The notes under the pieces: model-generated
The model's database searches: none
What the model was told of the DNA's origin: nothing
What the model saw: only the letters and a program-made list of their open reading frames with translations
Source: an uncultured Acidobacteriota bacterium
GTDB lineage: Bacteria; Acidobacteriota; Polarisedimenticolia; J045
DNA length: 64,000 nt
NCBI GenBank assembly: GCA_963702425.1
Contig: CAVPCQ010000037.1
Location: forward strand, 160,001 to 224,000
Reading direction: 5' to 3'
Program-made: the position numbers and the translations under genes
Part shown: piece after piece, positions 1 through 64,000 of the stretch
Layout: every line of letters begins with the position of its first letter
Numbering within the stretch: position 1 is the stretch's first letter

Positions 1-811
1 CTGGAGGTGCCGCCGCCATCACGCCGTCCCGCTCGAGCTCGCCGGCGAGCCGCCGCGCGCGCGCTCCCACCGCACCGGCGGCCGGCAGGCTTCCCAGCTC
101 CCGCAGCATGAACAGCGCGTACGGGTGGCGGGTCGCGGCCGCGACGGCCAGCTCGCCGGCGGCGCGCGCTGCACCGACGCCGGCGTGGAGCGCGGCGGCC
201 GCCAGCGCGGGCAGGAAGAGCGCCGCGAGGGCGGGGTGGCTCTCCGCCGCGATGGCCCCGACCGTCAGCAGGGCCTCGAGGTCCGCCGGGTCCTGCAGCG
301 GGCCGGGCCAGAGGCCGCGGGCCCCGACCAGCCGCAGCTCGCGGTCGATCGCTTCCGGCGTCGCCGGGAGCGAGGCCAGCTGACGCCCGACGAGGTGGCG
401 GTGCGCGAACTCCGGCCGGCGGAACGACCGGCCGACGTCATCCGGGTGGAGCGGCACGCCGCACGCTTCGAGCGTGGGCAGCAGCTCGAGCTTGGCGTCG
501 TCCGGCAGCGCGCGGTCGTCGAGCGCCGCGCGGAGCGTCTCGCGCGCCGCGGCCGCGCACCGGGACCGTTCGCCCGGATCGAGCGTGCGCCCTCCGAGCA
601 GCGTCTCCAGCGTGCGGGCCGCGTGCGCGCGCAGTTGCGGGTCCGTGTCGCGGGCGGCCAGCCAGGCCAGCGCCGCGGCGCCGGAGGGCGCGTCCGGAAG
701 CTCTCCGCTGACGAGCCCCGCCGACGCGCGTGCCGGCCGCGGCTGCGCCACGAGCGAGCGGCGCACCGTGAAGACGGATGCGGGCGGCGACGGGCGGCGG
801 GGCGCAGGCAC
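1..811 (-). CDS. Hypothetical Ala/Leu-rich helical protein, runs off the window start
   Basis: Manual translation from GTG at 811 stays open toward the window edge with GC3-rich codons (...ALAWLAARDTDPQLRAHAARTLETLL...DDAKLELLPTLEACG...). No family recognised. Confidence 0.55.
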   Translation of the reverse strand, partial: MPAPRRPSPPASVFTVRRSLVAQPRPARASAGLVSGELPDAPSGAAALAWLAARDTDPQLRAHAARTLETLLGGRTLDPGERSRCAAAARETLRAALDDRALPDDAKLELLPTLEACGVPLHPDDVGRSFRRPEFAHRHLVGRQLASLPATPEAIDRELRLVGARGLWPGPLQDPADLEALLTVGAIAAESHPALAALFLPALAAAALHAGVGAARAAGELAVAAATRHPYALFMLRELGSLPAAGAVGARARRLAGELERDGVMAAAPP

Positions 812-855
812 CAGGGTCCCTCGAGCGGAAGGCTAGCACCGCGCCGCGGGGCTCG

Positions 856-891
856 AAAAGAAGAACGCCGCGCGACAGGGCCGCGCGGCGT
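856..891 (-). terminator. Intrinsic terminator downstream of the OmpW-like gene
   Basis: 10-bp stem ACGCCGCGCG/CGCGCGGCGT, 7-nt loop, followed on the minus strand by TCTTCTTTT. Confidence 0.75.
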
Positions 892-915
892 CGGATGATC
901 CGTTCCGAGCTCGGA

Positions 916-1534
916 TCAGAAGCGGTACGCCAAGCCGGCCTGGAACGAGAGCGGGTTGAGGTCGTAGCCGCCGTTGATGCCCTCCACGTCGACGTCCGGC
1001 GAGAGGAAGATGTAGCTGATCGAGGTGTTGATCGCGAGCCCCTTGTCCGAGACGTTCCAGTCGGCGCCCCATCTGGACACCGTAGCCGAAATCGTCGTCA
1101 AGGTTGCGGCTGATGAAGTAGTAGCCGATGACGGGGCCGAGATACATGTCGACGTAGCTCCGGCCGAAGACGTGGAAGTTCAGCGCGAGGGCGATCGGCG
1201 TCATGCTGTACTTCTGCTGCTGGAAGAAGGTGTCGGTGCTCTTGCTGGAGCTCTTCGGGGTATCGGAACCCGCGTCGAAGTTGCTGTAGCCGGTGGAGAA
1301 CTCGAGCCCCATCAGCTTGCTGAAGCGGTACTCGTAGGCGAGGTAGCCGCCGAATCCCGGGTCGGTGCTGAACTCGATGTTCTCACCGAAATACTCGTAG
1401 TTCTGGTTGCCGTTGACCCACGTGTAGACCAAGCCGCCGCGGACGATGTTGCTGGTCTCGCCAGCAGCCAGCGCAGGGGCGGCGACGGCGGCGAGGACGA
1501 CCAGCGAGAGAGCGAGAATCTTGACCATGCGCAT
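916..1534 (-). CDS. OmpW-like outer-membrane beta-barrel protein (one frameshift near 1068)
   Basis: Signal peptide MRMVKILALSLVVLAAVAAPALA, amphipathic strands (GYLAYEYRF, PIALALNFH), C-terminal ...LNPLSFQAGLAYRF. The two halves join if one G is removed from a GGGG run. Confidence 0.8.
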
Positions 1535-1733
1535 TCCTGAATCCTCCAATTGGGTTCCGGGCCTTTCGGCCGGGATCGAGCGACAGTTTATACAGTAAAC
1601 CCGGTGCCGGCGCCGCCCCCCCCGCCACCGTCCATTCCCCACCGGGCGACCGCTGGTGGCGCACCGTGACCCGATCGTGACCGGCGGGGTGTAAAAAAGC
1701 AAGGTACCGACCCGTCCGGAACCGGAGTGCCTC

Positions 1734-1871
1734 ATGAATCGCTGGGTGAAGTGGCTGATCGTCATCGGCGCCGCGGCGCTGGTCTTCGAGGTGGTGCGCC
1801 GCGCGCGCGACGCCGACTTCCCGTTCGATCTGGACCTGCTCGACGAAATAGACATCGAGGAGATGAGCTAG
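1734..1871 (+). CDS. 45-aa single-pass membrane microprotein (not in ORF track)
   Basis: GGAG upstream, then MNRWVKWLIVIGAAALVFEVVRRARDADFPFDLDLLDEIDIEEMS*. TM helix plus acidic tail, host-like codon usage. Confidence 0.7.
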   Translation: MNRWVKWLIVIGAAALVFEVVRRARDADFPFDLDLLDEIDIEEMS

Positions 1872-1901
1872 GCCTCCGGAGAACCGCACTCCCGCTCCGA
1901 G

Positions 1902-2285
1902 TTAGCCGGAGGGCCGGCCCCCGGGGTGGGCGCGCACCATCGCGATCCCGTCGTCGACCGACGGCCCATGATCGACGATCCGCAGGAACCAGATCGCCTC
2001 GAGCAGCCGCTCCACGGGCGGCGGCGCGGCCGCCAGGACGACCGGGTGGCCCGCGTTGCGCGAGGAGACCACGATCGCCGCCAGGATCCCGATCCCGCAG
2101 CTGTCGAGGTGACTCACGCCCGCGAGGTCGACGACCACGCCCCGGACGTCTCCCTTGATCGCGCGGCAGGCGCGTTCCTGGAACTCGAAGCAGGCCGCAC
2201 CATCGGACAGGCGTCCGCGCAGGTGAAAGACCCGCACGCCGTCCGCGAGGGACTCCTCGTCGCACCCGAATCGTTCCGAAGCCAT
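1902..2285 (-). CDS. STAS-domain anti-sigma factor antagonist
   Basis: VVVDLAGVSHLDSCGIGIL matches the SpoIIAA/RsbV phospho-Ser motif (D-S-x-G). Confidence 0.9.
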   Translation of the reverse strand: MASERFGCDEESLADGVRVFHLRGRLSDGAACFEFQERACRAIKGDVRGVVVDLAGVSHLDSCGIGILAAIVVSSRNAGHPVVLAAAPPPVERLLEAIWFLRIVDHGPSVDDGIAMVRAHPGGRPSG

Positions 2286-2331
2286 CGTGATCCGCTCCTG
2301 CGGAAGGGCGACCCGCGGCGGCCGGTCGTCT

Positions 2332-2406
2332 TGGAGCCAGAGGCGAGGATTGAACTCGCGACCTGCTGATTACGAATCAGCTGCTCTGCCACTGAGCTAC
2401 TCTGGC
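2332..2406 (-). tRNA. tRNA-Thr(CGT)
   Basis: GCCAGAGTAGCTCAGTGGCAGAGCAGCTGATTCGTAATCAGCAGGTCGCGAGTTCAATCCTCGCCTCTGGCTCCA. Cloverleaf, anticodon CGT, encoded CCA. Confidence 0.97.
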
Positions 2407-2506
2407 CGGGAGCCGCGAAAAAGCGGCGCATCATACCCCTTGGGGCGAGGGCTGCGCCAGACGGGGCGCGCTATGCTCGCCCGCCCGCAGCCTGGAGAAC
2501 GGGTCC

Positions 2507-2932
2507 ATGTTCCGCCGCCGCCGCCGTTTCGCCGATCGCTTCGAGAGTCGTCGCTTCTGGACCGACGAGCTTTCGTACGTCGGGCCGGGGCTGGTCCTCG
2601 AGGGCTCGCTGCGAGCCAGCGGCCCGGTCGCCGTGGCGGGCAAGGTTCGGGGCGGAATCGTCTCCGCCGGGCTCGTGCGAATCCTCCCGGGCGGCCTGGT
2701 CTGCGGCCCAGTGGAGGGGCTCGCGGCCCTGGTCGAGGGCCGGGTCGAGGGCACGGTCACGATCCACGAGGCCGCGGAGATCGCCGTCAGCGCGCAGATC
2801 ATCGGCAATCTCGAGGGGCCGAGCCTGGCGATCGCGGAGGGGGCCTACGTCGCCGGCCGCGTCGACGCGACCGCGCGCCACCCGGTGATCTTCCGCGAGC
2901 GGCGCCTCCCGCGGGCCAAGCCACCGCGCTGA
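2507..2932 (+). CDS. Bactofilin / polymer-forming cytoskeletal protein
   Basis: Beta-helix repeats SYVGPGLVLEGSL...VAGKVRGGI...VEGRVEGTV...IIGNLEGPSLAIAEGAYVAG. Confidence 0.88.
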   Translation: MFRRRRRFADRFESRRFWTDELSYVGPGLVLEGSLRASGPVAVAGKVRGGIVSAGLVRILPGGLVCGPVEGLAALVEGRVEGTVTIHEAAEIAVSAQIIGNLEGPSLAIAEGAYVAGRVDATARHPVIFRERRLPRAKPPR

Positions 2933-2957
2933 GCGCGCTGTCGGCGATTCCCCGGCC

Positions 2958-4583
2958 TCAATACGGCCGGTCCCAGGGATCGCTCGGTGGAGCCTCCTTC
3001 ATCGCGCGATCCCACGCCAGGGGCCCCGGGTGGGCGGCGATCGCACGCGCCGCGGCGAGCGCGAGGCCGGCGACCCGGGCCGCCTTGCCGGCATCGAGCG
3101 CGTCCGCGGTGTCGCCCGGGGTGTTGTAGTCCTTGTGCGGCCCGGTGAAGAGCATCACGGCGGGCACGTCCTTCTCGGCGAACGAGGTGTCGTCGCTCCG
3201 TCCCGGCGGGCGGAGATAGGGGAGCTTGCGGACCTCGAGCCCGACCGTCGTCGCGGCCGCGGCGAGGATCGCCGGCAGGTCGGTCGCGCGCGCGGTGTAG
3301 GAGGCGAGCACGACGCCGGCGTAGTCGCCGCGATCGCCGTTGTTGCGGCCGATCATGTCCATGTCGATCACCGCGACCGGGCGCGACCCGCCCGGCCACG
3401 GCACGGCGACGAAGGCGTGCGAGCCGAGCGCGCCCTTCTCCTCGGCGCCGAAGACGGCGAAGACCACGCTGCGGGGCAGTCCGTGGCCCGCCGCAGCGCC
3501 CGCGCGGAGCGCCTCCGCGAGCGCCAGCACGCCCGCTGTGCCGCTCGCGTTGTCGTCCGCGCCCGGGTAGACGACGAGCGACCCGTCGGCTCCCGTGTCG
3601 GCGCCGATATGATCGTAGTGGGCCGCAACGACGACGGTCTCGCCGGCGAGCTGCGGATCGCTTCCGGGGAGCACGGCGACGACGTTCTGCTGCTCGAGCG
3701 TCTCGGCGCGGTAGCCCGGCAGCACGAGCCGCACCGTCGCACCGTCCAGGGCGCGGCGGGGACTTCGCCCGACGCCGGCCGCCGCGAGCAGCTCGGCGGG
3801 AGCGGCGTGGCCCGCGGCGAACAGGCGCGCGGCGACCTGCTCGCCGACGTACACGACCGGCGGCAGGGGCGCGGTGCCGGGCAGCACGAAGCGCGGCCGC
3901 GCCTTCTCGCGCAGATCGCGGCGCCAGGATTCCTCGATCGGCCGCCCCCCCGGCGGCGCGGCGACCAGCAGCAGCGCCGCCCCCGCCTCGGCCGCGGCCG
4001 CGGCCTTCGTGGCGACGAACGAGAAGCGCGACATCCGGCCCGGCGCGAAGGCCGAGCGATCCCCGTCCAGCTTGGGCTCGCCGGCCCAGACCAGGACCGC
4101 GCGCCCCTTGACGTCGAGCCCGGCGAAGTCGTCGTGTTCCGGCTCCCGCGCACGGATCCCCCAGCCGGCGAAGACGACGGAAAGGGGCGCCGTAGCGGCT
4201 TCGGTCGGCGGCGCCAGCAGCTCGACGAACACCCCCCGCCCCTGGGGAACGGCGGCCGTGTCGCCGACTGCGAGCCCCGCGCCGGCCTGGTCGAAAGAGA
4301 GCCGCTGGACGTCGAAGGGCTGCAGGTAGGCGCCGTCCGGCCCGGCCCCGGCGAGCCCCATCCTGGCGAAGCGCTGGGCGACCGCGAGCGCGGCGAGCGC
4401 AGCCTCCGGCGTGCCGGCCTCCCGGCCGCGCAGCGCGGGGTGGGCCAGGAGCTGGACGTCGGCGGCGATCGAGGCGGCGGAGATCGTCTGCGCCGCGGCG
4501 GCCGGGACGGTGAGCGCGAGCAGCGTCGCGAGCGCGGCCCGGCCGGCCGCGCGAGCGGGAACGGAGGCGCGTGAGCGGGTCAT
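2958..4583 (-). CDS. Secreted M28 family aminopeptidase with PA domain
   Basis: Signal peptide, AHYDHIG, PGADDNASG, FGAEEKG, DMDMIGR, SDD and H-x-D-Y-x-TPGD motifs. PA insert VFAGWGI...DFAGLDVKGR. Confidence 0.92.
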   Translation of the reverse strand: MTRSRASVPARAAGRAALATLLALTVPAAAAQTISAASIAADVQLLAHPALRGREAGTPEAALAALAVAQRFARMGLAGAGPDGAYLQPFDVQRLSFDQAGAGLAVGDTAAVPQGRGVFVELLAPPTEAATAPLSVVFAGWGIRAREPEHDDFAGLDVKGRAVLVWAGEPKLDGDRSAFAPGRMSRFSFVATKAAAAAEAGAALLLVAAPPGGRPIEESWRRDLREKARPRFVLPGTAPLPPVVYVGEQVAARLFAAGHAAPAELLAAAGVGRSPRRALDGATVRLVLPGYRAETLEQQNVVAVLPGSDPQLAGETVVVAAHYDHIGADTGADGSLVVYPGADDNASGTAGVLALAEALRAGAAAGHGLPRSVVFAVFGAEEKGALGSHAFVAVPWPGGSRPVAVIDMDMIGRNNGDRGDYAGVVLASYTARATDLPAILAAAATTVGLEVRKLPYLRPPGRSDDTSFAEKDVPAVMLFTGPHKDYNTPGDTADALDAGKAARVAGLALAAARAIAAHPGPLAWDRAMKEAPPSDPWDRPY

Positions 4584-4621
4584 GCCCGCATCGTAACCCG
4601 GGCAGTTAAACTCCGCGCATG
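4584..4621. promoter_or_regulatory. Back-to-back leaderless-type promoters (-10 box, 6 nt, ATG) for the M28 gene and the intron-interrupted M16 gene
   Basis: Minus strand TACGAT-gcgggc-ATG(4583). Plus strand TAAACT(4607-4612)-ccgcgc-ATG(4619-4621). No SD before either ATG. Confidence 0.6.
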
Positions 4622-6665
4622 GTGCGTCGTGAAGAAGCCGGTGGCCAGGGCCAGCAGACGGCGATGGGGGTCCGGTTTCATGCTGCACCGATCCAGCGGG
4701 TGGAAGTCCCGCCCCGGTAAGCGCCGGAGCGCCGGGTAGCAGGCCCCAGGCGAGGGCGGGAGACCGCCTTGCCCGAGCGGGGCATCGAAAGCCTGCGAGG
4801 CGGCGGAAGCCGTGCCGCAGGGAGCGAGCACGCGGGCCGCAACCTGAAGTGAAGCCTGCAGCCTCGACAGAGGAACAATCCGGGGGCCGAGCCGCTCATG
4901 TCACGGCGAAGGCAACACCGCCCGCGTCAGAACCGGAGCGCGCGGGCGGTCCCGGCGGGGTAGGGGGCGCAGCACGCGTGCAAGGAGCGGTGCGGAACAC
5001 GAGAGACCCGTCTGCGCGGCCCACGTCGGGGCCAGGCGCGCCGTATCAGCCGGAGGCGAAATCGGCCGTTGCGCAGCGGGAGTCCGAGGGGATCGTAGTA
5101 CCGGTGATCGTCGCGACGAAGAACGCGACGGGAGGGAAGGGTCCCTGCGGTGGTCATGTCGTCGAAGCAGGTAAGCGCGAGGGAATGGCCGCCGCGAGCG
5201 GACCTAACGACCCCGGCGCCGGCGAGGCGCGCGAGAAAGTGCGACGACTGCAACGACGGCTGTGGAGTGCGGCCAAACGGTCGGCTGGGAGGCGTTTTCA
5301 CGCGTTGTACGACCACCTCCACAGGGGTGACGTCCTGCGGGAAGCGTGGCGGCGAGTGCGGGCGAACCGCGGCGCGGCGGGCGTGGATGCCGAAACGATC
5401 GCCGAGGTCGAGCGGTATGGGGTCGAGCGGATGCTGAACGAACTCGGCCAGGCCCTGCGTGCGAAGGAGTACCGGGCCGGGGTGGTGCTGCGCCGGTCCA
5501 TCCCGAAGGCTGACGGAAGGCAGCGGCCGCTGGGCATCCCGACGGTCCGGGACCGGGTGGTGCAGAGGGCGGCGAAGCTGGTGCTGGAGCCGATCTTCGA
5601 GGCCGATTTCCTGCCGGTTTCGTATGGCTTCCGCCCCAAGCGGAGCGCGCAGGGTGCGCTGGAGACGCTGAGGAAGCTCGGCGCGAAGGGGCACCATCAC
5701 GTGCTCGACGCGGACATCCGCAACTACTTTGGGAGCATCGACCACGACAAGTTGCTGAAACTCGTCGGGCGACGCGTCTCGGATCGGCGGGTGCTCAAGC
5801 TGCTGCGGCAGTGGCTCGAGGCTGGGGTGCTGGAGGATGGCACGGTGACCCCGACGATCGCGGGGACGCCGCAGGGCGGGGTGATTTCACCGCTGCTGTC
5901 GAACATCTACCTGCACGTCCTTGATGTCCTGTGGACGCGACACAGCGCTCCCTTGGGGACGCTGGTGCGTTACTGTGACGACTTCGTGGTGCTGTGCCGC
6001 ACGAAGGTGGCGTGCGAGCGGGCCGAGGAGCGGATACGGGTGATCCTTGGGCGGCTCGGCCTTGAGTTACACCCGGAGAAGACGAGGCGGGTCGAACTCT
6101 GGAACGGTAAGGAGGGCTTCGATTTCCTCGGCTGCCATCTGCACAAACGTCTGAGCGGCAAGGTCTGGGAGCAGACGGGACAGCGCCTGTACTTCCTGCA
6201 CCGGTGGCCGTCTCCACGGGCGATGAAGCGGATCCGGCAGCGCGTGAAGGAGCTGACCCCGCGGGGACGATGCCACGCCGATCTGCGCGAGGTGATCGCC
6301 GTCCTCAACCCCGTCCTGCGCGGGTGGGGTGCTTACTTCCGCACCGGGAATGCCGCCAAGCGCTTCAATCAGGTCGATCGCTACGTCTGGCAACGGCTCC
6401 GGCGCTTGCGGCTTCAGCGCCAAGGCCGATCCCTCCAGCCTGGCGAGGCGGCCCGATGGACGCGCGAGTTCTTCTGGAACCTGGGATTGCACCGGCTGCG
6501 GGGCACGATCCAGTCCCCCGAACAGCCCTTCTGGCAGGCCGTGTAATGCCGCGCCTCGAGAGACCACCGGTAAGCCGTGTGCGGGAAATCCGCACGCACG
6601 GTTCGAAAGGGGGTCTTGCACGTCCGACGGGGCAACCCGGTCGGGCGCGATAGGATCTACCAATG
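4622..6665 (+). mobile_element. Group II intron (ribozyme plus RT/maturase ORF)
   Basis: 5' GTGCG at 4622. Domain V AGCCGTGTGCGGGAAATCCGCACGCACGGTTC at ~6573-6604 with AGC triad. Domain VI with bulged A at 6659, ending ...CTACCAAT(G). Exact boundary uncertain by 1 nt. Confidence 0.93.
5185..6546 (+). CDS. ltrA: Group II intron reverse transcriptase/maturase, no endonuclease domain
   Basis: RT0 (AWRRVRANRGAAGVD), RPLGIPTVRDRVVQ, SYGFRP, DADIRNYFGSIDH, GTPQGGVISPLLSNIYL, YCDD, FDFLG, X domain (LNPVLRGWGAYF). Start placed at ATG 5185 after GAGGG. Confidence 0.95.
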   Translation: MAAASGPNDPGAGEAREKVRRLQRRLWSAAKRSAGRRFHALYDHLHRGDVLREAWRRVRANRGAAGVDAETIAEVERYGVERMLNELGQALRAKEYRAGVVLRRSIPKADGRQRPLGIPTVRDRVVQRAAKLVLEPIFEADFLPVSYGFRPKRSAQGALETLRKLGAKGHHHVLDADIRNYFGSIDHDKLLKLVGRRVSDRRVLKLLRQWLEAGVLEDGTVTPTIAGTPQGGVISPLLSNIYLHVLDVLWTRHSAPLGTLVRYCDDFVVLCRTKVACERAEERIRVILGRLGLELHPEKTRRVELWNGKEGFDFLGCHLHKRLSGKVWEQTGQRLYFLHRWPSPRAMKRIRQRVKELTPRGRCHADLREVIAVLNPVLRGWGAYFRTGNAAKRFNQVDRYVWQRLRRLRLQRQGRSLQPGEAARWTREFFWNLGLHRLRGTIQSPEQPFWQAV

Positions 6666-9557
6666 CACACGACTTGCCGGAACGTACCCTTGGTCGTCCT
6701 CGTCCTCGTCCTCGCAGCGGCCGGCCTGCCGGCTGCCGCCAGTTCGGCCGCCATCACCTCACCCGCGTCCGCGTCCCCGACCGGCGCCGAACTCGCGGTC
6801 GTCACCGCCGTCCGCGAGCTCGTCTTCGCGAACGGCGCCCGGGCGTTGCTCGTGCCGCGAGCCGGGAGCGGGTCGGTGCTCGTGGCGGTCTCCGTCGGCG
6901 CCGGGGCCCAGGACGAGCCGGCCGACCGGATCGGCATGTCGCACTTCCTCGAGCACCTGCTGTTCGACGGCTTCGACGGGATGGACGAGCGCGGCGTGAC
7001 CGAGGCGTTCGAAGCGCTCTCCTCGTACGTCAACGCGTTCACGCGCGACCAGGCGACGGTCTACTTCGCGCTCACGCCGCGCGAGGAGGCCGCGCGCGCC
7101 GCCGCGCTGCTGGCCGGGATGCTCACGCGCTCCACGATCCCGGAGGCCGCCTTCGAGAAGGAGCGGAAGGTGATCCTCGAGGAACTCGCGCGCGAGGCGG
7201 CGCAGCCCTCCATGGTGCGCGAGCAGGCGGCGCGCGCCGCGCTGTGGCAGGACAGCCCTTGGGCCCGCTCGGCGGGGGGCACGCCCGAGACCGTCGGCGC
7301 GGCGACGCGCGACGAGGTCGTTTCGTTCTGGAAGCGCCACTACGTCCCCGGGGCGATGCGCATCCTCGCGATCGGCGACGCGGACCCGGCGACACTCGCC
7401 GCGATCCTGGCGCCGCTCGAAGCGCTGCCGCCCCCCGCGGCGCCCGGCGCGCGCCCGGCGCCGCCGCGCCCCGGGCCCGCGCGCCCGTCGCCCCGCAACT
7501 TCCCGCACTGGGCGACCTGGGTCGCTACGCCCGCGGGGGAGGAACCGCCGCAGCTGACGGTCGCCCTGGTGCCGCCCGCGGGGGTCGCGGGCGGACCCGC
7601 ACTCGACGTGCTGGCCGAGTGGCTGGGCGACGACGGCGGCCCGGTGTCGAAGGCACTCGTCGGTCACGGCGCGACCGAGGTCTCCGCCGGCCGGCTGCCC
7701 CGCCGGCCCGACGACGTGATCGAGATCACCGTCACCGCCGCGGAGGGCCAGGATCCGCAGGAGCTGCTCGCCCGCGCACTCGGCGTGCTCGAGGCCGCGC
7801 GCAGCGGACCGCTCGACGCCGAGGCGACGCGCCTGGCGCGGGCGTGGCTCTCCGAGCGCGCGCTCTCGCGCCAGCGCCTGCACTACACCGCGGTCCTGGA
7901 CGGTGAAGCGCTCGCCGCCGCCGATTCGCTGCAGGCGGCGATCGATCCGCGGGCGCCCACTGCAGCCGAGCTGCGCGCACTGGCTGCCGCGATCCTGACC
8001 GGCCTCGCGCCGCGCGCGCGCGCGGTCTGGTCGGGGCCGGGTGGGCCCGCGTCGCGCGTCGCGCTCCCGGCGCCGGTCGCGGCCGCGCCCGGGTCGGCGT
8101 CGAAGATCGCTGCCGGACCGCGCGGCAGCCGCGTGGCGACCCTTCCGAACGGACTCGTCCTCGGGGTGCTCGAGGAGCCGGGCAGCCCGGTCTTCGGGAT
8201 CCACCTGCTCGTGGCCGACCGCAATGCGCGCGAGCCGGCGGGCCAGGACGGCGCCGCCGACCTCGCGCACCGCCTGCTCGGGGAGGGTAGCCAGCTGAGT
8301 CCCGGAGAGAGCTTCGAGCGTCGCCTGCAGCGCGCCGGGATCGATCTCACCCCGGCCGACAACCCGATGATCCCGATGGACGATCGTTACCACGTGCCGG
8401 CCTGGTCCTACGTGCGGGAGGAGGGGCCGGCGGACGAGTTGGACGCGGCGCTCGAGTTGCTGGCCGAGATGCTGCGCCAGCCGCAGTGGAACACCGCGGC
8501 GTGGGAGGCCGCGCTGTCCGCTCACCGCCAGTCGCGGCGCGCGGGCGGGCAGGGGAGCGCGCGCCTCGACGCGGCCCTCCGGGCGCGGCTGCTCGGCCCC
8601 GATCACCCGTTGGCGCGGCCGGCGTCCGGGAGGCCCGACGCCCCCCCCCCGACCGAGGACCAGGTCCGTGCGTTCTGGGGGACCGGAACGGACGGCTACT
8701 TCGCGCCGGCCGCGCTGGTGCTGACGGTGGCGTCGCCCTGGGACGCGGCGACGGTCGTCGAGCGGGTCCTGGAGCTGCTCGGGACCGGTCCGGGCGCTGC
8801 CCCCGCCCGCGTTGCCTACCCCGACCCGAGCCCACGTGATACGCCTCCCGCAGCCGCGGCCGTGTCGGCCCCCCCGGCGCCACCCTCTGCGGCGTCCGGC
8901 GCCCCGGCGGCCCCCCCTGGAATGGCGGACCCTTCGTCGAAAGGGATGCCTTCCGGGATGCCTCCCGGGATGCCTCCGGGAATGCCCCCCACGATGCCCC
9001 CCACGATGCCGCCCGGGATGCCTGCCGGCGCCGGCGGCACGGGCCCCGGGGGGCCGCCCCCGCAGCTCGGCCTGGCCTGGGGGCGCGTGGTCGGAGTGCC
9101 CCCGGCGGATCGCGCCGCGCTGCTCGTCGCGGTCTCCGCGCTCGAGGACCGGATGACGGCGGAGTTGCGCGAGAAGCAGGGGCTGCTCTACCGCCATGAC
9201 GCGGGGGTTCGCGCGTTGCCGCGCGGCGAGTGGCTGATCTCGGCGTCGTTCTCGACGCGCCCCGAGAACGAGGCCCAGGCGATCGCCGCGTTCGAGTCGC
9301 TGCTCACCGGTCTCGCTGCGCAGCCGCTGCCTGCCGCCGATCTCGAGCGCATGCTGGCCCGCGCGCGGCGGCGCGCGATGCTCGACGGGCAGTCGGCCGT
9401 CTCGCGGGCCTACACCCTGGGGCGCCAGATCTACGAGGGGGACGCGTCGCCGCTCGGGATCACGCTGGCCGCGCTGGAGCAGGTGACGCCGCAGGCGGTC
9501 CAGGCGGCCGCCGCGGCGTGGCTCGAGCCCTCGCGGATGGCGCGGGTCCAGCAGTGA
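6663..9557 (+). CDS. Secreted M16 (pitrilysin/insulinase-like) zinc protease, fused halves
   Basis: Signal peptide, inverted zincin HFLEH, NAFT, EKERKVILEE. The second half lacks HxxEH. C-terminal LREKQGLLY. Confidence 0.9.
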   Translation: MHTTCRNVPLVVLVLVLAAAGLPAAASSAAITSPASASPTGAELAVVTAVRELVFANGARALLVPRAGSGSVLVAVSVGAGAQDEPADRIGMSHFLEHLLFDGFDGMDERGVTEAFEALSSYVNAFTRDQATVYFALTPREEAARAAALLAGMLTRSTIPEAAFEKERKVILEELAREAAQPSMVREQAARAALWQDSPWARSAGGTPETVGAATRDEVVSFWKRHYVPGAMRILAIGDADPATLAAILAPLEALPPPAAPGARPAPPRPGPARPSPRNFPHWATWVATPAGEEPPQLTVALVPPAGVAGGPALDVLAEWLGDDGGPVSKALVGHGATEVSAGRLPRRPDDVIEITVTAAEGQDPQELLARALGVLEAARSGPLDAEATRLARAWLSERALSRQRLHYTAVLDGEALAAADSLQAAIDPRAPTAAELRALAAAILTGLAPRARAVWSGPGGPASRVALPAPVAAAPGSASKIAAGPRGSRVATLPNGLVLGVLEEPGSPVFGIHLLVADRNAREPAGQDGAADLAHRLLGEGSQLSPGESFERRLQRAGIDLTPADNPMIPMDDRYHVPAWSYVREEGPADELDAALELLAEMLRQPQWNTAAWEAALSAHRQSRRAGGQGSARLDAALRARLLGPDHPLARPASGRPDAPPPTEDQVRAFWGTGTDGYFAPAALVLTVASPWDAATVVERVLELLGTGPGAAPARVAYPDPSPRDTPPAAAAVSAPPAPPSAASGAPAAPPGMADPSSKGMPSGMPPGMPPGMPPTMPPTMPPGMPAGAGGTGPGGPPPQLGLAWGRVVGVPPADRAALLVAVSALEDRMTAELREKQGLLYRHDAGVRALPRGEWLISASFSTRPENEAQAIAAFESLLTGLAAQPLPAADLERMLARARRRAMLDGQSAVSRAYTLGRQIYEGDASPLGITLAALEQVTPQAVQAAAAAWLEPSRMARVQQ
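8943..9026 (+). repeat. In-frame 12-nt tandem repeat encoding (G/T)MPP-type units
   Basis: About 7 copies of GGGATGCCTCCC/ACGATGCCCCCC giving GMPSGMPPGMPPGMPPTMPPTMPPGMPA. Confidence 0.85.
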
Positions 9558-10637
9558 GTGCCGATCGCCGGGGGCGCGCCGCCGCGGTCCACGCCAGCGC
9601 GCCGCTGCGCGTCGATCTCGCCGGGGGCACGCTCGACCTCTGGCCGCTCGGGCTGCTGCAGCCCGGCGGCGCCACCGCGGCGGTCGCGATCTCGTTGCGC
9701 GTCGCCGCGAGCGCCGGGCCGCCGCCGCGGCGCGGGGTGATCGCGCTCACCGCGGTGGACCTCGCGCTCTCCGAGCGGCATCCGGCCGACGCACCGCTCC
9801 GGCGCCGCGGCCGGCTCGAGCTGCTGCAGCGAATCGCCGCTGCGCTCGCCCCGCCCGACGGCGTGACGCTCGTCACCCGCTCACCCGTGTCGCAGGGCTC
9901 CGGCCTCGGCACGTCGTCGGCGCTCGGTGTCGCGGCGGCCGCGGCGCTGCTGCGATACCGCGGACGGCGCGCTTCGCGCGCCGCCGTCGTCGCGCTCGTG
10001 CGCGATCTCGAGGCGCAGGTGCTCGGCATCCCGACCGGGACGCAGGACCACGAGGCGGCCTGGGGGGGCGGGGCGTTCTTCATGCAGCACGCCGCCGGGA
10101 GGCGGGACGCTCTGGCTCCTGCCGCCGTCCGTCCTCGCGGGGCTCGACGAGCGGCTCCTGGTCTTCGATTCCGGCCTCGCGCGCAGCTCCGGTCCGTCGA
10201 ACTGGGACATGTTCCGGCGCCGCGTCGAAGGGGATCGCGCCGCGGTCCGCGCGCTCGCCCAGGTCGCCGACGCCGGAGCGCGGGCCGCGGAGGCGCTCGT
10301 CGCGCACGACTGGCGGGCGCTGGGGCGCGCGATGCGGAAAGACCTCGATGCCCGCCGCGGCTGGTCGCCGCTGGTCCTCACGCCGGCGCTCGAGCGGGCC
10401 TTCGACGCCGCGCGTCGCGCCGGTGCGACGGGGTGGAAGGTGTGCGGCGCGGGCGGCGGCGGCTACGCGATCGCGCTGGTGGAGCCGGCACGCCGCGCGC
10501 GGGTGGCGCGCGCGATCGAGGAGTCGGGGGCCCGCCTCAGCGAGGCGCGGCCGACGGCGCGCGGCCTCGTCGTCGCCCGGTCGCGCGAGCCCCGCCCTGC
10601 GAGGGCTCGATCGACGCGTGTTCCCCCTTTGATCTAG
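9554..10637 (+). CDS. GHMP kinase (HddA/sugar-phosphate kinase-like), frameshift near 10090
   Basis: SAPLRVDLAGGTLD, PVSQGSGLGTSS, GTQD, then in another frame KVCGAGGGG. GTG overlaps the M16 stop (GTGA). Confidence 0.85.
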
Positions 10638-11092
10638 CGCGCCGCGTTGAGCGCGAGCTTCACCTTCTGCTTGCCGGGGGCACAGAAACCGCTCGCCTTG
10701 ACGCAGTAGGTGAAGACCAGCGTGCCCTCGAGCACTGCCGACCCGGCGCGAGACGGCGTCACGCGCAGTTCGAGCGGATCGATCTTCTTGAAGGCGAACT
10801 CGGCGGGGTCCTCGATCGGCGTCGTCGTCCCGACGAACGCCTCGGGCTTCTCCAGGGCCACGCCCCCGGTCTTTTCGATCGTCAGCGTGATCCCGGGGTA
10901 CCGGTTGAGGGTGATCCCTGCGGGGGGCTGGACCGTGACCCGGACGACCCCGGCCTGCCCGGCCTCGAGCGGGTCGGGGGCCTGCGCGACGGTGAGCGTC
11001 ATCTCGGGCGCGGGCCCCGGCTTCAGGGCCAGGGCGGCCTGCGGGGCGAGTGCAGCGGCGAGCGCGGCGGCGGCGGCGGCGGTACGGCGCAT
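10634..11092 (-). CDS. Secreted protein resembling the DsbD N-terminal Ig-like domain
   Basis: Signal peptide, beta-rich body, C-terminal YCVKASGFC cysteine pair. Confidence 0.6.
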   Translation of the reverse strand: MRRTAAAAAALAAALAPQAALALKPGPAPEMTLTVAQAPDPLEAGQAGVVRVTVQPPAGITLNRYPGITLTIEKTGGVALEKPEAFVGTTTPIEDPAEFAFKKIDPLELRVTPSRAGSAVLEGTLVFTYCVKASGFCAPGKQKVKLALNAAR

Positions 11093-11230
11093 CGTGGTCT
11101 CCTGGGGCATGATACGGGGCGGTCGCGGAGATCGCCCGAGGTTCGCCATTCTGCTGGACGGCGGGCCGGATCGAGCGTATCAGGTGAGAGGTTCTGCCGT
11201 GCACCCGCCGCACCGTCCGGGAGGGACCCG

Positions 11231-11869
11231 ATGACTGCTTGGCCGAAGGCCGATCCGAGAACCCTGGTGGGCGCGATCTCCGCCCTCGGCCTGGCTCTGT
11301 TCCTGGCCGGCGGGATCGAGGCCCGGGCCGACGAGACGATCCGGTTCAAGAACGGCCATTCGCTCACGGTCCGGTCGTCCAGCGTCGAGGGCGAGACGGT
11401 GCGCGTCGTGCTGGCCAACGGGAGCGAGGCGAGCTTCCCGGCGTCGATCGTCAAGCTGACCGAGACCGGCGTCGTCGCCGCGCCAGCGTCGGCCCCGAAC
11501 GTCGCGAGCGGCTTTGCCGGGCGCGGCCCGCGCGGGGCGGACCTGCTCGGAAGCCGCCGGGCCGACGCCATGGCCGCCATGGCAAAGGCCGGCGGGTCCT
11601 CATCCAAGCGGGCCGTCGCGCAGGGATTCCTCAACTCGAACGGCGGCAACTCGCCACAGACCGTTGGTTTCTCGCACTGGGGAAGCACGGCGATCGGTCT
11701 TCCCGCTCCCGGCTCGCAGCGCGCACCGGTCGCCAGTATCGCCAACCGACCCACCGGGCGCGGCGGCTCCACCAACGGGACGCAGGGGCCGGGCGGGACG
11801 CCTGCGTCCTCCGGGATTCCCGACGGGGAGGTGGTGAATCCCTCCGACCGCACGCACGGCCACAACTGA
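11231..11869 (+). CDS. Hypothetical secreted protein
   Basis: GAGGG then ATG, signal peptide ending ARA, ETIRFKNGHSLTV beta motif, low-complexity tail. Confidence 0.65.
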   Translation: MTAWPKADPRTLVGAISALGLALFLAGGIEARADETIRFKNGHSLTVRSSSVEGETVRVVLANGSEASFPASIVKLTETGVVAAPASAPNVASGFAGRGPRGADLLGSRRADAMAAMAKAGGSSSKRAVAQGFLNSNGGNSPQTVGFSHWGSTAIGLPAPGSQRAPVASIANRPTGRGGSTNGTQGPGGTPASSGIPDGEVVNPSDRTHGHN

Positions 11870-11872
11870 CGC

Positions 11873-12445
11873 GTGCCGTTGATCGTCGGGCTCACCGGGC
11901 CGAACGCCGCCGGAAAAGGGGAAGCTGCACGCTGGCTGGCGGAGCGCGGTTTCGTCGTCCACTCCCTGTCGGACATCGTGCGCGAGCGGGCCCTGGCGCA
12001 GGGCCGTGATCTCGGGCGCGCGAGCCTGATCGAGACCGGCCAGGAAATGCGGCGCGAGGGGGGGCCGGGGGTTCTCGCCCGACTGCTCGTCCCGCGGCTT
12101 TTCGATCGCGCCGTGGTGGACTCGATCCGCCACCCGGCCGAGGTCGAGGAGCTGCGCCGATTGCCGGGGTTCCGGCTGCTGGGGGTCGACGCGCCGGCCG
12201 AGATCCGGTGGCGGCGGGCGGTCGCCCGCGGGCGGGAAGGGGATGTCCCCGACTTCGAGACGTTCGCCGCCCGGGAGCGGCTCGAGAACGGCACCTCGCC
12301 CGAGCAGCAACAGCTTTCCCGGGCGCTCGCGCTCGCGGACCGGGTGGTTGCCAACGATGGAAGCCTCGAGCAGTTCCGCGACGCCGTGCTGGCCATCCTG
12401 GCGGCCTGGGAGGCCGAAAGCGGTTCGCCGACCGGGGACCGCTGA
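11873..12445 (+). CDS. P-loop nucleoside/nucleotide kinase (dephospho-CoA kinase-like, UPF0200-type)
   Basis: IVGLTGPNAAGKG Walker A, SLSDIVRE, VVDSIRHPAE, ADRVVANDGSLE. Confidence 0.8.
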   Translation: MPLIVGLTGPNAAGKGEAARWLAERGFVVHSLSDIVRERALAQGRDLGRASLIETGQEMRREGGPGVLARLLVPRLFDRAVVDSIRHPAEVEELRRLPGFRLLGVDAPAEIRWRRAVARGREGDVPDFETFAARERLENGTSPEQQQLSRALALADRVVANDGSLEQFRDAVLAILAAWEAESGSPTGDR

Positions 12446-12500
12446 TTGACGCCGCGGGACCCCCCACCTAGAATCCGATAACTCCGCGTCAAAGCACGAT

Positions 12501-13019
12501 TTGGCGCGTCGAGCGCCGGAGGGCCGCGTGAGGGTCGAACGGAAGAAGCTCTCGCTCCTGCAGCAGACCTACCTGCCGCAGATCGCCGCGGGCCTCGCCA
12601 CGACGCTGGGCAACACGCTTCCCCGGGAGCGGGTCACCAGCCAGTACCCGGAGGCGCCGACGCCGATCCCGCCGGGCTACCGCGGCGTTCCGGCGCTGGT
12701 CCGCGACGAGAGCGGCCGGATCAAGTGCGTGGCCTGCCAGCTCTGCGAGTTCGTCTGTCCGCCGGAGGCGATCAAGATCGTCGCCGCCGAGTACCCGGGC
12801 AGCAACGTCGAGAAATACCCCGCGCGGTTCGACCTCAACATGCTGCGCTGCATCTACTGCGGGATGTGCGAGGAGGCGTGTCCGGAGGAGGCGATCTTCC
12901 TCTCCGACGTGGCCACCTTCGTCGTCGCGTCGCGCGACGAGGCGGTCCTCCCCAAAGAGAAGCTGCTGGAGATCGGCGGCGTCCGGCCCATGAAGATCCG
13001 CAAGTGGGCCAGCAAGTAA
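12501..13019 (+). CDS. nuoI: NADH-quinone oxidoreductase subunit I (stand-alone)
   Basis: T-x-QYPE, YRG-x-P, two 4Fe-4S motifs CVACQLCEFVCP and CIYCGMCEEACP, FDLNMLRC. Confidence 0.9.
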   Translation: MARRAPEGRVRVERKKLSLLQQTYLPQIAAGLATTLGNTLPRERVTSQYPEAPTPIPPGYRGVPALVRDESGRIKCVACQLCEFVCPPEAIKIVAAEYPGSNVEKYPARFDLNMLRCIYCGMCEEACPEEAIFLSDVATFVVASRDEAVLPKEKLLEIGGVRPMKIRKWASK

Positions 13020-14980
13020 TGGAGCACGTGCTCGACGACAGCCGGGGCAAGGGTCGTGCGGTCTCGCGGGACGGCGCCGGCCCGCACGTCCGTTTGTCCT
13101 CGATCGATGATCCTTCCGACCTGCGCGCGCTGTCGCTCGATGACCTGCGCGACCTGGCCGAACAGATCCGCGAGTTCCTGGTCGATGTGGCCGCGACCAA
13201 GGGCGGGCACTTCGCGTCGTCGCTCGGCACGGTCGAGCTGACGCTGGCGCTGCACTACGTCTTCAACACGCCGCACGACCTCCTGGTCTGGGACGTCGGC
13301 CACCAGGGCTACGTCCACAAGATCCTCACGGGGCGGCGCGACCGGCTGCCGACGATCCGCCAGGACGACGGCCTTTCGGGCTTCCTCAAGCGCGACGAGA
13401 GCCCCTACGACAGCTTCGGTGCCGGCCACGCCTCGACCGCCGCCTCGGCCGCGCTCGGGATGGCGGTCGCCCGCGAGCTGAAGCACGAGCAGCGCAAGGT
13501 GATCGCGGTCGTCGGCGACGGTGCGATGACCGGAGGCCTCGCCTTCGAGGCGCTCAACAACGCGGGCGCGCTCGGGAAGGATCTGCTGGTCGTTCTCAAC
13601 GACAACGCGATGTCGATCTCGCCGAACGTGGGGGCTGTGGCGCACTACCTGACCTCGCTCACGACCCACCCCTACTACCGGAAGATGAAGGAGGAGATCT
13701 ACACCGTGCTGGCGCGGCTGCCGCGCGTCGGCGGTCCGGTGCGCGAGCTGGCGCAGCGGCTCGAGCTGGGCGTGAAGAGCGCGCTGGTTCCGGGGGCGTT
13801 CTTCCAGGCGCTGGGGTTCCAGTACCTCGGGCCGATCGACGGCCACGACCTCGACGAGCTGGTGCCGACGCTCGAGCGGATCCGGGACCTGCAGAAGGGC
13901 CCCGTCCTGCTGCACGTGATGACCCACAAGGGGAAGGGGTTCAAGCTGGCCGAGGCCGATCCGCTGACCTGGCACGGCGTGACCCCCTTCGATCCGACGA
14001 CCGGCAGGACGATTGCGGCACCGGCGCCTCCGGCCCCCGGTCCGGCCTACACGAGGGCCTTCTCGGACGCGCTGATCGACCTCGCCCGGCGCCACACGGA
14101 CGTCGTGGCGCTGACAGCCGCGATGGCCCCGGGGACCGGGCTCGACGCCTTCGCGCAGCAGTTTCCGGACCGCACCTTCGACGTCGGAATCGCCGAGGGG
14201 CACGGCGTGACCTTCGCCGCGGGACTGGCCACGCAGGGCATGCGGCCCGTCTGCGCGATCTACTCGACCTTCCTGCAGCGGGCCTTCGATCACGTGGTGC
14301 ACGACGTCGCGCTGCAGCACCTGCCGGTCGTCTTCGCGATCGACCGCGGCGGGCTCGTCGGCGCCGACGGCCCGACCCACCACGGTGTGCTGGACATCGC
14401 CTACATGCGCATGGTGCCGGGGATGGTCGTCAGCGCGCCGAAGGACGCCGACGAGCTGGCCGACCTGCTCGAGACCGCGCACGCGCACGCGGGCGGGCCG
14501 TTCGCGATCCGTTACCCGCGCGACAGCTCTCCGACCCCCCGCACGCGCGAGCCGCGCGTGCTGCCGATCGGGTCCTGGGAGCTGCTGCGGGAGGACGGTT
14601 GGGACGTGGTGCTGCTGGCCGTCGGATCGATGGTCGGCACCGCACGGAAAGTGGCCGACGGCCTCGCCGCCAAGGGATACGGCGTGGCCGTCGTCAACGC
14701 GCGCTTCGTCAAGCCGCTCGACTCCGCGATGCTGCGCACGATCGCGGCGAAGGCCCGGCTGGTGGCCACGCTGGAGGAGGGGACCCTCTGCGGCGGCTTC
14801 GGAAGCGCGGTGCACGAGGCGAGCGTCGAGGAGGGGCTCGATCTCTCCGCGCGGCTCGCTCATTTCGGACTGCCGGACCGGTTCCTGACGCACGGCAGCC
14901 GGGGGCGGTTGCTCGAGCATGCGGGGCTTTCGGCGCCGCAGGTGCTCGAGGCCGTCCTGGCTCGGCTGGCGCGCGGGTAG
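13019..14980 (+). CDS. dxs: 1-deoxy-D-xylulose-5-phosphate synthase
   Basis: GGHFASSLG, WDVGHQ, GDGAMTGG, YLGPIDGH, DVGIAE, YSTFLQR, DRGGLVGADGPTH. ATG overlaps the nuoI stop (TAATG). Confidence 0.97.
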   Translation: MEHVLDDSRGKGRAVSRDGAGPHVRLSSIDDPSDLRALSLDDLRDLAEQIREFLVDVAATKGGHFASSLGTVELTLALHYVFNTPHDLLVWDVGHQGYVHKILTGRRDRLPTIRQDDGLSGFLKRDESPYDSFGAGHASTAASAALGMAVARELKHEQRKVIAVVGDGAMTGGLAFEALNNAGALGKDLLVVLNDNAMSISPNVGAVAHYLTSLTTHPYYRKMKEEIYTVLARLPRVGGPVRELAQRLELGVKSALVPGAFFQALGFQYLGPIDGHDLDELVPTLERIRDLQKGPVLLHVMTHKGKGFKLAEADPLTWHGVTPFDPTTGRTIAAPAPPAPGPAYTRAFSDALIDLARRHTDVVALTAAMAPGTGLDAFAQQFPDRTFDVGIAEGHGVTFAAGLATQGMRPVCAIYSTFLQRAFDHVVHDVALQHLPVVFAIDRGGLVGADGPTHHGVLDIAYMRMVPGMVVSAPKDADELADLLETAHAHAGGPFAIRYPRDSSPTPRTREPRVLPIGSWELLREDGWDVVLLAVGSMVGTARKVADGLAAKGYGVAVVNARFVKPLDSAMLRTIAAKARLVATLEEGTLCGGFGSAVHEASVEEGLDLSARLAHFGLPDRFLTHGSRGRLLEHAGLSAPQVLEAVLARLARG

Positions 14981-15044
14981 CGGGACCCGTCCGGCCTCGG
15001 CAACGCACGGGGGATCGGGCGACCGATCCCGGGGAGCAGTTCAG

Positions 15045-16535
15045 ATGAAGGCCCGAATGGAAGTCAGCGGGCGCGATCTGTTCGAGATCGCGGCCGACGC
15101 CCACGTGTTGTTCATTTTCGAGGGGGACGCGCCGGCCGCCTCCGTGGCGCGCGGCCTGGCCGGCGCGGTCCGGACCGAAGCCGAGCGCAAGCGCTTCAAG
15201 GGCGCCAAGGGCGAGATCCTCGAGGTTCCGCTGCCGCCCCGGCCCGGCACCGCGCAGGTGCTGCTCGCCGTCGGGCTGGGCAAGCGCGAGGAAATCGGCC
15301 CCGAGCGCACTCGCCTCGCCGCGGCGGCCGCGGCGCGACGGGCGCAGGCGCTGCGCGCCCGCCGGGTCGCACTCGCGCTGCCGCAGGCGCCGGCCGGGCT
15401 GCTCGGCCCGCGCGAGGTCGCCCGGGCGATCATGGAAGGTGCGCTGGTCGGGACCTACCGCTTCGAGCGCTACCTCACCGATCCGGCGCGAAAGGCGGCG
15501 CCGGTCGAGCGCTTCCTGCTCGCGGCGGGTCCGGCGGCGGCGGTCGCGCGCGCGGTGCTCCCGACTGCGGAGGCGATCGCGGCCGCGGCGGAGCTGGCGC
15601 GCGACCTGGTCAACGCGCCCGCGGCGGCGCTCACGCCGGCGGTCTTCGCGCGCGAGGCGCTGCGGGTGGCGCGGCGGGCCCGGCTGCGGGTCGCCGTGCT
15701 CGGCCCGCGGGAGCTCAAGCGCGAGCGGATGGGGGCCCTGCTCGCGGTCGCGCAGGGGAGCGAGCAACCGTCGCGCCTGGTCCACCTCGTCTACAAGCCG
15801 CGGCGCGCCAAGGCCAAGCTTGCGCTGGTGGGCAAGGGGGTGACGTTCGACTCCGGCGGATACGACCTCAAGACGGCCGACGGGATGCTCGACATGAAGT
15901 CCGACATGTCGGGTGCGGCGGCCGTGCTGGCCGCCGTCGTGGCACTGGCGCGGCTGGGCGCCCCGGTCGAGGTGCACGGTGTGATGGGCCTGGTGGAAAA
16001 CATGGTCTCCGGCCGCGCTTACCGGCCGGGCGACGTGCTGACCACGCGCCGCGGCAAGACGATCGAGGTCAACAACACCGACGCCGAGGGGCGGCTGGTG
16101 CTCGCCGACGTGCTCGACTACGTCAGGACTCAGATCAAGCCCGACGCGATCGTCGACGTCGCGACCTTGACTGGGGCCTGCGTGGTCGCGCTGGGGCCGA
16201 TGGCGTCGGGAGTGATGGGCAACGACCAGGCGCTGATCGATCGGGTCCTCGCGGCCGCTCGTGCGGCCGGCGAGAAGATGTGGCCGTTGCCGCTGTACGA
16301 CGAGTACATCGACCAGCTCAAGAGCGACGTTGCGGACCTCAAGAACACCGGCGGGCGCTGGGGTGGTGCCCTCACCGCGGGACTGTTCCTGCGCGAGTTC
16401 GTCGACCGGACCCAGCCCTGGGTGCACCTCGATATCGCCGGCCCGGCGTTCGCGAACACCGACCACCCGTACTGGGGCAAGGGCGGAACGGGCGCCGCGG
16501 CGGCGACACTGATCGAGCTCGGCCTGTCCTGGTAG
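15045..16535 (+). CDS. pepA: Leucyl aminopeptidase (M17)
   Basis: VGKGVTFDSGG, MKSDMSG, NTDAEGRL, DVATLTGA, WVHLDIAG. Confidence 0.96.
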   Translation: MKARMEVSGRDLFEIAADAHVLFIFEGDAPAASVARGLAGAVRTEAERKRFKGAKGEILEVPLPPRPGTAQVLLAVGLGKREEIGPERTRLAAAAAARRAQALRARRVALALPQAPAGLLGPREVARAIMEGALVGTYRFERYLTDPARKAAPVERFLLAAGPAAAVARAVLPTAEAIAAAAELARDLVNAPAAALTPAVFAREALRVARRARLRVAVLGPRELKRERMGALLAVAQGSEQPSRLVHLVYKPRRAKAKLALVGKGVTFDSGGYDLKTADGMLDMKSDMSGAAAVLAAVVALARLGAPVEVHGVMGLVENMVSGRAYRPGDVLTTRRGKTIEVNNTDAEGRLVLADVLDYVRTQIKPDAIVDVATLTGACVVALGPMASGVMGNDQALIDRVLAAARAAGEKMWPLPLYDEYIDQLKSDVADLKNTGGRWGGALTAGLFLREFVDRTQPWVHLDIAGPAFANTDHPYWGKGGTGAAAATLIELGLSW

Positions 16536-16550
16536 CGGGGTGCGGCCCCG

Positions 16551-17900
16551 TCAGCCGCGGCGCCGGCCGCCGCGGCGGCGACCTCCGCGTCCGCCGCTGC
16601 GCGCCCGTCCGGCGGCGCGCCCCCCCTCGCGGGGTGCGGGAGCAGGGGCACTGCCTGCCGGGAAGGCCTCGGCGAGCCGGCGTCGCCAGGCCGCGACGTC
16701 CTCCAGCGCGTCGCCCGTCGCGCGCGCGTGAATCTCGAACAGGTCGAGCGTCTCCGGGAAGTAGTGGCGCCGCACCAGGGCGCCGGTCGGCGGCCGCCGG
16801 CGATCCGGGAGCGTAACCAGCCGGTCGAGCGTCAGCAGGACCTGTCGCACCCGCTCGGCGTCCTTTCGGCTCAGGGCAATCCGCTGGGAGAGCCCGCGCA
16901 GCACCTCGACCACGACCGGCGCCGGGTCGGCGGCGACCCCGCGCGCGCCGCGGGCCCGCGCTGCCGCGACCGCCTCCAGGACCGGGCCGACGAGCAGGAC
17001 CGAAAGCTGGACCGGGGTACCGAGCGCGCGGCCCGCGTGCGTCATGTGGTCGGTCTGCCGCAGCGCGGCGCGCAGCGCCTCGAGGTCCTCGAACCGTCCC
17101 TCGGCGAGGGCGCGCTCGAGATAGCCGTGCAACTCGGGCAAGACCACCGCCAGCACGCCGCTCTCGCGCAGGAACTCGAACGCGGGCGCAATCGCTCCGC
17201 CGCGGAACATCCGCAGCAGGTCCTCGAGGATCCGCGGCGCCGCGGCGCGGAGGATCTCCTCGCGCCGCGCGACCATCGCCCGCCAGGTATCCTCCTCGAG
17301 CGTGCAGCCCATCCGCGCCGCGAAGCGGATCGCGCGCAGGATGCGGATCGGGTCTTCCGCCATCCGGACGTCCGGGTCGCCGATCGTGCGCAGCACGCGG
17401 CGCTCGACGTCGGCCACGCCGCCGACGAAGTCGAGGATGACCTGGCGCCGGACGTCGTAGAAGAGCGCGTTCCAGGTGAAATCGCGCCGCCAGGCGTCCT
17501 CGGCCGCGCTGCCGAAGACGTTGTCCTCGCGGATCAGCCGGTCGCCGTCGACTTCGACCGGCTCGCTCGCGCCGGCGCGGAAGGTGGCGACCTCGATGAT
17601 CTTGTCCCTGAAGTGCAGGTGCGCCAGGCGGAAGCGCCGGCCGATGATCCGGCAGTTCCGGAACAGGCGCCGAACCTCGTTCGGGTGCGCCGAGGTCGCG
17701 ATGTCGAAGTCCTTCGGCCGCAGGCCGAAGAGCAGGTCGCGCACGCAGCCGCCGACGAGGTAGGCTTCGAAGCCGGCGTCCGCCAGGCGCTCGACGATGC
17801 GCACCGCGTCCGGATCGAGCCGGTCGCCCGGGAAGGCGATCGGGATCTCCTGCGCCGGGGGCAGGGCGGGTCGCGCGGGATCGGAAGCTTCGGTCATCAC
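16551..17900 (-). CDS. pcnB: Poly(A) polymerase I
   Basis: AYLVGGCVRDLL-x-G-x-PKDFD, PAP-specific signature IIGRRFRLAHL, RRDFT, EDPIRILRA, basic C-terminal tail. Confidence 0.9.
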   Translation of the reverse strand: MMTEASDPARPALPPAQEIPIAFPGDRLDPDAVRIVERLADAGFEAYLVGGCVRDLLFGLRPKDFDIATSAHPNEVRRLFRNCRIIGRRFRLAHLHFRDKIIEVATFRAGASEPVEVDGDRLIREDNVFGSAAEDAWRRDFTWNALFYDVRRQVILDFVGGVADVERRVLRTIGDPDVRMAEDPIRILRAIRFAARMGCTLEEDTWRAMVARREEILRAAAPRILEDLLRMFRGGAIAPAFEFLRESGVLAVVLPELHGYLERALAEGRFEDLEALRAALRQTDHMTHAGRALGTPVQLSVLLVGPVLEAVAAARARGARGVAADPAPVVVEVLRGLSQRIALSRKDAERVRQVLLTLDRLVTLPDRRRPPTGALVRRHYFPETLDLFEIHARATGDALEDVAAWRRRLAEAFPAGSAPAPAPREGGRAAGRARSGGRGGRRRGGRRRG

Positions 17901-17934
17901 ACCTCGCAGGGTCGAGCGTCGCCGGCCGGGCCGG

Positions 17935-18690
17935 TCAACCGCCGAACAGCTGGCCCAGCCAGCGACGGTTGACCTGGCGGTTGAGGCGGCCGATGGCGTC
18001 GGTCAGGGGGATCTCCTTCGGGCAGACGGCCGCGCAGTTCTGCGAGTTGCCGCACGCCGTGATCCCCCCCCGCCCCATCAGCGCCCCGAGGCGCTCGCCT
18101 TCCTCCATCCGGCCGGTCGGATTGAGCAGGAAATAATACGCCTGCCCGAGCGGGGCGGGGCCGATGAACTGCCCGGGATCGTGCCCGGTGAAGTTCGGGC
18201 AGGCTTCCATGCAGCAGCCGCAGGTCATGCAGCGACTGTACTCGTAGGCCTCCGCCTGTTCGGCCGGGGCCCGCCTCGGGGCGGGACCGAGGTCGTAGGT
18301 TCCCTCGATCGGGATCCAGCCCTTCACCCGCTCGAGCCCGTCGAACATCGGCGTCCGGTCGACGATCAGGTCGCGCACGAGCGGGAACTTCGAGAGCGGC
18401 TCGATCGTGATCGTGCCCTCCGGAAGGTTGTCGACCAGGGTCGAGCAGGCCTGCATCGGCACGCCGTTGACCCGCATCGAGCACGACCCGCAGACCTCCT
18501 CGAGGCAGGCCGACTCGTAGGCGATCGGCGTCACCGCGCGTCCCGCGGCGTCGACCGGCTGGCGCGCGATTTCCTGCAGGCAGGCGATCAGGTTCAGTCG
18601 CTTCTTGTAGGGGAGCCGGAACTCCTGCCAGGAGGCGGGCGCGCCCGGCCGTTCCTGTCTCCGGATGCGAAGCACGATCTCGCGGCGCAT
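17935..18690 (-). CDS. sdhB: Succinate dehydrogenase iron-sulfur subunit
   Basis: CLEEVCGSC, CMTCGCCMEACP, CGNSQNCAAVCPK (Bacillus-type). Confidence 0.96.
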   Translation of the reverse strand: MRREIVLRIRRQERPGAPASWQEFRLPYKKRLNLIACLQEIARQPVDAAGRAVTPIAYESACLEEVCGSCSMRVNGVPMQACSTLVDNLPEGTITIEPLSKFPLVRDLIVDRTPMFDGLERVKGWIPIEGTYDLGPAPRRAPAEQAEAYEYSRCMTCGCCMEACPNFTGHDPGQFIGPAPLGQAYYFLLNPTGRMEEGERLGALMGRGGITACGNSQNCAAVCPKEIPLTDAIGRLNRQVNRRWLGQLFGG

Positions 18691-18710
18691 GCGCTGTTCC
18701 TTCCCGACCG

Positions 18711-20534
18711 TCAGTCGTACTTGCGGGCCACCGGCTCGAGCAGCGAGGTGTCGATCGCCTCGAAGCTGAACTCGGGCCCCTTCGGGGTGTGGGTCGCGAT
18801 CGTCGACTTGAGCCAGTGCTCGTCGTCGCGGGCCGGGAACTCGGGCTTGTAGTGCGCCCCGCGCGACTCGTCCCGCAGCCGGGCGCCGCGGGTGATGAGG
18901 CGCGCGAGTTCCAGCATGTTCTCGAGCTGGTTCACGAAGGGCAGCTCCTGGTTGGACCAGTCGCCGGAATCGGTGACCCCGATCTCCTTCCAGCGGTCCA
19001 TGAACGCGGTGATCGCCGCGTCCGTCCGGTCGAGGTTCGCATTGGTTCGCACGATCGTGACGTTCTCGACCATCACGTCGCCCAGCTCGCGGTGGATCCG
19101 GCGGGCGTTCTCCCTGCCCTGCATCCGGCGGATCCGCTCGAACCGGTCGTGCCACTTCCGCGCGGCCTCGTCGAAGAGTCCCGAGGGGAGTTCCGCGGCC
19201 CGGCGCTCGGCGCCCTGGGCGGCATAGATCGACGCGGCCGGGCCGGAGACCATGCCGGCGTAGATGCACGACAGGAGCGCGTTCGCCCCCAGCCGGTTGG
19301 CGCCGTGGTACTGGTATTCGCACTCGCCGGCGGCGTAGAGGCCGGGGAGGTTGGTCATGTGGTTCCGCGGCGAGGCGTGGTCGTAGTACCCGTCGGGCGT
19401 CTTCTCGAAGTCGACCCACAGGCCGCCCATCGAGTAGTGGATCGCGGGGAAGATCCGCATCGGGACCGTGCGCGGGTCGTCGCCGACGAACTGCTCGTAG
19501 ATCTCGAGGATCGCGCCCAGCCGCCGGTCGAGGAACTCGCGGCTCTTGTGCGTCAGATCGAGGTAGACCTCGTTCTCGCCGCCGACCCCCAGGCCCAGGT
19601 CGACGCAGACCTGGTAGATCTCGCGCGAGCCGATGTCGCGCGGAACGAGGTTCCCGAACTTCGGGTACCGCTCCTCGAGGAAGTACCAGCGCTCGGACTC
19701 CGGGATCTCCTTCGGGTCGCGCACGTCGCCCTTCTTCCGCGGGACCCAGACCCGGCCCCCCTCACCGCGCGCCGACTCGGACATGAGCCGCATCTTGTCC
19801 TCGCCGGGGATCGCGGTCGGGTGGATCTGGACCATCTCCGGGTTGCCGAACCGTGCGCCCTCGAGGTAGGCCGCCGCCGCGGCGGAGCCGGTGCAGATCA
19901 CGGAGTTGGTGCTGCGGCCGTAGACCACGCCGAGGCCGCCCGTGGCGAGGATCACCGCGTCAGCGGGAAAGGCCTCGATCTTCATCGTCCGCAGGTCGAG
20001 CGCGACGATTCCGCGGCACGGCCCGCCGGGCGCGGCGAGCACCGGTCCGAGGAACTCCCAGCCCTCGTACTTCTGCACCAGGCCCTCGACCTCGTGGCGC
20101 CGCACCTGCTCGTCGAGCGCGTAGAGCAGCTGCTGGCCGGTCGAAGCCCCGGCGAAGGCCGTCCGGTGGTGCAGCGTGCCGCCGAAACGCCGGAAGTCGA
20201 GGTCCCCCTCCGCGGTGCGCGAGAACGGCACGCCCATCCGGTCGAGCAGGTAGATGATCTTCGGCGCCTCGTGGGTCATCGAGCGCACGGGCGGCTGGTG
20301 CGCCAGGAAGTCGCCCCCCTTGACCGTGTCGTAGAAGTGGATCTCGGGCGAGTCGTTCTCGCCCTTGATGTTGACGGCGGCGTTGATCCCGCCCTGAGCG
20401 CAGGCCGAATGGGACCGCTTGACCGGGACGACCGAGAACAGGGCGACCTGCTGGCCGCGCTCGGCGAGCTTGATCGTCGCCATCAGGCCGGCGAGACCGC
20501 CGCCGATCACGAGGAAGCGGGGCTGGGCGCTCAT
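18711..20534 (-). CDS. sdhA: Succinate dehydrogenase flavoprotein subunit
   Basis: GGGLAG, KRSHSACAQGGIN, QIHPT, SESARGEGG, HYSMGG, HGANRLGANALL, ESRGAHY. Confidence 0.97.
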   Translation of the reverse strand: MSAQPRFLVIGGGLAGLMATIKLAERGQQVALFSVVPVKRSHSACAQGGINAAVNIKGENDSPEIHFYDTVKGGDFLAHQPPVRSMTHEAPKIIYLLDRMGVPFSRTAEGDLDFRRFGGTLHHRTAFAGASTGQQLLYALDEQVRRHEVEGLVQKYEGWEFLGPVLAAPGGPCRGIVALDLRTMKIEAFPADAVILATGGLGVVYGRSTNSVICTGSAAAAAYLEGARFGNPEMVQIHPTAIPGEDKMRLMSESARGEGGRVWVPRKKGDVRDPKEIPESERWYFLEERYPKFGNLVPRDIGSREIYQVCVDLGLGVGGENEVYLDLTHKSREFLDRRLGAILEIYEQFVGDDPRTVPMRIFPAIHYSMGGLWVDFEKTPDGYYDHASPRNHMTNLPGLYAAGECEYQYHGANRLGANALLSCIYAGMVSGPAASIYAAQGAERRAAELPSGLFDEAARKWHDRFERIRRMQGRENARRIHRELGDVMVENVTIVRTNANLDRTDAAITAFMDRWKEIGVTDSGDWSNQELPFVNQLENMLELARLITRGARLRDESRGAHYKPEFPARDDEHWLKSTIATHTPKGPEFSFEAIDTSLLEPVARKYD

Positions 20535-21244
20535 CGCGTGGCTCCTTCGGCGAAGGGGGCCTCCGGCGGCGGGCCCGACGCGGCCTTGGCCGGCTGCAAC
20601 CGGAGCGGCGAGAGCCCGCCGAGCGGGCCGAACGCGAGCAGCGAGTTCAGGCCCGTGATCGCGAAGGCCAGCGCGACGAGCAGCGCCGCCCAGGACCAGC
20701 GCCGCTGGGCCGCCTTCGAGGTCAGGAGACCCCAGTGGATCGCAAACCCCCAGAGACCGTTTCCGAAGTGGAACGACGCCGCCAGCACGCCCAGGACGTA
20801 GATCGCGACGGTGAGCGGGCTCTGCAGCTTGTCGTGCATCAGGGCGTAGAGGTCGTGGGTGCCCTGGCCGAACCACTCGGCGAAGCGGGTCGTGATCACG
20901 TGGTACGGGATGAAGAGCAGCAGGAGGACGCCCGACACCCGCTGCAGCGTGAAGAGCGCATTCTGCCGCAGCGGGAGCGCGCGGTTGTTGAACTTCGCCT
21001 CCCAGAAGATCCAGACGCCGATCACGGCGTGGAATGCGATCGGCAGGAAGATGCCGAAGGTCTCGAGCAGGAACAGGTATGGGAGCGAGCGCAGGAAGTC
21101 GACCTTCTCGTTGTAGGCGGCAGCCCCGCCGAGCGCGAACGAGTTGGTGAGCCAGTGCTCCAGCAGGAAGACGCCGACCGGCACGACACCGGAGAGGCTC
21201 TGCAGCCGGCGAAGGGTAAAGTACTGCCGATCCGACAACGCCAT
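20531..21244 (-). CDS. sdhC: Succinate dehydrogenase cytochrome b558 subunit
   Basis: Five TM helices, LRRLQSLSGVVPVGVFLLEH, FHAVIG, YHV, FHFGNGLW. Overlaps the sdhA start. Confidence 0.93.
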   Translation of the reverse strand: MALSDRQYFTLRRLQSLSGVVPVGVFLLEHWLTNSFALGGAAAYNEKVDFLRSLPYLFLLETFGIFLPIAFHAVIGVWIFWEAKFNNRALPLRQNALFTLQRVSGVLLLLFIPYHVITTRFAEWFGQGTHDLYALMHDKLQSPLTVAIYVLGVLAASFHFGNGLWGFAIHWGLLTSKAAQRRWSWAALLVALAFAITGLNSLLAFGPLGGLSPLRLQPAKAASGPPPEAPFAEGATR

Positions 21245-21393
21245 GAGCGACCTCTCCTCGGGTGCGGACGCCGGCCGGCACCGGACGATCCGGAGCGTCG
21301 CACGGACGCTCCGAAGGTGGGAGCCGGGGCGGCGACAGGCGGCAGGGCCCGTCGCGCCGGGGGATGATAGCGCACGGAGAACAGGGAGCGTCA

Positions 21394-22315
21394 TTGAATA
21401 AGCACTCACGCAGCCTGGCCTTCGGGTGTGTCTTACTTGGCGGTCTATTCATGTTAGACGGCCTGGGAGGCACCCCTCGGCCCGAGCCGCTGCGCTCGCT
21501 CGCCGGCTGGACGGCGCTCGAACTGGGCGGCGAGCGTTTCCTCGTCGCCGCGGCGCGCTCGCGGCTCGAGCGCTGGCCGGCGACCGAGGCCGCCGCCGAC
21601 TCGCTGCTACGGGTGACGACGACGGTGACGATCTTCGGAGCGCGGAACGGACGCCACCAGGTCGACGCGCTCTCCCGCGGGACGCCGCCTGCGACCTCGC
21701 GCTGGACCGAGGTCCAGTACGGCAAGCGTGCCCGCGCGATGCAGGTCGAGGACGGCTGGCTGTCCGCCTGGCGCTTCAACCTCCCCCCCGGTGACGCGCT
21801 CCCCGCGGCCGGGGCCTGGGGCAAGCCGAGCAAGCCGGCCGTCGTCGCGATCCCCGCCGGCGCTCCCGCCGTCTGCGGCACCGTCGATCCGTACACCCTG
21901 CTCCTGCGGCTCGACTGCCTGGCGGCCGACCCGACGCGCCGCGCCCTGCTGCTGTCCCGCGAGGGGGCCGCCGCGGTGCGGGTCGAGCGGCGGGAGCGGC
22001 GGGTCGAGAAGCTGAAGCTGCGCGATCTCGACAGCGGCCGGTCGATCGAGGCGGAACTGCTCCTGCAGCGCCTCGAACTGGCCGGCGGCGCCGGGGCGCG
22101 ACGGCGCAACGGCCTTCGGAATGGTCGGAGACGTCTCGATCTGGATTGACGAGACCAGTGGAGCGGTGGTGGAGATCGAGGGCCGGCACGAGCACGTGCC
22201 GGGGACCATCCGCCTCCGGGCGCGGGCTTTCTCACGGCGGGCGGTGCCCCGCCCGGCGCCGCCCTGGCCCTTCGTCCCGGTCGAGCGGCTTGACGGCGGC
22301 CCCGCCGGTTCGTAG
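21394..22315 (+). CDS. Hypothetical exported protein (DUF3108-like), frameshift near 22105
   Basis: N-terminal hydrophobic stretch, TVDPYTLLL, then in another frame GDVSIWIDETSGAVVEIEG...GTIRLRA. Confidence 0.55.
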
Positions 22316-22343
22316 ATTCCCCCCCCTTCCGCGGAGTCACCCC

Positions 22344-22871
22344 GTGCTCCACGCCACACGTCTGACCATCGCTCCGACCGCCTTCGTCGCCCCCGGCGCC
22401 GTGCTGGTCGGCGACGTCACGCTCGGCGACCAGGCCAGCGTCTGGTACGGCTGCGTGCTGCGGGGCGACATCGAGCCGATCACGATCGGTCCACGCACGA
22501 ACGTGCAGGACCTGACCGTGGTCCACGTCGATCTCGGCCTGCCGACGATCGTCGGCGCCGACGTCACGATCGGGCACCGCGCCGTGATCCACGGCTGCGT
22601 CGTCGAAGACGGGGCGCTGGTCGGGATGGGAGCCGTCGTCCTCTCGGGGGCGCGGATCGGCGCGGGCGCACTGGTCGCCGCCGGAGCGGTGATCAAGGAG
22701 CGGTTCGTCGTCCCGCCCCGCGCGCTGGTCGCCGGCGTGCCGGGGAAGATCGTCGGAGAGCTGGACGATGCGCTGCTGGAACGCGTGCGGCGCAACAAGG
22801 ACCACTACGTCGCCACGGCCGCCCGCTACCTGTCGGGCGAGCTGGGCGGGGGGCCGCGTGGCGGCCGCTGA
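22344..22871 (+). CDS. Gamma carbonic anhydrase family (YrdA/PaaY-like)
   Basis: Hexapeptide repeats, SVWYGCVLRGD, TNVQD, H ligands in VVHVD, IGHRAVIHGC. Confidence 0.93.
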   Translation: MLHATRLTIAPTAFVAPGAVLVGDVTLGDQASVWYGCVLRGDIEPITIGPRTNVQDLTVVHVDLGLPTIVGADVTIGHRAVIHGCVVEDGALVGMGAVVLSGARIGAGALVAAGAVIKERFVVPPRALVAGVPGKIVGELDDALLERVRRNKDHYVATAARYLSGELGGGPRGGR

Positions 22872-23847
22872 CGAGCGCGCGTTCCTGGAGCTGGCCGGCC
22901 CGGGCCGGCGATTCGTGCTGACGACCCACGTACAGCCGGACGCCGACGGCATCGGCAGCGAGCTGGCGCTGGCTGCGCTGCTCCGCGCGCTGGGCGCGGA
23001 GGTCCGCATCGTCAACGCCGACCGGACCCCGGCCGCGCTCACTTTCCTCGACGAGGCGGGGGAGATCGCGACCTACGAGCCCGCGGAACACGACCCGCTG
23101 CTGGCCGGCGCGGACGCGATCGTCATGCTCGACAACTCGGATCCGGCGCGGCTCGGTGCGCTCGAGCCGGGCGTCCGGGCCTCGACCGCGCGCACGGTGA
23201 GCATCGATCACCATCCCGATCCCGACCCGTTCTGGTCGCTGCTCGTGGTGCGCATCGGGGTGAGCTCCACGGCGGAGGTCGTCCTCGACCTGGCGCGCGC
23301 CGCCGGCGTGCCGCCGTCACCGGCCGCGGCCCGCGCGCTCTACGCCGGCCTGGTCGGCGATACCGGGCGCTTCCGGTTCGGCAGCACCAGCGCCGAGGCG
23401 TTCGCGATGGCGGCCGAGCTGGTCCGGGCCGGCGTGTCGCCGGCGGCGATGTTCGCGCGGATGGAGGAGTGCGTCAGCGGGCCGTTCCTGAAACTGATGG
23501 GGCGCACGCTCGGGGCCGCCGAGCTGCTCGAGGGGGGCCGGCTGGTGGCGCTGAGCGTGCCGCGGGCCCTGATCGTCGAGCTGGGCGCCGAGGACGAGGA
23601 CACCTCGGAGATCATCAACGAGGCACTCCGGCTGGAACCGAGCCGCGTCGCGGTGCTGTTCCGTGAGCAGGCCGACGGACGCACCAAGGTCAGCCTCCGC
23701 AGCAAGGGGCTCTTGGACGTCAACCGGGTCGCCCGCCGCCACGGCGGCGGAGGTCACCGCAACGCGTCGGGGATCGTGCTCGGGTGTCCGCCCGACGAGG
23801 CGCGCCGGCGGCTCCTCCCCGAGCTGGCCGAGCTGGCTGCGGAGTAG
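22858..23847 (+). CDS. nrnA: DHH/DHHA1 phosphoesterase (nanoRNase/pAp phosphatase)
   Basis: THVQPDADGIGS, SIDHH, DTGRFRF, KVSLRSK, GGGGH-x-NASG. Confidence 0.9.
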   Translation: MAAADERAFLELAGPGRRFVLTTHVQPDADGIGSELALAALLRALGAEVRIVNADRTPAALTFLDEAGEIATYEPAEHDPLLAGADAIVMLDNSDPARLGALEPGVRASTARTVSIDHHPDPDPFWSLLVVRIGVSSTAEVVLDLARAAGVPPSPAAARALYAGLVGDTGRFRFGSTSAEAFAMAAELVRAGVSPAAMFARMEECVSGPFLKLMGRTLGAAELLEGGRLVALSVPRALIVELGAEDEDTSEIINEALRLEPSRVAVLFREQADGRTKVSLRSKGLLDVNRVARRHGGGGHRNASGIVLGCPPDEARRRLLPELAELAAE

Positions 23848-24707
23848 CGCGCCTCGAGGCACGCCACCAGGGCCGCGGCGACGTTGCGGCCGGAGGCGCT
23901 CTCGATCCCCTGCAGGCCGGGCGAGGCGTTCACCTCGAGCACCAGCGGCCCCTTCGGCGACTCCATCAGGTCGACCCCCGCCGCGCGCAGCCCCACGGCG
24001 CGCACCGCCTCGATCGCGATGCGCCGCTCCTCGGGCTCGGCGTGGTGCACGACCGCCACGCCGCCACGGTGCAGGTTGTTACGGAACTCGCCGGCGGCCG
24101 CGCGCCGCCGCATCGCGGCCACGACCCGGCCGCCGGCGACGATCAGCCGGAGGTCGCCGTCGCCGCGCAGGAACGGCTGCACGAGGATGTGCTGGTTGAA
24201 GACGTGGAACGCGCCGACGATCGACTCCGCCCCCGCCGCGCTCTCGGCCAGCATCACCCCCATCCCCTGGCTGCCGTCGCTGAGCTTGACCACGACCGGC
24301 GCCCCGCCGAGGACCTCGATCCCGCCCCGCACGTCCCGCGCGTCCCGGGCGAACGCCGTCGCGACGGCGGGCACCCCGTGCCGGGCCAGGCACTGCAGCG
24401 TCGAGAGCTTGTCGCGGGCGATTGCGATCCCGCTCGCGGAATTGAGGCCGGGGACCCCCAGCGATTCGAGCTGGCGCAGCACGGCGAGGCCCGCGAACGA
24501 CCACGAACGGCCGATCCGGGGGAGGACGGCGTCGACCGGCCCGAGCGGCTCGCCGCGGTGGAGCAGCGCCGAGCGTCGGCCGTCTACCAGCATCGCGCAG
24601 CGCAACGGGTCGACGACCCGCACCTCGTGGCCACGGGCACGGCAGACCAGGGTCAGCCGTGCCGTGCTGTAGAGGTGCCGGGAGCGGGACAGGATGACGA
24701 TTCTCAA
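23754..24707 (-). CDS. RimK-family ATP-grasp alpha-L-glutamate ligase
   Basis: MRIVILSR-x4-YST, DAVLPRIG, ARDKL, GSQGMGV, FRNNLHRGG, AGVDL, LEVNASPGL-x-GIE. Confidence 0.9.
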   Translation of the reverse strand: MRIVILSRSRHLYSTARLTLVCRARGHEVRVVDPLRCAMLVDGRRSALLHRGEPLGPVDAVLPRIGRSWSFAGLAVLRQLESLGVPGLNSASGIAIARDKLSTLQCLARHGVPAVATAFARDARDVRGGIEVLGGAPVVVKLSDGSQGMGVMLAESAAGAESIVGAFHVFNQHILVQPFLRGDGDLRLIVAGGRVVAAMRRRAAAGEFRNNLHRGGVAVVHHAEPEERRIAIEAVRAVGLRAAGVDLMESPKGPLVLEVNASPGLQGIESASGRNVAAALVACLEARYSAASSASSGRSRRRASSGGHPSTIPDALR

Positions 24708-24802
24708 GGGGGCGCGCTCCAGGGGGCGTGCCGGGTCAGTATAGATCGATGCCCCAGTTCTCCGTCCGTCGCTGTTGACAGGCGGGGGGCGCGGCGGCGA
24801 CG

Positions 24803-25474
24803 ATGCCAGCCTCCCCCTTCCCCTTCCGCGAGGACCGCGATCCCGTGTTGCGCGTCGGCATCCTCCTCGCCGGCTGCGGAGCCCACGACGGTACCGATCC
24901 GTTCGAGGTCGCGTTCGCGGCGCTGGCGCTGGACCGTCACGGCGTGCGCGTGGCGTACCTCGCGCCGGCCGGCCCGCTCCAGGAGGTCATGGACCACATC
25001 GCCGGGATGCGCGACGAGTCGGCCGCCCCGCGCCGGCTCGATGTCGAGAGCGCGCGGATCGCGCGCGGCCCGCTGCTCGCCTTCGACGAAAGCGGAGCGC
25101 TCGGCCTTTCGGCGCTCGTCGTCCCGGGGGGTGCCGGGGTCGTCAAGTGCCTGATGCACGGCGCCTTGGTGCCAGGCGAGCGAGCCGAACTGCACGAGGC
25201 GGTCCGGCGCCCGCTGGTCGCGCTCCGCGCGCGCGGAGCGCCGCTCGGCGCGATCGGACTCGGGATCGAGGTGCTCGCCCGGATCGAGCCGGAGGCGACG
25301 TTCGATGCCTTTGCGACACCGCCCCGGACGGCCGGGGTGGACGAGGCGCGGAAGCTGGCCTGGGCCCCCGGGTTCCTCGGGACGGATCGCCCGGCCGACG
25401 CCGCGGCCGGGATCGAGGCGATGGTGAAGGCGCTGGCGCGGATGCTGGGCCGGCCGGCAGCCCTTCCGCGATAA
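24803..25474 (+). CDS. ElbB-like DJ-1/PfpI family protein (degenerate)
   Basis: VGILLAGCGAHDGTD-x2-E, R-x2-VESARIARG, LVVPGG-x-G. The nucleophile-elbow Cys is absent (GAIGLG). Confidence 0.75.
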   Translation: MPASPFPFREDRDPVLRVGILLAGCGAHDGTDPFEVAFAALALDRHGVRVAYLAPAGPLQEVMDHIAGMRDESAAPRRLDVESARIARGPLLAFDESGALGLSALVVPGGAGVVKCLMHGALVPGERAELHEAVRRPLVALRARGAPLGAIGLGIEVLARIEPEATFDAFATPPRTAGVDEARKLAWAPGFLGTDRPADAAAGIEAMVKALARMLGRPAALPR

Positions 25475-25495
25475 TGGCGTCCGGAGTCGAGACGG

Positions 25496-26426
25496 ATGAC
25501 GAAGAGCAAGCGTGCGCTGCTGAAGATCCTCCTGATGACGCCCAGGCCCCTGGTCTGGCGCTTCGCCCGGACCTACATCGCGGGCGACACGCTCGATGAC
25601 GCCGCACGGACGATCCGCGAGCTGAACGCCGAACGAGTCTGCGCGACCGTCGACGTGCTCGGGGAGTGGGTCGAGAACGAGGGCGAGGTCCAGTTCTTCG
25701 TCGACCAGTACGGCAAGACGATCGACCGGATCGTCGCCGACCGGCTCGACGCCAACGTATCGATCAAGCCGACCGCGATGGGGCTGGCGATCGCCCCCGA
25801 CCTGGCGTTCCGCTCGATCAGCGCGGTTCTCGAGCGCGCGAAGCGGCACGGCCTGTTCGTGCGCCTCGACATGGAGGACAGCCCCTACACCCAGGCGACG
25901 CTCGACCTCTATTTCCGGCTGCGCGAGGCCGGCTTCGACAACGTCGGCGTCGTGCTCCAGGCCTACCTGCGCCGGACCCTCGACGACGCCGCGCGGCTGG
26001 CGGACGGCCGGGGCGTCGGTCCGGCTGTGCAAGGGGATCTACGTCGAGCCGCGCACCCTCGCGTACCAGCAGTTCGACGCCGTGCGGGAGGGGTTCGTGG
26101 CGGCGATGGAGATCCTGATGAAAGGGAAGGGCTACACCGCCGTGGCGACCCACGACGAGTGGCTCGCCTTCCGGGGTCAGGCGATCGCCCGGTCGCTGGC
26201 ACTGCCGCGCGACCGATTCGAGTTCCAGATGCTGCTCGGCGTCGATCCCGAGCTGCGGCGGATCATCGTCGGGCAGGGCTACAAGATGCGGGTCTACGTG
26301 CCGTACGGGAACGGCTGGTTCGGCTACTCGATCCGGCGCCTGCTCGAGAACCCGAAGTTCGCGACGCACGTCGTGAAGAACGTGCTCGGCCTTGGCCCCG
26401 GGTCGGGGGCGGCTGCGAAGGCGTGA
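25496..26426 (+). CDS. Monofunctional proline dehydrogenase, frameshift near 26005
   Basis: YIAGDTL, DVLGE, SIKPT, VRLDMEDS, GVVLQAYLRRT, then VRLCKGIYVEP, VATHD, FEFQMLLGV, RVYVPYG, YSIRRL-x-ENP. Confidence 0.9.
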
Positions 26427-27148
26427 AGATCTTCGCGCTGGGCGATCCGCACCTTTCGTTCGGCCGTCCCAAGCCGATGGACATCTTCGGCCCGCTCTGG
26501 GTCGACCACCCGCGGCGGATCGCCGAGGCCTGGGACGCGGTCGTAGGAGCGGACGACGTCGTCCTGGTCCCGGGTGACATCTCCTGGGCCCACACGCTCG
26601 ACGAGGCGGCGCCCGACCTGGGCTTCCTCGCCGCGCGGCGGGGGCGGCTGAAGGTCCTGCTGAAGGGCAACCACGACTCCTGGTGGCCGTCGATCGGGAA
26701 GCTGCGGGCGGCCCTCCCACCGACGCTGGCGGCGCTCGACAAGGACGCGCTGCGGCTCCGGGAGGGGGTCGTGCTGTGCGGGGCCCGCGGCTGGAACCTC
26801 CCCGAGATGCCCTGGAGCGACCCGGAGAAGGACCCGGCGATCTTCCACCGCGAGCTGGTCCGCCTCGGCCTCTCGCTGGCCGCGGCGCGCGCCCTCGCGC
26901 AGCCGCGCGACATGCTGCTGGCCCTGTTGCACTACCCGCCGCTCGGCCCGGGCGCGACGACGAGCCGCGTGCTCGAGGAACTCGCGGGCGCGGGGGTGAC
27001 CCGCGCGGTCTACGGCCACCTCCACGCCGACGACCACCGCTGGGCCCCGCGCGGGCCTCACGGCGGGGTCGAGCTGGTCTTCGTCGCCGCCGACTACACC
27101 GCCTTTTCGCCGGTGGAGGTCTGGGACTCCGCCCGCCCGGGTCACTGA
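26423..27148 (+). CDS. Calcineurin-like metallophosphoesterase
   Basis: GDPHLS, KPMDIFG, PGDISWA, KGNHDSWW, LHYPP, YGHLH. Confidence 0.92.
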   Translation: MKIFALGDPHLSFGRPKPMDIFGPLWVDHPRRIAEAWDAVVGADDVVLVPGDISWAHTLDEAAPDLGFLAARRGRLKVLLKGNHDSWWPSIGKLRAALPPTLAALDKDALRLREGVVLCGARGWNLPEMPWSDPEKDPAIFHRELVRLGLSLAAARALAQPRDMLLALLHYPPLGPGATTSRVLEELAGAGVTRAVYGHLHADDHRWAPRGPHGGVELVFVAADYTAFSPVEVWDSARPGH

Positions 27149-27402
27149 CCTCGCGAGATGGACACCGGGGAGGACGATCTTGCTGTCCCGCGGGAACCGA
27201 GCAGTCGGCCGTGGGGCCGGCCGCGAAGCGCACGCCGATGCCGCTCTACGAGAACCGTCGCAGTCTCGCTGGAGTCCGAGTCGCGACCCGAACGTTTCGA
27301 GCACGCGGGGTGCGACCCGCTCCGCGGGGCGCACGATCCGCCGCGGCCGCCAGGGACGTTCACGGTGACTCCCCGCCGGCGTGCGGGACTGTAGCCGCCG
27401 TC

Positions 27403-27633
27403 CTACGGGCGAATACCCCCGCCGGAGAGAAGTCGGCCCCGGGGTCGCCCGGCCGTCGGTGTTGCGAACTCTCGAGTCGCCGCTACCTGGCCGCGCCCCC
27501 TCGCGACCCGCAGGCTCGCGAAGAGGCCGCAGGCACGACAACGGAACCACTCCAGATCCGCCAGTGTGCCAAGGGGGACACCCTCGCCGCCGCAGGCTTC
27601 GCACTCGACGTAGAGCAGATCGTCATGGATCAC
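27403..27633 (-). CDS. Small zinc-ribbon protein, phage-like
   Basis: Strong SD GAGGAGGAGG then GTG. CEACGGEGVPLGTLADLEWFRCRACG carries two CxxC pairs. Confidence 0.6.
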   Translation of the reverse strand: MIHDDLLYVECEACGGEGVPLGTLADLEWFRCRACGLFASLRVARGRGQVAATREFATPTAGRPRGRLLSGGGIRP

Positions 27634-27861
27634 GGTTCCTCCTCCTCGGGCGCGAAGAGCAGCACGATCAGCACGATCAGCACGGTCACGAAAAACGGCC
27701 ATGGGAGCTCGCCGAGGTCTCGCTCTTCGACCCCGAGCCCCCGACACATCACGCGCCGGTACCGCGGGGCCAGACCCCCCCACGCCCGCGCTAGCCACCA
27801 GTCGCCCGACGCCCAGCAGCAGCACGGGCACGAGCGCCTCGAGGAACGTCGCCGCACTCAC
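27630..27861 (-). CDS. Small two-TM membrane protein, probable frameshift near 27810
   Basis: VSAATFLEALVPVLLLG joins ...WWLARAWGGL...LPWPFFVTVLIVLIVLLFAPEEEEP*. GTGA overlaps at both ends. Confidence 0.45.
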
Positions 27862-28202
27862 CTCGGCCGGGGCCTTCCGCTGTAGAACATCGCCTCTTCC
27901 GACTCGGTCAACGCCGCCCATGAGCACTTGGATACCAGTTGGATCGCCCCGCCGCGGGTGCACCGGTGCGGTTCGTGCGGGTAGACAGCCGCGACCGAGG
28001 CCCCAGACAATCCGCAACTCGTCGGCGGGAGGATTGCGGGGTTCCTGCGCTCACGCCGTCCGTCGAGCGCGATCGGGCCGGAACACCGCGCGGCGATCCC
28101 GAGCCCCACCTGCACGAGTTGCGCGAGCTCGAGCGGGATCAGGGACGACTTGATTCTCGACCCCTGGTACGTCCGCTTCGCCTTGCTCATCTCTCGTGCC
28201 AT
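27858..28202 (-). CDS. Hypothetical protein
   Basis: GGAAAGG then ATG, MAREMSKAKRTYQGSRIKSSLIPLELAQL. Stop overlaps the next GTG. Codon usage is atypical. Confidence 0.35.
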   Translation of the reverse strand: MAREMSKAKRTYQGSRIKSSLIPLELAQLVQVGLGIAARCSGPIALDGRRERRNPAILPPTSCGLSGASVAAVYPHEPHRCTRGGAIQLVSKCSWAALTESEEAMFYSGRPRPR

Positions 28203-28436
28203 CCTTTCCGTCCTTCCCGCGCGCGCTTCGCGCCGTGAGGCCGGGTCGCGGCGGTGAGTTCGCAAGGCGACGCCGCCGCGGCGCAGGTTTCGGGGGAAGG
28301 CACCGCGATCCCGGCTCTCTTGTCCAGAAGGGGGCAGCGGGTGACCGGGAGAGGGGACGCGCTAGGGCGTTTCATGGCACCTCGTGACGAGAGAGAATCC
28401 GCGCCGGGCGCGGAAGGACGGGGTTGCGGAGGACCG

Positions 28437-28833
28437 ATGCCGATCTACGAGTACCGCTGCCAAGCCTGCGGCGACGAGTTCGAGATCATCCAGAAGCTCT
28501 CGGACGCGCCGCTCTCGCGCTGCAAGAAGTGCGGCGGGTCGCTCGAGAAGCTCTTCTCGCGCACGGCCTTCCTGCTCAAGGGGGGGGGCTGGTACGCGGA
28601 TGGTTACGGCGGGCCCGGGATCGAAGAAGGGGTCCGGCGAAAGTGAGACCGCGCCAGGGAAGGGGTCCGGGGGAGGGGAGACCGGCCCAAGGAAGGAGTC
28701 CGGCGGAGGGGAGGCCGCTCCCAGGAAAGAGGGGGCCCCCTCGAAGGACGGGGGGAGCGCAGCCAAGAGCGAGCGCTCATCCGTTCCGCCGGCCGGACCC
28801 TCGTCGTCCTCGTCATCCTCGTCATCTGACTGA
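28437..28833 (+). CDS. FmdB-family zinc-ribbon regulatory protein, frameshift near 28615
   Basis: MPIYEYRCQACG...CKKCGG...FLLKGGGWYADGY, followed by a Ser/Gly/Lys-rich tail in the shifted frame. Confidence 0.88.
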
Positions 28834-28844
28834 CCCGGCGAAGG

Positions 28845-28873
28845 TTGACCGTCGCGTCGCGTGCCGGTAGCAT
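28845..28873 (+). promoter_or_regulatory. Sigma70-type promoter upstream of the candidate ncRNA and rny
   Basis: TTGACC-17 nt-TAGCAT. Confidence 0.7.
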
Positions 28874-28879
28874 GCCTTG

Positions 28880-29075
28880 ACGGGCGGTTGAAGACCGTCC
28901 GCGGAAGGCACGCATGACGCCCCGGCGGTCCCTGAAGCGACCGTCCCCGGACGTTCGCAGAGTATTCAGCGCGAGAGAGTTGCCAGCGGGCCAGCCGGCG
29001 TTCCGGTTGGTCATGAGGTGGTTCTGCCTCGCGCGTCTGATCACGGGGATCGCCCGTTCGACCGGTTGGATCCGG
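28880..29075 (+). ncRNA. Candidate structured RNA (6S-like rod or rny leader)
   Basis: Nested helices found by eye: GGCCAGCCGG/CCGGTTGGTC, AGAGTTGCC/GGTGGTTCT, CGCGAG/CTCGCG, TCAG/CTGA, TCCCCG/CGGGGA, GCGA/TCGC. Lies directly after a promoter and before rny. Confidence 0.4.
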
Positions 29076-29365
29076 CTCTTCCCGACGCCGCGCCACTCGC
29101 TGTTCCTGTCCTACGCACCGGCGCCCGGCTGGCCGCGTTCACCCGCCGTTCTCGACGCTCAGCACCCGGACCGCCCGACCTTCCCGTCCATCAGGCTCAC
29201 CGCCTGCGGCGGCGTGGCGATGCTGCCGCGCCCCTCCGGCGGCCATCGCGGGGAAGGCGGAATCGGACGCGACCGCGGCCTGTGGGCCGTGTCGCGGGGG
29301 AGCTGAGCGCGCGGGGCACGCACGCGTCGCCTTCCAGCTGAGCCCACGGGGCTCCTGGAGGCGAG

Positions 29366-30964
29366 ATGCACGGTCTTGTCCTGGCCGCGGACGCGAACGG
29401 CACGCTGGTCGTCTGGCTGGCCGTCGCGGGTCTCTCCGGCCTGCTGTTCGGTGCCGTTCTCGGCTGGCTCCTGGCGGCGCGCGGCGGCCGGGGAATCGTC
29501 GCCACCGCGCGGCGCGAGGCGTCGGCCCTGCTCGAACAGGCCCGGAACCGGGCCGACGAGCAGGTACGGGGTCTCGTCGCCCAGGCCGAGCAGGAAGCGG
29601 CCGGCAAGCGCGAGCGGTGGGCCGAAGAAGAGCGGAGCCGGGTCGCTCGGATCACGGAGCAGGAGGAAGAAGCCGAACGACTGCATCGGCGGCTGGTCGA
29701 CCGCGACCGGGCCCTGGCCCGGCGCGACGAGCTGCTGGGCGAGCGGGAAGGCGAGATCGATCGCAAGCGGCAGGAACTCACCCGGCAGCGGGAGCGCCAG
29801 GCGGAGCTGGAGCAGCAGACCCTGCTCCGGCTCGAGGAGGTCGCGGGACTGTCGCGCGACGAGGCCAAACGCCAGATCGTCGAGGCGTTCCGCGCCGAGG
29901 CGCGCCAGGCCGCGGCGTCGGAGATCCGTGCGATCAAGGAGGAAGCCCAGCGCAACGCCGAGCTCGAGGCGCAGAAGATCATGGCGCTGGCGATCGAGCG
30001 CTTGGCGTCCGATTTTTCGGCGGAGCGCAGCGTCTACTCCGTGCCGCTCCCGGACCCGCAGCTGCGGGGCCGGATCATCGGGGCCGAGGGGCGAAACATC
30101 CGCACCTTCGAGAAGCTCACGGGGATGCAGCTCGTGATGGACGACGATCCGACCCACGTGCTCGTCTCGGGCTTCAACCCGATCAAGCGCGAGGTCGCCA
30201 AGCGCTCGCTCGAGCGCCTGATCGAAGGCGGGACGATCCACCCGCGCAAGATCATCCAGGTCGTCGCGTCGAGCCGGAAGCGGCTGGATCAGGAGATGCA
30301 GAAGGCCGGCCAGGAGGCCGTCGACGAGTTCTCCTTCCGCTCCGTGCACCCCGAGATCGTCGGGCTGCTGGGGCGCCTCCGGTACCGCACCAGCTACGGC
30401 CAGAATGTCCTGGAGCACGTCAAAGAGGCGGCCTGGATCTGCGGGATCATGGCCGCCGAGCTGGGGCTCGACCAGAAGCTGGCACAGCGCGCGGCGCTGC
30501 TGCACGACATCGGCAAGGCGGTCGACTTCGAGCGCGAAGGGACGCACCCCGAGATCGGCGGCAAGCTGGCCCGCCAGTACGGCGAGCCGGAAGTGGTCGT
30601 CAACGCCATCGAGTCGCACCACGACGACTGCGAGGTGATCGATCCGATCTCGGTACTGGTCGCGGCGGCGGACGCGCTGTCCGGCGCGCGCCCCGGGGCC
30701 CGGCGCCGGACCACCGTGGACTACATCCGGCGCGTGACGCAGCTCGAGGAGCTGGCGCGCTCGTTCCCGGCAGTCGACAGCTGCTACGCGCTCCAGGCGG
30801 GGCGGGAGATCCGCGTCATCGTGGAACCCAAACGGATCAACGACGACGGCGTGGCGCTGCTGGCGCACGACCTGACGCAGCGGATCCAGTCCGAAATGGA
30901 CTTCCCGGGCCGGATCAAGGTCACGATCATCCGCGAGGTCCGGGCCCAGGCCGTCGCCCGCTGA
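29366..30964 (+). CDS. rny: Ribonuclease Y
   Basis: N-terminal TM, coiled coil, KH domain (GRIIGAEGRNIR), HD domain (RTSYGQNVLEH, LLHDIGK), ADALSGARPGAR. Confidence 0.97.
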   Translation: MHGLVLAADANGTLVVWLAVAGLSGLLFGAVLGWLLAARGGRGIVATARREASALLEQARNRADEQVRGLVAQAEQEAAGKRERWAEEERSRVARITEQEEEAERLHRRLVDRDRALARRDELLGEREGEIDRKRQELTRQRERQAELEQQTLLRLEEVAGLSRDEAKRQIVEAFRAEARQAAASEIRAIKEEAQRNAELEAQKIMALAIERLASDFSAERSVYSVPLPDPQLRGRIIGAEGRNIRTFEKLTGMQLVMDDDPTHVLVSGFNPIKREVAKRSLERLIEGGTIHPRKIIQVVASSRKRLDQEMQKAGQEAVDEFSFRSVHPEIVGLLGRLRYRTSYGQNVLEHVKEAAWICGIMAAELGLDQKLAQRAALLHDIGKAVDFEREGTHPEIGGKLARQYGEPEVVVNAIESHHDDCEVIDPISVLVAAADALSGARPGARRRTTVDYIRRVTQLEELARSFPAVDSCYALQAGREIRVIVEPKRINDDGVALLAHDLTQRIQSEMDFPGRIKVTIIREVRAQAVAR

Positions 30965-31055
30965 CGCCGGCTGTGGTCCGACGAGTCGGCGATCGTCTCG
31001 AGGATCCCCGACGGCTTGGCCGCGGGCATCCCGACCCGTCCTACAATCGGGTGCG

Positions 31056-31724
31056 ATGACGCGGCGGGAGCAGGGGATCCCCGGAGAGGTGCGGGAGGAG
31101 TTCCTGCGCCTGACGGCGCAGGCCCTGGAGTCGCTCTCGTGCGGCACGATCGGGGTCTCTCGCGCTACCCAGTCGATGGCCCCGCTCTTCCTCGGCGGCG
31201 AGCGCCTGGCGTGGCGCCGGACGGAGTCGACGCCGCGCACCGGCGAGCTGCTGCTGTACCTGCAGCGGCCGGGACCGATCGTGCATCGCGTCGTCGGCCG
31301 CGCCGCCCGCGGAAGCTGGCGCACCAAGGGCGACAACCGACCGATCTGCGACCTGCTCTTCGTGTCCGAGCGCGAGGTGCTGGGGCGGATCGTCGCGTTC
31401 GAGCGCGGCGGCGAGGTCTTCGCGCTCGAGGGGCGCGGCGCGCGGTGCTATGCCCGGGCGGCGGCGTTCCTCTCTCGCGCCGGCGATCTCGCCTACCGCG
31501 CTGCAGCGCTGGGGGACGCGGTGCTGCGGCGCGCGCTCTTCGTCCTCGGCGAGCGGGCCGACCGGGAGCTCCTGCGGCGCCCCGCCTGGTGGGCGCAGCG
31601 GCTCTCGCAGCGCGCGCTCCACGCCCTGCTGTTCGATGCCTGCCACGCGCGGCTGACGGAGCTGCCGTACCCGGAGGCCGACCCGGCGACCGGCGCCGGG
31701 CCCCTTCCCGGAGTCGCACCATGA
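31056..31724 (+). CDS. S24/S26 peptidase-like protein (SipW/Sec11-type motifs)
   Basis: QSMAP (Ser), IVHRVV (His), TKGDN, VLGRIV. Confidence 0.7.
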   Translation: MTRREQGIPGEVREEFLRLTAQALESLSCGTIGVSRATQSMAPLFLGGERLAWRRTESTPRTGELLLYLQRPGPIVHRVVGRAARGSWRTKGDNRPICDLLFVSEREVLGRIVAFERGGEVFALEGRGARCYARAAAFLSRAGDLAYRAAALGDAVLRRALFVLGERADRELLRRPAWWAQRLSQRALHALLFDACHARLTELPYPEADPATGAGPLPGVAP

Positions 31725-32308
31725 ACCAGTCCGGTCCGAGCGGTTGCACCTACTTCTCCGTCGACGTCGAGGCCAGCGGCCCGGTCCCCGGGCTCTACAA
31801 CCTGGTCAGCCTCGGCGCGACCGTCGCGGCCAAGGGCGCCGACGGGCGCTACCGGCTCGGCGAGTCGTTCTATGCCGAGCTCAAGCCGGTCTTTCCCGGC
31901 CAGGATCCGAGCGCCAACCAGGTCCACGGCCTCGACCCCGAGCGGCTAGCCCGCGAGGGCCTGGACCCGCGCGCGGCGCTCGCGGCGCTGTCGGACTTCG
32001 TGGCGCGCGCCACCGAACCCGGCACCGCACCGACCTTCGTCGGTCACGTCGCGGTCTTCGACTGGATGTACGTCGCCTGGTACTACGCCTGGGCCGGGCT
32101 GCCGAACCCGTTCGGCTACAAGGGGATCGACACCAAGTCGCTGGCGATGGGGCTGCTGCGCCTCCCCTGGCCGGAGACCGGCAAGGAGACGCTCTGCGCG
32201 CGGCTCGGCCTCGCCGAGCAGGATGCGCCGACGGTCCATCGCGCGGACGCCGACGCGGCCCACCAGGCGCGCCTGCTCATCGCGCTGCTCGAGCGCGCCG
32301 GGCTCTAG
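31721..32308 (+). CDS. DEDDh 3'-5' exonuclease
   Basis: SVDVEASG, HVAVFDW, IDTKSL, HRADADA. Confidence 0.88.
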   Translation: MNQSGPSGCTYFSVDVEASGPVPGLYNLVSLGATVAAKGADGRYRLGESFYAELKPVFPGQDPSANQVHGLDPERLAREGLDPRAALAALSDFVARATEPGTAPTFVGHVAVFDWMYVAWYYAWAGLPNPFGYKGIDTKSLAMGLLRLPWPETGKETLCARLGLAEQDAPTVHRADADAAHQARLLIALLERAGL

Positions 32309-32394
32309 CCCGGCCCCGGCGCGCTGGCGGGCCGGCGACCGCGTGCTAGTCTGACGCCGCCCGCTCGCACGCCCCGTTCCCTGGAGGCCGGTCC

Positions 32395-34353
32395 TTGGCG
32401 CTCTCCGAGCGACTTTCCCTCGGTGTCACGCTCACCCTGGTGCTCATGCTGCTCGGCCTGCTCAGCGCGGGCGTGATCTACGTGTCGTGGCTCGACGCCG
32501 AGTCGGTCAAGCGGCAGGCCCAGATCGACGTCGACGCCGAGGCGGCCCAGTACCGCAGCAACCTGGAGAGCTGGCACGCCCGGACCCTGCGCGAGCAGGC
32601 CCGCCAGATGGCGGCCCCCTTCCTCTGGGGGGTCGACTCCCTCGACGGCGTGGGCGAGGGGACAGCGGAGTTCAACCGGCTGCAGAAGCGGATGTGCCAG
32701 TACGTCTGGGGGCGCGATACCCCGCCGATCCTCGAGAGAAAGCCCAACGGGCCGCTCGAGGCGGTCGTCATCGTCGACCGCGAGCACCGGATCGTGGCCT
32801 CGTCCGACCCGATGGAGGTCGACAAGCGCTACACCGACCCGGCGGAGATCGCGCTGCTCGACGCGGCGCTCGACAGCCCGAAAGTGCGCCGCGCCGCCGG
32901 ACCGCCGCGCGACGACGGCCAGGAGGTGCTGGAGCTGCTGGCGGGCGTCCCCAACGGGCGCGGCGCGATCATCGGCGTCGTCCGGATGCGCTTCGTGGGC
33001 GGGATGATCGCCTCGCTGCCGGTCCTGCCGCGCTTCGAGGTCCACACCAAGCCGAGCTTCGCCGGCCCGGTCCTGGCCGGGCTGGTGGCGCTCTTCGGGC
33101 TGGCCTTCGGCGTGCTGGCGATCGCGCAGGTCGTGCGCCTCACGAGCCGGATCGAAGCCCTCGCGGAGGGCGTGCCGTTCCCGCCGACCCGCGGTCCCGG
33201 CGCGCGCGCCCTGTCGCTGATCGAAGGCAAGCTGGAGACCCTCTCCGACGCGGTCCAGCGCGACGACCTGATGGTCGCGTCGCTGACCGACGCGCTGCAG
33301 GAGGGGATGCTCGTGCTCGACAAGGACGGACGCGTGGTGATCGCGAACCGCCTCGCGCGCGAGTTCCTCGACCTCGAGCAGATGGTCGGGGAGGAGCTGC
33401 AGCAGCGCTTCCTGGCGGTTCGCAGCGGCTGCCCCGCGCTCGACGGCGTGATCGTCGAGGGGCTCGACCGCGGGCTCGCGGTGCGGGAGAAGCCGGTGGC
33501 CCTGGCCGCGGCCGGGGGCGAGCCCTACGAGCTGCAGGTCAACTCCTACGTCGGCCGCGGCCGCCGGCACTCGCACCACCTGATGCTGGTGCTCAAGGAC
33601 CGCAAGCGGATTGCGGCGCTCGAGAAGAACCTGCGCGAGGCCTCGCGCCTGGCGGCGATCGTGCAGCTCACCGGGAGCTTCGCGCACGAGGTGCGCAACC
33701 CGCTCGGCGCGATCGGCGTCAACCTCGACAACCTGCAGCGCAAACTCGTGCGCACCGCGGATCCCGACCCGGCGGCCGAGAAGACGCTGCGCGTCCTGCG
33801 CGAAGAGATCGTGCGGCTGAACGAAATCCTCGAGGAGTGGCTCGCGCTGACCGCGCCTGAGGAACGGGCCGCGGGCTTCGCCGACGTCGCCGACGTCGCC
33901 GACTCGGTGGCGCGGCTGCTCAAGGTCGAGGCGCGGCACCAGCACGTCGATCTCTCCGTCGAGCGGGACCCGGATCCCGGCCGGGCCGCGATCTCGACCG
34001 CGCGCCTGCGCCAGGTGCTGCTCAACCTCGCGCTCAACGGCCTGCAGGCGATGCCGTCGGGCGGGCGGCTCGCGCTGCGCGCCAAGGGGCTGGGGGACCG
34101 GGTCGTGCTGGAAGTCGAGGACACCGGCAGCGGGATCCCGGAGGAGGTCCGCGACCGGATCTTCGACTTCCACTTCACGACGCGGGAGGAGGGGAGCGGG
34201 CTGGGGCTCGCGATCTGCCGCCGGATGGTCGAGGAGGCGGGAGGGACGATCACCTTCCTGAGCCGGGTCGGGACGGGAACGCTCTTCACCGTGACGCTGC
34301 CGGCGAGCGGGTTCGGGAGGCAGCGGCCGGCTGCCGGGTCGCCGCCCCGCTGA
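32395..34353 (+). CDS. Membrane sensor histidine kinase with PAS-like domain
   Basis: Two TM segments, H-box FAHEVRNPL, N-box QVLLNLALNG, DTGSGI, FTT, GSGLGL. Confidence 0.93.
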   Translation: MALSERLSLGVTLTLVLMLLGLLSAGVIYVSWLDAESVKRQAQIDVDAEAAQYRSNLESWHARTLREQARQMAAPFLWGVDSLDGVGEGTAEFNRLQKRMCQYVWGRDTPPILERKPNGPLEAVVIVDREHRIVASSDPMEVDKRYTDPAEIALLDAALDSPKVRRAAGPPRDDGQEVLELLAGVPNGRGAIIGVVRMRFVGGMIASLPVLPRFEVHTKPSFAGPVLAGLVALFGLAFGVLAIAQVVRLTSRIEALAEGVPFPPTRGPGARALSLIEGKLETLSDAVQRDDLMVASLTDALQEGMLVLDKDGRVVIANRLAREFLDLEQMVGEELQQRFLAVRSGCPALDGVIVEGLDRGLAVREKPVALAAAGGEPYELQVNSYVGRGRRHSHHLMLVLKDRKRIAALEKNLREASRLAAIVQLTGSFAHEVRNPLGAIGVNLDNLQRKLVRTADPDPAAEKTLRVLREEIVRLNEILEEWLALTAPEERAAGFADVADVADSVARLLKVEARHQHVDLSVERDPDPGRAAISTARLRQVLLNLALNGLQAMPSGGRLALRAKGLGDRVVLEVEDTGSGIPEEVRDRIFDFHFTTREEGSGLGLAICRRMVEEAGGTITFLSRVGTGTLFTVTLPASGFGRQRPAAGSPPR

Positions 34354-34359
34354 GACCGA

Positions 34360-34623
34360 TCAGCCGGCGCAGCGGCAGCGGGCCAGCGTCCGGTTGCAGC
34401 AGAAGCAGTAGCCATTGGACCGGAACAGCTCGCGCATCTCGCCCTGCCAGGCGTCGGCGATCCCGATCCGCTCGACGTCCGACAGCTCGGCGGCGTCCAG
34501 CCAGACCCGCATCGTCTCCAGCGACGTGTTGTAGGCGCGGAGCAGCTCGAAGATCCCGACCGGCGCGCCCGCGGGGGCGGCGCGGTCCGCGGCCAGGGAC
34601 AGCTTGTTCGGTATCGTTCTCAT
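34360..34623 (-). CDS. 87-aa hypothetical protein with C-terminal Cys cluster
   Basis: MRTIPNKL...GYCFCCNRTLARCRCAG*, host-like codon usage. Confidence 0.7.
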   Translation of the reverse strand: MRTIPNKLSLAADRAAPAGAPVGIFELLRAYNTSLETMRVWLDAAELSDVERIGIADAWQGEMRELFRSNGYCFCCNRTLARCRCAG

Positions 34624-34757
34624 GGAGTCTCGACCGCTTGAAAGTACGCGGGATCGGGGGGGCAGGCTCGCCGAAAGCCGCAAATCGGCGGGGTTCTTGC
34701 AGCAGCCATGGGCGCGTCAGCCGGCGCTCCCCGGGCGTCACCGCCTCGGACGGGAGA

Positions 34758-34847
34758 TGGCGGAAGGGGTGGGATTCGAACCCACGGTACGGTTACCCGC
34801 ACACCGGTTTTCGAGACCGGCGCCTTCAACCGCTCGGCCACCCTTCC
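34758..34847 (-). tRNA. tRNA-Ser(CGA)
   Basis: GGAAGGGTGGCCGAGCGGTTGAAGGCGCCGGTCTCGAAAACCGG, long variable arm, ...GGTTCGAATCCCACCCCTTCCGCCA. Confidence 0.97.
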
Positions 34848-34900
34848 GCAAAGCGCCGGGGATCGTAGCAGAGGCCGGACGGAGCGTCACCCGAGGGGGG

Positions 34901-35575
34901 TCAGCGCGGGGCCATCCGCACGCGCAGCTCGAGCCCCAGCGCGGCGCTGCGGGCGAGCGCCTCCTCGCCCGGCGCGATCGGCCCGACCCCGGCCGGGGTC
35001 CCGGTGAAGACCAGGTCTCCCGGCTGCAGCAGGAACCAGCGCGAGAGCTGGGCCACGATCGCCGGCGGGTCGAGCAGCATCGAGGCCGCGCAGTCCGACT
35101 GCCGGAGCGTCCCTTCCACCGCCAGCGAGAGGTCGATCTCCCCCCACGGGACGGTCAGCGCCCCGCGCGGGACGAATGCGCTGACCGGGGCCGCCCCGGG
35201 GAACCCCTTGCTGCGGGCCCACGGCTGCCCCTTGGCCTTGGCCTGCGCCTGGAGGTCGCGCGCCGTCAGGTCGATCCCGAGGCCGACCGCGGCGATCGCC
35301 GACTCCGCCTCGTCGCGGGTCAGGCGCGCGCCGCCCGCACCGAGCAGGAGCACCAGCTCGACCTCGTGATGCACCTCCTCGCTCCCCTCGGGCCAGGCGA
35401 TCTCGAGCGCCGCACCCGCCGCCGAGCCCGAGACCAGCGCAGTGGCCGGCATCAGGAACACCACGGGCTCGGCCGGGGCCCCCATCTCCTTCGCGTGCTC
35501 GGCGTAGTTGCGGCCCAGCGCGTAGATCGTTCCGGCGCGGACCGGCGGTGCGCCGCGGACCACCACTTCGCTCAC
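34901..35575 (-). CDS. Fumarylacetoacetate hydrolase family protein
   Basis: GRNYAEHAKEM, VHHEVEL, DLTARDLQ, W-x2-SKGF, GDLVFTGTPAGVG. Confidence 0.93.
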   Translation of the reverse strand: MSEVVVRGAPPVRAGTIYALGRNYAEHAKEMGAPAEPVVFLMPATALVSGSAAGAALEIAWPEGSEEVHHEVELVLLLGAGGARLTRDEAESAIAAVGLGIDLTARDLQAQAKAKGQPWARSKGFPGAAPVSAFVPRGALTVPWGEIDLSLAVEGTLRQSDCAASMLLDPPAIVAQLSRWFLLQPGDLVFTGTPAGVGPIAPGEEALARSAALGLELRVRMAPR

Positions 35576-35928
35576 TTGCCGGGCCTCCGGAGCGGTGCGC
35601 GCGGATCGCCCGCTGGGAAGACCGTGCGCGGGCGGACGGTGTGCAGCGGGATCACGTCGCCGACCAGCCAAGCCGCCGCGACGACCGCGGTGAGCCCGAC
35701 GAGGATCGCCTCCAGCCACATCGAAGTGGTGCCGCCGCGATGGAGCCAGAGCGGCACGGCCACCGCCGCGAGCAACCCCGCGAGGAGCAGCGCATCGCGC
35801 ACCATGCGCCCCGCCGCGGACCACCGCAGCACGGCATTGCACCAGCGGCACGCGTACGTCGCCGCCGGCTTCAGGCTCGCGAGCAGGCCCGGAAAGACCC
35901 GCCCGCCGCATTCGGGACAGACCGCCAT
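35572..35928 (-). CDS. Small membrane protein with N-terminal zinc ribbon
   Basis: MAVCPECG...CRWCNAVL followed by two TM helices. Stop overlaps the FAH GTG. Confidence 0.65.
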   Translation of the reverse strand: MAVCPECGGRVFPGLLASLKPAATYACRWCNAVLRWSAAGRMVRDALLLAGLLAAVAVPLWLHRGGTTSMWLEAILVGLTAVVAAAWLVGDVIPLHTVRPRTVFPAGDPRAPLRRPGK

Positions 35929-35998
35929 GAACGCTCCGCGTCGAGGAACCCCTACGACCGGGAAGATATCGGGAGCATCGCCGCAGGACCACCGCTTG

Positions 35999-36841
35999 TC
36001 ACGCGCGGACCATCCGGCTGCGCAGGAAGGCCCGGGTGGCGATCCAGGCCTTGAGCGGGCGGGGCAGCTCAACCCGCCGGGGCCCGGCGGGGAAGCCGGC
36101 GCGCTCGATCCGCGCCAGGAGCCGGCGGTAGATCGCCGCCATCGCCTCGGCCGCGCAGAGATCGCGCGGCCAGCGCCGACCGAAGGCGCCGGCGGACTCG
36201 AAGCAGGCTCTGGCTCGCCCGGCCTCGAACCGGAGCAGATCGAGCCGCCGGGGATCCGCACCCAGCACCCCGGCCTCGTCGAGCCCGAAGCGAGCGAGGT
36301 CGTCCTGCGGCAGGTAGAAGCGGCCCGCCGCGGCATCGGCGCCGAGATCACGCAGGATGTTCGTGAGTTGCAGCGCCAGTCCGAGCTGGCGGGCGTACGC
36401 GTCGGCCTCCGGCTCGCGGTGCCCGAAGACCCGCACCGAGAGCCGCCCGACCGCGCCCGCCACGAGGTCGCAGTAGCGCGCCAGCTCGTCGAAGTGCGCA
36501 AATCGGCGCGGCTCGAGATCCCACCCGACGCCGTCGAGCACCTGCTCGAAGAGCTGCCGCTCGAGGCCGAACTGGCGCGCCGCCTCGCCGGCCCGCACCG
36601 CGACCGGGTGCGTCGCGCGGCCGTCGAAGGCGCGCGCGAGCTCCGCGCGCCAGAACTCCAGCGCGCTGGCCGCGCTCGCCGCGTCCGGCGCGTCATCGAC
36701 CGCGTTGTCGGCGGCGCGGCAGAAGGCGTAGACGGCGACGATCCCGTCGCGCTGATCGCGCGGCAGCGTCAGGAAGGCGTAGTAGAAGTTGCTCTTCGCC
36801 GCGCGCGTGAACTGGCGAACCTGCTCGAGCGGCGACGGCAT
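35999..36841 (-). CDS. hpnD: Squalene/phytoene synthase, HpnD-like
   Basis: KSNFYYAF, YAFCRAADNAVD, YCDLVAGAVG, LGLALQLTNILRDL-x2-D, GRFYLP. Confidence 0.85.
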   Translation of the reverse strand: MPSPLEQVRQFTRAAKSNFYYAFLTLPRDQRDGIVAVYAFCRAADNAVDDAPDAASAASALEFWRAELARAFDGRATHPVAVRAGEAARQFGLERQLFEQVLDGVGWDLEPRRFAHFDELARYCDLVAGAVGRLSVRVFGHREPEADAYARQLGLALQLTNILRDLGADAAAGRFYLPQDDLARFGLDEAGVLGADPRRLDLLRFEAGRARACFESAGAFGRRWPRDLCAAEAMAAIYRRLLARIERAGFPAGPRRVELPRPLKAWIATRAFLRSRMVRA

Positions 36842-38452
36842 CAGCGCGGCCGGCTCCTGCGGCCGAGGCGTCGCCGCACCAGGAACCAGGCCATCGCCGC
36901 GGCCCAGGCCGCGCCCCAGGCGCGGTCGAGCAGGCCGCCCCAGCGGGTGTACGGCGGCGCGTCGCCCTGCGGGACGGTGACCGCGCGGATCAGCGTCCCT
37001 TCTTCGAGCCGCAGCCGCCCGGTCTTCGTGCTGCGCAGGTACTCCTCGACGCGACCGTCCGGGGCGATGAAGGCCGACGGGCCGGTGTTTCCGACTCGCA
37101 CCATCCCGACCCGGTTCTCGACCGCGCGCAGGATGTTGACCCCCATCTGGTTGTGCGAGAGGGGCCAGCCGAGCCACCCCTCCGAGCTGAGGTTGACGAA
37201 GAAGGTCGCGCCGCGCTGCCGCGCCTCGCGGCCCAGCTCGGGGTAGCACGACTCGTAGCAGAGCGGCGTCCAGAAGGTCCAGCTGCCCGCACTCGTCTCG
37301 AGCGTCAGCGGGATCGCTCCCGGGCCGCTGAAGCCGTGCGGCGCGCTGCGCCAGGCCGAGAGGGTGACCTTCGTCAGCAACTGTCCGAGCGCAGGGAACT
37401 GCCGCTCCATCCACGGGAACCCGCGGCGCTCCGTGAACGGAAAGAGCACGACCTTGTCATAGCGTCCGGCGCGCGCTCCGGCGGGATCGATGATCATGGC
37501 GCTGTTCGTCGGCCGCTGGCCGTCCGGGCCGAAGTTCTGCGTCCCGAAGAGCACCGGTGTGCCCAGCGTCCGGGCCACCGTCGCGACGCTCTTCTCGTAT
37601 TCCGGCCAGCGGTCGAGGTTGGCCAGGACCGAGTTCTCGGGCCAGGCGATCAGGTCGGCCGCGCCGCGCGGCACGGTGGCGAGCGTCTGCTGGACCGTGC
37701 CCGCGAGGACCTGCGGCGTGAGCTGGAACGAGTGCTCGAGCGCAGGTTGGATCACCGCGATCTGCGGTCCGGCGCTCTCGGGGACGCGACCCGATCCGGG
37801 CCACGCCGTAGACCAGCAGGAAGGCCGTCGCCGCCACGGCCGCCACGGCTCCCCAGCGCAGGCGACGCGCGTCGCCGGGGCGCGGGCCGTCGATGGCCCG
37901 CTTGGCGAGGTCGGCCAGCAGCGCGGCCGGGATCGCCCAAAGGAAGGTCAGGCCGTACGAGCCGACGAGATCGGCGGCCTGGATCAGCACCGGGTAGCCG
38001 AAGAGGAAGGTCCCGGCCTGGAACATGTTGTAGTTGCCGACGCCGAGGAGCGTGCGCGTCCACTCGCCGGCCGCCATCGCCAGCGGCAGGATCAGAAACA
38101 GCGGTCCCCGCGAGACGCGGTAGAGCGACCAGGCGAGGAGCGACTGCACGACGTAGTGGACCGTGATCACGGCCGGCAGCAAGGCGAGCGCGATCCAGCC
38201 GAACTTCACGAGCGGTGCGAGGGCGAACCAGATGAACAGCAGCAGCCCCGGCAGGAAGCCCAGCACCGGGGCGTGCCAGCGGTCGATCACCGCGGGCAGC
38301 ATCAGCACGACCCAGCCGAGTGCGACCAGCGGCCCGAGCGCCTCGTAGCGCGTCGCCGCCAGCAGCAGCAGGCCGCCGGCGAGGGAGACCGCGAGGACCT
38401 CGGCGATACGGCGCAGGCGCGACACGGGGCGCAGGCCGGCGGCGGACGACAT
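36841..38452 (-). CDS. lnt: Apolipoprotein N-acyltransferase, frameshift near 37785
   Basis: Multi-TM N-terminus (IQAADLVGSYGLTF), nitrilase triad WPE, YDKVVL-x-PF-x-E, LCYE, plus RAVENR and NTGPS. Confidence 0.9.
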
Positions 38453-38455
38453 CGC

Positions 38456-39733
38456 TCAGCCCTCCCAGCGCCGCAGGACGAGGCAGGCGTTCGTCCCGCC
38501 GAAACCGAAGCTGTTGGACAGCGCGACCCGGGACTCGATCGCGTTGTCGCGCTCGAGCACGAGGCGGAGGTGCGCGCAGCGTTCGTCCACGCGGTCGACG
38601 TTGATCGACGGGGCCAGGAAGCCGCCCCGCAGCATCTGGATCGTGTAGATCGCTTCCAGGCTGCCGGCCGCGCCGACCGCGTGGCCGGTGGTGGACTTGG
38701 TCGAGGAGATCCACGGCTGCCGCTCGCCGAACACGGCCCACATCGCCGTCGCCTCCGAGGGATCGCCCTGCGGCGTCGACGTGCCGTGGGCGTTGACGTA
38801 GTCGACCTCCTCCGGTCGCAATCCGGCGTCAGCCAGCGCTTCGCGCATCACCTCGATCGCCCCTTCGGTGAGCGGCGCGACCATGTCGTTGCCGTCGGAG
38901 TTGGCGGCGAAGCCGGGCAGCTCGGCGAGGATCGGCGCGCCGCGCCGCTGCGCCGCGTCGAGGTCCTCGAGCAGCAGCATCCCGGCGCCGCCGCTGATCA
39001 CGAAGCCGTCGCGGTCGGCGTCGAAGGGGCGCGAGGCGCGCTCGGGGCTGTCGTTGAAGCCGCGCGAGAGGGCGTGCATGGCGTCGAACGCGCCCGCGCG
39101 CGTCCAGTCCAGTTCGTCGGCGGCGCCGGCGAGGACGCGCTCGTAGCGGCCGACGCGGATCAGCAGCGCGGCCAGCGCGATGGCGTGGGAGCCGGTCGAG
39201 CAGGCCGACGAGACGCACCAGCTTTCCCCGCGCACGCCGAGCGCGACGCTGACGTTGGCGGCGGCGGTCGAAGTCATCACCTGCGGGACCGTGAACGGGC
39301 TCACGCGGCGCGTGGCGACGAACTTCTCGACGCCGGCCGCGCGTGCCTTCTCCCCCTCCAGCTCGACCAGGCGCAGGGCGTTGTAGTTGCGGATCGCCGA
39401 GCCGATCCCGGAGCCGATGATCACCGCGACCCGGGCCCCGCGCAGCTCGGCCGGCTCGAGGCCCGCGGCGGTCAGCGCCTCGTGCGTCGCGTAGAGCGCC
39501 ATGCGCGACATGCTGGTGGCGCTCTTCTCGACTTTCCGGGTCAGGAGCGGGCTGTCGGGTTCGGCCTCCGGCACCCCTGCGACCTGGGAGGCGAAACCGA
39601 TCGTGGTCCACTCCGGCACGAATTGAACGCCCGAGCGGCCCGAGCGGAGCGACTGCTCGATCGCCGGCAGGCCCGTGCCGACGGACGAGACAGCCCCCAT
39701 CCCGGTGACGACCACGCGACGCTCCGACGCCAT
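38456..39733 (-). CDS. fabB: Beta-ketoacyl-ACP synthase, FabB-like
   Basis: SSACSTG, NAHGTST, TGHAVGAAG. The strings FDAMHALS-x2-FND-x-PERASR and NSDGNDMVAP resemble FabB more than FabF. Confidence 0.8.
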   Translation of the reverse strand: MASERRVVVTGMGAVSSVGTGLPAIEQSLRSGRSGVQFVPEWTTIGFASQVAGVPEAEPDSPLLTRKVEKSATSMSRMALYATHEALTAAGLEPAELRGARVAVIIGSGIGSAIRNYNALRLVELEGEKARAAGVEKFVATRRVSPFTVPQVMTSTAAANVSVALGVRGESWCVSSACSTGSHAIALAALLIRVGRYERVLAGAADELDWTRAGAFDAMHALSRGFNDSPERASRPFDADRDGFVISGGAGMLLLEDLDAAQRRGAPILAELPGFAANSDGNDMVAPLTEGAIEVMREALADAGLRPEEVDYVNAHGTSTPQGDPSEATAMWAVFGERQPWISSTKSTTGHAVGAAGSLEAIYTIQMLRGGFLAPSINVDRVDERCAHLRLVLERDNAIESRVALSNSFGFGGTNACLVLRRWEG

Positions 39734-39893
39734 CCGCCCCTCCGCGGCCCGCGGCCGTGGCGGGCATGATACCGACAGAAAGGGTGCCCGCGGGTCCGAG
39801 CTGGACAGCCCGGGGGGCCGATATTAGACTCACCGACTCGGGCGTAAAGCCCACCGTCGGCCGCCCGCCGGCGCGCCCCGCAAGGAGTCCCAG

Positions 39894-40277
39894 ATGTCGA
39901 CCAACCCGACCCACACCGGCGAGACGCCGGGCACCCCGGCGCCCGGCGGCGAGATGCTCGTCCTGACCCCGGCCGCGGTCCAGAAGCTGCTCGGCTACCA
40001 GTCCGAGAACCCCGAGTTCCAGGGGAAGGCTTTCCGCATCTTCATCGAGGGCGGCGGCTGCTCCGGGTTCCGCTACGGCTTCGGCTTCGACGACGCGTCG
40101 GAGGAAGACTGGAGCTTCGAGACCGGCGGCCTCAACGTGACGGTCGACCCGACCTCGATGCAGTACCTGCAGGGTGCGACGGTGGACTTCGTGGACGACC
40201 TGTCCGGGTCCGGCTTCATGGTCAAGAACCCGAACGCGAAGACCTCCTGCGGCTGCGGCCACTCCTTCAACGGCTGA
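39894..40277 (+). CDS. Fe-S cluster A-type carrier (HesB/IscA/ErpA)
   Basis: GGGCSGF-x-Y, NPNA-x2-SCGCG-x-SF. Confidence 0.95.
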   Translation: MSTNPTHTGETPGTPAPGGEMLVLTPAAVQKLLGYQSENPEFQGKAFRIFIEGGGCSGFRYGFGFDDASEEDWSFETGGLNVTVDPTSMQYLQGATVDFVDDLSGSGFMVKNPNAKTSCGCGHSFNG

Positions 40278-40305
40278 CCCGCCGCCCGCAACACGGCCCG
40301 ATACC

Positions 40306-40345
40306 ACGAGGCCCCCGGGCGTTTGCCCGGGGGCCTCGTTTCTTG
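40306..40345 (+). terminator. Intrinsic terminator after the A-type carrier gene
   Basis: 15-bp perfect stem ACGAGGCCCCCGGGC/GCCCGGGGGCCTCGT, 4-nt loop, then TTCTT. Confidence 0.85.
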
Positions 40346-40378
40346 TGCTTACCCAAGGAGAGGGAGGGAGTGCTGACT

Positions 40379-41338
40379 TCAGGCCCCGGCCGGTGCCGGA
40401 GCCTGGGAATAGCTCGGTGCCGGAGCGGCGCCCGCGCTCCAGTCGATCGGCCAGACCGGGACCTCGGCCCCGGTCGGTGCTTCGCGCGCGGCGGTGAGCG
40501 CCTGCTGCGCGGCGACAAGCAGCGCCTCGACTTCCGGCCACGGCCCGTCCTCGGGGACGGCGATCCCGGCCATCACGAGGTCGCGGCGCGAGACGCCGGC
40601 CTGTGTCGCGAGCACGGTCACCAGCCGCGAGACGGCGGGACGGGCGTCGCGGCAATGCGGCATCAGGATCGCGATCCGGCGCGCGTCCCAGCGGCCGACG
40701 GCGTCCGAGCCCCGCACGGCCTGCTTGATCGCGTGGCCGAGTCGCCGGCTCCAGCGGTCGGGCTGGGCGGCAGCGGTCAGCGGCAGCGACTCGGCCAGCT
40801 CCACCAGGAGCAGCGTGGCCGGCTCGTGCCCCTCCTCGGCCTCCGACAGGGCCTGTTCCAGCGCCGCGGTGAAGCCCTTGCGGTTGAGCAGGCCGGTGGC
40901 CTGGTCGTAGAGGTCGAGGCGGCGGATCCGGTCGGCCTGGGCGCGGACGTCCCCCTCGCGGCGGGCGAGGCGGGAGCGGATCGATTCGGACTCCTCGGCG
41001 AGTGACTGCCAGAGGTGCAGCGCCCGGGCGAGGCCCCAGGCCGTCAGGACCGAGCCGGCCAGAGCGAGCGCCGGCGCGACCCAGGGCTCCAGCCCCTCGG
41101 ACAGCCCGAACACCAGCGCGCCCGCGAGCAGCAGCAGCCCGCCCGACAGCGCCAGGCGCGCGCTCCACGGCCGGCCGCGGCCGAGCCAGAGCACCAGCAG
41201 GACCCCCGCGAGGAGCGCGACGGCCGCGCCGACGGCCAGCGAGCCGCGTTCCGATCCCGGGAAGAGGAATGCAGCCGCCACCGCCGCGACCGCGACGGAC
41301 GCGAGCGGAAGGTACGGACCTCCCCGCAGCCACTTCAT
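40379..41338 (-). CDS. Membrane protein with degenerate GGDEF domain
   Basis: Four TM helices, coiled coil, DQATGLLNR, RGSD at the I-site position, active site reads GRWDARRI instead of GGDEF. Confidence 0.8.
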   Translation of the reverse strand: MKWLRGGPYLPLASVAVAAVAAAFLFPGSERGSLAVGAAVALLAGVLLVLWLGRGRPWSARLALSGGLLLLAGALVFGLSEGLEPWVAPALALAGSVLTAWGLARALHLWQSLAEESESIRSRLARREGDVRAQADRIRRLDLYDQATGLLNRKGFTAALEQALSEAEEGHEPATLLLVELAESLPLTAAAQPDRWSRRLGHAIKQAVRGSDAVGRWDARRIAILMPHCRDARPAVSRLVTVLATQAGVSRRDLVMAGIAVPEDGPWPEVEALLVAAQQALTAAREAPTGAEVPVWPIDWSAGAAPAPSYSQAPAPAGA

Positions 41339-41547
41339 CGCTCAGGACTCCACGCCGGCCTGTCCCCCACTCGGCCTTACGCAAACTTCGTGCCCCGGAC
41401 GGGTCGAACGCAAGCGGTTCCCGGCGCTTGGTCCCGGACGGATCGCGCCGGGGACGGGCGGAGACGGAGGTGGACGCGGAATGTCGCCCGGCTGACGCGG
41501 AGGGTCATCCGGGGGCGGTCCGGCAGGTGCACGGAGGGACCGGAGGA

Positions 41548-41636
41548 TGGTGCCGGAAGGGGGAGTCGAACCCCCAAGGGGCGTGAGCCCCGGCGGATTT
41601 TGAATCCGCTGCGTCTGCCGATTCCGCCATTCCGGC
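41548..41636 (-). tRNA. tRNA-Leu(CAA)
   Basis: GCCGGAATGGCGGAATCGGCAGACGCAGCGGATTCAAAATCCGC, variable arm, ...GGTTCGACTCCCCCTTCCGGCACCA. Confidence 0.97.
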
Positions 41637-41786
41637 GCGGGACGACGTCGACATCTTAGCCCGGCGGACCGCGATCGCATCGGGCCGGCGGCCCGCCCGG
41701 CACCTCGCGCAGAGGCGCCGCTGCCGCCGCCGGCGAGGGACGGGGGCCCGGGTCGGCGCCGCGGGCGCGCGCCCGGGCCCGGCCGC

Positions 41787-43016
41787 TCACTCGTAGCGCA
41801 GCGACTCGATCGGGTCGAGGCGCGCGGCCTTGTAGGCGGGCCACAGCCCGGCCAGGACGCCGAAGAAGGCCGGCACGAAGACCCCCAGCACGTAGACCAT
41901 GAGCGGGATCGAAATCGGCGGCCAGCCGGGGATCAGGTGGTTCAGGATCGCCTGGCCGACGACGCTGAAACCAAGCCCGGCCAGGATCCCCACTGCTCCG
42001 CCGAGCGCGCAGAGCGTGACCGCTTCGATCAGGAACTGCGAGAGGATGTTCTGGCTCTTCGCCCCGATCGCCTTGCGGATCCCGATCTCGCGCGTCCGCT
42101 CCGTCACCGACACGAGCATGATGTTCGTCACGCCGATCGTGGCGACGAGCAGGGCGAAGCCGACGATCACCGCGGCCCCCATCGAGATCCCGTCGGTGAC
42201 CTTCTTGACCGCCTTGAGGACGCCGGCCTGGGACTGGACCTCGAAGTCGTTCGGCTGCGCCGGCAGCAGCTTGTGCCGGCGCCGCAGGACGTCGGTGATC
42301 TGGTCCATCGCCTGCTCGACGCGCTCCGCGCTGCGCGCCCGCACGATCAGCACGACGGACCGCTCGGTGTCCCGCCCCCAGATCGCCGCCGCGGTCGAGA
42401 GCGGGATCAGCGCCAACTCGTCGAAATTGAAGTCGAACAGCTTCCCCTTCTGCTCCAGGATTCCGACGATCGTGAAATCGGCCCCTCCCAGCGCAATCGT
42501 CTGGCCGATCGGCTCGCCCGGGAGCTTGAGATCCTCGACGATCTTCGTGCCCACCACGCAGACGCGCGCCCGCGTCCGCTCCTCGATGCTGGAGAAGAAG
42601 CGCCCGCGGTCCACGAAGATGTTCCGCGTGTCCTGGAACGACGCATTCGAGCCGACGATGACGGCGTCCGCGATCTCGTCCCCCTTCTTGAAGCGACCGC
42701 CCCGCTGGATGACCGGCGAGATCAGGTCGACGTCCGGACAGTACCGGCGCAGCGCCTCGCCATCCTCGGCGGTCAGCTCGACGCGGCCCAGCTTCTCCCC
42801 GGCCTTGCCCGGGGGACGGTAAGGGGCCACGAAGAGCGTGTTCGCCCCGAGCCCCTGGATCTCGTTGATCGCGATCCCGGTGATCCCCTGCAGGATCCCC
42901 TGCACGCCGACCGTCACCGCGACGCCGATGACGATGCCGAGCACCGTCAGGAAGGAACGCAGCTTGTTGGCCCAGATCGCGAGCAGGGCCATGCGCAGGT
43001 TTTCCAGCCAAAGCAT
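41787..43016 (-). CDS. MacB/YknZ-like ABC transporter permease
   Basis: NKLRSFLTVLGIVIGV, NIMLVSVTERTREIGIRKAIGA, AARLDPIESLRYE. Confidence 0.94.
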   Translation of the reverse strand: MLWLENLRMALLAIWANKLRSFLTVLGIVIGVAVTVGVQGILQGITGIAINEIQGLGANTLFVAPYRPPGKAGEKLGRVELTAEDGEALRRYCPDVDLISPVIQRGGRFKKGDEIADAVIVGSNASFQDTRNIFVDRGRFFSSIEERTRARVCVVGTKIVEDLKLPGEPIGQTIALGGADFTIVGILEQKGKLFDFNFDELALIPLSTAAAIWGRDTERSVVLIVRARSAERVEQAMDQITDVLRRRHKLLPAQPNDFEVQSQAGVLKAVKKVTDGISMGAAVIVGFALLVATIGVTNIMLVSVTERTREIGIRKAIGAKSQNILSQFLIEAVTLCALGGAVGILAGLGFSVVGQAILNHLIPGWPPISIPLMVYVLGVFVPAFFGVLAGLWPAYKAARLDPIESLRYE

Positions 43017-43026
43017 GATTCGGCTC

Positions 43027-43749
43027 CTAGCTCTCCGGATGGGTCGTCACGCCGGCTTCGTCGGTCCGGAAGTCGGCCACGACCTTGCCGTCGCGCAGCT
43101 TGATGATCCGCTTGGTTCGGTTCGCGATGTACTCCTCGTGGGTGACGAGGATGATCGTGTTTCCGCGGCGGTTGAGCTCGTCGAAGAGCTCCATGATCTC
43201 GTCGCCGGTCCGCGAGTCGAGATTCCCTGTCGGCTCGTCCGCGAGCAGGATCGACGGGCCGTTGACCAGCGCGCGGGCGATCGCGACGCGCTGGCGCTGT
43301 CCCCCGGAGAGTTCGTTCGGCTTGTGCTCCATCCGGTCGCCGAGGCCGACGGACGAGAGGGCCTCCGCCGCCCGGCGGCGGCGCTCCGTCCACGTCACGC
43401 CCGCGTAGATCAGCGGCAGCTCGACGTTCTGCAGGGCGCTGGTCCGCGACAGCAGGTTGAACGTCTGGAACACGAAGCCGATCTCCTTGTTGCGGATCTC
43501 GGCCAGGGCGCCGTCGTCGAGCGTCTCGACCTCGCGGCCGTTCAGCACGTAGCGGCCGCTCGTCGGCGTGTCGAGGCAGCCGATCAGGTTCATCAGCGTC
43601 GACTTGCCCGAACCCGACGGCCCCATGATCGCGACGTAGTCACCCTTCTCGATGCCGACCGAGACGCCGTCGAGCGCGCGAACCGGGCTCGCCCCCACGT
43701 CGTAGATCTTCGCCAGATCGTGGATCTCGATCAGCGGAGGGCTCGCCAT
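43027..43749 (-). CDS. ABC transporter ATP-binding protein (LolD/YknY-like)
   Basis: [33 protein letters not shown]. Confidence 0.96.
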
Positions 43750-43753
43750 CGGC

Positions 43754-45144
43754 CTACTCTCCACCCTCGCGGCCGCGCTCGCCGCTGTCGCCGCCCGCGT
43801 CCTCGGAGGCGGCGTCTCCGGGCTGCTTCTCCTCCCGGGGCTGGACCCGATCGCCCTCCTTGAGTTTCTTGAGCACGCGGTAAGGCCCGGTGACGACCGT
43901 CTTTCCCGGCGCGAGCCCCGCGACGATCTCGACCCACATGTCGTCGCTCGTGCCGGTCGTGACCGGCTGCGCGCGGACCGTCCCGGCGGTCTTGCTCCCC
44001 TCGAAGAGATACACGACCTCGATCTCCTCGCGCTCGTCCGCCTTGCCCGGGTTCGCGCCGCGCGCGGCGGCCCGCGTCGCACCGCCGGCCCCGGCCGCGT
44101 CCTGTCTCCTTGCCCGGCGAGTCCGATCCTGCGGGCGGCGCAGCGGAGCCCTTGTCACCCGCCGCCTTGCGGTCCTCCTCGAGCTTCTTCCGCTCGCGGA
44201 CCGTCACGGCCTGGATCGGGATGCGCACCACGTCCTCCCGCCGCGCGACCTCGATCTTGGCCTTCGCGGTCATCCCCGGGCGGAGGCGCTCGTCGGGGTC
44301 GGTCAGGAGGATCTTCACGCCGAACACGTTGACATCCCCCTCCTTCCGCGCGGTGTTCCGGATCTCGTGGACCTTCCCCTCGTAGGTCATCCTCTCGACC
44401 GCGTCCACCGTGAGCTTCGCCGTCTGCCCCGGACTTCAGGCGGACGACCTCCGTTTCGTCCACGCTGATCTCGGCCAGGACCTCGCTCATGTCCGAGATC
44501 ACCATGAGCACGGAGCCGGGAATGTTCGTGGTGCCGACGATGACCTGCTCGCCGACCTCGGTGTTGACCTGCGTTACCCGGCCCGACATCGGGGCGAAGA
44601 TCCTCGTCTTCGTCAGGTCGGTCTGCACCCGGGACAGGGAGGCGTCGGCCAGGGTGACCGACTCCCGGAGCGACTTCAGGTTGATCGCCGCGCCTTCCAC
44701 CGCGAGGTCCGCCTTCTCGAGGTCGCTGTCCGGGAGGAGTCCCTCCGCGTGCAGCTCGTGGGCCCGCTGCCGCTCCCGTTCGAGGTTGCGCAGGTTGACG
44801 TCCTGCTGCTCGATGGCGATCCGGCTCATCCGCACGTTCGCGGCCAGGCGGTCGACGTCGCTGCGGTACTTCTCGGGATCGATGCGCACGAGCAGGTCGC
44901 CCTTGGCGACGTTCTCTCCCTCCTTGACGGGGAGCTCGACGATCTGCCCGTAGATCTCCGACGAGATGTTGACCTTGGTACGGGCCTGCACCACGCCGGT
45001 CCCGGTGACCAGCGTGATGACGTCGCCCTTGGAGACGTCCGCCGTGTAGACGCTCTCGCCGGACTGCTTGGTCCGGCTGATCGACACGATCACGATCACC
45101 ACGACGACGGCGAGGATCCCCAGACCGATCAGGAGCTTCTTCAT
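43754..45144 (-). CDS. Periplasmic adaptor subunit (MacA/YknX-like), two frameshifts near 44430 and 44105
   Basis: N-terminal TM, lipoyl halves ([20 protein letters not shown]), [20 protein letters not shown]...GL-x-PG-x2-VVTG. Confidence 0.88.
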
Positions 45145-45153
45145 GGTCGACTC

Positions 45154-46252
45154 TCAGAAGGCGGCTGCGAAACCCAGCTTGACGAGGACCCAGATCCCCC
45201 ACGGCACGAGGACCAGCGCCGCGGCCTCGCCGGTCTTCCGCCCGAGCACCGTCGCCAGCCCCAGGATCGTGAGCGCGAGCGACCAGATGCTGAACAGGCC
45301 CAGCGAGGAGCCGAGCGAGGCGAGGGCGGCGCTCGAGTCCTTGAGGTTCAGCAGGAGCGTCAGGTCCGCCGGAACGATGTCCGCGATCCAGGTCGCGTCG
45401 GGGGTGCGCAGCAGAACGATCAGGATCCCCACGAGCCCCGAGATCGCCGAGGGCGCGAGACCATACGAGACAGTCGTCATGATGCGGCCGTACGCCGGTT
45501 CCCGGGCGAGGCGCTGCATCGCCCAGACGGTGCCCCCGAGGGCCGTCAGCGCCAGCAGGAAGGATACGGCAGCGGCCCAGCCGGGGGAGGCCGCGGCCCC
45601 TGTCGCGTCGTCCGCCGCTGCGGCCGCCGCTGCGGCGAACTGCACGACGCTACTGACGACGGCGAAGACGACGCCGATTCCCAGGACGATGCCGAGGTTG
45701 ACGAACAGCTTCTTCCCGGGCGTCCCCGGCGGCAGCCACCCCATCAGCAGCGCGATCAGTCCGTAAAGGAACGTGAAGAACCAGACGACGGCGACGAAGC
45801 CGATCAGCGTGTTCGTGATCGCCGACGCCTGCATCTGCCAGAGCGGCGCGCTCGCGATCTGCTGCGTGGCCTGCTTCGAGCGCCTTGTCTCTCACCTCCG
45901 GGCCGCCGAGCATGCCGGCGAGCTTGATCCCGAAGCTGTCCCTCAGGTACTCCTTGTAGACGACGGGAAGGTCGTAACGGGCGAAGTAGAGGCCCACGAA
46001 CGCCGAGAACGAACACGGCGCAGATGATGACCGGGACGAGCCAGCCGCGCGGATCCCGCCGGATGTCCTCGAAGACGCTGCCGGGCGAGAAGAAGACATT
46101 GGCGAATCGCGCGAGCGGCCCCATCCGCGCGCGCTGTGGCGCCGCTCCGGTCTGCGCCGCGTCGCGGAGTCGAGAACCGGCGGGGGCGAAGGCGGGGACT
46201 CGCCTGGAACTGACGGTTGATCGTCGGGTCGGAAGGGCGTGCGGTCGTTCAT
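45154..46252 (-). CDS. YIP1-domain membrane protein (YknW-like), 2-3 frameshifts
   Basis: ANVFFSPGSVFEDI, multi-TM, SLGLFSIWSLAL-x3-GL. First gene of the exporter operon. Confidence 0.75.
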
Positions 46253-46433
46253 GGTCACCCCCGGCGTGCCTGTCCACTTCGGCACCATTGAAGGGCTTCG
46301 GCCGATGATCGAACTCACCTCTCGGCGGGGGCAGGATACAGTGGGAACGCGCGGGAGGGGGCGGTTGCGGACGCCGGTCGCTGCGCCGCGCCCGTTCCGC
46401 GCTGGCACGCGTCGCTTGCCATGTGTCGAGCGA

Positions 46434-47188
46434 TCAGGCGGACTCGGTGGCCTCGAAGGACTTCCCAGCACCTCGCCCAGCAGCCCCGTCGCCGCCGCCC
46501 ACGAGCGCCGGTCCGCGTCCGGCTCGTAGAACAGCCCGCCCGCCGGGTCGCGCGGCAGCTCGTAGTTGGTGAAGCCGTGGCCGGCGCGGCCGTAGGTCAC
46601 GAGCTCCCAGTCGGCGCCGGCCGCCTCCATCTCGCGCTGGAAGGCCCGCACGTGCTGCTCGCTCACCAGCGGGTCGAGCACGCCGTGGAACGCGAGGACG
46701 CGCGCCTGCACCGCGCCCCGAGCGGCGCGGCGCGGCGTGTCGAGCAGGCCGTGGAAGCTGATCGCCGCGGCGAGATCGGCGCCGTCGCGCGCCAGCTCCA
46801 GCGCCACGCCGCCCCCGAAGCAATAGCCGAGCGCCGCGACCTCGCAGCCGCGCACCAGCGGGCTGTCGGTCAGGCGTGCCAGCCCGGCGCGGGCGCGGGC
46901 GCGGAGCAGGGGGATGTCGCGGGCGTACCGGTTCATCTCGTGGGCCGCCTCCTCGTTCGTCTGCGGCCGCACGCCGCGGCCGTAGAGGTCGAGCGCGAAG
47001 GCGACGTAACCCAGCGCGGCCAGCGCCCGGGTTCGCTCCTCGACGAAGGGGACGAGTCCCCGCCACATGTGGCAAACGAGGACGCCGGGGCGCGGCCAGG
47101 GGAGGGAGGGGTCGAAGGCGGCGTAGCCCTCGAGCGGGACGCCGTCGTGGGAGTAGGGGACGCGCTGGGTCCGGAGGGAGGCGTTCAT
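46434..47188 (-). CDS. Dienelactone hydrolase family protein (3' end probably frameshifted)
   Basis: RPGVLVCH-x-W-x-G, GYCFGG nucleophile, FHG-x2-DP, GHGFTN, ADRRSW. Confidence 0.9.
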
Positions 47189-47258
47189 CGGTCGGTCCTC
47201 GCGGTGCGGGCTGGGTCCGGGCCGATCCTACCGCGGCGGGCCTTCCCTGGCGTCCGCC

Positions 47259-47379
47259 GGGCGGGCCGGCACGGAGGCCGGCCCCTACGGGCGCCGTTGG
47301 GCGGGCCGGCACGGAGGCCGGCCCCTGCGGGCGCCGTCGGGCGGGCCGGCACGGAGGCCGGCCCCTACGGGCGCCGTCG
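47259..47379 (-). repeat. Tandem array of three GTAG-family REP units (40-bp period)
   Basis: Units at 47261, 47301 and 47341. The minus strand reads GTAG-GGGCCGGC-CTCCGT-GCCGGCCC (one copy GCAG). No variable spacers. Confidence 0.85.
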
Positions 47380-47391
47380 CGCGCGTGCTCC

Positions 47392-47446
47392 TTGACGGGC
47401 CCGGCGCCCCGTCTTAAGCTTCCACGTGAAATCGTTCCAATCGAAA
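47392..47446 (+). promoter_or_regulatory. Sigma70 promoter and tandem operator upstream of pirin
   Basis: TTGACG-17 nt-TAAGCT, followed by TTCCACGTGAAA and TTCCAATCGAAA at a 15-nt period. Confidence 0.65.
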
Positions 47447-47484
47447 GTATCTGCCGCCCGGTCGCGGGCGGCCCGGAGGACTCG

Positions 47485-48183
47485 ATGATCACGCTTCGCA
47501 GGGCGAGAGACCGCGGCCACGCCGACCACGGCTGGCTCGACACCTGGCACACCTTCTCCTTCGCCGACTACTACGACACCGAACAGATGGGCTTCCAGGC
47601 GCTGCGCGTCATCAACGACGACGTCGTCGCGCCGGGGCGCGGGTTCGGGACGCACCCGCACCGCGACATGGAGATCGTCACCTACGTGCTCGACGGGGCA
47701 CTCGCGCACGAGGACAGCATGGGGAACAGCTCGACCATCGTGCCGGGCGAGGTCCAGCGCATGAGCGCCGGGACCGGCGTGCTGCACAGCGAGTTCAACC
47801 ACTCGAAGACCGACCCGGTGCACCTGCTGCAGATCTGGATCCTGCCCGACCGGGCCGGGCTGACGCCGTCGTACGAGCAGACCTTCTTCCCCGAGGACGA
47901 CAAGCGCGGCCGGCTGCGGCTGGTGGCCTCGCCGGACGGCGCGGACGGCTCGGTGACGATCCACCAGGACGCGCGGCTCTACGCGACTTTGCTCGCGCCG
48001 GGCGAGGAGGTGAGCCACGCGCTGGCTCCCGGCCGGCACGCCTGGGTCCACGTCGCGCGCGGCAAGGCCAGCTTGAACGGGCAGCCGCTCGAGGCCGGCG
48101 ACGGCGCCGCGATCAGCGGCGAGGAGCGCGTCGCGCTGCGCGGCGACGGTCACGCCGAGGTGCTGCTCTTCGACCTCGCGTAG
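47485..48183 (+). CDS. Pirin family protein (YhhW-like)
   Basis: [43 protein letters not shown]. Confidence 0.95.
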
Positions 48184-48313
48184 GGCCGGGGGTGGACGGT
48201 CGACTGCGCCCCCGAAGCGGTCGAAGGGGCGGGGTGGGCGGTCTTACCGATCGCCCCGCTTCGGTAATAGACTCCTCAGCCTTCCCGGGGGTACGGGAAG
48301 GGAGGAGACCGAC

Positions 48314-48913
48314 ATGAAACTCAAGCCGCTCGCGGGCGCCCTGGCGCTCGCCCTCGTCCTGCTCGCTCCACCGGCCCTTGCCGGCGACGAGAAGACCGCC
48401 CAGCCGACCCACGACCAGATGATGGACGCGATGGCGAAGGCCGCGACGCCCGGCCCGGGCCACCAGGTGCTCGAGCAGATGGTCGGGACTTGGAACGCGA
48501 CCACGACCATGTACGGCGAGCCGGGCCAGCCGCCGATGGTCTCGCAGGGGAAGATGGTCATCGACATGGTGCTCGGCGGCCGCTACGCCCGGATGCAGTA
48601 CCAGAGCGAATTCAACGGGATGAAGATGGAAGGGCTCGGCTTCACCGGCTACGACAACGTCGAGAAGAAGTACGTCTCGGACTGGATGGACACGATGGGG
48701 ACCGGGATCATGCGCGACACCGGGACCTACGACCCGGCCACGCGCACGATCACCTCGGCCGGCGCGATGACCGACCCGATGGGCGCCGCGTGGACCACCC
48801 GCTCGACGACGCAGCTCGTCGGGGCCGACAAGATGATCCTCGAGATGTACGGCCGGAACGCGGGCGCGCCGGAGATCAAGCTGATGCAGATCGTCTACAC
48901 CCGCGCCAAGTAG
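48314..48913 (+). CDS. Secreted DUF1579-like protein
   Basis: GGAGG SD, signal peptide, ATPGPGH-x2-L-x3-VG-x-W, GYDNVEKKYVSDWMDTMGT. Confidence 0.8.
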   Translation: MKLKPLAGALALALVLLAPPALAGDEKTAQPTHDQMMDAMAKAATPGPGHQVLEQMVGTWNATTTMYGEPGQPPMVSQGKMVIDMVLGGRYARMQYQSEFNGMKMEGLGFTGYDNVEKKYVSDWMDTMGTGIMRDTGTYDPATRTITSAGAMTDPMGAAWTTRSTTQLVGADKMILEMYGRNAGAPEIKLMQIVYTRAK

Positions 48914-49026
48914 CCGCGTCGGCCCCGCGGCCACCCCCCGCGCCCCGCCGCCCGCCCGGGCCCGGGGCGCGGCGCTTTTCCGGGTGCTAGATTGATCGCC
49001 ATCGCCCCGCGAGGAGCCCCGACGCC

Positions 49027-50298
49027 ATGCCGAGAAGCAAGGTCGCGATCCTGAAGACGACGCCGCGGACGGTCCTGTCGGACTACCACGAACTGATGAA
49101 CCTGGCCGGCTACCAGGACGTCGTCGCGAAGGACGCCGACACCGCGCTGAAGGTCAACATCTCCTGGCACTTCTTCTTCCCGGCCAGCTCGACCACGCCC
49201 TGGCAGCTGGAAGGGGTGATCCGCGCGCTGAAGGCCGACGGCTACGACCCGTCGCTGATCCACGCCTGCCACAACCGGACGGTCGTGATCGACGCCCGGC
49301 TGGGCGAGCGCGAGAACAAGCAGGTCAACGTCGTGGAGGCCCACGGCCTGCGCAATCTCCATCTCTACGACCCCGGCAACGAGTGGATCCCGGTCGGCGA
49401 GGCGGTCGGCGACCTGACGAAGAAGTTCCTCTGCCTCAACCAGGTCTATCCCGACGGCTTCATGATCCCGAAGCGCTTCATCGGCGAGAACATCATCCAC
49501 CTGCCGACGATCAAGACCCACGTCTTCACCCAGACCACCGGGGCGATGAAGAACGCCTTCGGCGGCCTGCTCAACGAGCGGCGCCACTGGACCCACCCGG
49601 TGATCCACGAGACGCTGGTCGACCTCCTGATGATCCAGAAGAAGATCCACCGCGGGGTCTTCGCCGTGATGGACGGGACCTTCGCCGGCGACGGGCCGGG
49701 GCCGCGCTGCATGCTGCCGCACGTCAAGAACGTGATCCTGGCCAGCGCCGACCAGGTGGCGATCGACGCCGTGGCGGCCAAGCTGATGGGCTTCGACCCG
49801 CTGTCGATCAAGTTCATCCGGCTGGCCCACGACGCCGGGCTGGGCTGCGGCGACCCGCGCGAGATCGAGCTGGTCGGCGACCAGGACGCGGCGCGCGAGA
49901 ACTGGCACTTCGACGGCCCCTACAAGAAGATGACCTTCGCCTCGCGGATGCAGCACCAGATCTACTGGGGCCCGCTCAAGGGGCCGATCGAGTGGTCGCT
50001 GAAGACGGTGCTCGCGCCGTGGGCCTACGTCGCCAGCGTCGTCTACCACGACAGCCTCTGGTACCCGCTCAAGGCGAAGAGCGCGATGCGCGAGGCGCTC
50101 TCGTCGGACTGGGGCAAGCTGTTCCAGAACTGGGAGACGCTCATCCCGGACGCGCAGGGCTTCCCGCAGGTCGGCGAGGCCCCGGCCGAGCTGAAGACGA
50201 CCGGGATGGCCGCCTTCACGCGCTCGCTCGGGATCCTCGGGACCTGCGTGCGCGAGGCGCCCGAGTTCGCGGCGCGGAAGCGGCGGGCGGCGCGCTAG
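49027..50298 (+). CDS. DUF362-domain protein
   Basis: LKVNISWH, HLPTIKTH, TGAMKNAFG, DGTFAGDGPGP, ASADQVAIDA. Confidence 0.85.
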   Translation: MPRSKVAILKTTPRTVLSDYHELMNLAGYQDVVAKDADTALKVNISWHFFFPASSTTPWQLEGVIRALKADGYDPSLIHACHNRTVVIDARLGERENKQVNVVEAHGLRNLHLYDPGNEWIPVGEAVGDLTKKFLCLNQVYPDGFMIPKRFIGENIIHLPTIKTHVFTQTTGAMKNAFGGLLNERRHWTHPVIHETLVDLLMIQKKIHRGVFAVMDGTFAGDGPGPRCMLPHVKNVILASADQVAIDAVAAKLMGFDPLSIKFIRLAHDAGLGCGDPREIELVGDQDAARENWHFDGPYKKMTFASRMQHQIYWGPLKGPIEWSLKTVLAPWAYVASVVYHDSLWYPLKAKSAMREALSSDWGKLFQNWETLIPDAQGFPQVGEAPAELKTTGMAAFTRSLGILGTCVREAPEFAARKRRAAR

Positions 50299-50374
50299 CG
50301 GTCTCCCGCAAGGCGATCCGAGCGCGCGGCAGGCGGAGCCGGCGCACTCGGCGGGCCGGGGGCGTGCTGTCGGT

Positions 50375-50953
50375 CTACCCCTCGGCCTCCGCCAGCGCCT
50401 TGTCGAGCAGCGCCGCCAGCCCGGCCCGTCGGGCGCGGCTCTCCAGGTAGCCCCGGTCCAGCCGGCCGGCCTGCACGCGGAGCACGCCGAGCACGTCGCG
50501 CCACTGCCGGTCGGACACGCCCTCTCCCTGCCGGAACCACGACAGCTTCTGAAGGACCACATCTTCGGGCGAGGCGACCCAGAGCGTGCGACGCGGCTCG
50601 GCGGAGACCACCACCTGCTGGCGACGCTCCAGTTCCTCTTGATCGAGTTCACTGGTCGTCGCCAGGAATATGTCCGCCTTGAACAGCTCGGGCAGGAAGA
50701 TGACGTTGAAGTGGCGCCGCTGGCGCACCGCCTCCCGGATCACGTCGGCGTCCGCGTAGAAGTCGGTTCCCAGCGCGGTCACGAACTCCGCGACGAGCGG
50801 CTCGTGGAGCGCAGCGACGAAATCGACGTCCATCGTGGCGCGGGTCTCCCCGTGCAGCGAGCTTGCGAGCGAACCACCCACCGCGTAGGCCACGTCAAGC
50901 GCCTCGAAGACGGCCGCCACGCGCAGCGCGACCGCGAGCGGATCGGCGACCAT
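50375..50953 (-). CDS. Nucleotidyltransferase-fold protein (putative toxin)
   Basis: YAVGGSLASSLHG-x2-RATMDVDFV (GGS...DxD), SPEDVVLQKL, RQWRD. Confidence 0.75.
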   Translation of the reverse strand: MVADPLAVALRVAAVFEALDVAYAVGGSLASSLHGETRATMDVDFVAALHEPLVAEFVTALGTDFYADADVIREAVRQRRHFNVIFLPELFKADIFLATTSELDQEELERRQQVVVSAEPRRTLWVASPEDVVLQKLSWFRQGEGVSDRQWRDVLGVLRVQAGRLDRGYLESRARRAGLAALLDKALAEAEG

Positions 50954-51213
50954 CAGTACCCCTCGACGGCGGGGTCCCATGCGAAGAGTCGGACCATCAA
51001 TTCGCGCGGCAGGCGCAGGGCGGCGAGCCGCAGGCGAAGCTCCTTGTCGGTGGCGCCGGGATGGCGCGTGCGGATTCCGGCGAGGCTTAGTTCCTGCGCG
51101 GTGCGCGTCATCGCGGAAACAAGAGCGAGCTTCTCCGCCGGCGTCATCGCGCGCCAGCCCGCGACGAGAATGGCCTCGGCTTCGGGGGAGGTGTCCTGGA
51201 GGGGCGATGTCAC
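50953..51213 (-). CDS. Small helical protein coupled to the nucleotidyltransferase (putative antitoxin)
   Basis: DTSPEAE...MTPAEKL...GIRTRHP, 86 aa. TGATG overlap with the downstream gene. Confidence 0.75.
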   Translation of the reverse strand: MTSPLQDTSPEAEAILVAGWRAMTPAEKLALVSAMTRTAQELSLAGIRTRHPGATDKELRLRLAALRLPRELMVRLFAWDPAVEGY

Positions 51214-51321
51214 GCGCGGATTATGCCCGAAAGGCGCGACTGCTGGTCCTGCGCCGCGAGACGATCCCGCCGGACGGTCTCGCCGCCGGGAGCCGAATCG
51301 AGCCGCGGCGGCCGCGCGGCG

Positions 51322-52098
51322 TCAGGGCCGGGCCGCTGCGGACAGCTCGAAGAGCGAATCGGGCAGCGGCGGATTGACTTCGATCGTCTCGACCACGATG
51401 CGCAGGCCCCCGGGACGCTCGGACGCCGTGGTCTCGATCCGGTGAGGGAACGGGATCCCCTTCGTCTTCCTGTAGTCCCCGAATGCGGTCCGGATCCGGA
51501 CCGGCCAGCCCTTGATCGTGCGCGTCGAGTCCGTGCAGATCATCAGGAACGTCTTCGCGTCGAGATACAGGTCCTGCTCGGCCCCGCTCTTGAGCGTCAG
51601 CTTCAGCCGGTAGGCGTCGCGGCCGCCGAGCGCCTCCCGGCCGACGAGTTCCAACCGGCTGCCCTTGGCTTTCCAGTCGACCAGCGGTCCCTCGATGTCG
51701 GCCTGCTCCATCGCTTCCAGCACGACGTCGTCGGGAAGGGCCTGCGGGGCCATCTCGCCCTCGAGCGGGTTGACCCGCCAGCCGCGCTCACCGTCGCAGA
51801 TCGCCACCGCGGTCACGCCCTGGACGGTGAACTCGAAGCGGATCTTGCCCGGGCGCTTGATCTCGCGGACCACGAGCGCGCGCCGATCGGCCCCGGCGGT
51901 GGCGGTGCCGGTTTGCCGCAGCGTCTGGAGCGCGTGGAGCCGCTTCAGGCCACCGCGCGCCTTCACGTGGCCGGCCACGATCTCGTCCAGCGTCGGCGTG
52001 GGTGCCGGCGTCGAGGCTGCAGCCAGCGAGACGGCGAGCAGCGCCATCGCGGCCAGGGACAGGAGTCGTCCGGCGAACATCCCGCTGCGGCCGTTCAT
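51322..52098 (-). CDS. LolA-like outer-membrane lipoprotein-sorting family protein
   Basis: Signal peptide, DEIVA-x-HVKARGG, KRPGKIRFE, YLDAKTFL, DYR-x3-GI-x-FPH, VNPPLPDSLF. Confidence 0.75.
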   Translation of the reverse strand: MNGRSGMFAGRLLSLAAMALLAVSLAAASTPAPTPTLDEIVAGHVKARGGLKRLHALQTLRQTGTATAGADRRALVVREIKRPGKIRFEFTVQGVTAVAICDGERGWRVNPLEGEMAPQALPDDVVLEAMEQADIEGPLVDWKAKGSRLELVGREALGGRDAYRLKLTLKSGAEQDLYLDAKTFLMICTDSTRTIKGWPVRIRTAFGDYRKTKGIPFPHRIETTASERPGGLRIVVETIEVNPPLPDSLFELSAAARP

Positions 52099-52837
52099 CG
52101 CCGCCCCCCCGCTGGCGCGCGTGCCGGCAGCGTCGCCGGCCGGTTCGGTGAGTTCGGCCGATTGGGCCGGTTCGGCGTCGAGGGCCAGTAGGTCACGCCG
52201 TAGCCATATCCTCCCCAGAGGAGCGGATCGTTGTACTGGGTCCACTGATCGTCCTCGGCCTGCTCTGCCGCTTGCTCGGCCTGCTGCTGCGCCTGGAGCG
52301 CCGCCACATCGGCGTCGATCGCGCGCCGCTCGGCGTCCCGGGACGCCTGGTAGTTCGCTTCCAGCGCCTGGGCTTCGTTGCGCGTCATCCATTCGCCCTC
52401 GTACTTGACGTAACCGCGGGCCTGGTAGCTTTCTTCCTCCGTCACCCACCGGCCATCGAGCAGGACGTAGCCGAGGGCGATCCGCGCCTCCTCGTCGTTC
52501 GGCGCGATCGTGAGCACGGTCTCGTACGCTTCGCGAGCCTGCGCCGACATGCCCTGTCGGGAGGCCCAGCGCCCGAGATCCCGCCAGCCGGTCGGCGTCC
52601 TGCGGTCCCGAGCCTGGCGGCGCGCTCGTCGTAGTCGTCGAGCGGCGAGCGCTTCTTCTCGATCCGCTCGACGCGCGCCATCGGGACCCCCACCGTCCCG
52701 CCCCCGACGTCGACGGTGATCGTCGTCTCGGTCTGCTCGACGATCCGGCCGGAGATCGTGCCGGCACCCTTGAGGTAGACCTCGTCCGCGAGGAGCAGCG
52801 AGGGCACGAAGAGCAGGAGGAACGGGATCTTGCGCAA
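52095..52837 (-). CDS. Hypothetical secreted protein with TPR-like segment, frameshift near 52600
   Basis: Signal peptide, DEVYLKG-x-G-x-ISG, then AREAYETVL-x2-APNDEEAR-x-ALGY-x4-GRWVT. Confidence 0.65.
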
Positions 52838-52910
52838 GCAGGACCCCCTCGATGCGTCGGAGTCTGGGCCTCGGATCCGGGCGCTGTCAATCCCGGAGGT
52901 CCGCGCCCCT

Positions 52911-53681
52911 TCAGAGGTGCCGCCGCACCCACGCCGCGATCACGTCGGCCACGAAGATCGCGTCGCGCTCGTCGCTGAACAGCAGGTGGTCGGCGCCGGG
53001 GAGCGTGACGAAGCTCTTCGGCTGCGCCGCCTGCTCGAAGATCGCGAGCGCTTCCTCCAGCTCCAGCGACTCGTCGGACGGCGAGTGGAAGACCATCAGC
53101 GCGCGGCCGAGCCGGGCGATCGCCTCGTGCATCCGGTGCTCGCCGAGGTCGTCGAGCAACTGGCGGCGCAGCAGGAAGCCGCGGCCGCCGAGCGTGATCG
53201 TCCCCTCGCCCCCCTCCGCCAGCGCCGGCACGCGGCGCTCGAGCGTCTCGCGGAAGCGCTCGGTCGAGGACGGCGCGGCGATCGTCACCACCAGCCGCGA
53301 CTCCGGCACGTCGCGCGCCGCCGCCAGCGACGCGGTCCCGCCGAGGCTGTGCCCGACCAGGATCTCGGGCGCGCGGTGGTGCGCGCGCAGCCAGCCGGCA
53401 GCGGCGACGAGGTCGTCGAGGTTGGTCGAGAAGGTCGTCTCCTCGAACGCGCCGCCGCTCTCGCCGATCCCGGTGAAGTCGAAGCGCAGCACCGCAATGC
53501 CGCGCTCGGCCAGCGCCCGGGCCAGCCGCACCAGCGACTTGAGGTCCTTGCCGCAGGTGAAGCAGTGGGCCAGCAGGGCCCAGGCGAGCGGCTTCGGGAA
53601 CCACGCCGGGTCGGGCCGCTCGAGCTGCCCGGCGAGCGGGTGGCCGAGGGCCCCCGGGATCTGCACGCGCTCGGTCGGCAT
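52911..53681 (-). CDS. Alpha/beta hydrolase (homologous to the N-domain of OsmC fusions)
   Basis: AHCFTCGKD, RFDFTG-x-GESGG, GHSLGG, FHSP-x-D, ADHLL. Confidence 0.9.
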   Translation of the reverse strand: MPTERVQIPGALGHPLAGQLERPDPAWFPKPLAWALLAHCFTCGKDLKSLVRLARALAERGIAVLRFDFTGIGESGGAFEETTFSTNLDDLVAAAGWLRAHHRAPEILVGHSLGGTASLAAARDVPESRLVVTIAAPSSTERFRETLERRVPALAEGGEGTITLGGRGFLLRRQLLDDLGEHRMHEAIARLGRALMVFHSPSDESLELEEALAIFEQAAQPKSFVTLPGADHLLFSDERDAIFVADVIAAWVRRHL

Positions 53682-53747
53682 GGCCCGGGGGATAGCCCAC
53701 GCGCGGGCCGGGGTCAAGCGGGGGAGGGGCGCGGTAGACTCTCGCCC

Positions 53748-54725
53748 ATGCCCGCCAACCTGTCTCCCGACTACAGGAACGCGGAAGCGCGCCTGCGCGC
53801 GGCGAAGACGCCCGACGAGCGGCGCGCCGCGCTGGAGGAGATGCTCGCCACCATCCCCAAGCACAAGGGGACGGAGAAGATGCAGGCCGACCTCAAGCGC
53901 CGGCTGGCGCGCCTGAGGCAGGAGGTCGAGTCCAAGACCGCGCGCGCCGGGCACTCCTTCCGGATCGAGCCCGAGGGGGCGGCCCAGCTGGTCCTGCTCG
54001 GCCCCCCCAACAGCGGCAAGTCGTCGCTGCTCGCCGCGCTCACGCGGGCCGAGCCGCAGGTCGGCGAGTGGCCCTTCACGACGACGCGTCCGCAGCCGGG
54101 GATGATGCCGTTCGAGGACGTCCAGCTGCAGCTGATCGACCTGCCGCCGGTCACCGACGAGCACATGGACCCCTGGCTGCCCGACCTCGTGCGCGGGGCC
54201 GATGCGGCGCTGCTGGTCGCCGCCGCGTCGTCGCTGGCCGCGCCGGAGGACGTCGAGGAGGTCCGCCAGCGGCTGGCCAAGGTGCGAACCCCGCTGGTCG
54301 GCGCGCTGCACCACGCGAGCGACATCCGGGAGTCGCCGATCCCGACGATGCTGGTGGTCACCAAGATCGACGCCGCGTCGGCCGACGACGTCCTCGCGCT
54401 GGAGGACTTCTACCGCGAAACCTACCCGGTGGCGCGCGTCGCGGCGACGGCGGGTCAGGGGCTGGAGGAGCTGAAGGCCGCGCTCTGGCACTGGCTGCAG
54501 CTGGTGCGCGTCTACACCAAGGTGCCCGGCAAGCCGTTCGACCGGACCGCACCCTACGTCGTCCACCGCGGGGCGACGCTGCTCGAGCTGGCCGAGAAGA
54601 TCCACCGCGACCTGGCCGAGAAGCTGGACTTCGCGCGGGTCTGGGGCGGGTCGCGGCAGGGGCTGCGCGTGGCGCGCGACTACGAGCTGCACGACGGCGA
54701 CGTGGTCGAGGTTCACGCCGGATGA
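53748..54725 (+). CDS. DRG/Rbg-like Obg-family GTPase with TGS domain
   Basis: MPANL...PKHKGTEK N-terminal helix, GPPNSGKS, WPFTT, DLPP, TKID, RVYTK-x-PGK, C-terminal L-x-DGDVVEVH. Confidence 0.88.
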   Translation: MPANLSPDYRNAEARLRAAKTPDERRAALEEMLATIPKHKGTEKMQADLKRRLARLRQEVESKTARAGHSFRIEPEGAAQLVLLGPPNSGKSSLLAALTRAEPQVGEWPFTTTRPQPGMMPFEDVQLQLIDLPPVTDEHMDPWLPDLVRGADAALLVAAASSLAAPEDVEEVRQRLAKVRTPLVGALHHASDIRESPIPTMLVVTKIDAASADDVLALEDFYRETYPVARVAATAGQGLEELKAALWHWLQLVRVYTKVPGKPFDRTAPYVVHRGATLLELAEKIHRDLAEKLDFARVWGGSRQGLRVARDYELHDGDVVEVHAG

Positions 54726-55330
54726 GCGGGCCGGGATTCTGGGACGAGCGGTACGCCGCGCACCCCGATGCCTACGGCCGCGACCCGAGCGCGTTCCTGG
54801 TGCGCGAGGCGCGGCGCATCCCGGCGGGCGGCCGGGTCGTCGCGCTGGCCGAGGGATACGGCCGCAACGCGCTCTGGCTGGCGCGGCGCGGGCACCCGGT
54901 GGTGGCGGTCGATGCGTCGGCGGTCGCGGTGCGACTGCTGCGCGCCGCGGCCGCGGCCGAAGGGCTGCCGGTCGAGGCGGTCCAGGCCGACCTCGCCACC
55001 TGGGCCCCCCCGCCGTGCGATGCGGTCGTCGCGATCTTTGCCCACCTCCCGCCGGCCCTGCGGGCGCGCGTTCACGGGGCGGCCTGGGAGGCGCTGCGGC
55101 CGGGGGGAGTGGTCCTGATCGAGGCCTTCACGCCGGCGCAGCTCGCGCGGGACAGCGGCGGGCCGAAGGACCCGGCCCTGCTCTATTCGGCGGGGCTCCT
55201 GGCCGGCGATTTTCCGGGGGCGGTGTTCGAGGTGTCGCGGGAGGAGACGGTGGAGCTGGACGAGGGGCTGTTCCACCGGGGAGAGGCCGAGGTCGTGCGG
55301 ATCGTCGCGCGCAAGCCGCCGCGGGAGTAG
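54722..55330 (+). CDS. Class I SAM-dependent methyltransferase (TehB-like)
   Basis: FWDERY, LAEGYGRNA-x-WLA, AVDAS, LRPGG, SGGP. Confidence 0.88.
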   Translation: MSGPGFWDERYAAHPDAYGRDPSAFLVREARRIPAGGRVVALAEGYGRNALWLARRGHPVVAVDASAVAVRLLRAAAAAEGLPVEAVQADLATWAPPPCDAVVAIFAHLPPALRARVHGAAWEALRPGGVVLIEAFTPAQLARDSGGPKDPALLYSAGLLAGDFPGAVFEVSREETVELDEGLFHRGEAEVVRIVARKPPRE

Positions 55331-55377
55331 CCGCGCCGGGCGGACGAGGGAGTCGTCCCGCGGGGCGGGGCGGAGGG

Positions 55378-55536
55378 TCAGTTCAGGCCGACGTGCCCAT
55401 CGTGGCGCTCGACCTCGCGCCAGACGTAGTCGCGGAGCGCTTCCTCGGTGACCTCGGCGGGCGTCCGGCCGCTCTGCGCGGCGAACTCGCTCACGGCGCG
55501 CATCAGGGCATCGTCCAGACTCAGTGTGGTTTTCAT
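55378..55536 (-). CDS. 52-aa ribbon-helix-helix (CopG/VapB-like) protein (not in ORF track)
   Basis: MKTTLSLDDALMRAVSEFAAQSGRTPAEVTEEALRDYV... Preceded by TATGCT-6 nt-ATG. Confidence 0.75.
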   Translation of the reverse strand: MKTTLSLDDALMRAVSEFAAQSGRTPAEVTEEALRDYVWREVERHDGHVGLN

Positions 55537-55578
55537 GGACCCAGCATACGCCCCCCCCCTGTAACCCGGACAAAGATC

Positions 55579-55607
55579 TTGCTTGCAGGACGAATGTCCG
55601 GTATGCT
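55579..55607 (+). promoter_or_regulatory. lexA promoter with candidate palindromic operator
   Basis: TTGCTT-17 nt-TATGCT. The spacer contains GGAC-GAAT-GTCC (55588-55599). Confidence 0.6.
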
Positions 55608-55629
55608 TCCGGCATCGAAAGGAGGGTGC

Positions 55630-56259
55630 ATGGCTTACACCCCGCCGGGCGAGACGCGGCGCCGGATCTACCGCTTCATGAAGGAACGGCTGCTGGCCGG
55701 GCAGCCGCCGACGATCCGCGAGGTCCAGGAGGCCTTCGGCTTCCGGTCGGTGGAATCGGCCCGGGCGCAGCTCGACACGCTGGTCGGCGAAGGGCTGCTG
55801 GCCAAGGCGGAGGGGAAGGCCCGCGGCTACCGGCTGCCGGGCCGCGAGCGGCCGCCGGCGCTGGTGCCGCTGCTGGGCCGGGTCCAGGCCGGCCGCCTCA
55901 CCGAGGCGATGCAGGAGCCGGAGGGCTACCTCTCCATCGACACGCGGACCAAGGCGGAGGACCTGTTCGCGCTGCGCGTGCGCGGCGAGAGCATGACCGG
56001 CGCCGGGATCATGCCGGGCGACGTCGTCGTCGTGCGGCGGCAGCCGGAGGCGGAGCCGGGCGACATCGTGGTCGCGCTGATCGGGGACGAGGCGACGGTG
56101 AAGACGCTGCGGCGCAAGGCGGGGCGCTGGGTCCTGCTGCCGGAGAACCCCGACTTTCCGCCGATCATCCCGCCGCCGCAGACGCTGGTGATCCTGGGGA
56201 AGGTGATCGAGGTGCGGCGCTACCTCGAAAAGCTGGCGCTGATCGAGGCGAACTCGTAG
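55630..56259 (+). CDS. lexA: SOS repressor LexA
   Basis: wHTH with PPTIRE, cleavage site VQAG, catalytic Ser (GESM) and Lys (ATVK). GGAGG SD. Confidence 0.95.
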   Translation: MAYTPPGETRRRIYRFMKERLLAGQPPTIREVQEAFGFRSVESARAQLDTLVGEGLLAKAEGKARGYRLPGRERPPALVPLLGRVQAGRLTEAMQEPEGYLSIDTRTKAEDLFALRVRGESMTGAGIMPGDVVVVRRQPEAEPGDIVVALIGDEATVKTLRRKAGRWVLLPENPDFPPIIPPPQTLVILGKVIEVRRYLEKLALIEANS

Positions 56260-56319
56260 GGCCGGACGGTCTGTAAGACAACCGGACGCACGACGCGGGA
56301 GGCCGCGCAGGAGGGCCGC

Positions 56320-57266
56320 ATGGGTGAGGTCTACGCATCGCGGGTGGCCGAGGAAATGGAAGCGGCAGCGGCAGCGATCGCCGCGCCGGACGGGCCGGCG
56401 GGTGCCGGGAGCGGGAGCCGCAGCGGGGGCGACCGCGGCGGCGAGCGACGCGCGGCGGCGGCGAGCGCGAGGCCAGCGAGCGGGCGACGCTCGGCGCGCA
56501 CGCGCGGGCCGTCGCGGCGCGGGTGCTCGCGGCGCACGCGCGCACCGCGGTGCGCGCCCCCGTGCCGGCGGTGCGCCGCGCGGCCCAGCCCGCGCTCCCC
56601 GGTGCGGGTACGGGGCCGCGGCCGCCGGCCGCCCCGTCCCGCGCGGCGGCCCCGCGCTGGACGCTCGCCGGCTTCAGCGGCCGGCTGTCGGAATTCTCGG
56701 GCGTCGGCGCGGGGGCGCAGCTGTCGCTGGCCTTCTCGCTGGTGCGCGAGGCCCAGCAGCGCGGCGAGCCGGTGGCCTGGGTGACGCTGGTGGGGGGCGC
56801 CTTCTACCCGCCCGACGTCGCGGCCGGCGGCGTGAAGCTCGACGCGCTGCCGGTGATCTTCGCGCCCGATCCGGTCGCCGCGGCCCGCGCCGCGGACCGG
56901 CTCGTGCGCTCCGGGGGGTTCTCGGTCGTCGTGCTCGACCTGGTGCCGGCCGGGGCGGCGCCGGAGAAGGGTGCCGGGGGCGCCGGGCACGCCGGCCGGA
57001 AGCCCGCGCCGCGCGAGGTCCCGCTGCCGATGCTCTCGCGCCTCGTCGGCCTGGCGCAGAAGCACGACGTCGCGCTGGTCTTCCTGACGGAAAAGGGGAA
57101 CGAAACGCCGTCGCTGGGCGGGCTGATCTCGCTGCGCTGCGGCACCGCGCGGCGCGACGCGGGGCCGGGGCTGTTCCTCTGCGTGGCCGAGGCGCTGAAG
57201 GACAAGCGGGGCGGCCCGGGGTGGAGCCACACGGAGGTGCGAGGTGGCCCGGTGGGCCTGCGTTGA
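56320..57266 (+). CDS. imuA: ImuA / RecA-like mutasome protein (probable frameshift in 5' low-complexity part; alternative start 56523)
   Basis: GRLSEFSG, EAQQRGEPVAWV, FYPPD-x-A-x2-GV-x-L, LVRSGGF-x-VVVLD. No intact Walker A. Lies between lexA and imuB. Confidence 0.8.
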
Positions 57267-58920
57267 CGTCCCGGAGCTGCCGCTGCAGCTCCTGCTGAGG
57301 GCCCACCCGGAGTGGGGCGACGCGCCGGCGTGCGTCGTCGCCGAGGACCGGCCGCAGGGGCGCGTGCTGTGGGTCAACGAGGCCGCGCGGCGCGGCAAGG
57401 TGCTGCCCGGCATGCGCTACGCCGCGGCGCTGGCGCTGTGCGCGGGGCTGCGCGCGGGGGTCGTCGGGCCGGCGGAGGTCGGCCGCGGCGTGGCCCAGCT
57501 CGCCGCGCGGCTGCGCGACTTCTCGCCGCTCGTCGAGCCCTGCGCCGACGAGCCGGGGATCTTCTGGCTGGAAGCGGGCGGGCTTTCGCGGCTCTTCCCC
57601 TCGGCCAGCGCCTGGGCGCGGCAGCTGCGCGAGGCGGCCGGCGCGATGGGCTTCTTCGGCCGCGTGGCGGTCGGCTTCACGCGCTACGGCGCGTACGCGG
57701 TGGCGCGCTCCGGGGCGGAGCTGACGGTCTTCCGCGACCCGGAGTCGGAGAGCCGCGCGGCGCGCGCCGTGCCGCTGGCGCGGCTGGCGATCGACCCCGC
57801 GCTGCGCGACGAGCTCGACCAGCTCGGCGTGCGCACGCTGGGGGAGTTCCTCGAGCTGCCGGCCAGCGAGCTGCTCGAGCGCTACGGGGTGGCGGTGCAC
57901 CGCCTGCACCAGCTCGCGGCCGGGACGGGGTGGGCGCCGCTGCAACCGGAGATCCCCGACGACCCGCGGATCGAGCGGCGCGATCTCGAGTGGCTCGACG
58001 ACGACCGGACGCGGCTGCTGTTCTTCGTCGGGCAGCTGCTCGAGCCGCTCCTGGCGCGGCTCGCGGAGCAGCGCGAGCAGGTCGCCGGGCTGACGCTGCG
58101 GCTCGCGCTGGACGGCGGCGGCGTGCGCGTGGAGTCGGTGCGCCCGGCGGTGCCGACGCGCGATCCGGCGCAGCTGATGGAGCTGCTCGCGCTGCGGCTC
58201 GAGGCCAGCGTGCGGGACGCGCCGCTGCCGGCGAAGGTCGAGGCGCTCGAGCTGGAGGCGGAGGCGACGCGGGCCGGCGAGCGGCAGGAGGAGCTGCTGG
58301 CCGAGGCGCCGCGCCGCGACGTCGAAGCCGCGCGCCGCGCGCTGGCGCGGGTGGCGGCGGAGCTGGGGCCGGCGGCGGTGGCGCGCGCGCGGCTGCGCGA
58401 CGGGCACCTGCCGGAGGCGACGTTCCTGTGGGAGCCGCTGGCGCCGGAGGCGTATGCGGCGGCGGGGGCGAACGGGGGCGCAGGCCAGCCCGGAGACCGG
58501 CCCTTACGGTTGGTGGGAAACCCCGTAGGGGCCGGCCTCCGTGCCGGCCCGTCCGACGCGTTTCATTCCGCCCGCTGCGACGGCCCGTCGTCTTCGGTCT
58601 CCGCCGCCCCCACCGCGGCCTGGCTGCGCGTCGTCGGCGGGCGCGATCCCGCCGGACCGGTGCTGGTGCGGCGCATCTACGACCACCCGATCGCGCTGCC
58701 GCCGCGCTCGCACCACCTGCGCGACGACGGCTGGCTGATCCACGGCCTGCCGCACGGCGCGGTGACGCGGCTGGTCGGGCCGTTCGTGATCAGCGGCGGC
58801 TGGTGGCGCCGGCCGGTCCACCGCGAGTACCACTTCGCCGAGACCGGCCGCGGCGACCTGCTGTGGGTCTACTTCGACCGCGAGCGGCGGCGCTGGTTCC
58901 TGCAGGGGCACGTGGAGTGA
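57244..58920 (+). CDS. imuB: ImuB, inactive Y-family polymerase
   Basis: ACVDVPELPLQ, VNEAAR-x2-V-x-PGM, FSPLVE, LGVRTLGEF, C-terminal GPFVISGGWW...REY...WVYFD...WFLQG. Confidence 0.88.
   Translation: MARWACVDVPELPLQLLLRAHPEWGDAPACVVAEDRPQGRVLWVNEAARRGKVLPGMRYAAALALCAGLRAGVVGPAEVGRGVAQLAARLRDFSPLVEPCADEPGIFWLEAGGLSRLFPSASAWARQLREAAGAMGFFGRVAVGFTRYGAYAVARSGAELTVFRDPESESRAARAVPLARLAIDPALRDELDQLGVRTLGEFLELPASELLERYGVAVHRLHQLAAGTGWAPLQPEIPDDPRIERRDLEWLDDDRTRLLFFVGQLLEPLLARLAEQREQVAGLTLRLALDGGGVRVESVRPAVPTRDPAQLMELLALRLEASVRDAPLPAKVEALELEAEATRAGERQEELLAEAPRRDVEAARRALARVAAELGPAAVARARLRDGHLPEATFLWEPLAPEAYAAAGANGGAGQPGDRPLRLVGNPVGAGLRAGPSDAFHSARCDGPSSSVSAAPTAAWLRVVGGRDPAGPVLVRRIYDHPIALPPRSHHLRDDGWLIHGLPHGAVTRLVGPFVISGGWWRRPVHREYHFAETGRGDLLWVYFDRERRRWFLQGHVE
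58479..58551. repeat. Inverted REP doublet embedded in-frame in imuB
   Basis: Perfect GTAGGGGCCGGCCTCCGTGCCGGCCC at 58525-58550, matching the 47.3 kb unit, preceded by a degenerate inverse copy GGCCAGCCCGGAGACCGGCCCTTAC. Confidence 0.8.
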
Positions 58921-58967
58921 CGCGGAGTGAGCCGGGACGCCACGGACCGGGCGGGTGGCGCTGCCCC

Positions 58968-60842
58968 TCAGATCCCGTGCCGCAGCCAGTCGACGCCGTG
59001 CGCCAGCCAGCGCACCAGCCGCTCCTCCCCGCGCCGCGTCGAGGCGCCCGTCGAGGGGTCGCTCTTCGCCGCCGCGCGGTCCGGATCGAGCGTCTGCCCG
59101 GCGATGAAGCGCGTCATCGCGGCCTGCAGGGCCGGCGGGGGAACCCGGTGGCGGTGCCGCACCAGGAGCTGCGCGGCCCAGGAGATGCTGTCGCCGGTGA
59201 TCCGCGCGGCGCGATTGATCGTCGCCGAGCGGGCAGCGACGGTGCGCAGGACGTCGGCGCGGCGGCGGCCGGTCCGCCGGGCCGCCCGGGCCACGAGCGT
59301 CATGTAGAGCCGCTGGACCTCGCGCGCGCGGGCCCGGCGGTAGGCCGTCGGCACGCGGTCCTTGCGCGAGGCGTAGCGCGAGAGCGCGATCGCCAGGAAT
59401 TCCCGCGGGTCGATCGGCTGCCAGGCGGACTGGAGCCGCGCCGGAAGCTCGCGCAGCACGTCGCGCACGCAGTAGACCGCGTCCCACGTGATCCCGTCGG
59501 CGGTCCGGATCCGCCCGCGCGAGGAGCGCGCCCGCTCGAACGTCCGGAGCGCGCGGTCGAAGCGCCGCACCAGGCGCCGGTCGTGGCGGAAGAGCGCCTC
59601 GGCGGCCTTCCGGTCGAAGCCGACCTGGCGCAGCAGCAGCCGGTCCTTCGCGGCCTCGAACTCGGCGTCGAAGAGGGCCAGGGCCGGGTCGTTGGCGAGC
59701 GCGGCCAGCGGCGGCCGGGTGCCGGTCAGCAGGAACTCGCGGATCTGCACGGCGGCCTGGACCATCGCGCGGGCCTTGGCCTTCTGCCCGGTGATCGTGG
59801 TCGAGAAGCGCGGGCCGTCGTCGTAGCGGTACTCGCGGTGGAACAGGCCGAACTGCCGCACCGAGCCGTAGTCGATGATCCCGCCGTCGGCCAGGATGTT
59901 GTCGCCGTCCCACTCCATCCAGCAGAAGACGTACTCGCGCTCGAAGGTCGCGGCGACGCGACCGAAGGTCCGCGCGAACGACTCGGCGAAGAGCCGCGCG
60001 CGGTGCGCGCGGTCGGCCGCGCGCGGCAGCTCGCCGTGGGCCGCCTGCCGCTCGACGAAGAGGTCGACCAGCGCGGCGAGCGTCGCGCGGTCGCCCTGCT
60101 TGAGCGGCGCGAAGAAGTGCGAGGGGCGCAGCAGGTTCTTCCCGGCCCGGACCGTGATCCCGAAGCCGTCGCGCCGGCGGATCACCGCCAGCACGCGCTC
60201 GGTCGCGATCCCGTTGCGGTGGAAGATCTCGCTCATCAGCGCCGCGCCGAGCCCTTCGCCCGGCGACGCGGTCCCGCAGCCGTACGACGCGCGCCGGCTG
60301 CCGGTCTTGTAGAAGCGGCCGGACTGCGCGGTCGCCGGGCAGAGGCAGGTCGCGCCGGTGCCGCAGCTCGTCACGTCCCACGTGACGCCGCGCGCCGTGA
60401 AGCAGCCGTTCCAGATGCTGCGCCCGTCGCCGGAGGTCGTGCCCCGGCGGTCGGGGTGCTGCAGCTGCAGGTAGCGCGTGGCGAAGTAGGTCCGCGGGAG
60501 GCGGTCGCGCGCCGGAATCGGCGTGCCGTGCGCGAGGTCGTACTCGTTGACGATCTGCAGGCTGAAGGCGTCGAGCAGGGCGCGATGCAGGCCGCGGGTC
60601 AGGACCTCCGGGTGGTCGGCGGGGATCAGCCCCATCTCGCGGGCCAGGGCGAAGTTGAAGTAGAGGACACGGCTGCCGCGCACGCGGCGCGCGCCGTAGG
60701 GCACCGCCGCGCCGGGGGCCCGGTCGCGCACGGGGTGCGTCCCGTCGATCGCCGCGAAGGCCGCGTAGGGGTCGGAGGAGGCCCCCGCCTCCCGCCGCAC
60801 CGCCGCGGCCACGGGCCGTCCTGGCGGATGCAAACCCGTCAT
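58968..60842 (-). CDS. Divergent SelO/YdiU-like (pseudokinase-fold) protein
   Basis: SGDGRS, SEIFHRNGIATERVLAV, LRPSHF and DGDN...IIDYGS are collinear with the SelO motifs GDGR, SEAM-x3-GIPTTRAL, R-x-G-x-F and NTDN...IDYGP. Confidence 0.7.
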   Translation of the reverse strand: MTGLHPPGRPVAAAVRREAGASSDPYAAFAAIDGTHPVRDRAPGAAVPYGARRVRGSRVLYFNFALAREMGLIPADHPEVLTRGLHRALLDAFSLQIVNEYDLAHGTPIPARDRLPRTYFATRYLQLQHPDRRGTTSGDGRSIWNGCFTARGVTWDVTSCGTGATCLCPATAQSGRFYKTGSRRASYGCGTASPGEGLGAALMSEIFHRNGIATERVLAVIRRRDGFGITVRAGKNLLRPSHFFAPLKQGDRATLAALVDLFVERQAAHGELPRAADRAHRARLFAESFARTFGRVAATFEREYVFCWMEWDGDNILADGGIIDYGSVRQFGLFHREYRYDDGPRFSTTITGQKAKARAMVQAAVQIREFLLTGTRPPLAALANDPALALFDAEFEAAKDRLLLRQVGFDRKAAEALFRHDRRLVRRFDRALRTFERARSSRGRIRTADGITWDAVYCVRDVLRELPARLQSAWQPIDPREFLAIALSRYASRKDRVPTAYRRARAREVQRLYMTLVARAARRTGRRRADVLRTVAARSATINRAARITGDSISWAAQLLVRHRHRVPPPALQAAMTRFIAGQTLDPDRAAAKSDPSTGASTRRGEERLVRWLAHGVDWLRHGI

Positions 60843-60974
60843 CCCTCCGTCAAACCCGATATCCCATCGCTATTGAAGTTGGGTCAACGAAACGGGGACA
60901 GCAACCGTTAGTCGGTTAGTCGGCCGACCGGCTAACGGCTGCGGCCCCGATCGGTGAGATCATCGAGGCGGTCC

Positions 60975-63900
60975 ATGAGCCCGAACGACGACCCCCTCGC
61001 GCCGTTCCACCCCTTGGTCCGCGCCTGGTTCGCGGAGCGGGTGGGGACGCCCACGGAGGTCCAGCGGCTGGCCTGGCCGCGGATCGCCGCCGGGGCGCAC
61101 CTGCTGGCCGCGGCCCCCACCGGGAGCGGGAAGACGCTCGCCGCGTTCCTGTGGGCGATCGACCGGCTGCTCACCGGCGCGTGGGAGCCGGGCGCGATCC
61201 GGGTGCTCTACGTCTCCCCGCTGCGGGCCCTGAACAACGACGTCCGGCGGAACCTCCTCGCCCCCCTCGAGGAGCTGAGCCGGCGCTTCGCTGCGGCCGG
61301 GTCGGCCCCGCCGGAGGTCCGGGTCCAGGTGCGCTCCGGCGACACGCCGCCCGACGAGCGCCGGCGCATGCTCCGGAAGCCGCCCGAGATCCTGATCACG
61401 ACCCCCGAGAGCCTCAACATCCTGCTCACCGCCCGCGGCTCGCGCACCCTCTTCGACGGGCTCGAGACCGTGATCCTCGACGAGATCCACGCGCTCGCCG
61501 CGACCAAGCGCGGGGCGCACCTGGTCACCGCGGTCGAGCGGCTCGGCGCTGGCCGCCGGGGAGTTCCAGCGGATCGCGCTGTCGGCGACCGTCGAGCCCA
61601 AGGAGCGGATCGCGGAGTGGGTCGGCGGCTGGGAGCTGCTCACCCCCGCGGTCGGCAACGAGGACCCCCACTACCGGCGCCGGCCGGTCGAGGTCGTCGC
61701 GTCGGGCGCGGAGCGGCGCTACGAGCTGTCCGTCGCCTACCGCGCCCCGGGCGGACCGGACAGCCGACGGGGAGGACTTCCTCGCCCTGGCCGATGGTCG
61801 TCTCCGAGGTCAAGCGCTCGCTCGCGGCGAACCGCTCGACGCTGGTCTTCGGCAACAGCCGGCGCACGGTCGAGAAGCTGACCCGCCTGGTCAACGAGGG
61901 GGAGCGCGAGCCGCCGGCGTGGGCCCACCACGGGTCGCTCTCGCGCGAGGTCCGCGAGGTCGTCGAGGAGCGCCTCAAGCGCGGCGAGCTGCGCGGGATC
62001 GTGGCCACCAACTCGCTCGAGCTGGGGATCGACATCGGCGCGCTGGACGAGGTCCTGCTGGTGACGACGCCGCCGAGCGTCGCGTCGGCGGTCCAGCGGC
62101 TCGGCCGGGCCGGCCACCAGGTGGGAGGCGTCAGCCGCGGGCGCTTCCTGCCGCTGCACGCGCGGGACCTGCTCGACGCCGCGGTCGTCGCGCGTGCGGT
62201 GCAGGAAGGGGAGGTCGAGCCGCTGCAGCCGGTCGAGGGGGCGCTCGACGTGCTGGCGCAGGTCATCGTCTCGATGACCGCGGGCGAGACCTGGGACGTG
62301 CCGGCGCTGCTCTCCGCGCTGCGCTGCGCGGCGCCCTACCACGGCCTCACGCGCCGGCAGCTCGACGACGTGCTCGAGATGCTCGACGGCCGGCACCACG
62401 GCCGCGTCGTGCCGGAGCTGCGGCCGCTGGTCTCGCTCGACGCCGTCGAGGGGACGGTCCGCGCGCGCGCCGGGGCCGAGCGCGTGCTCTACCGCAGCGG
62501 CGGCACGATCCCCGACCGCGGCTATTTCCACCTCCGGCGCGCCGGGACCGGCGCGAAGATCGGCGAGCTGGACGAGGAGTTCGTCTGGGAGCGCAAGCTC
62601 GGCGACGCCTTCACGCTCGGCGTGCAGGGCTGGCGGATCGAGCAGATCACGCACAACGACGTGCTCGTCGTCGCCGGCCGCGGGACCCGGCGCGATGGCC
62701 CCCTTCTGGCGCGCCGACGGGCGCGACCGCGGCGCGTTCCTCTCGGCCCGGATCGCGGCCTTCCTGGCCGAGGCCGAGGCGCACCTCGACGACCGGTCGC
62801 TCCCCGAGCGGCTCGTCAACGAGAACCGGCTGACGACCGCCGCGGCGTCGGCGCTGGTCGACCTGCTGCGCGCGCAGCACCGGGCGACCGGGGCGCTTCC
62901 CGGCGCCGGGCGGGTGGTCGCCGAGACGCTGGTCGAGGGGCTCGCCGCCGACGGGGCGCAGCAGCTGGTGCTGCACACCTTCTGGGGCGGGCGCGTGAAC
63001 CGGCCGTTCTCGATCGCGCTCCAGGCGGCCTGGCGCCGGCGCCACGGCACGCACCTCGAGCTGACGGTCGACGACGACGCGATCGCCGTCGCCATCCCGG
63101 CCGGCACCCGCGCCCGCTCGCTCTTCGCGCTGGTGGAGCCCGCGCAGCTGGAGAGCCTGCTGCGCGAGGAGCTGGGCGCGACCGGCTTCTTCGGCGCCCG
63201 CTTCCGCGAAGCGGCCGGGACGGCACTGCAGCTGCCGCGGCAGGGGTTCGGGCGGCGTACGCCGCTCTGGTTCACGCGGCAGCGGTCCAAGCAGCTGCTC
63301 GACCGCGTCGCGCGGCTGCCGGATTTCCCGCTGGTCGTCGAGGCCTGGCGCGCGACGCTGGCCGACCACTTCGACCTGCCGCGGCTGCGCGCGCTGCTGG
63401 CCGAGCTGCGGGACGGGACGATCGCGGTGCACGAGGCGACGACCCGCGAACCCTCGCCCTTCGCGGCCGACGTCGCCTGGCAGCGCACGAACGACCTGAT
63501 GTACCGCGACGACACGCCGGAGAGCCGGGCCGCGGCGCCGGCGGCGGGCCTGCTGCGCGAGCTGGTTCACTCCTCGGCGCTGCGCCCCCGCGTGCCGCGC
63601 GCGCGGGCCGACGAGTTCGAGCGCAAGGTCCGGCGGCTCTGGCCGGGCTACGCGCCGGCCGGCGCGCGCGAGCTGCTCGACTGGCTGCGCGAGCGGCTCG
63701 TCGTGCCGCTGGCCGAGTGGGAGGAGCTGCGCGAGGCCTCGGCGCGGGCGGCCGGCGTGCCGCCGGGGACGATGCTCGGCGAGATCGGCGGGAAGATCGC
63801 CGCCGTCGCGCCGCCGGGCGCCGACGCGCCGCGCTTCGTGGCGGCGCTCGAGGCGCTGCCGCGAATCGCCGCCGCCGCGGGCTGGGACGTGCGGGCGATC

Positions 63901-64000
63901 GCGCTGGAGCCGCTCGCTGCGGGCGTCGAACCGGCGGCGCTGCGCCGCACGCTGCAGCGGCTGGCGGCGCCCGCCGCCCGGGAACACGCCGGCCGCGAGA
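60975..64000 (+). CDS. lhr: Lhr-family ATP-dependent helicase (3' truncated; frameshifts near 61550, 61770, 62680)
   Basis: FHPLVRAWF, APTGSGKT, YVSPLRALNND, ITTPESL, DEIH, KRG, LSAT, HHGSLS, ATNSLELGIDIG, QRLGRAGH, GGTIPDRG, GELDEEF. Confidence 0.93.
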   Translation, partial: MSPNDDPLAPFHPLVRAWFAERVGTPTEVQRLAWPRIAAGAHLLAAAPTGSGKTLAAFLWAIDRLLTGAWEPGAIRVLYVSPLRALNNDVRRNLLAPLEELSRRFAAAGSAPPEVRVQVRSGDTPPDERRRMLRKPPEILITTPESLNILLTARGSRTLFDGLETVILDEIHALAATKRGAHLVTAVERLGAGRRGVPADRAVGDRRAQGADRGVGRRLGAAHPRGRQRGPPLPAPAGRGRRVGRGAALRAVRRLPRPGRTGQPTGRTSSPWPMVVSEVKRSLAANRSTLVFGNSRRTVEKLTRLVNEGEREPPAWAHHGSLSREVREVVEERLKRGELRGIVATNSLELGIDIGALDEVLLVTTPPSVASAVQRLGRAGHQVGGVSRGRFLPLHARDLLDAAVVARAVQEGEVEPLQPVEGALDVLAQVIVSMTAGETWDVPALLSALRCAAPYHGLTRRQLDDVLEMLDGRHHGRVVPELRPLVSLDAVEGTVRARAGAERVLYRSGGTIPDRGYFHLRRAGTGAKIGELDEEFVWERKLGDAFTLGVQGWRIEQITHNDVLVVAGRGTRRDGPLLARRRARPRRVPLGPDRGLPGRGRGAPRRPVAPRAARQREPADDRRGVGAGRPAARAAPGDRGASRRRAGGRRDAGRGARRRRGAAAGAAHLLGRAREPAVLDRAPGGLAPAPRHAPRADGRRRRDRRRHPGRHPRPLALRAGGARAAGEPAARGAGRDRLLRRPLPRSGRDGTAAAAAGVRAAYAALVHAAAVQAAARPRRAAAGFPAGRRGLARDAGRPLRPAAAARAAGRAAGRDDRGARGDDPRTLALRGRRRLAAHERPDVPRRHAGEPGRGAGGGPAARAGSLLGAAPPRAARAGRRVRAQGPAALAGLRAGRRARAARLAARAARRAAGRVGGAARGLGAGGRRAAGDDARRDRREDRRRRAAGRRRAALRGGARGAAANRRRRGLGRAGDRAGAARCGRRTGGAAPHAAAAGGARRPGTRRPR

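Follow-up and report, generated by a model that had tools for sequence, protein, structure and literature searches.

What kind of element settles exactly between the first and the second codon of a gene, and how does it recognise such a place? The question is raised by a 64,000-nt stretch of DNA from an uncultured Acidobacteriota bacterium (contig CAVPCQ010000037.1; hereafter the window), in which a full-length group II intron of 2,044 nt, GUGCG...CUACCAAUG (4622–6665), separates ATG 4619–4621 from codon 2 of an M16 peptidase gene. The hexamer TAAACT (4607–4612) is followed by 6 nt, the ATG and, from 4622 on, GTGCG; the insert terminates with ...TAGGATCTACCAATG at 6665, beyond which the gene goes on with CAC ACG ACT. 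All these elements of the preliminary description, from the hexamer and its spacing to the 3′ junction, hold on re-reading. The 964-aa ORF that continues past the insert contains Peptidase_M16 and M16_C domains, and a divergent M28 gene 35 nt away displays TACGAT-N6-ATG. We consider it probable that the insert represents an intact, mobile group II intron and that its lineage is specialised in homing to the boundary after the first codon of genes whose leaderless state we infer. The coordinates of its features are collected in Table 1.

Table 1. Features of the intron and of its insertion site (positions in the window)
Feature	Position	Strand	Basis or remark
-10-like hexamer TAAACT of the M16 peptidase gene	4607–4612	+	kept as TAGACT/TAAACT in three empty alleles
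IBS2 (ACTC): last three hexamer bases and first spacer base	4610–4613	+	covariation; 3/4 pair with EBS2 in the window copy
IBS1: C and start codon ATG (4619–4621)	4618–4621	+	pairs with 4897–4900
Group II intron, 2,044 nt	4622–6665	+	empty alleles, copies of 97 and 95% identity, Rfam matches
Variable hairpin-like insertion, 5′ part of domain I	4633–4684 (limits approximate)	+	54-intron alignment
EBS2 (GAGG), in a 13-nt single-stranded stretch of domain I	4870–4873	+	covariation; consensus fold
EBS1 (CAUG), in the 9-nt loop of hairpin 4891–4907	4897–4900	+	covariation; consensus fold
EBS3 (G), in a 3-nt internal loop; partner is the first base of codon 2 (6666)	4963	+	covariation
Intron-encoded reverse transcriptase/maturase, 453 aa	5185–6546	+	Pfam; homologues align from residue 1
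Domain V (AGC triad, GAAA loop)	6572–6605	+	alignment of 51 introns
Domain VI; bulged A 6659	6609–6661	+	conserved GG...CU-A-CC geometry
Intron 3′ end TAGGAT-CTACCA-ATG; ATG 6663–6665 in frame; AGGA 6653–6656	6651–6665	+	sequence
3′ exon: M16 peptidase gene, codon 2 onward	6666–9557	+	ORF and domains

The group II identity of the insert is apparent in both its RNA and its protein. The Rfam models D1D4-4 (RF02003) and D1D4-6 (RF02005) match positions 4694–4961 with 62.1 and 54.2 bits, respectively (cut-off 49 in both cases), and domain V, with its AGC triad, and domain VI, with the bulged A6659, align across 51 introns (the window copy and 50 relatives); the Rfam domain V/VI model (RF00029) stays below threshold in the window and exceeds it in seven outgroup introns. 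The domain IV ORF 5185–6546, which starts only 563 nt from the intron 5′ end, matches RVT_1 (E = 1.9e-34) and GIIM (E = 1.5e-17); these are the only domains that Pfam reports in the 453-aa reverse transcriptase (RT), and no DNA endonuclease domain was found there. A PDB sequence search with the RT gave 184.8 and 173 bits to IIC RTs versus 181.8 bits to a IIB RT, scores that assign no class. Introns of the lineage measure 1.84–2.10 kb, and the insertion of about 50 nt in domain I (4633–4684) is present in the subclade of the window copy and missing from the actinobacterial subclade in an alignment of 54 introns. Close copies exist: one, 97% identical, lies on another contig (C17) of the same genome, another, 95% identical, in the genome G003; the two close copies beside that of the window have an extra base within the RT ORF.

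The limits of the intron can be read from empty alleles. The intron-less allele that had been predicted, with the ATG joined in frame, exists in three genomes of the same genus (G004, G001 and G003), where the M16 site has one ATG and reads TTA(G/A)ACTCCGCG(C/T)ATG, then directly CGx ACx. These alleles led us to drop our first reading, canonical ends with CUAC at 6660 and a native ATG at 6663. The matching explanation, an ordinary GUGCG...CUAC intron that occupies a brief 5′ UTR and stops two bases short of that native ATG, is hardly credible: CUAC 6657–6660 does resemble a canonical 3′ end, and outgroup introns do terminate in CUAC, but the empty alleles, which lack CAATG and have a single ATG, already refute it, the A of this CUAC coincides with the bulged branch A that is conserved, and EBS3 covaries with the base following the terminal ATG. 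Two versions of the ends had been left open in the preliminary description. The one with a terminal UG and a branch A seven bases from the end is backed by two observations: (i) the exon base directly behind the terminal ATG and position 4963 covary as an IBS3–EBS3 pair; (ii) at a second site, with a GTG start, the empty alleles of G000 and G004 carry a single GTG and the occupied allele of G003 carries GTG followed by the intron with its terminal ATG. As judged from sequence, the branch point is likely the bulged A6659, seventh base from the 3′ end.

With these limits, the 3′ dinucleotide is UG in 54/54 introns, as opposed to AY in the group II boundary consensus (5′ GUGYG, 3′ AY; PMC4028801, excerpt). 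The 5′ ends of 64 junctions are GUGCG (47), UUGCG (12), UCGCG (4) and GUGUG (1). Variation at the first two bases (GU 48, UU 12, UC 4) is odd for a group II intron. Splice sites placed one base leftward (AU|G...AAU|G) are unlikely, EBS3 then falling on the second exon base. Note that this placement is compatible with the DNA; the ends would then be canonical (G...AU), and the UUGCG and UCGCG subclades would be accommodated.

Is the position behind a hexamer and a start codon peculiar to this copy? We compared 83 stretches, namely three close copies and 80 related loci, the latter being the 80 that ranked best by RT similarity among at least 594 relatives, a choice that favours intact copies. 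The 5′ junction was located in 64 of the 83, the other 19 comprising 15 outgroup introns, two contigs with short upstream DNA (L046 and L060) and two unlocated junctions (L073 and L078); 61 junctions have enough upstream DNA for the test. The order TANNNT, 6–8 nt, start codon, intron is found at 60 of these 61, with spacers of 6, 7 and 8 nt in 40, 17 and 3 junctions, compared with 92 of 15,209 control xTG sites (0.6%) in the same loci. The suggestion that insertion sites of RT homologues would be enriched for a -10 box, N6 and ATG is thereby borne out. The exceptions are L057, which has GACAAT, and L091, which has ATT and then UCGCG. Over the 64 junctions, the codon preceding the intron is ATG (53), GTG (9), TTG (1) or ATT (1). 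Junctions were found in part with a pattern requiring xTG; a profile and alignment search free of this constraint gave identical junctions. An extra copy from another collection, on an Embleya replicon, obeys the same rule. The DNA upstream of the hexamers showed neither a -35 consensus nor an extended -10.

The hosts of the lineage are labelled as 10 phyla, and the interrupted genes are diverse. Cultured carriers include Embleya sp. NBC_00896, Sorangium sp. So ce176, Nannocystis pusilla Na p29 and Pelomonas dachongensis DC23W. Among the 43 downstream in-frame ORFs of at least 60 aa, 35 match Pfam families, all different, and many matches begin at profile positions 1–7 within residues 4–15 of the ORF (e.g. 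TrmE, class Ib tRNA synthetase, SmpB and DegV); read at the sequence level, the downstream ORFs are the N-termini of unrelated genes. Three sites have an in-frame ORF of merely 11–25 aa, and the copy on C17 follows a hexamer and an ATG but opens a 20-aa ORF. In the tree, a Paenibacillaceae sister clade is inserted right after terminator-like hairpins, and this outgroup alone showed such a context. In public metagenomes and metatranscriptomes, contig fragments with related introns occur in two DNA and two RNA-library runs, no run exceeding 28% of the sampled words; the fragments were uninformative about starts, ends and junctions.

The promoter context of the host genome bears on what the hexamer is. 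TANNNT lies 6–8 nt upstream of only 0.50% of ATG and 0.25% of GTG, so that the insertion context is far from chance. Upstream of all host ATGs, TANNNT peaks at spacers of 6 (134) and 7 nt (120) versus about 60 elsewhere, and ATGs with TANNNT at such spacing open long ORFs more often than controls do. A -10 hexamer 6–8 nt before the start codon, within this genome-wide peak at 6–7 nt, is a feature of leaderless genes that the M16 peptidase gene displays. The gene would be leaderless, with transcription from the A of its ATG, and the 5′ exon of the intron would measure 3 nt (AUG) in the RNA. The hexamer would then be a working -10 box, and splicing would give back a leaderless mRNA.

How the intron reads its target was approached through covariation over 54 introns (50 for EBS2), which located the three exon-binding sites; for EBS1 and EBS3, the preliminary description had called for a fold of domain I. 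Folding 4856–4916 alone gave no significant z-score, and the structural context was therefore taken from a consensus over 54 sequences. The interactions are (i) EBS1 CAUG (4897–4900) with the start codon and one base upstream, exon positions -1 to -4 being paired in 54/54, 54/54, 53/54 and 49/54 introns, with compensatory EBS1 CAC opposite the GTG starts of L064 and L069; (ii) EBS3 (4963) with the first base of codon 2, paired in 50/53 introns (MI 1.38 bits; 0/10,000 shuffles as good); (iii) EBS2 GAGG (4870–4873) with the last three hexamer bases and the first spacer base, hexamer positions 3, 4, 5 and 6 being paired with 4873–4870 in 33/50, 47/50, 50/50 and 41/50 introns (of 10,000 shuffles, 2, 0 and 0 did as well for positions 3, 4 and 6; the pair at position 5 is invariant). 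The observed count was reached by 158/10,000 shuffles for the -3 pair and by 0–2/10,000 for the variable EBS2, EBS3 and -4 pairs. A flexible gap of 4–6 nt separates the EBS2 and EBS1 targets, and no covariation was found at exon positions -5 to -9 or +2 to +5, hexamer positions 0–2 or spacer positions 7–8. The usual 6-nt IBS1–EBS1 pairing is absent, as had been anticipated from a 5′ exon of about 3 nt, and 4 bp replace it; the fourth of these involves a base that precedes the presumed transcription start. There is in addition a 4-bp EBS2–IBS2 pairing on the -10 hexamer, which had not been foreseen. With this second pairing, the covariation indicates that the DNA target is read mostly through RNA pairing. 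EBS2 and the fourth EBS1 pair would serve in DNA homing only if the 5′ exon in the RNA is no more than AUG. The CAU of EBS1, with one more base, may be likened to the initiator anticodon.

No pairing was found in the 50-intron covariation to explain the invariant TA of the hexamer. This TA, which resembles a promoter more than any other part of the motif, might be read by the intron protein or reflect the need for a real promoter. The weight of these two bases can be gauged in the host genome: the rule TANNCTC, N4–6, C(A/G)TG, C gives 18 sites in 5.1 Mb, and the same rule without TA gives 1,771. Two of the 18 predicted sites are used in sister genomes: in G003 the one at a PAP2 gene, and in G004 the one at a GTPase gene that carries an intron remnant. 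A need for CA at +1/+2 is not general, the remnant site of G004 and its empties having CC and the lineage showing no preference. CA occupies +1/+2 at both occupied sites with known empties, and CG does so in five empties.

Targeting by the short pairings (about 9 bp) alone would be a simpler account, in which the TA and the restriction to real leaderless promoters arise later, copies elsewhere being lost because they kill genes or are never expressed. The pairings do account for the T, the ATG and five variable bases, our sample favours intact, recently active copies, and most hosts are genes that must keep their function. We nevertheless judge this account improbable: only 18 of the 1,771 sites that satisfy the pairing rule have the TA, yet all four sites used in the genus and 60/61 junctions overall do; neutral dead-end copies in intergenic DNA would be expected and none was seen; and the C17 copy, with its 20-aa ORF, indicates that a real gene is not required.

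Alternatively, the intron particle could locate its sites via RNA polymerase, by invading the non-template strand of open or initially transcribing complexes or through a contact with sigma. Such a route would explain the TA, which no pairing matches, as well as the flexible 6–8-nt spacing, and the observed spacers (40:17:3) resemble the hexamer-to-ATG spacing of the host genome itself. The last T of the hexamer poses a difficulty. It is held by sigma in open complexes, but it pairs with intron A4871 in 50/50 introns, and thus the two readings compete for it. Even with the preference of endonuclease-less introns for single-stranded DNA (PMC12584367, excerpt), we regard polymerase guidance as very improbable. 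Insertion at the RNA level, by reverse splicing into a leaderless mRNA behind its 5′-terminal AUG followed by cDNA synthesis and recombination, would link the intron to transcript 5′ ends with no reading of DNA; its probability is close to nil, since an RNA that begins at the presumed start would lack both the -4 position and IBS2, which covary with the intron.

The other end of the intron also carries a start codon: every one of the 54 introns with a located 3′ end closes with ATG (51) or GTG (3). The terminal AUG would retain a start codon on the unspliced RNA. The AGGA taken at first for a Shine–Dalgarno (SD) sequence before this ATG is present in the window copy, but occurs in only 22/54 relatives and is not conserved. 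In the window copy, the same bases form part of TAGGAT-N6-ATG, a -10-like arrangement, and the two motifs may also provide a promoter or a ribosome site. A full TANNNT-N6 precedes the terminal codon in 11/54 introns, and about half of the lineage has neither an SD-like nor a -10-like motif there. The G004 remnant reads TAGAAT-N6-ATG ahead of the GTPase gene. The terminal AUG may act as an IBS1 mimic; of the two EBS1-CAC introns, one ends in GUG and the other in AUG.

A joint reading would portray the element as built around both universal signals of leaderless expression. It combines three proposals: (i) the RNA, with its CAU like that of the initiator anticodon, would recognise the start codon and the -10 box, whereas the TA would be read by a sigma-like agent, either the intron protein or the polymerase; (ii) splicing would proceed from a triphosphorylated 3-nt 5′ exon; (iii) the terminal AUG would be a working part, which as a built-in copy of the 5′ exon would allow the ribozyme to release its 3′ end independently of so small an exon, and which would stand in for the start codon of the host gene and, in some clades, for its promoter, the G004 remnant being a possible example of this last role. 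That all three hold jointly is doubtful.

The nearest known case is the IIB1 lineage of start and stop codons (Avi.groEL and EcKTE56.groEL; Michel et al. 2007, as cited in PMC12584367, excerpt), which the preliminary description had mentioned. The likeness is real in that, in both, a group II intron lies in or beside an initiation or termination codon, which is recreated (UAA becomes UAG upon insertion in groEL), and in that the Avi.groEL subdomain Ia and the extra element of the window's subclade occupy the same 5′-subterminal place in domain I. The defining features differ and, by description, set the two apart: subdomain Ia measures 300–700 nt, versus about 50 nt or nothing here, the E. coli member is 3,228 nt long, versus 1.84–2.10 kb, and the excerpt describes IIB1 introns with a CL1-type RT in proteobacteria, the studied members being tied to groEL, whereas here the RT lacks an endonuclease domain, the hosts are labelled as 10 phyla and the targets are many unrelated genes with a -10 box and a start codon. 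Group IIC introns share the endonuclease-less RT, very short exon pairings and a transcription signal used as target in place of a long unique sequence (PMC1702495, PMC4028801, excerpts). Their signal is a terminator hairpin instead of a promoter -10 box and start codon, and EBS2 and the 3′ AUG are found here; upstream of our introns lies, in 60/61 cases, the hexamer, 6–8 nt and the start codon, not the terminator or attC stem-loop of IIC sites. Outward promoters at the 3′ end have been reported for IIC-attC introns (a title cited in PMC4424553). Class F, g1–g4 and 'unclassified' endonuclease-less introns, compared here by description alone, combine RT and X with a short C-terminal extension and IIB-like RNA; their boundaries are hard to predict with standard profiles, the excerpts give no insertion-site rule, and in IIE/IIF introns EBS2–IBS2 is dispensable for splicing (PMC3552965, PMC3753933). 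This dispensability fits an EBS2 used solely in DNA homing. The class D intron RmInt1 recognises a single IS element site through long EBS1, EBS2 and EBS3 pairings. It is endonuclease-less, and the replication clamp, a machine of the cell, assists it in homing (PMC12584367, excerpt). We found no description of a leaderless-start intron family in the searchable literature, and the lineage is widespread and apparently undescribed.

Bacterial group II introns spare their hosts by residing within other mobile DNA, by inserting after terminators, as IIC introns do, or by occupying start and stop codons, as does one IIB1 lineage. The present lineage would add another host-sparing strategy, whose mechanism can be read from the short pairings that the RNA makes with the start codon and the -10 box. 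It would also provide a ribozyme that has to work with a 5′ exon of presumably about three bases and with non-canonical ends. The parallel with Avi.groEL makes the way in which introns find start and stop codons directly testable, and the pairings may guide the design of targetrons against gene starts. Finally, the intron family would mark leaderless genes across many uncultured phyla.

The preliminary description had placed a group II intron between the first two codons of an M16 peptidase gene. The observation is real and its interpretation largely right: TAAACT, a six-base spacer, ATG and GTGCG can all be read in the window across the 5′ boundary of the insert, and CAC ACG ACT follows its last base. 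The 3′ end, which reads ...GATAGGATCTACCAATG, closes at 6665, ~2 kb past the 5′ end, and CAC ACG ACT then opens into a 964-aa ORF with Peptidase_M16 and M16_C domains. The insert is identified as a group II intron because Rfam D1D4-4 and D1D4-6 match window 4694–4961, because its ORF carries RVT_1 and GIIM, and because domains V and VI are present. The domain scan detected no endonuclease domain in the intron protein. The reverse transcriptase (RT) probably belongs with the endonuclease-less introns that Toro and Martinez-Abarca put in class F, g1–g4 or the unclassified set; their article notes that the boundaries of some introns were not predictable (PMC3552965).

Features of the intron, its insertion site and the tRNA genes (window coordinates)
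Feature	Position	Strand	Remarks
−10-like hexamer TAAACT	4607–4612	+	followed by spacer CCGCGC
Start codon ATG of M16 peptidase gene	4619–4621	+	GTGCG directly after
Intron RT ORF, 453 aa	5185–6546	+	RVT_1 and GIIM only
Domain V	6572–6605	+	aligns with relatives
Domain VI	6609–6661	+	aligns with relatives
tRNA gene	2335–2406	−	Rfam
tRNA gene	34761–34847	−	Rfam
tRNA gene	41551–41636	−	Rfam

The boundaries were delimited using close copies and empty alleles. A second copy, 97% identical, lies on another contig of the host genome (L002, G000:C17:143587–145634), and a third, 95% identical, in the same-genus genome G003 (L007, G003:C19:183510–185556); the match to both starts at the ATG or one base inside it and stops two bases beyond the terminal ATG. 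As had been anticipated, intron-less M16 alleles carry the hexamer, the spacer and a single ATG joined directly to codon 2 (CGx ACx in the same-genus genomes G004, G001 and G003); therefore, the insert is 2,044 nt long, and the repeated ATG is the only source of ambiguity in its placement. In the G003 copy, the 5′ flank closes in GTG and the intron in ATG, whereas the empty alleles of that site (in G000, the host genome, and G004) contain GTG once; the terminal ATG is therefore part of the intron, a comparison that settles most of the boundary ambiguity. Exon positions +1/+2 are CA at the occupied M16 and PAP2 sites and in the remaining close copy, versus CG in five of five empty alleles, a contrast seen neither at the GTPase site described below nor lineage-wide. 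Both L002 and L007 lack the GT equivalent to window 4670–4671 and have one additional base near 6172–6180, within the RT ORF, reflecting either frameshifts or homopolymer assembly errors; among the three copies, only that in the window has an uninterrupted RT ORF. G004 also contains what remains of a related intron, a degenerate piece that has lost internal sequence, so that parts of domain I are fused to domain V (L009, G004:C3, about 224226–224405). Three host-genome stretches (G000:C32:231800–231918, C34:46914–47039 and C17:153212–153337) are 75–78% identical to the RT region, so additional group II introns, or RT genes, are present in this genome.

To survey the lineage, the RT protein was scanned against one genome per species, and the best 80 of at least 594 relatives were retained, giving 83 stretches with the three close copies. 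The 5′ ends were found by pattern, by a profile built from the first matches and by aligning each stretch with its closest relatives, and the 3′ ends via the conserved end of domain VI. Of the 83 stretches, 64 yielded a 5′ junction; the other 19 comprise 15 outgroup introns without such ends, two contigs short upstream (L046 and L060) and two unlocated ends (L073 and L078). An insertion within the copy is suggested for L078 (Saccharopolyspora hattusasensis), whose 3′ end motif is found ~2 kb farther downstream than expected. The codon preceding the intron is ATG in 53 junctions, GTG in nine, TTG in one and ATT in one. The preliminary description had proposed looking for enrichment of a −10 box, six bases and ATG at the sites of RT homologues, and this is what we found: TANNNT precedes the start codon in 60 of the 61 junctions with at least 14 nt of upstream DNA (spacer of 6 nt in 40, 7 in 17 and 8 in three; the exception, L057, has GACAAT), versus 92 of 15,209 other xTG sites (0.6%) in the DNA flanking these loci. 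An extra copy on an Embleya replicon from a plasmid collection has the identical junction arrangement. Instead of GUGCG, some introns, L063 and L071 among them, start with UUGCG (twelve cases) or UCGCG (four), a loss of the near-universal G1/U2 that accompanies the UG 3′ end. A quick maximum-likelihood tree built from 82 RT proteins groups the AUG-ended introns into two well-supported clades (56 and 11 rows), adjoined by a Paenibacillaceae clade (6 rows) whose two examined members both sit behind terminator-like hairpins; three examined members of a further outgroup (9 rows) end in CUAC.

The insertion sites behave as gene starts. Reading in frame from the terminal ATG, 43 introns open into ORFs of at least 60 aa, 35 of which match a Pfam family at E 1e-5 or better, all different (e.g. 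TrmE, class Ib tRNA synthetase, SmpB, DegV, HAD and tetrapyrrole methylase), many from the first profile positions and within the first 15 residues. A real gene is not always present, since the in-frame ORF spans only 11, 20 and 25 aa at L047, the C17 copy and L103, and 39 aa, resembling a lipoprotein signal peptide, at L094. In the host genome (71.2% G+C), the spacing of TANNNT before all ATGs peaks at 6 (134) and 7 (120), against ~60 elsewhere; motif-bearing ATGs more frequently begin an ORF of 150 aa or longer (57% versus 33% of controls), and a stop codon more frequently lies in the 20 codons before them (40% versus 12%). We infer that the hexamer functions as a −10 box and that transcripts of these genes lack a leader; on this reading, the intron would splice from a 5′ exon of 3 nt. 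Just 35 nt separate the start codon of the M16 gene from that of a divergent M28 peptidase gene (2958–4583, minus strand), which looks leaderless too, with TACGAT-N6-ATG at window 4581–4595.

EBS1 and EBS3, which the preliminary description had proposed to seek in domain I, were located by computing the mutual information that exon positions share with the columns of a 54-intron alignment. EBS1 (window 4897–4900, CAUG) pairs with exon positions −1 to −4 in 54, 54, 53 and 49 of 54 introns and occupies the 9-nt loop of a hairpin with compensatory changes in its stem; in two introns inserted at GTG starts, EBS1 has CAC. EBS3 is a single base, window 4963, which the consensus fold puts in a 3-nt internal loop; it pairs with the nucleotide that follows the terminal ATG in 50 of 53 introns, with four Watson–Crick types and no shuffle in 10,000 as good, and this pairing sets the 3′ splice site immediately behind the AUG. 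Alignment on the hexamer disclosed a third pairing: EBS2 (window 4873–4870, GAGG), in a 13-nt single-stranded stretch, pairs with the hexamer at positions 3, 4 and 5 and with the base that opens the spacer in 33, 47, 50 and 41 of 50 introns (shuffles reaching these counts: 2, 0, not applicable for the invariant pair, and 0 of 10,000). IBS2 and IBS1 are adjacent in textbook introns, unlike here, where 4–6 unpaired bases separate them. Intron–exon covariation gave no pairing partner for the first half of the hexamer, three positions among which is the invariant TA.

The target rule of the subfamily, TANNCTC, N4–6, C(A/G)TG, C, selects 18 sites in the 5.1-Mb host genome, two of which are used in sister genomes: the start of a PAP2-family gene, occupied in G003, and that of a GTPase gene (window 53748), upstream of which G004 has a 5′-truncated intron remnant. 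Without the TA, 1,771 host sites fit, so that site choice by pairing alone, with bad insertions lost later, is unlikely, though not impossible. The GTPase site (window 53735–53750: TAGACT, 7 nt and the start ATG of a GTPase-like gene encoding 325 aa) holds no intron in the window or in G001; the G004 remnant (L030) retains roughly 130 nt with domains V and VI, the DNA upstream being rearranged. It closes in TAGAAT-N6-ATG, versus the native TAGACT-N7-ATG of G000 and G001, and shows that a native promoter-plus-start arrangement can be replaced by the intron end.

At the 3′ end, the bulged A of domain VI (6659) is conserved, with G–C pairs on both sides, and is followed by CCAAUG, so the geometry is near-normal even though the last two bases are UG, not AY. 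The AGGA read earlier as a Shine–Dalgarno sequence is present but lies within a hexamer, the last 15 bases being TAGGAT-CTACCA-ATG, a full hexamer-N6-ATG, and an SD-like word occurs in only 22 of 54 introns. The full TANNNT-N6 is found in 11 of 54 and the A/T core alone in 16; 27, chiefly of the actinobacterial clade, have neither motif. What the lineage conserves is thus the terminal AUG (ATG in 51 and GTG in three of the 54 introns whose 3′ end was found), which could be a spare start codon, a 5′-exon mimic or both.

The closest published parallel is the IIB1 lineage of Avi.groEL and EcKTE56.groEL, which lies at initiation and termination codons; how it finds them is stated to be unknown (PMC12584367). 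Its defining large subdomain Ia is absent from the present intron, and the RT type probably differs too. Group IIC introns likewise combine short pairings with a transcription signal, but theirs are terminators. No introns inserted at leaderless starts were described in the full-text literature searched; Michel et al. (2007) and the papers' supplements lie outside that range and may bear on priority. In conclusion, the insertion rule extends beyond the window copy to a widespread lineage, and part of its targeting mechanism is now resolved.
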